Source of the DNA: Bispira polyomma
Taxonomy: Eukaryota
Reading direction: 5' to 3'
DNA: 64,000 nucleotides
NCBI GenBank assembly: GCA_965649765.1
Contig: OZ287751.1
Location: forward strand, 101,990,001-102,054,000
The position numbers and the translations under genes are program-made. The notes beneath the pieces are model-generated. The model searched no databases, was not told where the DNA came from, and saw only the letters and a program-made list of their open reading frames with translations. Shown here piece after piece: positions 1 to 64,000 of this stretch; within the stretch, counting starts at the first letter, position 1; each line of letters starts with the position of its first letter.

Positions 1-1149
1 ACATTTCTGGTTTAGACTGGTGTCCACATGTCCACGGGAGAGTATCCAGAGAATTGTATACCTTCATATACACCTCACCCGATGAACTATGGGCTTTTTG
101 TCCTCACGCAAAAATTCACACTGATATTTTGACTTCTCTTTTTTAGGAATTAGTCACGTTATTTTTATGATTTAACCAGATCAGTGTTTACATTGACTAA
201 ATACCATAAATCACTTAATTACCTTATAATACCCTCCTTTAGAAAAAGCCCTAGCTATCACCCCATTAAGTTGCTCATCTTGCAGTTTTTTGGTCATTAT
301 TCCGGGTATTATTGTAGAAGTATGACTCACTTTATAGGCATGGTTTACACAGAACTCACTAGTTAATTGACTTATTGTTCAGTATATTGTATGAGAGAGG
401 AGAGACTTTATCATAGCTGACTCACACCTGATATATTAACACAGTTTCTAGTTGTTGGTCCAGTAGTTAATTCGTGTAGCCATTCTATTCACAGATTACA
501 GTGGTTTTAATACACACCCTGCTAGTTTTCTGTGTAAAACTGAGTCACACATAAAGAACCTTCACCTTTTTAAGAATCAGAAAGACTTCATATGTATGTA
601 GAGTAAAACAAAACAAATAAGCAACCATCACTAAAACAAACAAGGAAATGCTTCAGCAACACGGAATCAGAACCATCCCTCAAGCAAAGCATTAAACATT
701 TACAGACAAGAAGGAAATAAATGGTTTGCACTAAAGATGAAAACCATTCAACATTTTAAACTCAGTTTTGAATCCTTGAACTCATTTATTGACATTTCTT
801 GCATGTTCTCTTTAATTTATTTTCGCTTTAATTGCTGTGTAGCACTTTTGTTTTTTGTTAATTTTTAATTTAATTTTTTTTTCAACCACGGCACTACAGA
901 CATGTGAATACCTACACAGCTGCACAAGCTCCACCCCTAAGTACATCAAATAATTAACTCTCCAGGGCTTCAGTCAGGGCAATACAACAGGGAAACCTTT
1001 CTTTTTAGTTGTCTACAGGCAATGCTTTATCTCCCAGTTTTCAAAGACAAACGGTAATTAAAACCCAAACATTCTTCCCTAAAAGCGGAAGGGTATTTTT
1101 TCGGGGGAAGTGCAAAGAATTCAAAGTGCAGCATGAACTATAGGCTGGT

Positions 1150-1245
1150 GGGTCGTCACATGACGTAAAAAAGTGTCATGTGGTCACGTCACGTGACTCG
1201 AATATATTCAAATCAGGTGACGTCAGAAGAAAGGCGGGACAAATT
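1150..1245. promoter_or_regulatory. Dense E-box/CRE/GC-box cluster
   Basis: GTCACATGAC 1155-1164, GTCACGTGAC 1188-1197, TGACGTCA 1218-1225 and GGCGGGA 1233-1239 all fall within 90 bp. Confidence 0.35.
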
Positions 1246-3417
1246 TAGACTAACAATGCTGAATGTACGAAATCCTTGTGTTTTGTACAATAAACTACAC
1301 GAGTATGTTGTTTATCTTTTGGACACTTCTTGGCTGATTTTATGCTAACTTTCCTTAGAAATAGTTTCTAAAACGTTTTGTCTATAAGCCACCCCAAATG
1401 TCCAGCCTTTGGTCACGCTTTGTTTACAAGATTTGAGCTGGTACTAACAAAGATTCTTTGTCTGAATATTTTTTGGCCCAGTCAAATTTTTTTGTTGAAT
1501 ATATTGCTACAATGGATCTAATTGGCTGAGGCTAAGAAAAGGTCCCAGATTAATTGTGAATACTAGCCATATCGTCTGCACAGAAATACACTTGTGTAAT
1601 AAGATATAATGACTATAAACGCGTGGTATATTACCGTAAGTACACAATAGTAGCCCAGAAAGGGATTGTCAATATTACCAGATACTCACAGAAGTGCACG
1701 TTTTTGATAGAAAACGTAGACAAACAAATCTGAACATGTTTTACAGTTTACTAGAATCTGGGGATTGTCAAAAAACGTCTTTTAACTAAATATCTTATGT
1801 AAATAGACTTTACTACAACTTAAACTGAGAAAAACATAATAGTTTAGTGGCTGCTATTTTTTCAAAAATCTCCAGCCTAACACAGACTTCAGTTTAACTC
1901 TAAGGGTCTGACTACATATTAAACTCAGAGCTAAAATCTATATTAAAATCAATGGTTTGCAATATTGGGTTGATATTGCATTATAAGACAAGGACTTCCA
2001 TTTCACCTTCACTTGTGTGGAGTCGGAAGTGGGACTTAGTGGTTTTGGGAAAATACGGGTCCAGATTTTTATTTATTTATTTATTGCTTTAGAAAAGACC
2101 AGCTTTTCTCAAAATAACTGGGCAAAGTGTATGATGATTATGTATGGGATGTTTAAAGAAGAAAGTGTATGATAATTTTGTATGGGATGTTTAAAGAATA
2201 TGAGGATTTGTTTCACTTTCTCCCGAATTAAACATGTTTCCCTCTATTTGTTATACAAAGTTCGGTGTTTTCAATAAGATAATATTTTAAAAAGAGATGT
2301 AGATAAATTCACTTAATTTTGAATGTTGTGAACTCCACTGGATATCTGTGTCTTTGCCAAGTTAGGAGACACACAGTAAGATATATTCAATACACAGCCA
2401 TCTGGTACCTGACTTATCTACTTAAAACCTAGTTGACTAACATCTAATTCCGTGTTATAACTACATGTATTTTTTACTTACTCCTACAACGAACAAACAA
2501 CATTCAAGTGTTAGAAGTGCATATTTAACAAGTTATTTCAAGTCTTTTACAATTTGTACAAAAGTTTAAAAACAAGTAATTTGTGTAGACCTGAAAGTAT
2601 GTGCAATCATTAACAATGGTTTTTAAAACAATAATAGCATTTGAAGCCACAGTTTTAACAACACAAAAGACTACGCCACTATACTAAGTGGTATGGTACC
2701 CTCATTGGTATCACATTTTGTAGAATGAAATATAAAGGGTACACCATCTTTAATAAACAAACTCATGCTCAAATTCATGTACACAAACATTGTGGGAAGA
2801 ATGGGACACGCATACAAATTGATTAAGTCTCATGTCCATTGGTTGGTTGGTCTGTTACCACGATTACTGGTTGATTAATAATAACATTTGTTGGAAGAAT
2901 TTGGCACAGGCCACGAAAGACTCTGTTCAATTTTAGTGCCAATCCAGTTAGAAGGAAGAAGTTATCGTTTCTGTTTTTAGGAACTTTGTGGTCTCAGTGA
3001 AAGGTATGCATTCTACTGAGTGGCCCTATAGATTTAAACCTTCTCACATTTGTTTTTACAAATACCACCTTTGCATGGATATGCTAATAGGGCTTCTTTT
3101 GGAAAATACCCTCATGTTGTAGTCGGCTTGATATAGTTGATATACAAAATCAATATTTCTGTAAACTGTACAGATATAAGAATATATATAAGACTTGTAC
3201 ATTATATAATGTTAACAATCAACAACAAATAAATAGAAAATACAGTGGAGGAGATATACACATACAAAACCACAACAGTTTCTTGTTGACAACAGACACA
3301 CACACAAAGAACTGTATATCTGTTTGTCTACAACACATACCATACACACCACTACTATTTGTACTGTTACACTCTATACACACATATATATATATACATA
3401 TATATACATCTATTGCA

Positions 3418-3879
3418 CTATTTACAGGTATGCACTTCCACTGTTTTCTCACAAGTCCGACACTTCACATCACAGCACCACTGGAACTTGCAATGACAGC
3501 GTTCTTTCACCTTCATCTTGTAGGTGTTATGTCCGCGCCCACAACACATTAGTTCGCAGCCGTCCAGACCGGCCGAGTCTTTCGTACAGTATCTGCCCTG
3601 AGTGCCCGGTGACCCTGTCACAGGGTCGTAATTACAGTAATCGGGTGACTCGTCCAGATAGATCAAGTCCTCCCGTGTGGGTTTATTGTATCTCTTGTTT
3701 TTACGGCGTAGTCTGGTGCCGTGTTTATTGAAGGAAACCTCTGAGGCCCCATCATAACGCTCTTTCAGGTGGTTCCCCGTCTCCCGGAAACGAGGCAACT
3801 GGTTCCAACAGGTTTTTAAACTACAGGATCCAGAAACGCCGTGGCATTTACAGGCGACCTTGACGTGTTTGGAGACAGA
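3418..3879 (-). CDS. Wnt5: Wnt5 last coding exon ([14 protein letters not shown]...VHTCK*)
   Basis: Acceptor tttttgtattttcag|TCT at 3880/3879. Encodes the Cys-rich Wnt C-terminus and ends at the TAG at 3420..3418. Confidence 0.95.
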
Positions 3880-6800
3880 CTGAAAATACAAAAAGAATGG
3901 GTGAAATGTACATTAAGTATGTGTTAGTTACATGTAATTGTGATATTGATGGTGTAGTGGCTAAGAGCATTTCAATCTGTATCAGAGGGTCACAGGAACG
4001 ATCCTTTCATCAGGTCTGGGAATTGCGTGTTTTGTGCAGTCTGTATTTGTTAACTGTCACATCAGTTTGTGAATCAGTTTTTCTGCTACTGTTGTAAATA
4101 ACATTGTTGAAAATAAAAAAGGCTTAAAAAACACAATTATACCCTTTGACTAGGCACTTCATACAGGTAGTATATTACTGGGTAGCTGATGTCCTGGAGT
4201 CTTTGACCTGCCCGTGGTACAGCATGGCTAGTGTAGCAATATATGGCTAGTTTGCTCTCTCAGGGATCTGAGAAGGAACTATGAATTGACGCCACCCCCC
4301 CCCCCCCCCCCCCCCCCCCATCAGGTGTGATATCAAACCATAAACCAATATTTACATCATTTGGAACTTTTGGGCCGAATATGCTTATTGCAATTTGCAG
4401 TCAGGGGTCTCATTATGAACTTTTTAGACCACTGGACGTGTGGTACCACACTAAGTATGAAAAATAACATCAAAGGGGGTTTAAACAAGGTTTAGGTGTA
4501 TATAAATCTCACCAAAAATTTCACTTTTCACCACAAAATAATAACATTAAAACAGTGTTTTAACTAAACAAGGGGTGTTGGTCTTTACAGCACGGAAGCG
4601 GAAGAGCCCATATAATGGAAGATATATGTAACAATAATAGAATGTAACTATAATATTATATAAAAGGGAAGCAACCAGTGGAAGTAACCACGGCCAAAAC
4701 CTCAAGATGGCGGAAGTCATGTGACTTGCTGGTCGTACGACCTGTTACAGTGGCCAGTGATGGTGGTCTGGTACCCTAGGATTAAGTCAACAACTGGTGG
4801 CTTTTTGTAACAATGTACAAGTAATTTGTGTTGTGGTCAAAAGATACACACAGAGAAAATACCACAAAAAGGTACAGTTGATATAGATTGGTGTGTTATA
4901 AAGGCATTCGTGTTACGTTAAACCAAGTAAGAAATCAAATCAAGAAATCATTGCTTGAACTAAAGTTAATGTATTTGTTTTACAAGTGAACTGGGAGATT
5001 AAAGTTTTTCCTAATGAATAATAGTGAAATTAATTGTAGTGAAATTTAGTCATAGCTATAATAATATTTCGAGTATTATAAAATAATTCCAGTGATATAG
5101 TAAATTTGAAGTATGCATCTGTCTGTAACATTGATGTCACATTAGCCAGTGAGTAGTAAAATCCCCCCTAATAGCCTGAGGCCAGTCACACACACTCACA
5201 CACACTCACACATACACACACTCACACACACAAACCCCCTATTCTTCAGTCCCTTCCAATTATGACATTTTTCATACTCTTAACTCACAAAACACGGACA
5301 CACATATTACTTGGGAAGTAAAAAGCATTCAATTTGAGGGAGGTAGACATGATTCATGGGGCTGTGTGACCCCAAGGTTAAACACCCTCTGTTAAAGTCT
5401 ACCCCTCCCTAACTACCTACCCCCCCCCCCCCTTCTCTATTTAACTAATCTAGCCTGACTAAAGGCTTAAACTTATTTTTTTTACAAACTTCTTACATTT
5501 AGGTACCATGGGGATATCACACAGAGTTAAACACCCTCTATTTAAGTTCCTGCTTCACTTTACTACTCTGTTTAACTGATCCTAGCCTTACAGAGGGCTC
5601 AACACATAGAACATTTAGTACAATTATAACACCACCCAACGTGCAGGACACTCTTACATTTTAACCAGATACCTTTCTCCTTAACAACAAATGAAAGTGG
5701 TTGGTAAAAAATAACTATCAATACACAATCCACTACTGCCAAAATCCAAAGCCTTCAACGTGTTTAGACCGAACATAGTAGAACCAGATAACCAGTGTAC
5801 AAGTTTCATCAATAATGTTTTAGATAGCTGCCAGAGAGAGGTTAGATTTTCACCAAATATATATTTTTCTTCACCAAACCCAAGGCAGGGATTTTAATGT
5901 ATTAATAATTAAAGAGTTTGTGAGCGGCGTACATGTGTAATAAATTGAGGTGTTCTTCTTAAGGTGACATAGACATTGATACAGTAAGAGAGGGTGTCTT
6001 AAAGAAACCCATAGATCTTACAGAATTATTACCTCTAAAGACATAAATCCTGTAGCATTATAACACCACCCCATTCTGGTAACTGGACAGAAACACACAA
6101 CAAACCAAACCCCAGAGTTTGTAAATCGACCAAAGTTTTCTGCCAATACCTCTTTGCTAATGATTTTTTTAAATCTTATTTTACATATTCATTTTTAATA
6201 AATATTTCAACAAAGAATGGATGATTCTTAGCCCCTATATTCAAAAGCTTGCAGAATAAAATCAAATTTATTAAAAGAATGTGAAAAGTCCCATTAAATG
6301 CTGTAGACACTTACACAACGAGGAGACAACTTTTAATAAGACTTAGTTCAATCTCATATTTTAAAATGTACATGTTAGACCCAGCTTCTGATTTGTAAAT
6401 CTTAAGATTGGCTATAACCCAACTGGTAGCCTATCTTATTCACTTTGAATATACCATTGAATATGTAACAGAACAAAAATTTATTATAAGACAGTGCTGT
6501 TTTTAAATTTCCGTTAAATTTCGTCTACCCCAAGTCAGTTTCTTTTTTTTTTTTTTACTTTTCCCGCGGTCCATATTTTCTTGGACTTCCTGCGGTGAAG
6601 TTTTTCCGTCCCGTCAACCAAGATAATGTATAAAAGTATTGGCATCCAGATTCCCAGGAATGCTTACCACTCAATGTTTGTCTTATACCTCCGTACCAAA
6701 CACTTATTTATACAACAACCTTAGTTTGGTAGGTTCTTCTATTGTAAGTTATGTAGAAAAATGATTGTGAGGAAAAAACCAGCATCAAGAAACTCAGATC

Positions 6801-9800
6801 TCTACCACTATTGTTTACGGCAGTTTGTATTCAACATTTCCTCGAGAGAAAGATAGTGATCTGTATAAACAGAGAATTTTTGTGGTCTACAAGTTTAATG
6901 TATGAATGTAATAAACAATGGAGTAAGCATCGAGCAATCAATATATAATTAATGAATTTATTTCAGTCCCAGTCTAAATGGACAGGAAATTCTGATTATG
7001 TAGGTAGAAACAGGTGTGTTTTCACTAATATCTTTAATATATTTAATATATTTCCCTTCTATCACTAAATATCTTAGAAATCCCCAAAACTTGTGATGTG
7101 TTTCTTATATATTTATTACACAAGCTTTATTTATCTATAAAGTCAAGCAGACCTAAAAAAACACACTTTTGTTGATCATATATGATATAATAATATAAAC
7201 ATTTCTATGGGGGCAGTTACATTTCTATGTGTGACTTGATTCTTTTATCATTCTATCAAGTGATCCATTTGAAAGTTTTCTCCTTTTTTGCTGTATAATC
7301 ACCAAATGTACACAGACACACCTTTTTGATGACTGTTGTATAAAAACCCAGAGGATTGACTTTGATAACCAAATTACACACTCCTCCCTACTGGTGTCAC
7401 TCGGCCGAGCAACTGTCTTTGGTGTGGCAGCTTTTGGAAAACCTTGGGGTGTATATATTCAAGGAATGATTCTCCACCACCATAGTTCTCCATAGTCTGC
7501 CTTTTATTATATTGACACATTTAGATCATATGAAATTGTATACAGACAGGGACATTTTACTGGTGTGCTGGTTTTTAATAGATACACTGTCTTAGTTACA
7601 GCACCATCTGGCTGTATCAAACTGTATATTTTTTTCAGAATCTTATTTAGATGAGCAATAATATGGCATCGTTTTCTGTCAAAAAAAAAAATAATATTCA
7701 GGCTTGTTTTTTTTTAAATGGACGATAATAGCGGATATTATATGTTTATTTAGGTGGGCGATAATATCAGATACTTTGACAGTGAAGTGACACATATATG
7801 TCGTCTGTTTTCGGTTACCCTTACTAAAGTCTTGTTACTTTGCAGTAATAACACACATGAAGGAAGGTTGAGTTATGACCAGGGTGATTCCAAGAGATGT
7901 TTTACACACCATAAATTGTTACAAAACACTAGTTTTAGAAACCCCCCAATTACAGACCTTCAAAATACGAGTATACGGGTGGAATGAGGGGAACATTCGG
8001 TAATTGATACTCCTTTAGTAAAAAACAATCTATGTTTAAAGGAAGATATACATAAAAAGTTTGGTACCAGGGAAACATGAGGTCTATTTGTCCAGAATTT
8101 GACCCCCAAACCCTTCAAATGACAAGAGGGGGTTATGGGGGAGGGGGGCTGTCCCGGGGGAGGGGCTGGGGGTCAATGGTGTATGTGTGAGCTTTTGTGT
8201 AGAAGTACAATAAGGGTATGACATCTAACTAATACATTAAAATCCACTCACTAAGGGTGGTCTGTAATCAGTCGACACTTAATTAGACACCTTAGTTTTT
8301 AATGCTCCCCTGTTTAATCACTGTCCATTTCTGGTCTTGTAATACTTTGTCATATCACACCCTCCCACCCCCAGCTCCACCCCAATTCCCCCCCCCCCTC
8401 ACAAATATGACAACATCTATATGTTATGACTTCAAAGACAAGGGTTTCTCAAGTTAATAATAAAAAAATCAAACAACTATGTAATATGTATAATTTACAC
8501 AATCTTTTAACAACAAATCAGTAGTTTTCCCCCTCAAGCTATCCCAGAATGCATCTGCGACATGTATTACTTCCGGCGCTGGTGGTAATTTAAAAGCATG
8601 CCTTTTTTTGGTCCTGAGCAGACGACAATTTCCATTAGTACACACATACAAGTTTCAGTTTTGTTTATAGCCTGCAGTCAATCAGATTACAAAAACAAAC
8701 TGTTGATTAAAAAAGAGATATACACTACTTATAAATAAAGTTTTTTATAACTCTTTCAAGTTTCCAGTGGGCTAAAGCTGAACAGGCTATGTCCACGTTA
8801 ACGTGGAGGTAGCCTATGGGAGGGATGCTTGGTTTACAGCTTTACCAACTTATCAGTAAGTATTTGGACACTACATGTGTGTGTGTGTATGTGTGTGTGT
8901 ATGTTTACTTATACTGTATGTTCTGATACTATAATCATATTACAATAACTTTAAGTTTGAGTGCATGAAAATATGTACAATCAATTGATTTGTTTGTTCT
9001 AATAATACAAAGTGTAATAGCTACCAACAAAGCATTCAGTTGAGAACATACTTCTGCCAAGGTGCCATTTATTGCCATGGTCATCTATAAGACCTTCAAC
9101 TGGATCCGCTCCAAACCAAAACTTTAGAGATTCTTCACGATAACTATTTTATATTTCTGCCAATAAATTACACAATTTGCATGCTAGGGGTTAAATATTT
9201 TTAGTCCAAACTTAAGAAAAAAGCTATTCTTTCATTGATATTTATGTCATCTTATTGATAAGGAGATCAAAGTGTCTAAACCAAGAGAGTTTGATAAAGG
9301 AGATCACAATTCAGTGCATGCCTTGGCATCTATTACAGACAGGCTAGTGTCGGCTATAGAAGTAGGCTAGCCTTGGCTGGAGGCTTGAGGCTGATCTTTT
9401 TTGTGGGAAACTTCTCAAAAGAGTTATTTTTTAATATTAAATTTAAATATATATGCAAACAATAAATGTATCACAAAGTACTGTTATGACTTGTAATGGG
9501 GGTGATATTTCCTTGCAAGACAGGAAAAATTGTAATTGTAATTAAACTTTTATAGAGCTTAATCTCCCCTTAACGAAGGGGGCTCTAAAGCGCAAAAAAA
9601 TGGAAAGAAAGTTTTTGTTTTCTCTGTAAAACATACCAAGAGGGCTGGATTAAGTATTTGTTCTTTTGCTGCCCCAATGTTATGGAATAGCCTCCCTGTT
9701 GAGCTTAGATTACCAGAAAATCTTTGTAGATTTAGGAAAAACCTTCTAACTTATCTTGTCAAACTCCCCTGCCCCTCCTTAGTTCCCGATCCCTGTACAC

Positions 9801-12800
9801 CTCCACATCCTTCCTTACGACCTGATTATGTTTGTGGGACTTCTCTATTGGTTAATTGATTCTTTTGTTGTACTTTAGAAGATGCATCACATCAATAAGG
9901 TGCATTACAAATGCATAATACAATACAGACCTAGTTACATAGCTACTCAAACATAAAACATATTATTATAAATAAGTTACATTAGACTTTTTCAAATATA
10001 ATTTAAAATGTTCGATATTTCCTCTTTTTGAATACTGTGCCTTTTTACGTCTAAGAATATTTTTTGATACTCTCAGACGTTATCGTTTGTATTAGCATTT
10101 AATACTTGTTTGAACTTTTTATTATCTTGCAACTATGAAGTATTTTTGAGGTAGTGTTTGTATTGTAATAAAAATCAGGTTATTATATCTTATTGTTGAA
10201 ATGTCTTGTTTTTTATGTGTGATATGTTTTACCTTTTTTTAAAAATAATTTTGGCTTTTTAAAAATGTAACATTTTGTAAAATTAGGCTACTATAAGAAC
10301 ATATCTTTCTCTGTGTGTGGAATAGAAGAAATGATGAGGGCATCTTGTGTTAGTTAGCTGTACATTTCATCAATAGTTAGTTAGCTGTACATTTCATCAA
10401 TTATACAGAGATAACTTGAGCCTTCAGCGAGACTAGAGCTTTATACAAAAGGGACTGATTTTACTCTCACAAAATACACACACTGGATTATTTAATCTAA
10501 AGGGGGAAAAACAGTCATTTTAAATCAACTTTAGTCAACACCAAACTGTTCTTAGGTGTGTCGCTGACTGGTTAGCACTGAGAAGTTTGTCAAAACAGTA
10601 AAAAATAGAGGTAAACAAAACTAAATATATGCAGAAAAAACAAGTAGAACAGAGCAAAAAAAAACACAGCTTCTATAAGATTTTCTCATCCCTCAAAAAT
10701 CATAGATATAATGCAAGATATCTTAGTTTTAGATACTATAATTTTTGTTTTGCTAACATTTAACCTAAAACATTGGCATTGGTAGAAGTTGAAAATTTAA
10801 TGTGTAGCTATTTTAACTTTTGAGACTGGATAGTAAAACTTAATTCAAAGTGAATATTTAAACCAATAAAGGTATATAAAATGATAAAATAATAACCAAA
10901 AGTGTAAATTGATTTTACAAAAACATCTCTTAAAAACAGTGTTATTAATTTATTCAAATGCAAAGGAGAGACACACAGGCAGATCCAGAATGTGGACAGC
11001 CCCCTCCCTCCTCCCCACCCCACCCTCTCCCACCCCCTTCTGGATCAAATGAGAGGCATGTCTCTAACAAAGCATGTGTTGATGAGAATGCCAGAATCTG
11101 GATCAAAGGTGACATGAGAAAGGGCCTTGTTGGATTTTTAACTTTCACAGGATGTACAATAAGATCCAAGGGAAATCCGGAGAGATCCGCAGATAATGGT
11201 ACTGATTAATCAGGGAGGTGTATATAAAGCGGCTTTAGAGAACTTCACCAATATTGATATCTGTGTCCCAGTGTAGAAAGTGTGTGATATGTGAGGTCAA
11301 TATTGACACCCAGTACAGGAAGGGTGAGAACAAATTGTCGTCTGCTCAGTGGTATAAAGGGCGGGAATATATTCCTACCCACACTGCAACTCGATCTGTT
11401 TAAATATATATCCTGGCAAATAGGAAAACAGCAGAGGTTTGTCTTCTATCTGTTTGTTTGTCTATTTCTGACAAAGTCATCAAAAGTTTTGTAAAAAAAC
11501 ACAATAAAAGAATACTCTTTGTTCTATCTCCTACTCTGCTGGGGAGGTGGGGGGTTAGGGGGAGGTCTGCCTTCCGGGGGTAATATTTATGCTCTCTGGG
11601 ACACACCAATCAGCTCACAGAGAAAGAACATAAGAGTATGGAGAAATCGCCGCGGCTAGTGTGTGACTGTCTTGATGTGTGCCGATTTCCGCCCGATCAG
11701 CCCGAAATAAGGGACACCCCGGGAGGCAAGTGATTTGGAGCGTTAGTAATCCCCAAACAAAGCTTTAGGTTTACATGGCTGGGGGTGGTTTTTTAGATCT
11801 TCGGAAAACAAGACATACCACAATATGCCAAGTGTTGTACATGATTGGGGGGGAGGGGGGTTTACAGGGAGGAGGGAGGGAGTGGGGGCTAATAGTGAAA
11901 GAATAAAGAAGACCTAGGCTTCTGTCACAAATAAATCTCGAACTCAGTCCATAAATTTGGATTCACTTAAAGGGGTTGGTTTGTATAAGACAACAAATGA
12001 ATAGGGTTGAGGGGGATTTTTTGTCAGTCTATAAAAGCATTTAAATCATGATAAATGGTCAGAATGGAAGAGCTTTGTAAGGTACCTATAAATTTGTCAT
12101 GTTTTGAAAAGGGCTTTTAGTTGATGCCTAAATTTGTTCCCATTCTACAATAGCTACAGGAGCTTTTGGGAACTTCACTTAAAAGTTAGTTTTACACCTT
12201 AAAGTTTTTTAAATGCACAATTGTAGCACAGAGAAAAAAGCATCTCCTTCTGACCTGGCAATTAAATTGTTTATTTATAAATAAATAATATGAATATTCC
12301 CCTAATATTATTGGTAAAAAACAGAACCTTAATTAGCTATTAAATGCCACTTTATTACTATGTCAAAATTTTGTTTTAAAAAAATCATTTTGAAAAGGGT
12401 CCAATTTGTCATGTGTACAGTTCCCATCAGTTCCCCCTTAAGTGGAGTCTGTCTTCCAATCAGAGAGTTCTATAGGCCCCAGTCAGGAGATGGTCATTCA
12501 AGTCTCCATTAATCAGTATAGGTTGTCAGCTGATGCTGTGGGGGACACAAATACACACTGATAACAAACAGAGGCTGGTATGGACTGCAAGAGGGAGTGG
12601 AGTTTGGGGATTCAATATGGAGTTCTGAAGAAAGTACATACATTGTATGCTATCAAAAGTTTGGAATTCTACCATAGGTCAATTCCTAAGTAAACTAAGT
12701 TCTGCTAGTGAATTACCTAAGCTTTGTAACCCTATCAAGTCATTCAGACAAGTAGACTGATTACAAAGATATGTCTGCTTTTTATGCTGAACGAAAGTGG

Positions 12801-15800
12801 ATCATTATTGAAATCCAATTTGCATTGGTTTTTTTTTTACTAAAGTGTGGTTGTGTACATGTATTGGAGGTGGTCTTTGTGGCCGAGTGGTTTGAGTGAC
12901 TTTGGTTCTGAGGGTCCCAAGTTCGATCCTCGCTGCTGACCTGGGATCGTATTCACAAAGATTCTTAAAGTGAAATTCTAAGAATTTACTTAGACATAGC
13001 CAATCAGATTCTTTAAAAGAATATTTTCAGCCAATGAAATGGTCAAGATAAAATTTTCAAGAATAAGAATCTTTGTGAATATCAGGCTGGTGATTGTACA
13101 TTTGGCAAGTATTGTACACAAAGTTGTCCCTCTCCACCCAGGTGTCCAAAATAGGTTGACTTTTTATTTGTTAACATGATATCGGCACCCTTCAGTTTGG
13201 CCGGGTAAATTACATCCAACCAATCCATGAAGGCCTTACATATTATTTCCAACATGGCAGTGCTTTCTAGCATGGCTGAGCCCTTTTTAAAGTGAAAACA
13301 ATAACAGACATAGCATGATAAAACTTAACCTTGTAAAGAATTGACTGAACTACCATGTACTACTGTATGTACACACATCACCTACACAGTAATGGGCATT
13401 AGGACAAGACATTAAGGCATGAACTTATGTGTCACCCCTTTTTATATAGAGAAATCTATACTGAGTGTCCTAACAACGCTTCATAACATATTTTAACTAT
13501 GGCCTTTTAGAATGAAATCAATCATAAAAAGAGATCTGGTCTGCTGATGGGGAGATCCTAGGTTTGAACATCCAATACATGCCATAACAGTCGTTTGGTG
13601 AGAACATTCTTATGGCATTTTGTAAACACGCCATTGTGTCAAAATGACAAACCAATTGTTGTATTAATGCCTTCTTAATGAACAAGCAGTTCATAGAGTT
13701 GGATGCCACCAGGTTAAGGCCTCTACATCAAGACTTTAAAATAAATACAAACCAAGACACTGGGTGGTGACTATAAAGGTGAGTTAGAGTATATACTTTA
13801 ATTAATCGGGAGGACATTTTAATTAAACTAAATTATATTCATATTATACAAGAGTGCACCTTAATATGTTCATATCAAGAGGTAAGTCTGAGTTAATTGT
13901 TGTACAATGGCATGCTATTTATTTCTTTAAGTACATTCCTGTGACACTGTCATTCTCTTTAGAGACCTTAACAAGGCCTTTGACATGTGTGTGTGTGTGA
14001 CAGAGTAGAACATCTCTCCAGTGGGCCCCTTTAGCTCTGCACGCAAAACGTTGTATTTGTCCCTGCAAGGTGTCATTAATTCAATGTGTGGTTAATACAC
14101 CTTGTGCCAATAACAGATAAGACAACAAGAGACAGGCTGTATGTGTGTGTCTATGTGTGTATGTCTTTGAGGGTTGATATGGTGATATGACACAGTCACA
14201 GCAATAACTATGCTATAAGAGAGGAATCTAATGATGTGTGCAGGTCTGTCTGTTGCTGTCTGTGTGTGTGTGTGTGTGTGATGGGGTCTCACAAAGTCAC
14301 TGCCATAACGAGGTTTCTAAGTGTCGATCTAACGCTGATGATCTCTGTTATTCTCTAGATGTGGTGTGTGTCTGTGTATGACATGTGTGACATCTGGCAT
14401 ATTGAACCAGTACATCAATGGGTCTCTATTGTGTGACGAACTCAAGTCATACTGAATGTTTACAAGTGATGCCTACAGGGTTATATCACTTCATACACCA
14501 ACTTGTCATAGTATTAATACATAGTACACCATGCCTGACTTGATGGACGCCTATGAGAGAAAATACTTACAGTTTTGAGGGTATAGTAATAAACAAAGCC
14601 AATGGCTGTGTGATAGTTTATATGGAATCAATTTGTTCAGATACAACCAGTCTATTTTATATGACTGCAAACCCTTGTTGATATGAACATTCAAAAGGAT
14701 GTAGAAACGTGCCATCCATGAACATCTTATGCTAAATCTGTTTTGATGACATATTTACTTTGAATCTGTTTCTTAGAAACCTTTTACCACAAATCTGTAA
14801 CCATAAACCGGTTACTACGAATCTGTCACTACGAATGTGTCACTATGAACCTGTTCCTATGAATCTGTCACTATGAACCTGTTCCTATGAATCTGTCACT
14901 ATGAACCTGTTACTTCGAACCTGTCACTATACATTTGTTACTATGGACCAATTCATTTGAATATGTTTCTTTGAACTTGTGAGAGTCTGCCTCGATAAAA
15001 CCTAAGCTATTGAAATTGGTTGAAACCATCCTATTAATCTCTCAATCTGGCACTACGAAAGTATCTCCACTTCATCGGTTTGGATTTTGTCACTATGCAA
15101 TTGCTGCTATACTTAAAATTCGACCCAACCGAGTTCTTAACAACTTCACTTCCTTGTACTTATTTACCCCAACATCCCTTAAATAACAGCAAAAGCTAAA
15201 ACACCAGAGAATTCCTTATGATAAGTTCAATCCTCAGTATGTCAGACATCTAAGTGGCCTTCATCAGTTGAGATTATTAACTGTAGCCAAAGTTACACAA
15301 CCAGTCAGCACGTCTCAACTACTTCTTACCTCCAGTGGCCTAGGGGCAGAGGCTTAGAATTACAGCATCTTGACAGGATTATCTCTTGCTGAAAGGTCAC
15401 CAATCACAATGGTTTGTCAGTCTGTAAGTGGGGAATAACCCCCTCCCCCTTAGGGCCCAGTCACAGGCATTGCAAACCAGAGTCAGTATCCCCCCCTCCC
15501 CCTTAGTGCCGTTAAAAGTCATTACACAAACAAAGACTTAAAGTCCAACCACACAAGTTTGGAAATTTTTTAAGCTGAGATTTTTTTATCTGTTATAGGT
15601 TCCTTGCATATACTAAGCAGTAAAAGAAATAACACTATATTTCTTAAAACTGTAAATCTTTGTTATAGTTGGGGCAAAACTGTAAACTATCATATCTTCC
15701 CCTAAAGCTAATAGTACTCAGAGCTTCCAGCAATGTTTTGGCTTTTGCAAAATTTGCTGCAATTGGATACAAACACGCCTGTTGAGTTATTTTTGGTATC

Positions 15801-18800
15801 AAGTCATAAATAACTACACAAATAGTTTCTACATTGAAATAACTTTCCAATCCGATCAGTGGGTTTATTAGTGTTTAAACCCCTCAGTGTCTATAAAGAC
15901 TCTTTGATAAAATGCTACACTATAGTGAGATGGATTAATCCCCCTGGATATCTCTCTGGATCTGCTGATTGCTCTCTTTAGACATGTGATAAATACCAAG
16001 ATCTGCCAGTCATCTCAGCACCCCCCCCCCTCCCCCCATATTCCCCCTGGGAGATCTTCATGTTAAACTCACCAGGCCAACTGAGCTGCATGATGAGACC
16101 ATTACAGGTGTCTGTATAATTGTTTCTATGTCCACCTGTGTGGTTATATACATGCATCTTGTGTAGTTTCTGTGTCTGGCTTTGTATTGCTATAAATATG
16201 TCATATATATTGGTCTTAGCGTCATCTGGCCTTTTTGCAGGTAGTAGTATATAAAGGTTATAAATGTTACAAGTACTTGGAGTGTTTCCTCTGTCACTGT
16301 GGTCTAGTTGGTAACACACTCGCTTCAGAAGACCTGGGTTTGATCCCACTCTGGGACTTTTACGTACTGACTGAACCATATGTAGCTCAGATGACAATTA
16401 CCAATGACGGTCCTCTACCATAGGGTCTTATCCACAGTTGCTGGTTAAAGAGCCTTGGGAACATTAATAAATGTTTATCCCTCAAGCTTGTAGCTTTTAT
16501 TAGGATTATAAATGTTAGTTTGCTATATTTGTAAAGTCCCCTAAAGCTCTATTAGCAACTTGACTCACAGACAATCACCAGTTTCATTAAATGACTGCTT
16601 AACACAGGAAAACAGGTATTATATATACAGGTATATATATACTTCAAATAGTTTTGACATCCTACTTTATTATAGTTACTGTTTATGTGACGTATATGGC
16701 TGAATGTTAGTGTCTCACACCCACCCACCCACACATACACACATCCAATCAGACACACACACCATATATAAACCAGATATGTGTGAGTGGTTGCCATGAC
16801 CACAAACCATCCACTCCTCCCCCCCAAAAAACCCACCTTTCTTCCCGCTTCATTATTGTGTAGATTCATCAGGATCCTGGAGAGGTCTCTGGAGTACCTA
16901 GGATGGTTTCGCTCCTTCTCCCGGATATCCACAAATGCTTGGGCAAACTTATATCCGTAATCTGTGTCGTCCCCACAACCGCCCCACACCCAATCCCTGT
17001 CCAAGTTTTTGGGTCTTCTCTTCTTGCTGCACCCACAACTTGAGAGTTCCCCACTACGACAGGCTCGGGAGATCGCGTACACCACACCTGCCGCAGAGAT
17101 GGCATTCACAAAGGAAGTCTCTCTGCTTCCTAAAAAGGAAATATAGCAAATAATAAATATCACTTTTTAAACTAACGAATATAAGGGCCAAATTGATAAA
17201 GAAACATTCTCCAAAGCACTGATTTTCTAAGAAAGGTATAGTACCACAGTAGAGGGTAGGCAAGCCTTAAAAGGTAAGATTTTAATTGGTTTAAAAACAA
17301 TTCTTAAACTAGTTACATTAATTTGATTGTTATGTTCCTTAATGCCTAAATGCTCTGCGACAGCTCTTTTGAGTGCAGCAAACATCTTTATTTGGAAGCC
17401 AATTCAGGTTTTTTTCCAGGTTCAAGACAAACTGTATGAAGATACCAAATTCTCCAAAGACCACCTGAAGGCACTCATTTTGGTATGATTTTAAATGCAA
17501 TTAATGTATACATATTATTTCTTGTATTTGTTATTCATTTTCTTAAATATACATTTGATACACATGATGACATTGGTCATTTAAAATTAACGTAAAAGAA
17601 ACAGAAAATCAGTCAAATTGATTTGTAATTGGCTCTGAAATGGCCACATGTGATCTGAAAACAGCCATAGCTGTGAAATGGTTTGACCGCATGAACCGAT
17701 GAGATATCTACACACATTGTACTCTACAGACGGCTACAAGACACCATCTTGAAACAGGTAGAACTGTGAAATGGCCCCTTTAAGTCCTAAGTTCTCTATT
17801 ATAAAACAGTAGCTTTTCTACATTGTGTTAATTGTGGCAAAATCTTGTCTTCTATTTGCTCTAATTCATCAGATAGTCAATGCTGTCTAAAGCTTAAAGC
17901 CAGGATCTGCAGTCATCAAAAATATCATAAACTTATTCTCTTACTTAAACTCAAAACACTACATACAAATATTTCCTAATTACTGGGAATAACCGATACA
18001 TGTGACCATTCATTTGAATGGGAATAACCGAGACATGTAACCATTCGTTTTAATAGAGCTTTCAGTGGGGAACTCAAATATGTAATCAAATATGTAATCA
18101 GGATAAATTTTCAACTTGGTGTAAGTTTAAGTTTTACTACATTTTTGGTCAATGCAGCCCAATGTGTCAATATGTACACAAGAGAAGATCTATGAATTTT
18201 CAATTAACTCTTGTCAATAAACCATAAGAAATCAACCCTACTTCAATCTAGAGCTTCAATGGAGTTGGAATCTTTTGAACAAAGGGATTAAAGTGATCAG
18301 GTTTGGAGAGGTTTCAGAGGCCACTTCCTGTTTGGGTTTGATATGTCTACTGTTTTAATAAATGTCACAAATAATGGCCAGGTGTGAGAGCTGGTTGTCA
18401 TACCATTAACTCAAACACAATGTCCTAACCACTTGAGGACTAGTAAATGTTTGCTTTAGTTACCAGTCTGGATTAGTAGAATAGTCTAAATCAAACAATC
18501 GAGTATTCAGTGCATCAGACAGAAGTGACAGATGACTTTGTTCACATAGGTATTAACACCATCATTAGAAAGATAGATATGTTACAGTCAATCTGGGAAA
18601 TCTGTCATTAAGTGGAATGCCTACAATGTTCAGTTATTTTGTATAGAAACGTCCAATAACAATATTGTGAAGGCCTTGTGCAATAATTTTTATTTGAAAA
18701 GTGGCACAATAAGTAAATCCTGGCAAAAAGCCTTNNNNNNNNNNNNNNNNNNNNNNNNNNNNNNNNNNNNNNNNNNNNNNNNNNNNNNNNNNNNNNNNNN

Positions 18801-21800
18801 NNNNNNNNNNNNNNNNNNNNNNNNNNNNNNNNNNNNNNNNNNNNNNNNNNNNNNNNNNNNNNNNNNNNNNNNNNNNNNNNNNNNNNNNNNNNNNNNNNNN
18901 NNNNNNNNNNNNNNNNNNNNNNNNNNNNNNNNNCGACCATGGTGTTTTAAACTCCCCATCAACTCAGTCACAGAGTGATTTACCGACAATCTGCATCGCT
19001 TCAGAATTATGCTGAGATCTCAATTCGAATTGCCAAAGTGGGACTGAGGCTTTAGTAGTAATAACGGAAACACTTCCATAATCACATAATGTTGTTTGAC
19101 TCCAGGGTGGTGATTAGTTGTAAACAGATCCAGATTGTATGGAGCAGGGGACCACCTCATCCATACTGACACTATCCCTACCCCCGGGGCCCAAGGATTG
19201 GCCTCTGTGGGGGTCTAGCTTGCCTGAAACTCCCCTGGGGTAGAGTTCTAGGAGAGTTAATGAAGGGGTGGGGTTTAGTACTAGGACCTTCCTGGTACAA
19301 AGGTGGGAGGTGTCTTCTGGGTGGATTGGTTTAATCTGGGATCAGTGAATTTCTGTAGAAGTACAAATAGTTGTTTTAGCTAAATCAGCTGGCATAGTTA
19401 AAATTCATTCTTAGTAAATGTTTTATAACTTGTATTGGTATTTTGATCCAATGAACCCTCTAAAACATTTCCAATTTGGGGATGAGGGATTTGAAAGAAC
19501 AGAGAGATTAGGTGATTGACTGTGCTTGGGGGTAGGAACAAAAACTGAAATGTAAATAAAAAGCATCCGTAAGTCAGTAATAAGTATGTTTAGTATGAAT
19601 GTCATATGAAGTGTGAACTAATCACTGCAAGTGTTTTACAGTACAGTACAAAACTTCAGCTCGTTTATTTTCCAATACATGTAGTGACTGCGTGGCCCTA
19701 GCTGATAATCTGCAGTTTGTGTGTACAGCTTATTTGAATGATGAATAGGAAGCTCAAGTTTCCATAATGTATTTATACATGAGAATTAGAAATGGTCACA
19801 TACATAAACAGAAAGTATTGTTTGGTTTTTCTGCAAAAACCCACCAGAAAACTCGGTGTAACTTGTGTATAACACAGTACATGTGATTTGGTGTTGCCTT
19901 TTGAATCAGAAAATGGTGTGTGGGTGTTTAAGTAAATCTCGTTTGTTATAACACATCCTGGGAATTTCTTTTTGTCCATATTGTTGTGTATTAGAGGTGG
20001 AGCTGATAAACAGTTCAACAGTTTACAGATCAAACAATAAACCAACCCTTTATAGCTTCACTGGGGCATGGCTTAATTGTCTTATCACCTGGTTAGTGAA
20101 GTCAATTCACCAGAAAACAGCTGATTTCAATCCCTCCCCCTGGAGTTGTACACACTTATTTCTTTAGCTCCATTTCATGTCACAATAACTTAATGTTAAC
20201 ACAGATACACACCATAAAAACATCAACAACACTGTCTTACATTTATATCCTCACACCTTTCTAGCTCAACTTTAGCAGTTTTAAAATGTCCTACTGTCGA
20301 GTTAAGTTTTAGTCAGACCCCCCTAGCTCCCCCTACATCTCTAGATCCTTGTAATCCCAGCCTGTACTTGTTAGAGAACCATCAGCCACTCGAGTGGAAA
20401 ACCTGGACAGACAGGGGGAAGGGGGTTTGGGGGGAGGAGAATAGCCCGGGGGCTGGGGGGAATTATTAACACCTAAGTAAGTCCATTAGAACAAGTCAGT
20501 GCTTACCACAAACACTACAGCACATCTGGAGAGACGTCAAACTCAGCCCTGTATAGAGCTTAAATAGAATAGGTTAAACTAAAACTGGCCCTGTACATAG
20601 CATAAATACTGTATACATGTATATGTTATGTGGTGCCCTGTATACTGGATAAACCAAAGCGGGCCCTGTATGGATCTTGAATAGATCAGGGTTATCCGAA
20701 TCTAGGCCCTGTACACAGCCTAAATGGAACAGGATTGTTGAAAACTAGGCCGTGTACACAGCATTAATACTGGATATGATGTGGACATGATCAACTAAAG
20801 CTGGCCCTGTACAGAGCTTAAATAGAACAGGTTAAACTAAAACTGGCCCTGTACACAGCTTAAATAGAGCAGGTTAAAGTAAAACTGGCCCTGTACAGAG
20901 CTTAAATAGAACAGGTTAAACTAAAACTGGCCATGTAAAGAACTTAAATAGAACAGGTTAAACTAAAACTGGCCATGTAAAGAACTTAAATAGAACAGGT
21001 TAAACTAAAACTGGCCCTGTAAAGAGCATTAATACTGGATATGATGTGGACATGATCAACTAAAGCTGGCCCTGTACAGAGCTTAAATAGAACAGGGTAA
21101 ACTAAAACTGGCCCTGTAAGAGATTAAATAAAACAGGTTAAACTAAAACTGGCCCTGTAAAGAGATTAAATAAAACAGGTTAAACTAAAACTGGCCCTGT
21201 AAAGAGCTCAAATAGAATAGGTTAAACTAAAGCTGGCCCTGTTTAGAGCTTAAATAGAACAGGTTAAACTAAAACTGGCCCTGTACACAGCATAAATACT
21301 GTATGGTATGTGGAGCCCTGTACACAGGGTAAATTAGAACTGGTCCTGTACAGAGCTTAAATATAACAGGACTATTCAAATTTGGCTCTCTACACAGCTT
21401 AAACTAAACCTCAACCCTGTACAGAGCAAACAGAGCCCTGTAAATAGCTTAAACTAAAACTAGGCCTTGTAAATAGCTTAAACTAAAACCAGGCCTTGTA
21501 CACAGTTTAAACTAACACTGGTCCCTGTAAACGGCTTAAACTAACACTGGTCCCTGTACACGGCTCAGATTAACACTGGTCCCTGTACACAGCTTACACT
21601 AACACTGGTCCCTGTACATGGCTTAAACTAACACTGGTCCCTGTACACGGCTTAAACTAACACTGGTCCCTGTACATGGCTTAAACTAACACTGGTCCCT
21701 GTACATGGCTTAAACTAACATGGGTCCCTGTACACGGCTTAAACTAACACTGATCCCTGTACACGGCTTAAACTAATACTGGTCCCTGTACACGGCTTAC

Positions 21801-24800
21801 ACTAATACTGGTCCCTGTACCCGGCTTACACTAACACCGGTCCCTGTACATGGCTTAAACTAACACTGGTCCCTGTACACAGACTACCCTAACACTGGTC
21901 CCTGTACACAGCTTACCCTAACACTGGTCCCTGTACACGGCTTACACTAACACCGGTCCCTGTACACAGTTTAAATTAAGACTGGGCCATGTAAACACGG
22001 CTTAAACTAAAACTATGCCCTGCAAATAGCTTAAATTAAGACTGGGCCATGTAAACACAGCTTTAAATTAGGACTGGGCCATGTAAACATAGCTTTAACT
22101 AAAACTATGTCATGTACAAAGCTTCAACTAAAATAGATTAATGTCAAAAGATTGTAAAACAGACAGGCACTCAGTATAGTGCATACCTCCACTAGATGTC
22201 AATACTCTTCAGTAAAAGCAATTCTTGGATCTGCCCTTCTACTTATATCTGCTCCTAAAGTTAAGGAATTATCCGTGTATTGATACCCTTGTCATTCCAA
22301 CCAGTTTGTGTCAATCAGTTCAGTAGTGTTTTGTACAATTCTGGTGAGAAGCAGACATCGGGGTAACTATGTATGTAACTGAGGGCGGTGTACATTTCAG
22401 AACAGAAGTCATTTCGTGCACTAACATAACTAACTTCAATAGGAATGTTAGTGGCTCGCATTGTTTCTTTAATGTTTAACAGTTCTCGTGTTTACACAAC
22501 AATTGTCACCATTCCTTGTAAACATACCTACCACCCCACACCACCCACACCACCCACAGCCTGACTTCCCACGAAGGTATATTTAGGACAAACACACAAG
22601 GAAATATGACAATATGTAATTATGTTTAGATAATTTAATAAGTACAAAAACCTCCATTCATATATTAACTGTAAAAAGTCGTCTGCTGAGAGTTAATCTT
22701 CTGGATCTAATCCCTTGTTTTCCCTCGCTCTCTCTTTTCGCTCCTGGAGAGAAATTCCTTCGTTTTTTATTCCCGCATGGTGTCTATTTTTTCCCCTATT
22801 CCATGGATCCACTTTTATTATATAGCATTGATCCCCCTACTCCAGATTTCCGCTGTCCTGAACGGTCAAGTAGTGCCTCTCACTGCGATGGGATCAGTCC
22901 ATGTATCATTACACACACGGTTGGACTGTATTGACAGAGGAGACTTGTAACACATGGACAGAGTTTGCTTGCATTGAAGTCCCCACTTAGGATTTCCACC
23001 AGGAAGACTTTAAGTGAGCATTTGACACTGTTTACTCCACATGTTTAAAGATCTAGGCAGGCAAGATTGAGAAAATGTTGTGTCCATGTAAATTCTAAGC
23101 GATAAAACCGTTTTTTACTGCACAAATTGTATTTTCGAATAAAAGTTTTTTTTGATTATACACCGTACGTTGACTATATGTTGACCAAATAATCAAAATA
23201 GGAAATAGTCAATTAATTTATTCATCTACGACTGTCTTCAGTTGGGTATTAAAGTTCATAGGTATTACAATTGATGTCGTAAACTTTACTTAAAGAAATA
23301 CCAGCAATTATATGTCCATTGCTGACACAATTCACTCCCTTAAGACTACCTTAGTGTAATTATATATGTCCATTACTAACATATGATTCATTGTCGTCAG
23401 ACTACATTAATATATTAAGTATTCAAGATTGTCACCATACAATTGTCTATTCTTTTGATGTTTACTTTTAAAAACAACTTGATGCTAGTCTCCATCCTTA
23501 CTAATTGTCCTTAATCCTAACCTTAAGACTACAACACCATATACTCCCCTTAATCCCCTTATCGCCCCCATACAACTGGCACTGTATACAGTCCCTTTAT
23601 GGTTTTTGTCCTCTCTACCTGTAAAACCAGGCAAACATATATCTGGATCTGTTAATAACACACACCCAGACTTCGGTCAGCACTCTCTCTGGATTTATGT
23701 CCTACAATGCATTGTGTCTCTCCGGCATGGGGTCCTCCCAGCAAGCCACAGATCCCTATCCGGGAGAGCTCCCTCACTGAGACACACCAACCACTGGATC
23801 CAGGATTAAAGCCCGGATTAAAGCTCTCACACACATTTGGTTGGGCGTTTCTGGATATCTCTGGATTGTACCAAATATCTGCTCCCCCCCCCCCACTCTC
23901 CCCCCACCCCACTTTGTTTTTGTGATTTTTCAATCTGGATCTAAAAATGTGAAGTATGTCAGTAGATCCACCCCACTTACAGAAACATGTTGTATCTAGA
24001 CCTTATTTCAGCTTGAAAGATATTTTGGTCACCAAATTTAACAAGATTTTTTGATCAAAGAAATCAAGCTTTGGTGGAATTAATTTTTGGTAATTGCATA
24101 AGTTGTTTACCTGGGAGATGAAATACAAAATTTAAAACTGGAAATAGCAGGTTCCGAAATTAATTTTTACTGACCAAGCTCCTTACCTAGAATATATTAA
24201 AGCTTTTATTTCTTAATAAAATTTTCACCAATACAGTATTTAGGGCACCTTCCTTCACGTGGTCTAGTAGATAGATAAATAGATTCGTATTATACTCTAG
24301 CCTGGCAAAATATCAACACATAATTCTATTATTCTTTCATAATTTTAGTTCCCTCCTCATACACCCCAACATTCTTCCTTACGACCTTGCCATATTTTTG
24401 GACTTCACCGTTAGTTAAACGATTCTGTTGTTGCACTTTAGAAGATGCCTCGCATCAAAAATATGCGTTAAAATTTGAGAATACAATACAATTAATAAAA
24501 TGCTAGACCCAGCCAGCCACTTGTGGCTATAAGAGAGTTTACATGTACAAATAATGAACTTACAATATACTGGATCAGACTTCGGAGCATCTTTAGTCCT
24601 TTAGGCCTTTGCCTTAATATAATAGACATTCTCCCTGTATTATTACTATTACTATAGGAGAGTAAAGTGAATTTGACTTTAACAATCAATTTACCGGAAG
24701 ATACTTTTCACTTTAGAAATAAATAGTATTTGCTAGTTGACAATGTGTTGGTCATTTAGTTTGATGTCGTTATTATTGACTCTTTTTCTAAAACCAAAAA

Positions 24801-27800
24801 TTAGGCAATATATATTTTAGATCTTAGATATATTTTAGAATTTAGTAAATCTCTGTATTGGAGCAAAAAGTCTTATTTTATTAAGGACTTTTTCCCCAAT
24901 TCCATTCACAGTACAAACTACAAAAGGGCTTCTTACTTGAAGTGATTTCACTGGGTGTCCTAAGGTGGTTTTAGTGCCCCCCCCCCCCCCTCTCTTCTTC
25001 ACACTCCCATGTTTTCATACCCCTCCCCAATCCTGAAATCCACACTCAGAACTTACATGTAACTTTATACCTACTGTCTAAACTTTTTTGTTGGGTCTTT
25101 GAAAATAAAAACCGCCTTTTTTGGAGATTCAATAAAAACCCGTCATGTTTACAAATTGACTCTTTTTTTCAGCCGCAATTTAACAAACATACCACAAGAA
25201 TTTTAAGGTTTGATAAAAATCTTGTTGTTTTTTTCACAAAAGGAGCAAAACAGGCCTGTGTTTAACATTCAAAATGTCTCTCTGTCTGTGTATCATACTT
25301 ATTTCAATTTTTCAAAATAGATATATACATATTTTTAAACAGTAAAAAGTAAATAATACTGACAAAAAATGGCAGAAGAAATAAGTGAATCTTAGAAGGG
25401 TATTTATCTAGACAGGTTTCAATTTGACAAGGCAGGGTGTAATATATGAACAATTTGATCACTATTACATACATTTGATTTGGCATACTTTTAGAAACTA
25501 GCCTCGGGCCAACCGTATTAGTATCCATTAATAGCATCATATTACTTCATGTGAGCAGATTTAGCATTGTTTCCTATTATTGTGAAACCTTTTTTATGAC
25601 TTTTTTTATTGTTCATCATATTATGAATGGAGAAGCATGCACATTCCATGTGAAGCCAATCTTTGTGTTGTTTTTTTTAATTTATTTCGTTTGATGTAGT
25701 GATTTTAAATGGACGATAATAGCAGGACATACCCAAATTGAGCAGACGACATTTTGTGAATTATGACTGAAATCCTTAATATATTGTAATTTATGATATA
25801 ACTATGTCACAAAGTATAAGATTCCTCATTTTACATTAATTTATATGAAGACTCAGTACAAGAATTTCCACTTAGTAGTGCCATAAAACATTTTTAAAGC
25901 CATACTTTAATCTGCCATGATATGCTTCTTGTCCAATGTATGCCGTCATTCAGCTCTTTTAGATGTCGTAAAAGTCCAGACGTGTCGTTGGGTGGGAAGT
26001 AACTTATTAGCCTATATCTCTAGTAATCTTTATTGGTGGGGCAACTTTTGAACAAAGTTAAATGTCTCTCAGATATACCATAAAATAACACACACACACA
26101 AATTGTCCAGGAGTGAAGCTTACGTGTCTAATAAGGTCTTAGAAAGCAGTAACATCTTTAATGAGATATTTATGAATAGACTTCACACAATGGACTATCT
26201 GCAGAGATTGAAACGTCTGCCAGGTCTTAGATGCTGTAAATATCCCCCAAACTTGTCATTTGGTCAAATTGACATTGTAAAAAGCTCTCACAATTCACGA
26301 GGGCCCACATAGACAGGTGAATGGGTATTCCCCCTTTGGGACATACTAAAACACTCATTAAACCCACCCTCTCTAGAGACCTGTATTATAAGCTTATAGA
26401 GGTCAGATAGTTCATATCTTAATTCTGTGACTAGTACTCACCCCATAACACTGAGAGGTGAGTGACCATTGAGTAGCATCCCTAATTCTACACATGACAT
26501 ACAACATAAATGTCACACAGGGAGCTTTATGTCACTTCTAGAAAAGAAAAGAAAATCTCCCGCCATTAACGAAAATGTCGTCTGCTTTCTGTTTTTTTTA
26601 AAGAGTCTCTTGCCAGACAGGATATCAGATGTTTGAACAGGTAAACTGGTCATTACAATGGGAAGTAGGGAAGTGGGTATTGGCGCAGAAGCAAGAACTT
26701 TGTCTTGGATGGGACAGTGACAGGATTAAAGCCAACTTGACGTCAAAACCAACTATTCTCAACATTATCTCAAGTGAGAAAAAGTTTGCTAGGAATATAT
26801 ATACAAATCATGGACATGTATCCATGAGTTGTATTTTAAGAAATACGCACATATCTCTAGTATTACTGTACAGTTCTACAAAGTGTCATATAAACACGTA
26901 TACGAGTTTTTAAGGAGAGAAATGATTTGCTGTTTAACTAAGTGATGAGTAGTTTGGAGAAGGTTCAACCTGGCCCTAGGGTGGATAATACTGCAAGTCT
27001 TTACGATGGCTGCTTTAATATGAGCTGAAGTAGGAAATTTTTAGAGAATTTTCTGATAACTTAAACCCAAACAACCACACTTATAAACTAACATCAAGTT
27101 ATAGAATAAAAAATTGTATAATTAAATACCATTAAGTTGAAAAGATAGATTTTAAGCTTCTGCCTAAACCAGAAAGCGTTTCAAGTGATCCAAACTCAAC
27201 AGGGAGACTATTTTTTTTTTTGTGTTACTTGATGCACACGGATAGTGCTTCAACATCTGGCTATTTAACCAAAACGAGGTGACATGTGTGACGTCACGCA
27301 AGTTGTGTTTATGACGTCACGCATTCAAAGCTTTATCTTACATTTTACTGGCAACCTGAAAAATACTCTGGTTCTGGCATTATTTAGATCATTATTAGAT
27401 ATTCCTCTTAGTTTGACTTCCTAGAGTACCTAAGTCATTTGTGAACATTTTTAAAGGTTGGGGTGGTACACATTTCACTGATGCTATGCAGACGTTGGCG
27501 TAGTACTGGCCCTTCCTTTTTATATATACCATGTTTGCCCCGTTTTAAACCCCTGCTGTGACTTATGTGATATCTAGTTAGTGTAAATGAGTGGAGACTG
27601 CAACCCTTGCCATCTTTATGGTTCCCCTCCCCTAGTGGGGGTGGCTAGGTGGGGGGTATGTATGGGGTTGTAACCCATAATGTCCAAATATATCAAGCAT
27701 ATTAAGACTTCTTCCACCGTAATACAAACTTGTGGTACAATTATCTATGAAGGTCGTAAGTGATTTACGACAGAAGTAGTGATGGTGTTTATAGTCTTAT

Positions 27801-30800
27801 TAATTACTGGAACACGCCATTGGGAAATAAAAAAAAAGACTATTTTTATGATCCATAAATCACTGGCCTAATCACACGGCTGATATCATTACGACACCCA
27901 AGCCTGGGTTTTTCCGTCCAGTTGGATGTTAAATAGGTCCTGTCATGGTTTAAATACTTTGTTGTTAAGACACTCAGTATAGATTTCTCTATATAAAAAG
28001 GGGTGACACATAAGTCCATGCCTTAATGTCTTGTCCTAATGCCCATTACTGACACATGTGTGTGTGATGTGTGTACATACCGTGGTACATGGTAGTTCAG
28101 TGAATTCTTTACAAGGTAGGTTTTTATCAGTCTGTTATTGTTTTCACTCTAAAAAGGGCTTGGCCATGTTAGAAAGCACTGCCATGCTGGAAATAATATG
28201 TAAGGCCTTAATGGATTGGTTGAATGCAATCTTTTTTTAAGAGCTAACTCTTGTTTTTCAATTTGGCACTTTATGTTCAAGGTTGATGTATATTCTGCAG
28301 TGACTATAGTCCTGGCGTAGTGATATGATGGGGGGGAGTGTTTATGCTCTGTTAAATGAAGGGGCTTCCTATCCTCCCCCCTCAGCCTCTAAAAATCTAC
28401 ACCAACCATTGCCAGCCATATGTGGGTTCTGATCACATAATGATATATAATTTAGCTGTGGGGTGGAATTATCTGGGTAAAAGCATTTAATTACTGAGAA
28501 ATCTATACCCCCTGCTATAAAAGGGCCCTTTCTGTGTGTAGTGAAAATAACTTTCCCCTTTTCAAATGTGATCTTTTTATGTGTAAAACCCATTTTGTAT
28601 ATGAACAGTCATACAGCTAGCTACACATCTTGTGTATGTTACTGTATTAGTTGACATTTTAGATGAAAATTTAATTTGACTATTTTTTTTTTTTAATTTT
28701 CAAAACTGGCCAATTTTTGCAGGTAAAAGAGAAATATAAATTTTTACTGGGGATTTAAGTTTCAATATCAATATTTATTAACTAAAATAGCTTCTAAGAC
28801 TTCTAGCTTGGAGAGTATATGATCTATCTGTATGTGNNNNNNNNNNNNNNNNNNNNNNNNNNNNNNNNNNNNNNNNNNNNNNNNNNNNNNNNNNNNNNNN
28901 NNNNNNNNNNNNNNNNNNNNNNNNNNNNNNNNNNNNNNNNNNNNNNNNNNNNNNNNNNNNNNNNNNNNNNNNNNNNNNNNNNNNNNNNNNNNATGACGTC
29001 ACAAGGTGGTAAGTAACAAAGTAAAAAGACATTGATACCTATAAAGTAAACAAATACATATTTTTTCTTGTTAAAGCTACTGTTTATTTGAAAGTGTCTG
29101 AATATTTTCTAAACCTGGTCACTNNNNNNNNNNNNNNNNNNNNNNNNNNNNNNNNNNNNNNNNNNNNNNNNNNNNNNNNNNNNNNNNNNNNNNNNNNNNN
29201 NNNNNNNNNNNNNNNNNNNNNNNNNNNNNNNNNNNNNNNNNNNNNNNNNNNNNNNNNNNNNNNNNAGTTAGGTTGGTCACCAAATGTTTTTTTTTGGGGG
29301 GGCGTCAATGGGGGGACAAAGTTTTCACCACTTAGTAGCCTCAGGTGGTCCTTTAAAACACAAGAACTATTTTACAAATGTTGGCAGATGACATGGGTAG
29401 TTAACATAGAAAAGATGTACACAGTTCTGATGTGGCTCACTCACTGAGGTCTACGATCATTGACTTTTTTAGATTCACTAAAAAGGTGGACATTTTAGCC
29501 AAGTATAAAATGTCCCTGTTTTGTTATTCGTTCATTCGTTTAGTTTTCTGGAATCCATTTCACTATTGCCTAATTTTTTATTTTAAATATCAAGTACAGG
29601 TTTAAATTGTGACTGAGAATTCATTTGATTATCCAGAACCATTAGCTAAAAAAGGTAGAATTCATTTCTAGTGGAAAGTTCCAGTTCTACAGTGCAATAC
29701 ACAAAACAAATTCCCACGTCATCTCAAGACCACATAGTGTGAGTGTGGTGTGGATTCTGACACATTATCGTCTTACTGTGAAGTGGCTTTGTGTACGTCA
29801 GGCTAAATACACGTTAACTTTGCTTGACCAGTCACATTATTACACAACAGACATATCAAGTAGTACTGCTTTTTAACATGCAAAGTGTATGCTGTCAAAA
29901 GCCCCATTGACATATCACAACTATTCTATTTAGGGTAATCTCGTCAGCTTTGTGTCAACTTTAATATGTGTCACTGTTGAACATTCTCAATAATCATTGC
30001 AGTGCTTTTTTTTACACTTTCAAGCTACTATTTGTGTACTCAGTAAAATAATGAAAACAGCTTAAATGACCAGTGCACTTTTTTTTACACAAACAGAGAT
30101 GAAGTAATGCAAACTAGGGTTAAGATATCTGAGTTTTGGACATTTAGACAGTTTTCTCTTAACATTGACTTTACAATACCCTGTAACATTAAGTAAACGC
30201 TCCACTTGACATTGACTTTACAATACCCTGTAACATTAAATAAACCCTCCACTTGACATTGACTTTACTATGCCCTGTTACATTAAGTAAACCCTCCACT
30301 TGACATTGACTTTACAATACCCTGTAACCTCAAATAAACCCTCCACTTGACATTGACTTTACAATACCCTGTAACATTAAGTAAACCCTCCACTTGACAT
30401 TGACTTTACTATACCCTGTAACCTTAAATAAACCCTCCACTTGACATTGACTTTACTATGCCCTGTTACATTAAGTAAACCCTCCACTTGACATTCACAA
30501 CCCACGTCATAAATCCTCTAAACTCTTCCAACCCAGATCTCAACTAAAAGTCCCGACATTTTTTGTGTCTACAATATCCTCCCTTTACTCCAGTTCTGAT
30601 TTGGTAAGTAATATTCATATAGAATATTATTCATTGATATTAGTCAATGTTTCACTTTTGTTTATTTGGCATCCCACACATACATTTTAAAGTACGGCAT
30701 TTTTAATCTAAAATCTATGCTGTCAAAAGCCTATTTGACACATCACAAAACTGTTGTTTCATTGTAACATCTCAACATATTATTCATTTAGGGTATTTTG

Positions 30801-33800
30801 TTTGCAGCCCAAGTAACCAGTAATAAGTAAGCCAGTACTCCATAATCCTACCCCTTAAAAAACATTAAAGACATAGCTTTACTCCTAACCTTGGCCTCAT
30901 TAGTCCTCAATAACCTAGCTCAGTTCTAGTCCTATTTTAGCCCTAACCTTCACTAGCCCTAACATTGCAATAGCTATAACTCTTTCTAAATCTTAACACC
31001 TCATAAGACCTTCAAAAAAATGGAATGATCTAAGAGATGTTTATACTACAGAGCATTGAAGTCACATCGTTGGGTTTACACCTCAGAAAACATTCTTAGG
31101 TATAAAAACCCTGGTAATATAGTAAGAAATCTGTGTGAATTCTCTGTTTTAGGTAGAAATATATGTATATATCTGGGTTAAAACACCATTTCATTGTTAT
31201 AAGACCAGACATTTAGCCATTTATCATCAGCTGTCCCCTAAAGACAGTAAATCACTCTTTACAAATATTGGCAAGGCCGTGCATTTCACTGAAAGACAAA
31301 AGCGGGTAAAACATTTAGATAATCACAAGGCTTCGTTCTGTTAATTGACTGCGTAGAAAACAAATGGATATTACAGGGGTGATTATATTAATATTATGTA
31401 TTTTAAACGTACTATATTGATGGGCAACAACAAAACCAGGTAACCAATCGAGTAGACTATAAACAAATAGCCAGATCATAAGTAAGGATGTGAAGTTTAT
31501 TTCGCAAATACCAGCTCAGGTATCGTACAAGCCATAGATTTAATATAAGGTTACAATACCTGGATACCAGTTTAACTAAGTTTAACTAACAGTTATTTGT
31601 TGTGAATATGTTCACAGCAGACATGATTTTTGCTTTACATCAAGTCTCTCTGACATAACTAGACAAGTAGCCAAAATAGACCAGTATTGCGTGTTGTAGA
31701 CCAATTCTCTGTTTGGCAAGTTCTTTAACAAGTGTGGTCAAAATCTGACCAGGTCATTACCTATCAATTTGTCCAACACATTTGGTCACTTACTGTTGTA
31801 TATACATATATACACATGTTAGAGGACAGCAGTCAGATGTGTGACGTAAACAGTAACCCCTTGTAGTCTGTGTTAACCTCGAGTTGGTAGTTCTACTAAG
31901 GTTCTGTGATAGTGAGGTAGAGTTGATTACTTTTATGTGACTCACAACACTAGTGATCTTTGGCTTTTAGAACAGCCTTCCAAAACCAATCCTCCATTCA
32001 CCTGTATCAACAATTGGCCCAATTCCCCTACCTCACCCATATCTACGATTGTTCCTGACAATCACACATACGTACCTATATCTACAATTGGTCCAAATAC
32101 AGAATCGTCGTCCACCGTCGTACAGTTCCATCTCCGGTTCCTAAACTGCCACTGACACTCACGGATGCCGAGCTGTGCCCCGCGACTTACTGCCGTCATG
32201 TGGTCTTGGTACATGGTACAGAACTTCATCTGTCCCGGGGAGAGTCCGTGGAGGCGAGTACAGACGGGCTGAGCTCCCACCATGTAGATCTGAGGGTTCT
32301 TAATGACGTCAACACCCTGCACTCCCAGGCTCCTGGAAAGAGAGGTCAGTGGATACAGATATATTATCAGAAAAATTCAAGTGTGGATAATAGAGGTTCT
32401 TGATGACGTCAATACCCTGCACTCCCCGGCTCCTGCAAAGAGAGGTCACTGAGTACAGAATATATAGTCAAGAAAATAGACCTCCAGTAATACAGGTTGC
32501 TGTAGGTTCTACTATTGGTTTAAAACATCCACCGATATCTGTGTACAAACCTTCACATATGAGGTAAAGCTTGGCACTCAATGTAAACAATATTATTTGA
32601 TTAACATTATTAGTTAAACCAGTAGTGTCAATGTAAAGTTAACACAAGCAATGCTTATTAAAATAAACCCCAAAGACTGTTATACTTCTGGTGTTCTTGT
32701 GTTGCTAGGTTATACTATGTATAAACTTTACGTTTAGGGTTTTGGTTCACACCTAAGTTGGATTTTAGTAATTGCTTTTGGGACAACCTGCTCGTGCATT
32801 TCTATAATTTAAAATATCGCTTTGGCATAGGTACTTCACTCACACAACTTATATTTTATACTATTAAGAGTTTTATTTCTACTTTAAAAAAGACATAGGC
32901 GCAGAGTGTGAAATACACTAACGTTGTTGTGGCCACTTTATACTCAGGCCCCAGACCGCGCCTCATAAAAATAAATCTGACACCCCTCAATTTGGCATAG
33001 TCGTTCCTACCAACCAATCCATGAAGGCCTTACACATTTTTGTAAGATGACGCACCCTTTCAGAATGAAAACAATATTAGACTTTGCCTGATAAAAAGCA
33101 AGGGGAGTTCAAAATTAAGAGGTCTTTCTGTTTTCACTCGCCTAGTGTATGGGTTACACAAAATATATAGTAACCAGAAATAATAGAAATAAAGCCCATG
33201 TATATTCATATATTTAGTGTAATGCCACTCTGCTTTCTTGTTGTATGTAAAAATGTATGCATTCAAAACTACTTGCCTAACTGGTACATCACTTACTAGT
33301 TCTCGCTTGTGTTAATCTTGCAGATGACTTAAGAGGGTAAAACGTGGATATGATATTGTAATGGCCAGTTTATGGGTAGACTTTGTCTTTATGTGGCAGG
33401 TTCGTAGGAAGTTCTAAATTGTCTGATTCTCTTGGTCTAATACCAAAGAAATACAAAATAACCTCTGAACAAAAGAGAAAAGAACTCATCAAGACGAATC
33501 AGCTATATAACGTTTAACAATTAAGTAATATAAATGTGGAATATGTTTCATGTGGTATATATTAACAGTGTGGTGTTATTTTTCTGTTATAACACTTGTT
33601 TTGTGTCACGTTGTTTACTTATGTTTGTCCAGACTTGTCATAGTACATGTCGATATGGCTGTTGTTGACAATCGTATACGAGCAGTTGTACTGTATGAGT
33701 ATTATGATAACTGGAGATTTCAACTCCCTTCTCCAAGGGACCCTACCCTTATTGTTAGGCACACATAAACATACAGTCCTTCTTCCTCTTTTGTCACTGA

Positions 33801-36800
33801 ATTCTCCTGTCTGATCAAGATAGCTTGTTGGTGACATTTTTGTGACACATTCCAGCCAGTTCAAGTGTGGCTGTGGTTACTTTGATCCCACTTAATCCAC
33901 GTATCCACAAAGACATTCCCCCAAGGATTAAAACATGACTTGCTCATCCAGACATGTACTTATATTTATTAATAAACTCATAGAAAGGTTAGAATTTTTC
34001 CTGACTTGTTCCAGTAAATAAGTCATTAATAGAAGATTGTTGACTTTAACAAAGCGTATGAAGCTCATTACACTCACACAAACACAACTGCACACCTTTT
34101 GCCTTTAGCAATTATTTCCCTTTCATATTCACCACTGTGTCTTTCTAAATATCTACAAAATTCCTTGAAGATTATTTAAGAGCATTTGACACTATGGGTT
34201 TGAACTAGAGCAATCGTCCAAGAGACATGAGGGGTCTTTGAAGTATCTTCTGAGGCCTTGCTAAAGTCAATAAAACTCGGGAATCTATTGCCTACTGTAG
34301 CATTTTTTTTTAGATTTTTTTTTTTTGAACTGGTAATGTTTCTAATTCTAAGTACATTTTCTAGGTGTATTTTCTGCCATAAAATAATATTATTCTTCAT
34401 TTTAGTGATAAATGATACATTTAGCGTTAGTTATTTTATCTTTCATGATAATTATGTTCATATATTTATTGATGTACTTAGATCTTATTTTATACAAAGA
34501 AAGGTTTGATATAAATCTGTTAGTATTAGCAGTTCTTTTTTAAATGTTTCAACCACTTTTATAATGTGCCTAACTCTGCAGTGAGATCAAATTGGAAGTG
34601 TTGCAATTATTTTATATTTTAATGTACTCTGTGTCTTCCTGAAACATTGATGCGTATTCAAATTTAGAATGTATTTTGGTAAAATAACAAGGGTTGTCCT
34701 GAAGGATACCCCCCCCCCCCCTCTCTAGAGCATAATCAAAGATAGTACACCCCAGCAGAACCAGGGCAATCCGTCCCCAGCCCAATCTCAGTGCTTGCAC
34801 CCACACAAAGCCACTTTCAACTCACCGTGTTTTAATCGAGTTTTGTGCTCCTTTAAACATCAAACGACTTAAAGGCACAAGGTAGTATAACTTAAGCCTG
34901 GATTATTCTGATGGTGTTGTTTTTTTTTTTCTGTTTTTTTTTTTTTTTTGTATTTAATATTTCTGCGATCATTTAATGTAACTTTAATAAGTAGAGATGC
35001 ATGCTTCTCTAATTGTGAGGAAAGAATTGGCTGAGATTTATATCTTGCTTTGTGCCAATATAAATGAGAATTTTATTACTAAGTTAAATTTAAGCTGTTT
35101 ACGGTAATAGGATAAGTATGGTTGTTTTGAAGACCATTTTGTAACCAGATACTTCCCTTAAAACAGAGCCCCCATCTATTTCTGGAGCTAGCGGGGAGGC
35201 ATCATACGGAAGGGGAAATCTCCGTCCATTTTCCAACTGACTACACCGCACTGATTAAGGTCCACAGCTAACTTTGAAGTGTTAAGCCCCCTGCCTGTAT
35301 TCTCCGCCACTTTGTGGTTACATTAAACAGAGAAATAGAAATTCTCAAATATTTGACACCTGCCCTTCACCCACTTTATCCCCCCCCCCTCCTCAGGCAA
35401 ACACAGACAATCTATGTGGGATGTTGAACTAGAACGGGGAATTTTAGCTTGAGCAGACGACAATTATCATAACAGTAGCATTTACTTTGGTTTTGTAGTT
35501 TAATTGATTTCTCTATTTATATCTTGTTAAATATGAATTGAGCCACTAGATACAGGGTCAGTATTGGTATTCTTATACAGATTTTGGCCATACTCACTGA
35601 ACTGTATGGGACTATTTGAAAATGCAGACCCCCCCCCTTATTATTACCCCCCCCCCCCACCTGCCTCCTCAGAATTACTTGAGTTCATTAGTTTCTCAGT
35701 GTCAAGCCCCCCCCCCCCCCCCCCCATGTCAACTCACTCAAGTAGCAGGTTATTAGAAGCACATCTGGGGCTATATACACGTTGTTAATTACTACAAGGG
35801 CTATACACACGCTGGGGGTAGTTATGGAATGTTGACTCAGTGAATAACCCACTTGTACTTAATAAAACCTGTTCCTACCAACCACCACCTCCCAAACCAT
35901 AATTTCCTTGTCTATGACAAGTATTTGGTACAAGCTGATAAAATATATTTGATGTAAATTAAATCTCCTGCTGAAGACAGAGGTTTGAGGATGACACCAT
36001 TTATGAAGGTCCCAAGGTTATTTAGCCTGTCGTATATGAGCCACTGACAGAGGACACAAGCATTTCATTTGAAGTGGTCATCTGAGCACCTGTGTATTTA
36101 CATTGACCTGTACCTATTTACAGAGGCAGGAATTGAGGCCAGGTCCCGTACATTGCTAACCAAGTATGTATTACCTACAGAGTGTGGGATTGAGGTCAGG
36201 TCCCCTACTAACAGAGTGTGTATTATCTACAGAGGGTGGGATTGAGGTCAGGTCTCCTACTAACTAAGAGTGTATTACCTACAGAGGGTGGGATTGAGGC
36301 CAGGTCCTCTACTAACAGAGAGTGTATTACCTACAGAGGGTGGGATTGAGACCAGCACCTCTACTAACAGAGTATTACCTATTGACTATAAATATGTGTA
36401 CTACTTCCCCCAGTTGTGTGAACCAATTGGGATTCGAATCCTTGTCCTAAGAGGTGAGAAGCTAGCCATTGTGAAGAACTTGTGGGTGTGGGTTATTAGT
36501 CTTGTAAATCCTAATAATATTAAAAATACTAACATATACATGTGTATACATAAATGCCCAAACTTAGAAGCTATATCATTTAATTCATTGGTTCCAATTA
36601 ATCTATTAGTTTCATTCCCCTTTCTCGGCTGATCTTGGACTGTACTGTATGTGTGCAGTTGTGAAGGGTTTGAATACTGATCCTCCCAGACCATTTTTAA
36701 CAGCCATATGAAGTCACATGACGTCCCAGACGCAAAAAGTAGGCTAGTAGGTCATATTTATGTGGTAATTACTAATACTCTGTTTATGATTTTTGTTTGT

Positions 36801-39660
36801 ATGCATATAAATACTTAAGCCATTTGCTTAAAAATCTACCAAAGGAAATATTTGCCCATTGAACCAGAATACTACATAAAAATTCTGTACACAGTATAAA
36901 CAAACTCTCCTTACAAGTTACTTGTGACTTTTAAATCTCTCATTGGCGGGCAGACGACATTTGCAATGGTGTGATTCACATCCACTTCCTGCCCCCCCCC
37001 CCCCCCACTGACCACGTGTCCCCTCCCCTCCCCCACCACGAATTACAAATAAAACCCGCCCACACACAAAAAAAAAAAAATAACTAAATAAACTTCACAC
37101 ACAGTTGTAAACTTTTTGTCAGAGTTCATCTTCACAGAAGTAAACTTCCAATAAGCTTAAAGAATAGGGAGTATTGTACAAGTTGTAACTGACTCCTCAA
37201 CAGTAAATAAATCAAAGACTAATACCCACCTACACACACCAGTATAGTGAATTACAGACTGACTTACTAGTGGAATAGTTTGTTAACTCTAGTGTAAGCT
37301 AAATGAGTATATTAACGGCCAGTTAGAACCTAGGGTTCTCTATCTAATGTTTGTTTTCTGCTTTTTAAAAATGGTTAAATCATTTTTTGTCTATTGAATA
37401 ATATTTTTTACATTTACATTGAAATTTTTGTGTATTATTTATTTATTTATTTAATATTTTTTTGTTTGGGTGTGGGGGAAGGGCTTTGTAAAAATGAGGA
37501 AGCACATTTTTGGTATTTGGTAAGATCAGTGATTTTGTACCTTTCGGTTTGAGGTAAGACAGTGTACCAATATACACATTATGAGTGGTGTGTGTCTAAA
37601 GTTTATAGTGAAAGGTCTTAATAATCACAGTCAATCATCTGCTGCCTCCTACATTAACTCTTACACCCCCTCCCCAGTAACCCCCCCCCCCCTTACTACA
37701 TAGAATCAGCTCAGTGTTATTGTTGTAAACACTAACATTGGTACTTCTTTTCCCAGTAGGTTGAAATCACTGTAGACTGATAGGGTTAGAACTACTAATA
37801 AGTCTTATATAAACACCCAGATATTAGAACTCTTCGGGTGGGAGAAACTGCCATATCAAACATGATCTAATGACTCTCCCCTCCTACAAGTCTCCACGCC
37901 TAAGACTATTACATGTTACATGTATACACACGTGGCGTGGAAGGTTTTTGCTGGTCTTGTTGGTAATATCTGTTATCAGTGATGAAAAGTAATAATTTGT
38001 TTTGATAACCCCAAGTAAGAAATAGTTCTGCACTTTAGGAAAGGTACTTTGATAGCCGGCCAGGGGTCGTTGTTTTGGTACAGCTACCCCCCCCCCCTCC
38101 CCCCTCTAGGGGTGATTGGAAATATGCCTTCAATGCATAAACCTGTTTTTTTCTTCTAAAAAAGTCTTAATCACCAAAATAATATCCCTGATTAACTGTA
38201 GCACCCAGTCCATTTGATGGGTTTAATATTTGTGTATTATGCTACAGGTAATCCCATAATTTCAGAGAACACTTTAGAAGGCACCTATTAAACCAGTTTG
38301 GTACAGAACTAAAAGGAACATTTGATGTAAACTGATTCTGAAACAAATTACTCTGCCATGTTATGATTGCATTTTGTCGGTATATAAGTTTCTATAGTTA
38401 CAAAAGGTTCTTTCAGAACAGTTTCGTAAAAAGTCATTTAGTTTAAATAATCACACGGCTTTTTGACTGTTATTCGGTGATTTTTCGGTGATAGATTGGG
38501 CCTGATGTGGATTGGGTGACTGCTTAGGGAAGATAATAAAACCTACTCCCTCCTAAGAGAGACCCCCTCCATTCCTTGGAGTGAGGTGATTTGTATTCCC
38601 AGGTAGGGGGTAAGTTATGGGGCTGATAGGTTGGGATTGGAATACATATCTATAACAAGTAGAAACAGGGTCAGGTGACTGGTAATAAAACTGTCTTATA
38701 AGCTAGTGTGTATGGGTCCTAATTGTGTTCTACTCAATGTGTAGTTCCTTACAGTTATTTAAAGTGTGCTTAATGTTAATATTATAACAGAACTAATACA
38801 TTGTGATATTGTCATAGATACATTTGACAACTAGATCAATTGGTAAATCAGTTCCCAACTAGACACTCACGCAATAGAGTGCATACATCTGCAAAGATGT
38901 TACAGTATCTAAAAGTTTAAAAGTAACCAACAATCTCTGCCCTTCTATACCCAGATCTGCTCCATAATTTACTGGACTCCTTCTTGGTCTATGAACCATA
39001 TACCTTTACTAAGTTTCAAGTCAATCTCTTTACAATATATTTTTAAAAACTAACAGACTTTGGGTGAAAGCATCAACTCCTTCTTGCTGGAGTCAATATA
39101 TAATAGATCTTCACTAATTATTATTACAACTAAACTATAATGCATTGGGGTCCATAGTAACACCATTCAAGTACTGATAACAAGCTGAACCAATGGACAC
39201 CAGCAAAAAACATAACCTTCCTAACAAATTGAATTAATAGAACACATATTTTGTGTGAACAACTTTGACCATGTTTCCATGTCGGCAATGGACGACTTGA
39301 ATCAGCCAACAGCAATTGACAATTATTATGTTTTTGGTACCAAGAGCGAAAAAAATTACCTACCATTGCCTGCCACATCTCGGTATTGCTCAAATGGAAA
39401 CAAATACTTATAAATTAATGAAACTGATAAAAAAAACTGGTGTTGGCCGATCGCGTCAGAAAATTCCCTGCATGGAAACATCATAACCAACAAAGAGAAT
39501 GTATATCTTTCTGAGAATTGCATCTCTTGCTGACCATATCAAACAAACAACCCACTCACCACCACATGTCGACACCGGTAGCAAAGTCAACCACCAGACA
39601 CAGGATCAGTACAAAGATCGGGATCCCTCCCGCCGGAGTCCCACACTCGGATCTAGCCAT
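3418..39660 (-). CDS. Wnt5: Wnt5 secreted signalling protein, spliced CDS: join(39560..39660, 32076..32332, 16837..17129, 3418..3879), 370 aa
   Basis: Four exons (101+257+293+462=1113 nt) join in frame with GT-AG introns of phases 2, 1, 0. The protein has an N-terminal hydrophobic signal peptide and Wnt motifs: [53 protein letters not shown] (contains the lipidated Ser), [39 protein letters not shown] and [18 protein letters not shown] match the Wnt5 subfamily as I recall it. Confidence 0.93.
9640..9930 (+). mobile_element. L2/CR1-type LINE 3' end fragment
   Basis: Translates as [10 protein letters not shown]...FRKNLLTYL, a typical ORF2 C-terminus. The tail ttagaagatgcatcacatcaataagg..aatacaatac matches the tail at 50.86-50.9 kb. 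Confidence 0.75.
12868..12943 (+). mobile_element. tRNA-like SINE head interrupted by a MITE
   Basis: A-box TGGCCGAGTGG and B-box GTTCGATCC, with no full cloverleaf. Confidence 0.55.
12944..13086. mobile_element. MITE-like non-autonomous DNA element
   Basis: Perfect 18-bp inverted repeats TATTCACAAAGATTCTTA (12950-12967) and TAAGAATCTTTGTGAATA (13064-13081), with CTG on both sides. The same terminus recurs at about 57988-58014. Confidence 0.75.
13208..13476 (+). repeat. Dispersed repeat, copy A (inverted partner at 27963-28229)
   Basis: About 270 bp that aligns by eye with the reverse complement of 27963-28229. A short piece also occurs near 32975-33035. Confidence 0.9.
14812..14948. repeat. 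14-bp minisatellite (TATGAAYCTGTYMC), about 9 copies
   Basis: Directly visible tandem units. Confidence 0.85.
16837..17129 (-). CDS. Wnt5: Wnt5 coding exon 3 (GSRETSF...NNEAGRK)
   Basis: Acceptor tttcctttttag|GA at 17130/17129 and donor AAG|GTGGGT at 16837/16836. 293 nt, inside ORF 16552..17163. Confidence 0.94.
18735..18933. other. N-run (assembly gap or masked sequence)
   Basis: Run of n characters. Confidence 0.99.
20545..22132. repeat. Compound minisatellite: 42-bp units followed by 28/29-bp derivative units
   Basis: CTGGCCCTGTACAGAGCTTAAATAGAACAGGTTAAACTAAAA (period 42, about 20.55-21.4 kb), then CTGGTCCCTGTACACGGCTTAAACTAACA (period 29, about 21.5-21.97 kb). Confidence 0.95.
24345..24492 (+). 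mobile_element. LINE 3' UTR fragment, same family as 9640-9930
   Basis: Aligns by eye to 9780-9925 (ttagttccc..cttccttacgacc..ctttagaagatgc..aatacaatac). Confidence 0.7.
27963..28229 (-). repeat. Dispersed repeat, copy B (inverted)
   Basis: Reverse complement of 13208-13476. The ORF track shows the same peptide [14 protein letters not shown] on opposite strands. Confidence 0.9.
28837..29265. other. Two N-runs (28837-28992 and 29124-29265)
   Basis: Runs of n characters. Confidence 0.99.
30162..30495. repeat. 47-bp minisatellite, about 7 copies
   Basis: ACATTGACTTTACAATACCCTGTAACATTAAGTAAACCCTCCACTTG in tandem. Confidence 0.95.
32076..32332 (-). CDS. Wnt5: Wnt5 coding exon 2 ([24 protein letters not shown]...FGPIVDIG)
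   Basis: Acceptor ctctctttccag|G at 32333/32332 and donor ATA G|GTACGT at 32076/32075. Overlaps ORF 32062..32322. Confidence 0.93.
36105..36382. repeat. ~51-54-bp degenerate minisatellite, about 5 copies
   Basis: GTATTACCTACAGAGGGTGGGATTGAGG(T/C)CAGGTC..CTACTAACAGAG units. Confidence 0.85.
39560..39660 (-). CDS. Wnt5: Wnt5 coding exon 1 (start codon and signal peptide [34 protein letters not shown])
   Basis: ATG in good context (aggATGG). Hydrophobic stretch [12 protein letters not shown]. Ends TGG TG|GTGAGT, a consensus donor, and the split TG|G Trp codon fits the phase of the next exon to give WWSLG. Not listed in the ORF track because it is short. Confidence 0.85.
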
Positions 39661-40379
39661 CCTCGAATATCACGTGACGGACGCCAGCATCCAAAGGATT
39701 CCCTTTATATATTTGTGTAGGTATATATATGTATGTGTGTCCATATAAACTGAGGAATCACTTAGATGTAGCCACACCTTTATATAATCCTGAAGAACTT
39801 CTTCAAAATAAACTATAAAAAAAAACTCACTAGAATCTTGATGTAGATTTTGTTTTTCTTTCACAGATTCACAACAACAAAACGACACCGTTAAATACAC
39901 TAAGTAAATCCATAGCTCGGCTGTGTATCAATCCAATTAACTAAGTTTTTACATTCACACTCTGAATGTTTTAACCTTTTTTTTTAATTTAAATTCCTGA
40001 CCTTTCCTGTAAAACTATATATCCCAGTGTTTTGCAGTCTATCTCTACTTTCAAATCAAAATCCTGTTTTATTTATAGACAATTTATAGGTTGTCTATCC
40101 TCTATAAATTTCACTACTAAACTACCACCTTATAGTGTCGATTTGATTTCTCCTTCTTAATCATTAAAGTGGTATATATCCCTTCGTAATAAATTCATTC
40201 CTTCTCAAACCACCACCTTTAAAAAATAACACTTTTTTCCCAATGTATACATATATTCCCGCCTGTTTCAAAAATCTCTGATATATCTATCAAGCACTTT
40301 TAATTTCCTTTTAAATACTCTTTTCTAAGTATTATTGTCTTTTACAAAACTGCCACACTAGTTTCACAGATTTTCAGTA

Positions 40380-40520
40380 TACATTTCCGTCCAGTATTTA
40401 AGTGATGTAACGACTGACCGCCAATAGCTATCTGTGTAGTATGTTGTCTGTGTCGTCTGCTCACAGGTGGAATCGTACGGGGTCATGTGACCTTGCTGGC
40501 TGCCAATCTCGAGACTCTAA
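40380..40520 (-). promoter_or_regulatory. Candidate Wnt5 core promoter
   Basis: Local CpG-richer patch about 750 nt upstream of the ATG. Inr-like TCAGTC on the minus strand (40417-40412), CCAAT at 40421 and 40503, E-box GTCATGTGAC at 40482-40491, TGTCGTCTGCTCA at 40451-40463. The TSS cannot be verified from sequence alone. Confidence 0.35.
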
Positions 40521-43500
40521 AAGCTCTCCTTTCTATACACACCAACACACACACAGAAAGGTGTGTACTCCCCTGTAGTGGGTTGGCCTGGGTGGGGGGA
40601 ACATTAGGGAGCTGGTTCACAGGGGGTCCAGCTTAATTGTTTTTTTTTGTGTGCTCCACCACTTAATATAGAACTGTATTTTTATCTATATATGTATATA
40701 CACATAAAAAGATAACAGAGGAAATAGTAACAGTTTTATAGTAAAGTATTAAGATATTGTAGTGTACAATAGGAATGGCTTCCTCTAAAACAGTTGGGGC
40801 TTTTTACAAACTCTGTCTTATTCTACACCACTGAACTGCCACAACAAACAGTGAGGCCCCAAGGGAGGGGATGAGGTGTGTGGGGGAGAAGTAAGGGCGG
40901 GGGGGGGGGGGGGGTAAATAGATATCTCCCTCCCAAAATACCCCACTCTGTATGTGTGTGTGGGGGGATTAGGTGCACACTGATTGGTTAAGAAAGCACT
41001 CTAACTGAGTATAGAATATACAGAATGATCGCTTGTTTTATTTCAATAACTGAACTGTGAAGGAATCTTCCCTCATAGACAGAAAAACTCAAGACTGATT
41101 CCCAGAAAATACTGCTCAACTTTTGGGGGTTGTTTTTTGAGTGAATTTAATTTATGTATTTTTTGTAAAAAAAAAATCCCAATAACACAATATTCCTAAC
41201 TTATACTATAATATGTTCTATTGACTTCTATTGTAAGGCAGATGCTTTGCATGTATATGTGTGCATATGGTCCAGTTCTGTGTTTCTAACCTCCCTCGTT
41301 CTGGATTTAGTTCATATCCAGACACCCTGGTCCAACACTGAATTCCCCCCCCCACTACCTCCCCAATCCAGTTATTACACAGATCCAGGGTCAATCCTAG
41401 AGTTTTAATTATCCAGGTGCCGTCCCATCCGGTGAGCAAGCACTGCACTCCACTGCCCCCCCGTAACCTCACTTCCCCTGTTGACAGAGTCTGGATTATT
41501 AATGTGACCCTCTTTTCCCTTCTATCCAGAGATGAGGTAACACTCCCCTGTCCCAGTGTCCTGATTAAGGAGACACCAAATGCAATAAGATCAGATTCAC
41601 TAGGAACTTGGCAGTCTTTTATAAGTCATTAATATTACATATATTACATACTTTACATTTAAACTTACACTATACTATAACAAACCTATACAAATTAGAA
41701 CTAAACTTAGTATACCAACACACAGTCAGATACCAGTGAATTAGTTAATTATGTCAACCCAGGAATGTTTTTCTCTACATATCAAATGTCACCTATTGTA
41801 TTCACACAGAGAGAGACAATCGACATCAGTGAATCTGTCTACACAACAGAAACCTTGATATCCTAACTAGCCAATTACCACGTGTATCTGTGTGTGATGG
41901 GTGGTTGTTGAATACCCTCTGTCCATCACATACACAATCACTTAACCACACACGACTATAAGTCATTCAGACAGTTGCATAGAAATTCCACAGTCTCTAG
42001 TATTAATTTACTTAAAGTGTGGGGGTATTATTTCAGGTTTTAACCAAAAAAATCCCAGCTCAAATTTCAGTGGTTTATCCACAAATGCACACACTATACA
42101 CAGGTTGAATTTGCCGAGCTCTAGCCGAGTGAGGTTCGTGGAAATGATTCAGGATGACTCGGGCTATTTGCCAATATAAGGTGATGTGTGTGGTGTAATT
42201 GTAGTTCTTAAACCACATCACCTATTTAGATAGTGACCCATGTTTGGGTGTTTTACATATGTAAACACACAGATTGGATGTAGTGATTCGAAAGAGTTCT
42301 CATGTTCACATTACTACATCACTCAGTAATATAATCACACAATTGATCCAAACATCTGTAATAATGATATTGCCAGCCAAAAACATATAAGCACAGGACT
42401 ATTGAAATACACACAGTCACTTTATATATTGATTTAAAATATTGCAAAAGGTCTGTTTGTAATTATTCGCCCAAATTTTCATATTGCTAAATGTGTATGC
42501 TTTGAAAACAGACTTAACTGAATGGAAGAACCAAAAAACCACACGCCAAGTATATAAACAGTGTTTCAAGAAACAATAAACTTCAATCCTTTAAGCTATT
42601 AACTGGTTTTTGTTGGTTAAAACCCAATAGTATTTTTTTATTCAACTGATTCCTCTGAAATGGTTTCACCACAGAACGTCATGATGTAGAAGCCCTCACA
42701 TACAGATGGGTGATTTAGGCAAACAACCAGCCATAACCAATCAAATTGACTGACACAAAAAACTGGGTGTATTTTTATCTCTAGATGCCAAGCAAGGTTA
42801 GAGTTTCTTCCAACAAATACAGACGTGTACTTGTGTTGTTTAAGACAATTGTTTACTGAGTCTGGACCTCAACAACTCAACTTGAAGGCTTTTCTAAATA
42901 CACTCACTTGGCTCGACAGTGCAAATTCATCTTCGTTTCAGGGACAGCACCCACACACACACACATACAGCCACACATAACCACTCACACAGACATACAG
43001 CCACACAGACAATCACCCCCACACACAGCCACTCACACAGACACCCATGCAAACAGTCACTCACACACATTGTCCATTCTTAGAAAATACCAGTTCGATT
43101 CTGCTTTATAATGGCTGGTTCCCACTTTGAGTTCCTCAAAAGAGATGCCCATGCAAATTATTGGCACTGAACCTACATGTGTTTTAGCATTCGCCATGCT
43201 TTCTCAACTCGATTCTAATGCAATGACAGCTTATTCTTTATACCAATAATGTGGCAACCACAATTTCACAAAAGCCCAGATCACAGCTACACGATAGATT
43301 ATTGCCATACGGATATACCTCGATGATTGGAGGTGGCACTTAAAACCTTTGCCAATGTCATGTTACTGTAGGTCAAGAAAGGGGAACGTATTTACCACAG
43401 TTATGGCACCAATGAAGCTCTCAAGATAATACAAAGGCTCACCGATTTACAGGGATGATGCCGTCTGGGACAGTAATTATCATGATGGTGTAATATTAGT

Positions 43501-44669
43501 GTATATCAGGGCATTAAAAACTCAAATTTCCGGGGTCTGCTCTTTAGCTGAACTGTTAAGCCTGAGACTATTATTCTCCACAGATCAAATCCCAGCAGAA
43601 GCAAGTTTCTAATGCTACATAAAGAAGACGCCTTAAGATCTCCCCTCTCTGCAAAGTGAGTCGGAGTTACATAGTAGAATTACCAAGTAGTACTATAAGA
43701 CCTGAGGACAGGTCTTTGTGAAGGAGAGGCATGTAATATTGGTGTATACCAGCGCATTAAACATTCAGGCCTCTGAGTTCTCCTATTTAGCTCAAGCTTG
43801 CGACTATCAATCTGACGTTTCACGGATCAAATCCCACCAAAACCATTTTTTTTAATCCTGCAATTGGCAATAGCGACGGACAAAAAAATCTAAACAGTGT
43901 TTTATAAACGTCCCAAAAGGTGACGGCAGCATCATACACAGGGATTATTTTTTTTCATAATTTTTGCATAATCGTTTCACAAAAGTTCCTAATAGTACCA
44001 ATTAAATGTGATTTAATTTCAAAATTGGTGCAAGGTGTTGATGAAACGATTTCAGAAGGATGCGTCAGTTTTGGAGAAAACGTGACAAATGATAGCCTCT
44101 TCCCTGTGGATGTTTTGAACAATTTTAAACATTTGTCGCATTTAAAAGCGTGTCCGCAGTTGACACAGATACACACAAGTTGAGTCGTAGATGTAGGACT
44201 TAGTGGGGAATTATTTCCACGATTTAAAACAACTTTAAACAAGGCATTGTCATATTGTTATATTAGGTAAATTGAAAAGTGATACCCAGGCATAAGTGAG
44301 GAATTCACACTATTTGGCAGTTTTGTACCCTTTTATGATGGGAACAGGTAAACATTTAAAATTATACATAAACACTCTTTCATTTCATGTACGTGTACTC
44401 CAATGTATTTTTGTTTTAACTGTGATTTCTATGCCACTATATATTTCTTGTCGTCTTTGCCCTTTTTAACTGTTTATGTACAATTTGGAATTTAATGAGG
44501 TAAATGCCCACAAAACACCCATGGCAATTAATACTATATTAACAGTAGCCACATATTAAGTCTCTGGCAGGATCATCTATTGACGTTGTACAGTGAGTGT
44601 AATTGTGACACACACACATAGCTTTATATGCTTTTACAGAGCCTGATCTTTATACTAACAAGTATAATT

Positions 44670-44895
44670 TGATTTGGGTTTAACGTTCCTTTCAACACAA
44701 TACAATGGGTCATATCACGACAAGAAGTTTTTTAGTGCTGGAGCAAACCATTGTATTTTTGTTTTTCAAGATTGTAAACCAGCGACCTTTGGCAAATAAC
44801 TGTCAACTTTCCCACTTAAAGTCCAAGCCAAGATTTGAACCAGAACCTTAGAGTCCAGAGGTGGGCTAATAACTTACAAGTTATAACACCTACTT
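44670..44895 (-). mobile_element. Degenerate SINE copy, reverse orientation
   Basis: tttaacgt..catatcacgac..ccagcgacct..actttcccac..gatttgaacc matches the reverse complement of the 55644/57121 family. Confidence 0.55.
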
Positions 44896-46107
44896 AGTCT
44901 CCAGGCATGTATACATTAATCAACAAAAGTCTCTATTTATATGATTGGTTACAGAAACCCCAACTGGTTTAACAGGAAATACTAATCTACTTTCAGCACA
45001 AATCTCATCACATCTAGAGGATCTAATCCTATTTATGTCTAATTAACTCTGCATTTAATCTAACCTTTCTCACCTTTTGATCTCAACCTGTTGATTTTAA
45101 CAACTACCATCAAAGTGAGTATGTAAGTGGGACCTTTTCTAAAACCAAGTCTTCCTTATCACACCATTTAACAAACATGAAAAATCAGTGGTAACCAGAC
45201 TGGAGATTTCAATGACAGCCAACAATGGGCTGGTTGTTTACAAAAAGACTACTTACATTTTATCTGACAAGAAAAATCTATCATTAGAAGTACTTAACAT
45301 TGTATACTGGTATTCAAATTGTCCCCAAAGGAGCAGGGTGTGTGTGTGGGGGGGGGGGGTGATTGCCCCCCTCCCCACCCCTACCCCTCGAGTCACTAAG
45401 CCATCCTAACTGCATCTGATCAAACAAGATTTCTTACATTCCTTTCAATAGACAGACACCCCCTCTCCCCCACCCCCTCTTCACCCACCCCGCCCCCCGA
45501 GGGAAGGGTTTTAGCCTACACCCGACCCCTTATTATAAAAAAAGAATGGATATCTTTTATTAAAGAAGTCCATATCTATTGAATCAGTAAGACTTAAAGT
45601 GGGTCTTATACCCATAAATACACAAGTGCTTTATCAGTCCCACTTGTTGGCTGTGAATGGGGACAATATGATTTGTACACCCTTGATGGGGCATCCTCCA
45701 TTAACTTCAAACAGTCCGTCCTGTGAAATCCTACAAGGTGACATATAGACTTGTTAAAACACACACATACCGCCACTCATTAGCAGTGATTTATAACAAG
45801 ATATAGCTTTTAGATCAGTATCTGTTTTTAGATCTGATATCAGTGAATGTTACTTTTTAGAAGTCTTTATTTCGATGACGTCATCACTTGGACACATTTT
45901 GGGGTAGACCATTTATCTTCAAAGTGCCACCCATAATAATGGTCAAAACAATACAGTGTCATGTAGTAAGCGACAAGAAGACATGGCATGTCAAACCCAG
46001 TTCAGGTGAGGCCCACATCAAACCCGACATTGATAGAACTAAAAAGGCCCCAGTAGAGTGTATACCTCCGCCTATTTGGGACAGTATTCTAAAAAAATAC
46101 CAATCGT

Positions 46108-47640
46108 CCAGTCTAGTGGTTAGGGTGTTGGTCTGATGATCAGAAGGCCCCCGGTACTGTTCCTGGTACCAACCGTTAGTTTCATTTGGTGGGATAACAT
46201 GCTTGGGTAAGATATACACACTGGTTTACCTAGTGGCTCAAATGACTCCAGTGACAGATTAAAGATCTTTGGAGACTTGATTAAATGGTGTCATCCTCCA
46301 ACCTCGATTAGCAGCCTATGAGGAAGTGTATTTGAAATGTCCCTATGTTGTATAACTGCGCTAAAACAAATGTCTTATTTCATCTACACTTCTGTCTCGA
46401 TGCTCCCTCGATACTGATTCACCAAATTTCATCTGAATCTCTTCAGTACTTTCAGGGTAACTGGTAACCAACAAACCACCAGACACAGGAAATGACATCA
46501 GTCCCTTGTCCTATATCAATATTAATCAAGATGGCTAGCATTGACCAGTCAACAGAAATTTTGAATTGCATATAAATAAGATGCTTGATTGTAGTGTTCA
46601 GTTTATAGAGGTTTAATATCCCAAGGGCAAAGGGTTATGTCACGACCAGAGTTTTTAGTGTCCACATTAAAATCTTAGATGGTGAAATGTGTCTTTTTAA
46701 AACTACCTTGTCATCCAACATCTTCTAGAAGGTTATTCCACTCAACTGGAACAGTGACAGCAATACTACATTTATCTGTCGGCTTTTTTGTCCACAAAAT
46801 AACTACTGGCACCTTATTGCTCTTAGTTGCTACTGTGGGTTAGTGTTTAGAGCGTTAGTCTGGTGATCAGAAGGTTTCAGGTTCTACTCCCACTGAGGGA
46901 GTTGGTCTGGTGAAGGTCCCCAGTTTAAATCCTGCTGACGCCGCTAGGTTGAGTGGTGGAATAACATCCTTGAGTAAGATGCGAACACGCCATTGCCTAC
47001 TGATGATGACCCAGGCTATGTCGCCTTAGAGGATAATATAACAATAAGGTGCTATAGAAATAGTACAGTCAAGGCTATCTAGGTATAGTATGATGATACT
47101 CTACTTAGCCCACCCAACTGATAAACAATACAACTGGGAGAATGCAACATCATTTACAGCTTTGCTAAACGAACTAACTCCACATGACAATAATTTACAG
47201 TAATCCAGACGGCTGCTTACCAATGCATTTCTCACCAGGTCAACAGTGTCCAAATTCAAAACTGTACAACTCCAAATTTTTTTTATTTGTGATGTCATAT
47301 GGCCTAGTGTGGCTAGGAAGTTGGTCTGGTGATCAGAATGTGTTTGGTTCAAATCTTGCTAGGTTAATTGGCATGTTCAGTATTATCCTTGGGCAAGAGG
47401 TGAACACCCCATTGTCTCCTGATGATGACCCCGTCTATCGTATAGGACCAGATCTCTTGAGGTGAACACTCCATTGCTATGTTACAGGACTAAATCCCTT
47501 GAGTTGAACACTCCATTGCTATGTTGTGGGACTAAATCTCTTGAGGTGAACATTACTCCATCACCTACTGATGACGACCCCGGCTATGCTATAGGACCAG
47601 ATCCCTTGAGGTGAATGAGCACCTGAGAGGATTATATTTA
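46108..47640 (+). mobile_element. Cluster of three copies of a second tRNA-derived SINE family (about 46108-46260, 46838-47060, 47300-47640)
   Basis: Shared head (G)TCTAGTGGTTAG..TTGGTCTGRTGATCAGAAGG and body atccttgggcaag..aacac..cattg..ctgatgatgacccc. CCTTGGGCAAG resembles the CORE-SINE central motif. Confidence 0.65.
47160..47285 (-). mobile_element. Short degenerate L2/CR1 ORF2 fragment
   Basis: Minus-strand translation [24 protein letters not shown] parallels [25 protein letters not shown] in the 49.8 kb element. Confidence 0.65.
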
Positions 47641-48244
47641 TTTTTTTAATACTGCATAGGGTGCTACAAAAATGCTTCAGTAATAATATCTCTGTTTTTG
47701 CACTATATGACCTTCTTGAACTGTCACATACCAGCAAAACTTATCCCAGCTCGTGTGTTTCGACGTACAAACCACCTATTGAATGGAAAAGATTGTTCAC
47801 ATTAGATCCAGTAATTAACCTCCTGTACTTGGTTAAGTCTGACCACAAAATGGCTGCCATCAGATATTAGACACCCGTGTTCTGTTGACTTTACCTTGTG
47901 AAACGACAGGGCGGCTTGTTAATTGTTTAATTGGACATCACTTATTAAGAGCAGCTCAGTCAATAAGATAAGTAATATAAATCTCATTAAGTTCACTGAC
48001 GTGTGGAATGGTTCATTGTCAATATTTTAATATCAGTTTCATCTGTACAGCAAACACTCTTTATGTAGGTGTACTTTGGTCTACTTTTCAAGGATTATTA
48101 AAGCCCTGATTTCAATGTAGTGACAGTAAGAGTGACAACTAAAGTTAAATAGGTACAGAATTCATTGAGGTGTCATTGATTGTTATATATTTTTTCAGGA
48201 CAAAACATAACGCACCCTACAAAGTTAGTATACCAATTTAAATA

Positions 48245-48700
48245 GATTTGGGGGTTTGTGTTCTTTTCAACATCTTACCGTTACATGGTTATATAATGAT
48301 GACCAGATTTATTTGTGGAGGAAAACCAATGCTATTTGTACAAGAACCTACTGACCTAAGGTAAGTACCTGGCAAACCTATACTACATGAAAGAAGTGCT
48401 GGGATTTAATCCCACTGTCCTCAGAGGTGAGTGGTTGGTAATATTAAAAGTAACACTTATGTAATGACTAGGCAACCGTATATAATTCTACAAAGTTTTG
48501 AACTTTCAGATAGAATTTTGAATTTAGTGTGGTTTTACACCACTTTTTAATAGCTTAGCTTATATCCCGACCGTCAGGTTTAGTGGTAGTTAAAAAAGCG
48601 GACCTACGGTAAGTACCTGTCAAACTTACCCACATGAAGGAACTAACAGGATCCAAACCCACCTTGGTGAAAGGTCAGGGATTATTAACTCCACTTTGAG
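48245..48700 (-). mobile_element. Two adjacent degenerate copies of the same SINE family in reverse orientation
   Basis: The segments near 48245-48480 and 48520-48700 are reverse-complement similar to the 57121 SINE (gacct..ggtaagtacctg.caaac..acatgaa..ggatt..aaccc..ggtga). Confidence 0.65.
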
Positions 48701-49092
48701 ATAGAACTGACGAGATTCAAACCCACCTTGGTGAAAGGCCAGGAATTATTAGCTCCACTTTCAGATAGAACTGACGAGATTCAAACCCACCTTGGTGAAA
48801 TGCCAGGGATTATTAGCTCCACTTTCAGATAGAACTGATGGTATTCAAACCCATCTTGGTGAAAGGTCAGGGATTATTAGCTCCACTTTCAGATAGAACT
48901 AATTGGATTCAAACCCACTTTGGTAAAAGGCCAGGGATTATTAGCTCCACTTTCAGATAGAACTAACAGGATTCAAACCCACCTTGGCGAAAGACCAGGG
49001 ATTATTAGCTCCACTTTAAGATATAACCAACGGGATTCAAACCCACCTTGGTGAAAGGCCAGGTATTATTTACTCCACCTTAAGATAGAACT
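48640..49092. repeat. 64-bp tandem array, about 7 copies, derived from a SINE head
   Basis: GGATTCAAACCCACCTTGGTGAAAGGCCAGGGATTATTAGCTCCACTTTCAGATAGAACT.. repeated. Confidence 0.92.
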
Positions 49093-49799
49093 CAATTATT
49101 TAATGTTATTGAAGGATTTGTCACAAATTGATGAGACTTGACACCAAGTTCATTCATCAGTACCAGGCACCTCTAGTTTAGATTCCACTTGGTCCCCTTG
49201 CTGTAAATTACTTAATTAAATACACATTTCATGGTAAACATACATATATATACAGTATATTCTATAATAATAAATATTTGTAGCTGTAATCAAATTGTAC
49301 TATTTCACAACTTTACTAAATTCACATTCTCTGTAAACTAGAGGTGCATTCATAATTGCTTTTGTAATTTTGCCAAAAAGGTAAAACAGGTATCATGTTA
49401 TATTTTCTAATCCATTTATCTGATATCTGATATATTTATAAAAGCAATTTTAAAATTGATAATTTAAATGTTCACTGGCTAGTAATTCTATCTATTATAC
49501 CTAATTATTTGTATTAATCAGCTCAAATATCTACAACTTGATTCACAGTGATAATTCCGAGATTCAGAGTATCAAATTAGTATTTACAATGTACCCATAT
49601 AATAGGGTTTGTGTTCTGTATGAGTACGTTACCCATCCATTCTCGCTCCGCCCACACAATCCCCTGTTATTAGCCTGGTCTACGGCTCCAGTCTCCTGTA
49701 GAATAGCGTAGTATGTACTAGCTTCTCTTCCACATGACCTCAGACATAAATCAGACAAAGTACCCTTATAATGATATTGGTGTAAATTATGCGAAATTG

Positions 49800-50907
49800 G
49801 GCGACCACTTTTCATCCTCTTTTAACCTACCATTTGGTGTACCCCAGGGGTCAGTTCTCGGCCCTCTACTGTTTACTCTCTACAGCCATCCTCTCAGTGC
49901 AGTCATCAATAATCACAATGGTAAACATCACATGTATGCTGATGACACTCAAATCTATCTCTCTCTTAACACTCAGAATGCCGGATACAACCTGGATTTA
50001 CTTGCCGACTGTCTCTCCTCAGTTCAGTCATGGATGAACTACTCCAAACGGAAACTAAACCCTGACAAAACTGAATTCATCCTAATTGGAAATAAGAAAC
50101 ACAGTGAATACTTCAGATCACTTTTCTCAATCACACTGCTGGATAATGAGATTCAACCTTCAGACCAGGTTAAAAACCTAGGTGTCATTATTGACCCTGC
50201 TTTTTCATTTCTTCCTCACATTAACAGCATCCGCCACTCCTGTTACTATCACATTCGGGACCTCAAAAGAATTAGAAATTATTTGTCACTAGATACTGCT
50301 ATCACTGTGGCCAAAACTCTTGTAAGTAGCCGCCTTGACTACTGTAATTCTCTTCTGTATAGAGCCAATAAGTCCCACATTAACAAGTTGCAGTCCATTT
50401 AAAACTCTTTATGTAGAGTCATCTTTCGTCTGGGAATCTGTACTGATGTCACTCCATACCTCAAAAAACTTCACTGGTTTCCTATTCACTATCAAATCCT
50501 GTTTAAAATGCACATAACTATTTTTAAAGCTGTTGTCTCTCAACAGCCTCACTACCTCGCTACTAAACTCTTCCTCAACAGCCTTAAAAGGGGAAAAAGA
50601 CTCTCTGTTTCCTTAAAAAAAATCACCAAGAGGGTTGGATCTAGAGCCTTCTCGGGTGCCGCACCTAGTTTATCGAAGTCTTCCAGCTGAACTTACACTG
50701 CTTGAAACACTTTCGGGTTTTAGGAAAAAGCTTAAACCTATCTCTTCAGACTCGCCTATCCGCCGTAGTCCTCTTCCTGGGCACTGATGCATCCATCCTT
50801 ATGACCTGGCTATGTTTTTCATTTTTCTATTGGCTGAATGATTCTGATATGCGCCTTAGAAGATGCCTAGCATCAATAAGGCATGTTGAAAATGCACAAT
50901 ACAACAG
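49800..50907 (+). mobile_element. 5'-truncated, inactivated non-LTR retrotransposon (L2/CR1 group) ORF2 RT C-terminal half plus 3' tail
   Basis: ORF 49734..50402 has [26 protein letters not shown] and [10 protein letters not shown]. Homology continues past the TAA at 50400-50402 (NSLCRV..VTPYLKKLHWFPI). It ends in TTAGAAGATGCC..CATCAATAAGG..CAATACAA. Confidence 0.92.
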
Positions 50908-52077
50908 TGTATCTACTTCTGAGTATCGAAATACCAAAATACTTGTATGGGTACATTATGCCAAATCCTTCATCTAACACAAGAACAATTTAAAGTTTAA
51001 TCAAATGGAAGCTGGTAGACGAACTCAAGCTTTAAAGCCGGGCTACATCATTAGGGATTTCAGTCTCAAGATGCCTCATAATTACATCCACTGAGGATCT
51101 AATGTTTCCTCCTGTGTCCGTTAGTTGGTTTCATAAGCCGGATTCAGGACCTTGAACAAAATTTGCTGCAGAAACTTTTTTTTCAAGGTGGAGTTTCTCA
51201 AAATACCCCCCTCCCCCCGATTGTGAGTTGGTTGGTTTGTAACCAGAAACATACAATGGTTACAACACCAACATATATAAAAAGTGGTGGGGTAACCTTG
51301 TTTATGTAGCGTTCACACTATCAAGATCTCACCTACGCTTTTACGACCATAAGATCTTAGGTGATCTATTCCCAAAATTTGCTCCAACCTATCCAGTTCT
51401 CTGCAAATGTGACTTTAGAGCCAACCATCCATGGAAGTTTTGTACATGTTCAAAATGTCCGGCTCTGACACCAGTTTTTGCCGATCACTGCAGTTAAAAT
51501 ATTGCCCAGTTTACACCCACTGGTTAGAAGTTTTTTCCAGATCACATAAAATCTTTAAATCGACAGTAGCAGGCTCTATAGATTCTAAAAGTGTGTACAC
51601 TACCTTTGACCAAGGAAAAAAGTCCAGCAAACTTTAGGTAGATGGGTGGATCTAGGGTATTGTTAACCCTGTGATAGTATGATGCCTTGGTGGTGGAGGT
51701 ATGTACCGAATATCCCCGTGTCAGTGACTGATCAAACAATGTCAAGTTTAGGTTGTATCTACAACTAATTGGTGTAAAGCTTTTGGGTACCAGTCTACTT
51801 TGTCCATATTTAGTACAGTCTGACGTGAATAGCCCGAAAACTGTTGATTTTTTTTTCAGTTCTCTGATCTTCAAACTTTCTAAAAACCGAAATGGAATTC
51901 TTCAGCTTTCTCATGGGCTAAATTTAAATCAATTTTATTTCTATATTTAAAATATTTAAAAGTTTATTTTTACACTCGTCTTGTTTTTCAGACCTTGACT
52001 CTTCACAACTTGGTTTTGGGATATTTACAGAGACAGACCAAGGGTTGTATAGAGTAAAATACAGTAAAATGTCTTAA

Positions 52078-52280
52078 AGTTAAGTTCACACTTAAACTCA
52101 GATATCACCTATATAGTCTTTCTTATAAGTAGGAATGGCCGAGACATGTGACCATTCATTTTAACAAAGCTTGAGACGGTGAACTCAAAAATGTAGTCCG
52201 ATTTGAGATATCATTCTTGTACACAAAGCTAGAGCAGGGCTGATTGTGAAATTATTGTGAGTTTAAGTTTGAGAACTTGG
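52078..52280. mobile_element. Degenerate MITE-like element; related copy at about 17930-18135
   Basis: Inverted ends aagttc..acttaaactca / tgagtttaagt..gaactt. The core ggaat..ccgagacatgtgaccattcattt..gaactcaaa.atgta is shared with 17985-18090. Confidence 0.5.
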
Positions 52281-52670
52281 AAAAATACCACCTGAGATCT
52301 AAAGTCAGGTGTCTGTGTGTATTGAGTGTGTACTTAGTACTAAACTCTACTCAACTAAAGGTGTACTTAACTGGCACCTGCCAACTTTTTACAGATTCTA
52401 AGTTTCAATACAGCAACTTCGTCAGAACCCTAAATAAAGAAGTTGATAATTAATGAAAGTGCCGAGTTTACATGTTACGTTTATAGTTTTAAGGACCAAG
52501 GAAACAAATACATCAATTCTGCAGACAGGAGGCTAGATTCTCACTTTGCTTCTTGAGAAATTTCACAAAAATTATAAATATCTATATCTAAAGTAAAAAG
52601 TAAACTTCACCATTCTATAACCATAACTATATAATCTTTTTATTTTAGTCTTTGTTTCTTAACAAAAACT

Positions 52671-52856
52671 GGGGGCTGTGGTGGCCTAGTGGTTAAAACA
52701 AGCTTTACAATCACTGGCCTCTCACCAATTTGGGTTCGAATCCTGTTCTTTCCTTCATGTAACTTGCGATAGGTCGGTGGTTCAATTCTGTCGGTGGTTC
52801 AAATCTGGCCGTCGTGATATAAGCAGTGTAAAACCCAACTAAATTCAAGTTCAACA
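52671..52856 (+). mobile_element. tRNA-derived SINE, same family, internally shortened
   Basis: GTGGCCTAGTGG, tcactggcctctcacca, GGTTCGAATCCTG, aggtcggtgg, tctggccgtcgtgatataa. Confidence 0.8.
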
Positions 52857-53947
52857 AAAATGGTCACATAATAGACGTCTAAACACAAAATGGTCACATA
52901 ATAGACGTCTAAACACAAAATGGTCACATAATAGACGTCTAAACACAAAATGGTCACATAATAGACGTCTAAACACAAAATGGTCACATAATAGACGTCT
53001 AAACACAAAATGGTCACATAATAGACGTCTAAACACAAAATGGTCACATAATAGACGTCTAAACACAAAATGGTCACATAATAGACGTCTAAACACAAAA
53101 TGGTCACATAATAGACGTCTAAACACAAAATGGTCACATAATAGACGTCTAAACACAAAATGGTCACATAATAGACGTCTAAACACAAAATGGTCACATA
53201 ATAGACGTCTAAACACAAAATGGTCACATAATAGACGTCTAAACACAAAATGGTCACATAATAGACGTCTAAACACAAAATGGTCACATAATAGACGTCT
53301 AAACACAAAATGGTCACATAATAGACGTCTAAACACAAAATGGTCACATAATAGACGTCTAAACACAAAATGGTCACATAATAGACGTCTAAACACAAAA
53401 TGGTAACATAATAGACGTCTAAACACAAAATGGTAACATAATAGACGTCTAAACACAAAATGGTCACATAATAGACGTCTAAACACAAAATGGTCACATA
53501 ATAGACGTCTAAACACAAAATGGTAACATAATAGACGTCTAAACACAAAATGGTCACATAATAGACGTCTAAACACAAAATGGTCACATAATAGACGTCT
53601 AAACACAAAATGGTCACATAATAGACGTCTAAACACAAAATGGTCACATAATAGACGTCTAAACACAAAATGGTCACATAATAGACGTCTAAACACAAAA
53701 TGGTCACATAATAGACGTCTAAACACAAAATGGTCACATAATAGACGTCTAAACACAAAATGGTCACATAATAGACGTCTAAACACAAAATGGTCACATA
53801 ATAGACGTCTAAACACAAAATGGTCACATAATAGACGTCTAAACACAAAATGGTCACATAATAGACGTCTAAACACAAAATGGTCACATAATAGACGTCT
53901 AAACACAAAATGGTCACATAATAGACGTCTAAACACAAAATGGTCAC
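52857..53947. repeat. Near-perfect 30-bp tandem satellite, about 36 copies
   Basis: TGGTCACATAATAGACGTCTAAACACAAAA repeated. The only variants seen are C>A at 53405, 53435 and 53525. Confidence 0.98.
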
Positions 53948-54147
53948 TGTATTAAGGAACATTTCATATCGGAAAACTAAATTCACCAGCCACGTTGGTT
54001 TAGTGAATAGCTGTCTTGGGAACACAGAGTACTTGGGTTTGATCCCATCCTGGGGCTAGCAGGCAATACATATAGTTGATAAGATGAAAACTTCAAATGG
54101 TCTTACCCCAGTGGCAGGCTAACTAAAAACCTTTGGCTGCATTGAAA

Positions 54148-54242
54148 AATGATCATCCTCAAGTCTCTGTCTTATATCACTGGTATAAATGATCAACACC
54201 AAGTCTCTGTCTTATATCACTGGTATAAATGATCATCCTCAG
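54148..54242. repeat. ~40-bp local tandem duplication
   Basis: aaatgatca..caagtctctgtcttatatcactggtat occurs twice, plus a partial third copy. Confidence 0.8.
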
Positions 54243-55643
54243 AGACTGTTTACTGCACTATACAAGATGAAATGTTATCCAACAAGGTTTTATCTGTAAA
54301 TTGAGGTGCAGTTGATAAATAGTAAGAAGTGCATTTTATCATAAAGGTATTATGTGCTAGTATAGACAAATCCTATTCAAAACTACCTATTCCATAATGT
54401 ACTGGGTTATTACTTCCGTGATGGGCCCAAGTAGGGTATGTCTTCTACACCAGCACGTTATGATATCACTAAAATCTGTCTTCGGAGACACACACACACA
54501 CAGATACACCCATAGACAGACACTGACACATCAACTATCCATATTTTATGATGACGTATGGGTTACGGTGACGTCATAGCTCTGTTGATCTCAGCTGTGA
54601 GTATTCCTAAACCTTTCTTTTAAACCATGTGTCTATTGTGGCGATATTGATGTATACTAAAATTCAACACGAGGACCTTTTGAACTTTTTAAGGTCAATA
54701 CGACTATCAAATTGTGATTTTTCTTTCTTATTTCCGTGTATTTTGATAAGTTTCATAGCAGCATGTTCTCATAATGTTCATATGTTGTAACTGGCCCTAG
54801 GAATGGTCAGATTTGAAGCACCTTTTTCAATTCAGTTGAGTTTTCTGTAATGTGGACGTTGCATATCGATGTGCCAACTTATCAATTTAAAGATATTAGG
54901 TTGGATTGTGATGCACAACAATTTTTAGTTCGATCGTAAAGTCAGTGTCAATGTTTCGTGCACTGTAAGCAAACAGCCTTCAGCAAGTCTACTACCAACA
55001 TGCTCACATATATGCCTCGACAGAGGTTTGAGCCACGACTGTAGAAAGGGGTAATTGAGATGTATTACCACTACACTATACAAGGCCTCTGGTGTGATAG
55101 GGAAATATAAGACCAATCTTTTTTATTACCTAAATTTAACGAGACAAAATTCGGTAACAGTTAGAAATGTGATCAGTTTCGGTTTTTTGACTGATCAAGG
55201 GCCACGCACAGGCTTCCAGAATGTGAAGCTACCAGGATCTGCAGAACTCCCTGAAAATAGCTGATATTTTTTATGTCGCACACCTTCTAACATGATCGTT
55301 AGCTGGTGGTATGACATGTGATATGACGGGTCAAAGATCAAAATTAAGGGGTGTGGATTGATTGATAATATTTATGAACTCATATCTTAATTTATTATGG
55401 TTTACGTTATGTTTCTCTCATATGTATGGTTAATATATTTCTCTTATTCTTTCTTAGAGAAAATAGGCGACTTAGAGGATTAATTATTGTGAAATTAATA
55501 AAGTTAATTTATCATCAGTTTAATGTTTTAAAATAGAATTTTCTATATTTCTAGCCTCACTCTCTATAGGCTTACTTGTTTAATATAGTGATTACCGTTT
55601 TACATGGTAAGTGCTTATTATGTATATGTGTTATCAGCAATCT

Positions 55644-55901
55644 GGGGTCGCGCTGGCCTAGTGGTTAGCAAGCATTGCACTTTACAATTACTGGTCTCTT
55701 ACCTCTGGACGGCATGAGTTTGAATCCTGTCTATGCCTATGTGGGAAAGGTGGTAGTTCCTTACTGTGGGCCGCTGGTTTCAGTGCAGAACCTTGATCAA
55801 GCAGTGTTTCCTCGAGCGTTTCCAACTACCCGTCCAAATATAACCTAAACAGGTACTAGAGTGGACGTTAAATATCCCAATTCAAAAAAAAAAAAATTCT
55901 C
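55644..55901 (+). mobile_element. Full-length tRNA-derived SINE with A tail and 10-bp target-site duplication
   Basis: A-box TGGCCTAGTGG, B-box-like GTTTGAATCC, poly-A at 55884-55896, TSD TCAGCAATCT at 55634-55643 and 55902-55911. Confidence 0.85.
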
Positions 55902-57120
55902 TCAGCAATCTCACCAGACAATCGTCTCTCCACCTTTGAGTTCTTACCTGAACAACTTACACTAACAAGTTGTCAGAACCTGTTGAATGGAATAATCTGC
56001 CTGGTAGTCTTTGTACAGAGACAAGAATTACAGGCGTCATGGAAAAGGTAGCTCAACACACATCTGTATCAACGTACTTTTCCGCCTTAACATTAATCTG
56101 TTGGTTACAACAAACAAACATTTTCCTCCTATCGGACTATTCTTTTGCATACTGACTGGGATGTTCGCCAAAAAGGAGGCCTGCTCAGTGCTATTGAAAT
56201 ACTAACATTAATTAAAATATTGTGACAGTAAGGGCAGTTGGTTGAGGTTTTTTGTACTGTAAACCACCGGTCATCAGTAAGTCTACCATTCCAGCATACA
56301 GGACCGTGTATACAAGCCACAGAGGTGGGAGGGGATTTTTTCCAGACCAAACGAGGACCCTCCATTACTAGAGTATTTAGACCTTATACCTATTTAAAAG
56401 CCTCTGGCATGTTTAGTGACAATTAGGCCCAAGGCTGATGGATTAAGTGAAATATTACACAACAATTATCAAACTATACACAGACTAAAATACACAAAGT
56501 AAAAGGTGAGAGATGGGGATGTGTATATAAAGTGATGTGTTACACACCCAAACACCCCGAGGGGTGGGGCCAGTTCTAGACCCCAAGGACATGGTGGGAG
56601 AAAGGTTTGAGGACAGTGATTTGGGAGGGGGAGGGATGGTATTTACAAATGATTCCTGTTTGAATCTTTCTTATAAGATGTAGTATGGGGGTAAATGATG
56701 GATTGACATCATTACACATGTAACTTGAGGTGTTTACTTATTATAAATAGGTGTCTACCTGGATTGGCATTCACAAACATCTTACCTTAGGCTTAATCTT
56801 AAATCTTACATTTTTAGCCTGCAGATTTTACTCTAAAACAAGTTTAGATTTTTATTTTAGCCCTAGTATAGTAATAAACAGAAACCATAGCTTTAACTGT
56901 GCTCTTGATACACAAATATGCACAAAAGGCACCCTTAAATAGTTAAAGAAGAAATATTTAGGTTTAAGAGTAAACTAAGACTGAGACTCATTTTGTTGAA
57001 CACCTGAAGGATAATTAAAGATAATTGCTGGACATAATGGATGAGATAGATATGTATAGAGAGTTTCAGATAGACACCAGCATGGTTTGTTAGGCTGATC
57101 ATTAGAAACTTCTTTTTCAG

Positions 57121-57352
57121 GGGACCACGGTGGCCTAGTGGGTTAGAAGCACCCACTTCACAATCACTGACCTCTCACCAATGTGGGTTTGAATCCTGTT
57201 TGTTCCTTCATGGGGGAAAGTTTGTGAGGTAGTTGATGTGGAGGTCGGTGATTTACTCAGTGGCTTCAGCATTGGTTTGTTTCACCAGTGAATCTGGCTG
57301 TTATGACAGAACCTAAGGCTGTTAAAATTGGCATAAATCCCGAATAAAGTAA
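57121..57352 (+). mobile_element. tRNA-derived SINE, same family
   Basis: GTGGCCTAGTGG...caatcactgacctctcacca...GGTTTGAATCCTG...aggtcggtg. Degenerate flanking duplication aaacttctttttcag / aaacctcttttaacag. Confidence 0.8.
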
Positions 57353-59175
57353 AAACCTCTTTTAACAGATATGACGTCACACATATTACACATGTTCAGT
57401 TTCTTCTTCCATATTTTCTTGCTGATTTTGTTGTTAAACTCTCTCTGTACCTGGGGTAATCATTATATAATAATCTCATTACATATTGATATTCAAGTGA
57501 TTTTAAAAAGCCTAAAACCTGGCATTTAAAATTCAAAATATGTGTTTGGTATTCCCAAATGGTGTATCTGGAATTTCTATGGCGGTTCTAGGTTTTCGTA
57601 ATGTGTGTACAATGAAAGTCTGGCATTAATGACAGTAGTCACTTCAGTAAAGCAAGCATCTAACGCCACCTAATTCAAAGACCTAATCAAAAATATCATG
57701 AGCAGAAAACTAGATCACAAACTAGAAGATTTACGTTTAATTACACAATGTAAAATACACCTGCCTACATATCTGTGTGTGTGCATATCAAAAGTAAACT
57801 GGTCGACTGGTCTGGTTACCAAAATAATCATGGCTTTGATACAAATGCATATGATTATTCTATATTTATACAAGAGATTACAAGAGCCAGACATGTTTTC
57901 TATGAATAAAATACCTTGAAGGAATTCAGTAATGAGTTCACTTCCCACCAATAGCCTAGCACAAGGCTGCAATTGGTCACCATGCCCTGGGGCCGTATTC
58001 ACAAAGATTCTTATTTCTTAGAATTACTTTTAAAATTTGTAAAAGAATTACTACCCACAAAGTTGCCAATTTTTGTACCATTTCTTAGATTTCTTTAAAC
58101 AAATTAAAAAACAAGAATAAAATTAATTTGAAAATTGTTATTTTAATTAATTGTTATTTTGTTAATTGTTGTTAATTTGAAAATTGTTAAACAAAAATTA
58201 AAATTAATTAATTAAAAATACAAAAAGATTACAAATAAGACATTGTTGTTATCACACTTTCCAAGGTACATAAGCCACCATTTTCACTTTTCAAATTTTA
58301 AGACCCTATGGGGGACGCAGTCCAACTCACACTGGTTCCATCGCATGGACAGGTTTACCAGCTATACTTACCATAGGGTTAGTGTTTTCTAGTACAAGTA
58401 GCACTGGGTTTCCTTTGCCGTTAAATCTGGCTTACAATATGACCAGGCAATATCATTCATAGAACCTAAAAAATTCAAACTCTAAGACTTTGTATAGTGC
58501 AATTTAAACCCTTGTGACAGAAGTAGGTTGACTAGAATAAAATCAACCAAAACTGTAGAAGGAGATCAAACTAGAGTCTTCTGCAAGACTACTAAGAGTA
58601 ACATATAAAGTGCATATAATGGTATTTTATAATTTAACCAGAGACTTAGTAGAAACCTTTCAGCTAAAACTGCTCTTGACAAGTCCTTGCAACTATTTTC
58701 AGTTACCGCATTAACAAGTTGTTACAGCTAATATGTTAATTACTGCAAGTACTACCTTTGTTTTATTATTGAAAAGGTTAAGACACAAAAGTCTTCTGGT
58801 ATTAGGGTGACCTAAAATTACCCCCAAAAAATCGCCTTTGCTGCTAAGAAAGATCACAATACCCCAAAAGTTGATACAACCGACCACATTCAGTTGATTG
58901 GTCAAGAATGTTTCAATGTGTTACATCAACAGTTGATCAGAGAGAATCATGGAGGCCACCATATGAGCCCAGCTCCCACTTCCACAATTTTGATTTTATT
59001 GATGTAATGATGATAACTTCTTTCTGTCAATCGTTACTGCTTTTTGGTTCTGGCTAGTTTTCGCCCTTAGAATATGTTAGAAGAAAAATAAGCGCTAAAA
59101 AGTCTGATATAATAATAATAATGCTGTTTGCCAGAGTTTCAAAAGAGATGAAAATACGTAGCTCGTGTTCAGAGG

Positions 59176-59178
<3 letters not shown>

Positions 59179-59226
<48 letters not shown>

Positions 59227-59241
59227 TGCACACGCATGCAC
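59179..59241. repeat. (CA)n microsatellite running into an N gap
   Basis: Directly visible. Confidence 0.95.
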
Positions 59242-59376
59242 NNNNNNNNNNNNNNNNNNNNNNNNNNNNNNNNNNNNNNNNNNNNNNNNNNNNNNNNNNN
59301 NNNNNNNNNNNNNNNNNNNNNNNNNNNNNNNNNNNNNNNNNNNNNNNNNNNNNNNNNNNNNNNNNNNNNNNNNNNN
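59242..59376. other. N-run
   Basis: Run of n characters. Confidence 0.99.
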
Positions 59377-62300
59377 TGACCATACATTGCCATAACTAGG
59401 GTCGAATTGAACGAAGATCGACCTTGTAGCTCTCCATGTGATGGGCAAATTATACCCACCATTGATTCTGCAGAATATTGATGTGTTTTCAACTCAAACC
59501 ACAAACAACTGTACCGACAATCACCTTTTTAACAATAGTAAAAATAACACACTAGTTGCACAAACAACAAATTTGTAGTCGAGTTAGGGACTAGTTGGGA
59601 ACGCAACTTGCATGCAGCGCATTTGCTATAGTCGAACGTTAATGGAGTACAGCCAGTGCTAATTGCAGATGGCCTGGATCACGCTGCAATCATTATTAAC
59701 CCAAGTCATGACAGTGGGACAGGGCCTTTAGTGTCTAGAGCTGTGTGTATGGTCACATGCCTGACAGAGAATGTCTACAGAAAGCTGACAAATTGTTTCT
59801 AATGTCCCTCTTTATCTGTGTCAGTAATCCGATACCCTGTATAGTACAAAAAGACCTGATATTTACCCTGGTTTGTTTAGACTAGAAATAATGAGGACTG
59901 ATCTGCTATATTAATAACACTGCTAGTTGGTTGGAGGTCTGTTGTGGTCTATTGTTTTGCTGAAATATAGATTACAGAGACTAGAAGGGTTTGACTGTAA
60001 ACTCCCTGTCTAGCCTTCCTGGGGCGTAATGCTGCACATATGTCAAACAACATACTCTTTTTAAATACAACTTTCTTGTGTTCGAAGCTGTCAAACTCAC
60101 TCAACCTCCTTATTTGTTTTCACTGATGAAGTCTAGTAGCCTTACCCAGTGAAACCGCTTGTTTCCTTAACCCCACCAAATAGGAAAATAGCCAGGCACT
60201 GCTTTGCTGTTGCTCTCAATAACATTCAGCAACATCCGACACAGAAATCTGTTGCCTGATACAAATTTAATCACACAAAAGCAAACTCCTTTAATGGTTG
60301 ATGCCCTCTCCTCGTATGAAGAGATGCATGATAAGCATTCACACTGAAAAAATTATGGAAACTGGATCCAAAGGGTTACCGCCCATGTAAAAGTTCAGGA
60401 GATAAAGTCTGTCAATGGATTTAAAGTTGATGGATCTGTATACATTTTTGGCTGCTTGAATGAATAAAAATGGCAACATGTGCTATTTATGGGAGATAAT
60501 CTGCTTAAAAAAGTTGGCTGATGAAGTGACTCCCCATGTGGCAAAACGCACATGGTTTCCCAGCTTCAAAAGATGGCTACATAAGATTGGTGCAGCCACA
60601 AAGAAACCTCATGATCCAGATTTTACTGAAGTTGTGAAAGAGATGTTTTCCCCCACTGAAGAAGTAAATGAAGTAACAGTTAAAATAACATGAAGATACT
60701 ATTACTGAAACATACTTTAGAAATATGGTCTAATAAAACATATACTAAGGTGAAATCATTCTTAATCGTCATTGTCCATATGCCTGGTGCTTATTTTCTG
60801 GTTATTCATGAAAGGATTCCAGTATGTTGCACCTGTTTAAGGTGGTTACCATTTTTACTCCTGGGTAGGGAGACAATGATGTGTGTTATATATTATTTTT
60901 GCCATTGTATACCAAACAAGACCACTGATATTTAGATATTCTAGATCTATTGTCAGCCAAGCTCTGTATTGCTGTCTCAATCACAGTAGAATCTATACAA
61001 TAGGTTACATCCCAATAGAGACCTTATCAACCTCACTTCACCAGCATTTGCCTATATACTGAAAAGCTCCCTTGGGAGTAAAACGTGTACCAAGAAAGGA
61101 TATAGCCCTTTGACATAAAATTTGTCGTAATCAGAAGACAATTGTATGTTCACACGTTTCTTAAGGATGTTATACTCCAATGTCTATGTGTGGCTATAGT
61201 AGGAATGAAACCTTGGACCTTCTCATTATCAACTGCTTAACTATTTAGTCATGGAAGACAACTTCTAGAATTCGACTCAATGTATAACGCCAGTAAATTG
61301 ATCATCATATAATGAACAAAGGTTGTTTTCTGTATATTTAAGAAGCCTTGAGAAGGCTAGGTATCAGATGACAGCAGACAGCGCTCATACTCTGGGTTCT
61401 ATAGACTTATAGTGTACACACTAAATACTGTAACTTCAGCCTTAGTCATTGATACTACCACAACAGTACACTTTGTTATTGGTGGCTGGAATTGTGCATG
61501 CTTTATTTACTCTGGTACAATATACTGTCATAGGTCACAGCTCCATAGAATAGCAATATCAACAACTGTCCCCTCACCCTGTCATATCATGAGAAAGACC
61601 TATGCATGTTTGTGAAGCATTGGATGCGGTAAATTTCTCAAACTGCTGGCACATATGAGCAAGCAAGCTTTGCATTTATGTTCAATAAAATTTTCACAAA
61701 TTGAAACTCTTAGAATACAAGTTTTCATACACACACAAAAGGGGGTTGAAACCTTGATCAGCTACTCAGTAGCTTTCCTCCGATGATGAACTGATATAGC
61801 ATGTACAAAAGGCGAGGTTTAACTAAAAATATATTGAACAAAACTCATACAACAGTTCTTTTAAAATATTACAAGCCCAATAGTTCTAACCTCCTGTCTA
61901 TATGTTCTTTGTATCTATACAGTGCAAAAGTTTATCCTCCAGGCACTTATTGTCAGATAAGGAATTTCATTATTGTAGCATTGGTCATTATTATAGAGGC
62001 AATTGCCCATGGATGTTATTTCATATGAAATGGAGTTTAACCGGGCCGAATTTCCTTGACATATCTTATCCCAAAAAGTTTGAACATCTGCTTAAACAAC
62101 CTGCCGTTTACTGTAACATATTATCATATTTCAGAATTCAAATACTAAAGCTTCAAGATTATTCACTTTCCTGTCTGAGGAAACTAGATTCAGAACCTTA
62201 GTAAATTGATCATTATATTAGTAAGGCATTCACTGTAGTATAAACAAACTTCACTGTACTTTACTTCTGTCATTTTTTACGTTTTGTCTAGTTTGACATA

Positions 62301-64000
62301 TGTAATCTTTTAAACAACATGCAATTCTGTGAGTAAAAATAAAGTTGAAAGGTATACGGTTACAAAATTTAGCAAATAAACTGCCTGCAACAAGTCAATA
62401 AATGGCGTCAAAGGTAACCTATTCCACAAACAATAATTTAAAATTGATTATTGTGACAGTTTTTAATATATATTCTTACATTAATCTACTGTAATAACAA
62501 AATAACAAGTAAATACACTCCAATATGAAAATGTCATTTAAGCCTTTGTTGACACTGCATGTCATTCTCCACATCCGGAGGTTTGGCTGTTCCTAATACG
62601 TCAGACCTTTGTGCAAACAAAGAGCGCCCCACTTAGAGATGCTTTTTACTACCTTAATGTATTGGGGTAGGGTTAGGATGGCATGACACACTCTTTTCAT
62701 ACACAACTTTTCCTTTTCTTTAATCAATTTGGTATGTTACTTCTCACTGCAAATATACACCTCAAAATCACCTTTAACCCCATGTTACCCCATAACACAC
62801 GTAAATGTCAGAAAAAAATAATCAGGTTTGTCTATGGTTGATCAAAGAATTTCCTGCTACCTGTAAAAAGTGTCTGTAAAAGTCTCCATGTATAAAGGAC
62901 ATTCACTTTGTACAATGCCTTAGGGAGTAGCTTGGTTGAACCGATTTCTATTTATTCTAGTTTTAGTGTAAGATTCAACAATTGTGTACATTATAGATTA
63001 CAAAAGGAGTTAATTGCCGGAAAAACTGTACATGGGTAGTTAGTTAAGTAGTTAAGTTTTCTTTTGCATTGTGAACCACCAAACTCAAGTAAGTGTACTG
63101 TTAACTTCACTACATATTGCCACAGATATATGCACTGGTCAAAAATCAAACCCAAACTGTAGCTTGATTATGGTGCTGTTCCACTATCACAAACGGTCAG
63201 GGTGAGGCCTTGATTATAAGATCGTAAGCAATCTTTAGGATTTCCCCATGATTTTTTAAAAAAAGGGCGTGAAAAATGCATCTGTAAGATAAGTCGTACG
63301 ACTGCCCAGACAAGTCATTAGCACGACGATAGATCGGCCTGATTTGTATTCACGATCACATTTTTGGGCTCCCGACTTCCCCAATTGGTAAAGATAATTT
63401 GTTGGAATTTCCCGACCTCCCTGATAAGTCGTCTCACATTACGATTGATAGGTCTGATTAGTCATCAGGACCACATTTTTGGCTCCCAACCTCCCCAATT
63501 GCTAAAGAAAAGTGATTGGAACTTCTTACGATACAAAAGATAGGTTGTGAGGGCGTTACGATCCAGTCCTTGGACACTAAGATTAGTCGGCTGATGGAAT
63601 GGCTGATCCAGATCGAAATTTTGGTAATAACAACGAGAGTTCAAACTTAAATCCAGACAGTTTTAATTCAGAAGTCAAGTGATCAACATGATTCCACAAA
63701 GAACTAGACCTAGTACATCGGAGAACCGATGCATATTTGTATCCAACAGAAAGACAAAGCACCCTAGGTAGCAAGTACCCTAGCTAGCACCCAAGCTAGG
63801 AGCCTATAATTTCCTATAGAGTATTTATGCTAAAGCCTTAAATCGCACAAGAGGGTTTCACATTGCAAACATGTGGGACCAATAAGTGTGAGATAGGCAC
63901 TTTAAAGTTTGGCCTACCCATTTGACCTTGCATGAGGGATCCAAGGTCAAATCTGACCACAGCAAAAGATTTGCAGCCCATGATTTCCTATAGGTTGGTT

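Follow-up and report, generated by a model that had tools for sequence, protein, structure and literature searches.

The border between intron 1 and coding exon 2 of a predicted Wnt gene carries a two-copy tandem duplication of the kind known as a mirage, which probably arose through microhomology between the end of a MITE and the exon, and whose spare upstream acceptor is likely to be skipped in most transcripts. The head-to-tail units span the border, and the extra copy is intronic and contains splice-like signals, as in other mirages. The repeat goes beyond chance sequence matching, but duplications of this type are frequent in this genome. Because similar copies stand at about one in ten of the exon starts checked, the most likely reading is an ordinary duplication that is skipped for the most part, not a control switch.

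The duplicated border of Wnt exon 2

The window (the whole 64-kb stretch of DNA that was analyzed) contains a Wnt gene on the minus strand, on which all parts of the gene and of its duplicated border described below lie, and the examined stretch has a single match in the genome (1.035 Gb, 75 contigs). The predicted gene consists of coding exon 1 (39560..39660), with a hydrophobic signal-like stretch and a phase-2 donor, coding exon 2 of 257 nt (32076..32332), coding exon 3 (16837..17129) and coding exon 4 including the stop (3418..3879), the last three placed by reading frame and a Pfam wnt profile scan. The four joined exons encode 370 aa with zero internal stops, and Pfam wnt (PF00110) was matched by all three exons scanned. 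This analysis itself gives Pfam wnt membership; the subfamily is presumably Wnt5, a putative label that was also used in the preliminary description of this DNA. Exon 2 is flanked by introns of 7.2 kb and 14.9 kb. Intron 1 also holds a separate very high-copy repeat (32883-33097), matched by thousands of contig pieces, and minisatellite arrays occur in the window at 52853-53947, 20741-22131, 30158-30495, 36119-36373, and 48640-49092, one of them comprising 36.5 almost perfect copies of a 30-nt unit.

At the start of exon 2, a direct repeat of 65 nt (32295-32359 and 32395-32459) has an identity of 89% and a spacing of 100 nt, and Tandem Repeats Finder reports a complete 100-nt unit in 2.0 copies with 80% matches (32295-32498). 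Repeat search and alignment place the downstream unit, which includes the working acceptor plus 38 nt from the start of exon 2, at 32295..32394, and the upstream unit, composed of 62 nt of intron end and 38 nt of copied exon start, within intron 1 at 32395..32494. The alignment shows differences between the copies at 3 of 38 sites in the exon-derived part, at 4 of 27 in the part adjoining the AG and at 12 of 34 in the far intron part, with two one-base gaps; the exon part is preserved at 35 of 38 sites vs 22 of 34 in the far part. The core of acceptor plus exon, with 7 differences in 65 sites, is better preserved than the far part (p 0.006; p 0.013-0.072 in model tests). Two of the three changes in the exon part are replacements and one is silent.

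The working acceptor AG (32333..32334) is in frame with exon 1 and lies 66 nt from the preceding AG. Splicing to the spare acceptor AG (32433..32434) would start the exon at 32432, adding 100 nt and shifting the frame, and translation of this alternative exon meets a premature TGA (32309..32311), which leaves 233 nt to the exon 2/3 junction. Whichever of the three frames is read through the 100-nt insert, a stop is reached. A weight matrix, partly circular since the picking of acceptors favors pyrimidines, was trained on 48 acceptors of the same genome (46 rule-picked myosin sites and the other two Wnt sites) and gave the spare acceptor 10.9 bits vs 9.6 for the working one, making the former the best among the 452 AGs of intron 1; a second training set gave 9.8 vs 9.2 bits. 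Decay of the upstream acceptor at the consensus level is not borne out by these scores. Only the upstream copy has an extra AG (32449..32450), which lies 16 nt before the spare acceptor, is weak (4.7 bits), and if used would add 116 nt and shift the frame; an AG within 16 nt upstream was seen at only 3 of 48 control acceptors. The exon beginning at the spare acceptor would measure 357 nt, a length reached by none of 49 control exons with approximate borders, three of which reach 257 nt.

The frame is not rescued by moving the donor of exon 1 (-6, -3, 0, and +4 all fail), nor by the weak exon 1 GTs at +8 and +11, from which a stop at 32379 is reached. Behind the copied piece, the GT donors at +10, +17, +25, and +76 are all frameshifting, and the sole candidate at a multiple of three is a weak GC at +12. 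Without a frame-keeping donor after the 38-nt copied piece, neither a new intron nor an in-frame microexon arises, and a search for a microexon or a recursive AG/GT site found none that preserves the frame. The preliminary description had claimed a duplicate of acceptor and exon start 100 nt apart, an upstream acceptor that is intact and first in the transcript, and a frameshift of 100 nt leading to an early TGA; all of this was recovered here, with the ends of the duplicate moved by one base.

Border copies elsewhere in the genome

A rule applied to profile matches, rather than RNA evidence, set the control borders. They comprised 50 of 73 myosin-head matches, from which long open frames and near-identical paralogues had been excluded (one acceptor was shifted 14 nt by hand and one exon was without an acceptor), plus 35 of 127 kinesin matches, namely those inside retrieved loci. 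Protein-kinase controls were dropped because the 30 loci obtained all proved to be long open frames. Many kinase frames of ~411-418 aa, intronless and nearly equal, are dispersed on many contigs and may be carried by a mobile element. Other kinase frames, of ~356 aa, form a tandem cluster at 97.6-99.1 Mb of contig C4. A border was scored as copied when a 26-nt probe across it had a match with at most five mismatches, no more than 400 nt away on the intron side.

Acceptor copies were present at 4 of 48 myosin and 4 of 32 kinesin borders, 8 of 80 in total (4-19%). Donor copies were more frequent (p 0.034), with 14 of 49 in myosin and 5 of 33 in kinesin, 19 of 82 in total (15-34%). In the literature covered, mirages are described only from a few amphioxus genes (PMC3087553, PMC3902484), and here mirage-like copies were carried by 27 of 162 sampled control borders. 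The control acceptors yielded 27 individual copies, those inside one array not being independent of each other: the AG was kept in 27/27, 18 were frameshifting and 24/27 scored at least as high as the real site or within 1 bit below it. As in the Wnt gene, the exon part was better preserved than the far part in most control cases. Some arrays reach ten equally strong copies within 400 nt ahead of myosin and kinesin exons. Individual myosin loci include acceptor minisatellites with the AG kept in all copies within 400 nt, six copies of a 58-nt period at L091 (C13, near 16217323) and ten copies of a ~27-nt period at L110 (C10, near 19425320), and also lone, frameshifting upstream acceptor copies with a geometry near that of the Wnt case, at -98 nt in L111 (C3, near 96591592) and at -173 nt in L074 (C8, near 40116240).

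Tandem duplication is also found away from these borders. Fifty-nine evenly spaced 10-kb stretches contained 31 two-copy tandem duplications with a period of 50-300, 22 of which had no match to other sampled loci. Among splice-like sites taken genome-wide, 53/1500 acceptor-like and 45/1500 donor-like sites had a copy, and 25/1500 and 24/1500, respectively, formed the end unit of an array. Splice-like sites in the control loci but off the matched exons had any copy in 49/359 (acceptor) and 106/557 (donor) cases, not below the real borders (p 0.46 and 0.37), whereas array end units at the same off-exon sites were below the real borders both for acceptors (15/359, p 0.049) and for donors (22/557, p 4e-8). 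At the real borders, intact copies accompany roughly one acceptor in ten and one donor in four, which is 2 to 6 times the local array-end rate.

The plain cause of this excess of end units would be pinning: a unit anchored in an exon could neither be lost nor drift, so that arrays at borders would persist longer than others. A mutation process seeded by the borders may be an alternative to pinning. A wider proposal is that exon borders actively seed or pin tandem repeats, that the spliceosome routinely bypasses equal upstream acceptors and that a few copies, such as that in the Wnt gene, have been co-opted as poison acceptors that set dose; this is speculative, and we give it limited credence. 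As a single locus the Wnt border has little weight, being one among many border duplications in the genome, and the more striking lead is that border copies are in excess across the genome. If border seeding or pinning is true, this genome would put exon definition to a natural test thousands of times over, and with RNA data it would allow a direct test of how the spliceosome selects the last acceptor where several are equal.

Probable skipping of the spare acceptor

Since 8 of 80 control acceptors are preceded by intact, frame-shifting copies, no Wnt-specific purpose is needed, and the features of the Wnt copy do not exceed the norm in this genome, because the control copies share its intact AG, its score and its frameshift. 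The preliminary description had left the choice between a regulated switch on Wnt dose through nonsense-mediated decay (NMD) and a silenced decoy. The second of these fits better, and the first loses ground since the same copies precede myosin and kinesin acceptors.

Skipping of the spare acceptor probably results from exon definition. Lying between long introns, exon 2 would be defined across its body, which would favor the acceptor nearest to its donor and with it the exon of 257 nt over that of 357 nt. Exons beside long introns lose much of the preference for an upstream acceptor, although this preference is reported as reduced and not reversed under exon definition (PMC9225289). The extra AG 16 nt ahead of the spare acceptor, together with a surrounding RNA stem, may help skipping; in human genes a new AG between branch point and acceptor can silence the acceptor (PMC9284458). 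Rare use of the spare site would yield RNA with a premature stop, which would probably be degraded and would amount to splicing noise rather than a tuned switch. Against skipping stand the spare site itself, which is undecayed at the consensus level, outscores the working acceptor and comes first in the transcript, and the better-kept core of acceptor plus exon, which could reflect constraint on the copy.

The stem mentioned above is predicted by folding to have 13 bp (32463-32451 pairing with 32424-32412) and to enclose the spare acceptor (32412..32463), at -21.5 vs -12.8 kcal/mol. It is a weak hint, since it does not reach significance (z -1.69; 15/200 shuffles and 708/4000 drift simulations equally stable), and masking of the spare site by RNA structure was set aside as an explanation. 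The predicted accessibility of the pyrimidine tract is equal for both acceptors (0.50 vs 0.47). The upstream region folds at -18.7 kcal/mol, and the most stable of 46 control acceptors at -18.6.

A rather unlikely alternative to skipping is that the spare acceptor is often used without regulation, with a constant and tolerated lowering of Wnt output and degradation of the stop-bearing RNA. Such a leak would agree with the equal or higher score of the spare site, its top rank in the intron and the similar accessibility of both tracts; a border duplication in human USH2A disturbs splicing (PMC11311777), and splicing into unproductive forms occurs widely in human genes (PMC11387194). However, equally strong copies precede myosin and kinesin exons, where common use would be costly, and normal splicing was found by RT-PCR in amphioxus (PMC3087553).

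Improbable is a regulated poison acceptor, in which the choice of acceptor would set the dose of Wnt via NMD, perhaps by opening of the stem. The stops in all three frames of the insert, the position of the TGA well ahead of the next junction, the better preservation of the core than of the far part and an upstream fold more stable than that of 46/46 control acceptors are consistent with it. Several observations speak against it: a frameshift is expected at two thirds of offsets and was seen in the same fraction of control copies, a better-kept core is also the rule among the controls, and the stem lies within the drift simulations. Moreover, the two copies are ~20% diverged, whereas high conservation is frequent among known poison exons (PMC11357089), and no Wnt5 acceptor case was among the matches listed in the literature search. 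If regulation were nevertheless true, the Wnt border would present an NMD switch of recent origin that acts on a developmental morphogen, made from a repeat accident. Mostly skipped and ordinary for this genome remains the likely reading of the spare acceptor.

Origin of the duplication and known systems

Extra read depth at 32341-32454 pointed to a repeat. A 15-mer at the joint of the two copies has 42 occurrences (at most one mismatch) in 654 kb, the one in the window included, and corresponds to the terminal inverted repeat of a ~190-bp MITE-like family. Ten full copies of this family were aligned, and its profile has 105 matches at E<1e-3 in 590 kb; terminal inverted repeats of ~24 bp, a TA target duplication, high copy number and no coding frame characterize it as a MITE. 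The window contains the family only as a relic of its left end. The left end, a match to the terminal inverted repeat, lies across the joint of the two copies (32363..32400), and a profile match at the start of the upstream copy (32463..32515) is a more decayed relic of the same end. A MITE end is present no more than 100 nt from 2 of 49 control acceptors. As the family search was seeded with the window's own word, chance was assessed separately: the chance of meeting such an abundant 15-mer is ~6e-5, the downstream piece stripped of its exon-derived bases was equaled in 0/2000 shuffles, and the upstream relic in 0/78 intron windows. For the pyrimidine tract itself, a MITE origin did not reach significance (114 and 939 of 2000 shuffles). 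A DNA search with the 68-nt piece between the acceptors, with common words skipped, returned only the piece itself, and a script search recovered the MITE core. Small palindromes lie in the upstream far part (32470-32515), with a 5-bp hairpin that resembles both MITE ends back to back; they may be a transposon scar or the product of template switching, and a possible cause of the clustered differences.

On these observations, an old MITE end ~60 nt ahead of the acceptor would have offered a microhomology with exon 2 that fixed the end of the duplication. The six exon bases AGAACC (32295..32300) are common to the MITE end and are the likely microhomology. Slippage or repair at the short match between the old MITE end and the exon codons is the likely source of the 100-nt tandem copy. 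A whole-word literature search gave no report joining MITE, microhomology, tandem duplication and splice acceptor. Very improbable is a different origin with equal outcome, in which a 65-nt duplication and a separately inserted MITE-derived spacer take the place of one 100-nt event. The stronger divergence of the far parts (12/34 vs 7/65 in the core) and their unequal MITE profile scores (48 downstream, 32 upstream) would suit it, but the far parts are still alike (only 19/5000 shuffles as good), both match the same MITE end, and AACC is present at all three unit borders.

The preliminary description had named an assembly artefact as the finding that would overturn the duplicate. That two alleles or misread sequence were fused in tandem is barely credible: the period is a round 100 nt, and the three DNA runs that contain all sampled words belong to one study with at most two samples, possibly including the assembled one, but the copies are ~20% diverged, and in 3/3 runs a single contig over 31600-32912, from which variants are dropped so that a second allele or homozygosity cannot show, reproduces both copies with 0 differing letters, 0 gaps, and ordinary depth. 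Since one contig per run spans both copies, the joint exists in read-derived sequence.

Several known systems resemble the Wnt border in part. In the Rogers model of intron gain, tandem duplication copies splice signals as it does here (PMC2891723, PMC4974935, PMC3265369); it differs in that the 38-nt copied piece in the Wnt gene has no frame-keeping donor, and no new intron results. Poison exons and other cases of alternative splicing coupled to NMD, such as Smndc1, share the placement of a stop well ahead of the last junction that the splice choice would give, but the Wnt copy belongs to a repeat type common at the borders of this genome, and its acceptor is a putative one, predicted from DNA (PMC11357089).

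Closer in structure is the human USH2A duplication c.3812-3_3837dup, which spans an acceptor and whose first copy leads to a stop, as in the Wnt gene; it disturbs splicing, with 60.9% exon skipping. In contrast to the Wnt copy, which has the full pyrimidine tract and is ~20% diverged, it is recent, only 29 nt long and without a copied tract (PMC11311777). In the 37-bp VNTR of intron 7 of human F7, the end unit spans the exon-intron border and functional-looking copies are silent, a likeness to the reading favored here; this VNTR is found at a donor, so that the real site leads, whereas in the Wnt gene the spare acceptor precedes the real one (PMC1557585).

Nearest of all are the amphioxus mirages, tandem copies of the 3′ end of an intron and the start of the next exon in BflGb6, BflGb9, Adh3, troponin C, and PGBD5, for which RT-PCR suggested no interference with splicing (PMC3087553, PMC3902484). 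The Wnt case differs from them in having two copies only, a 100-nt unit and a MITE end at the start of the unit, in another animal and gene, and it is known from DNA sequence, whereas normal splicing there was seen by RT-PCR. There is also a likeness: BflGb6 has the same geometry, with units of 150-160 bp that are 81-100% identical, and many of the amphioxus copies retain their splice signals, as does the copy in the Wnt gene.
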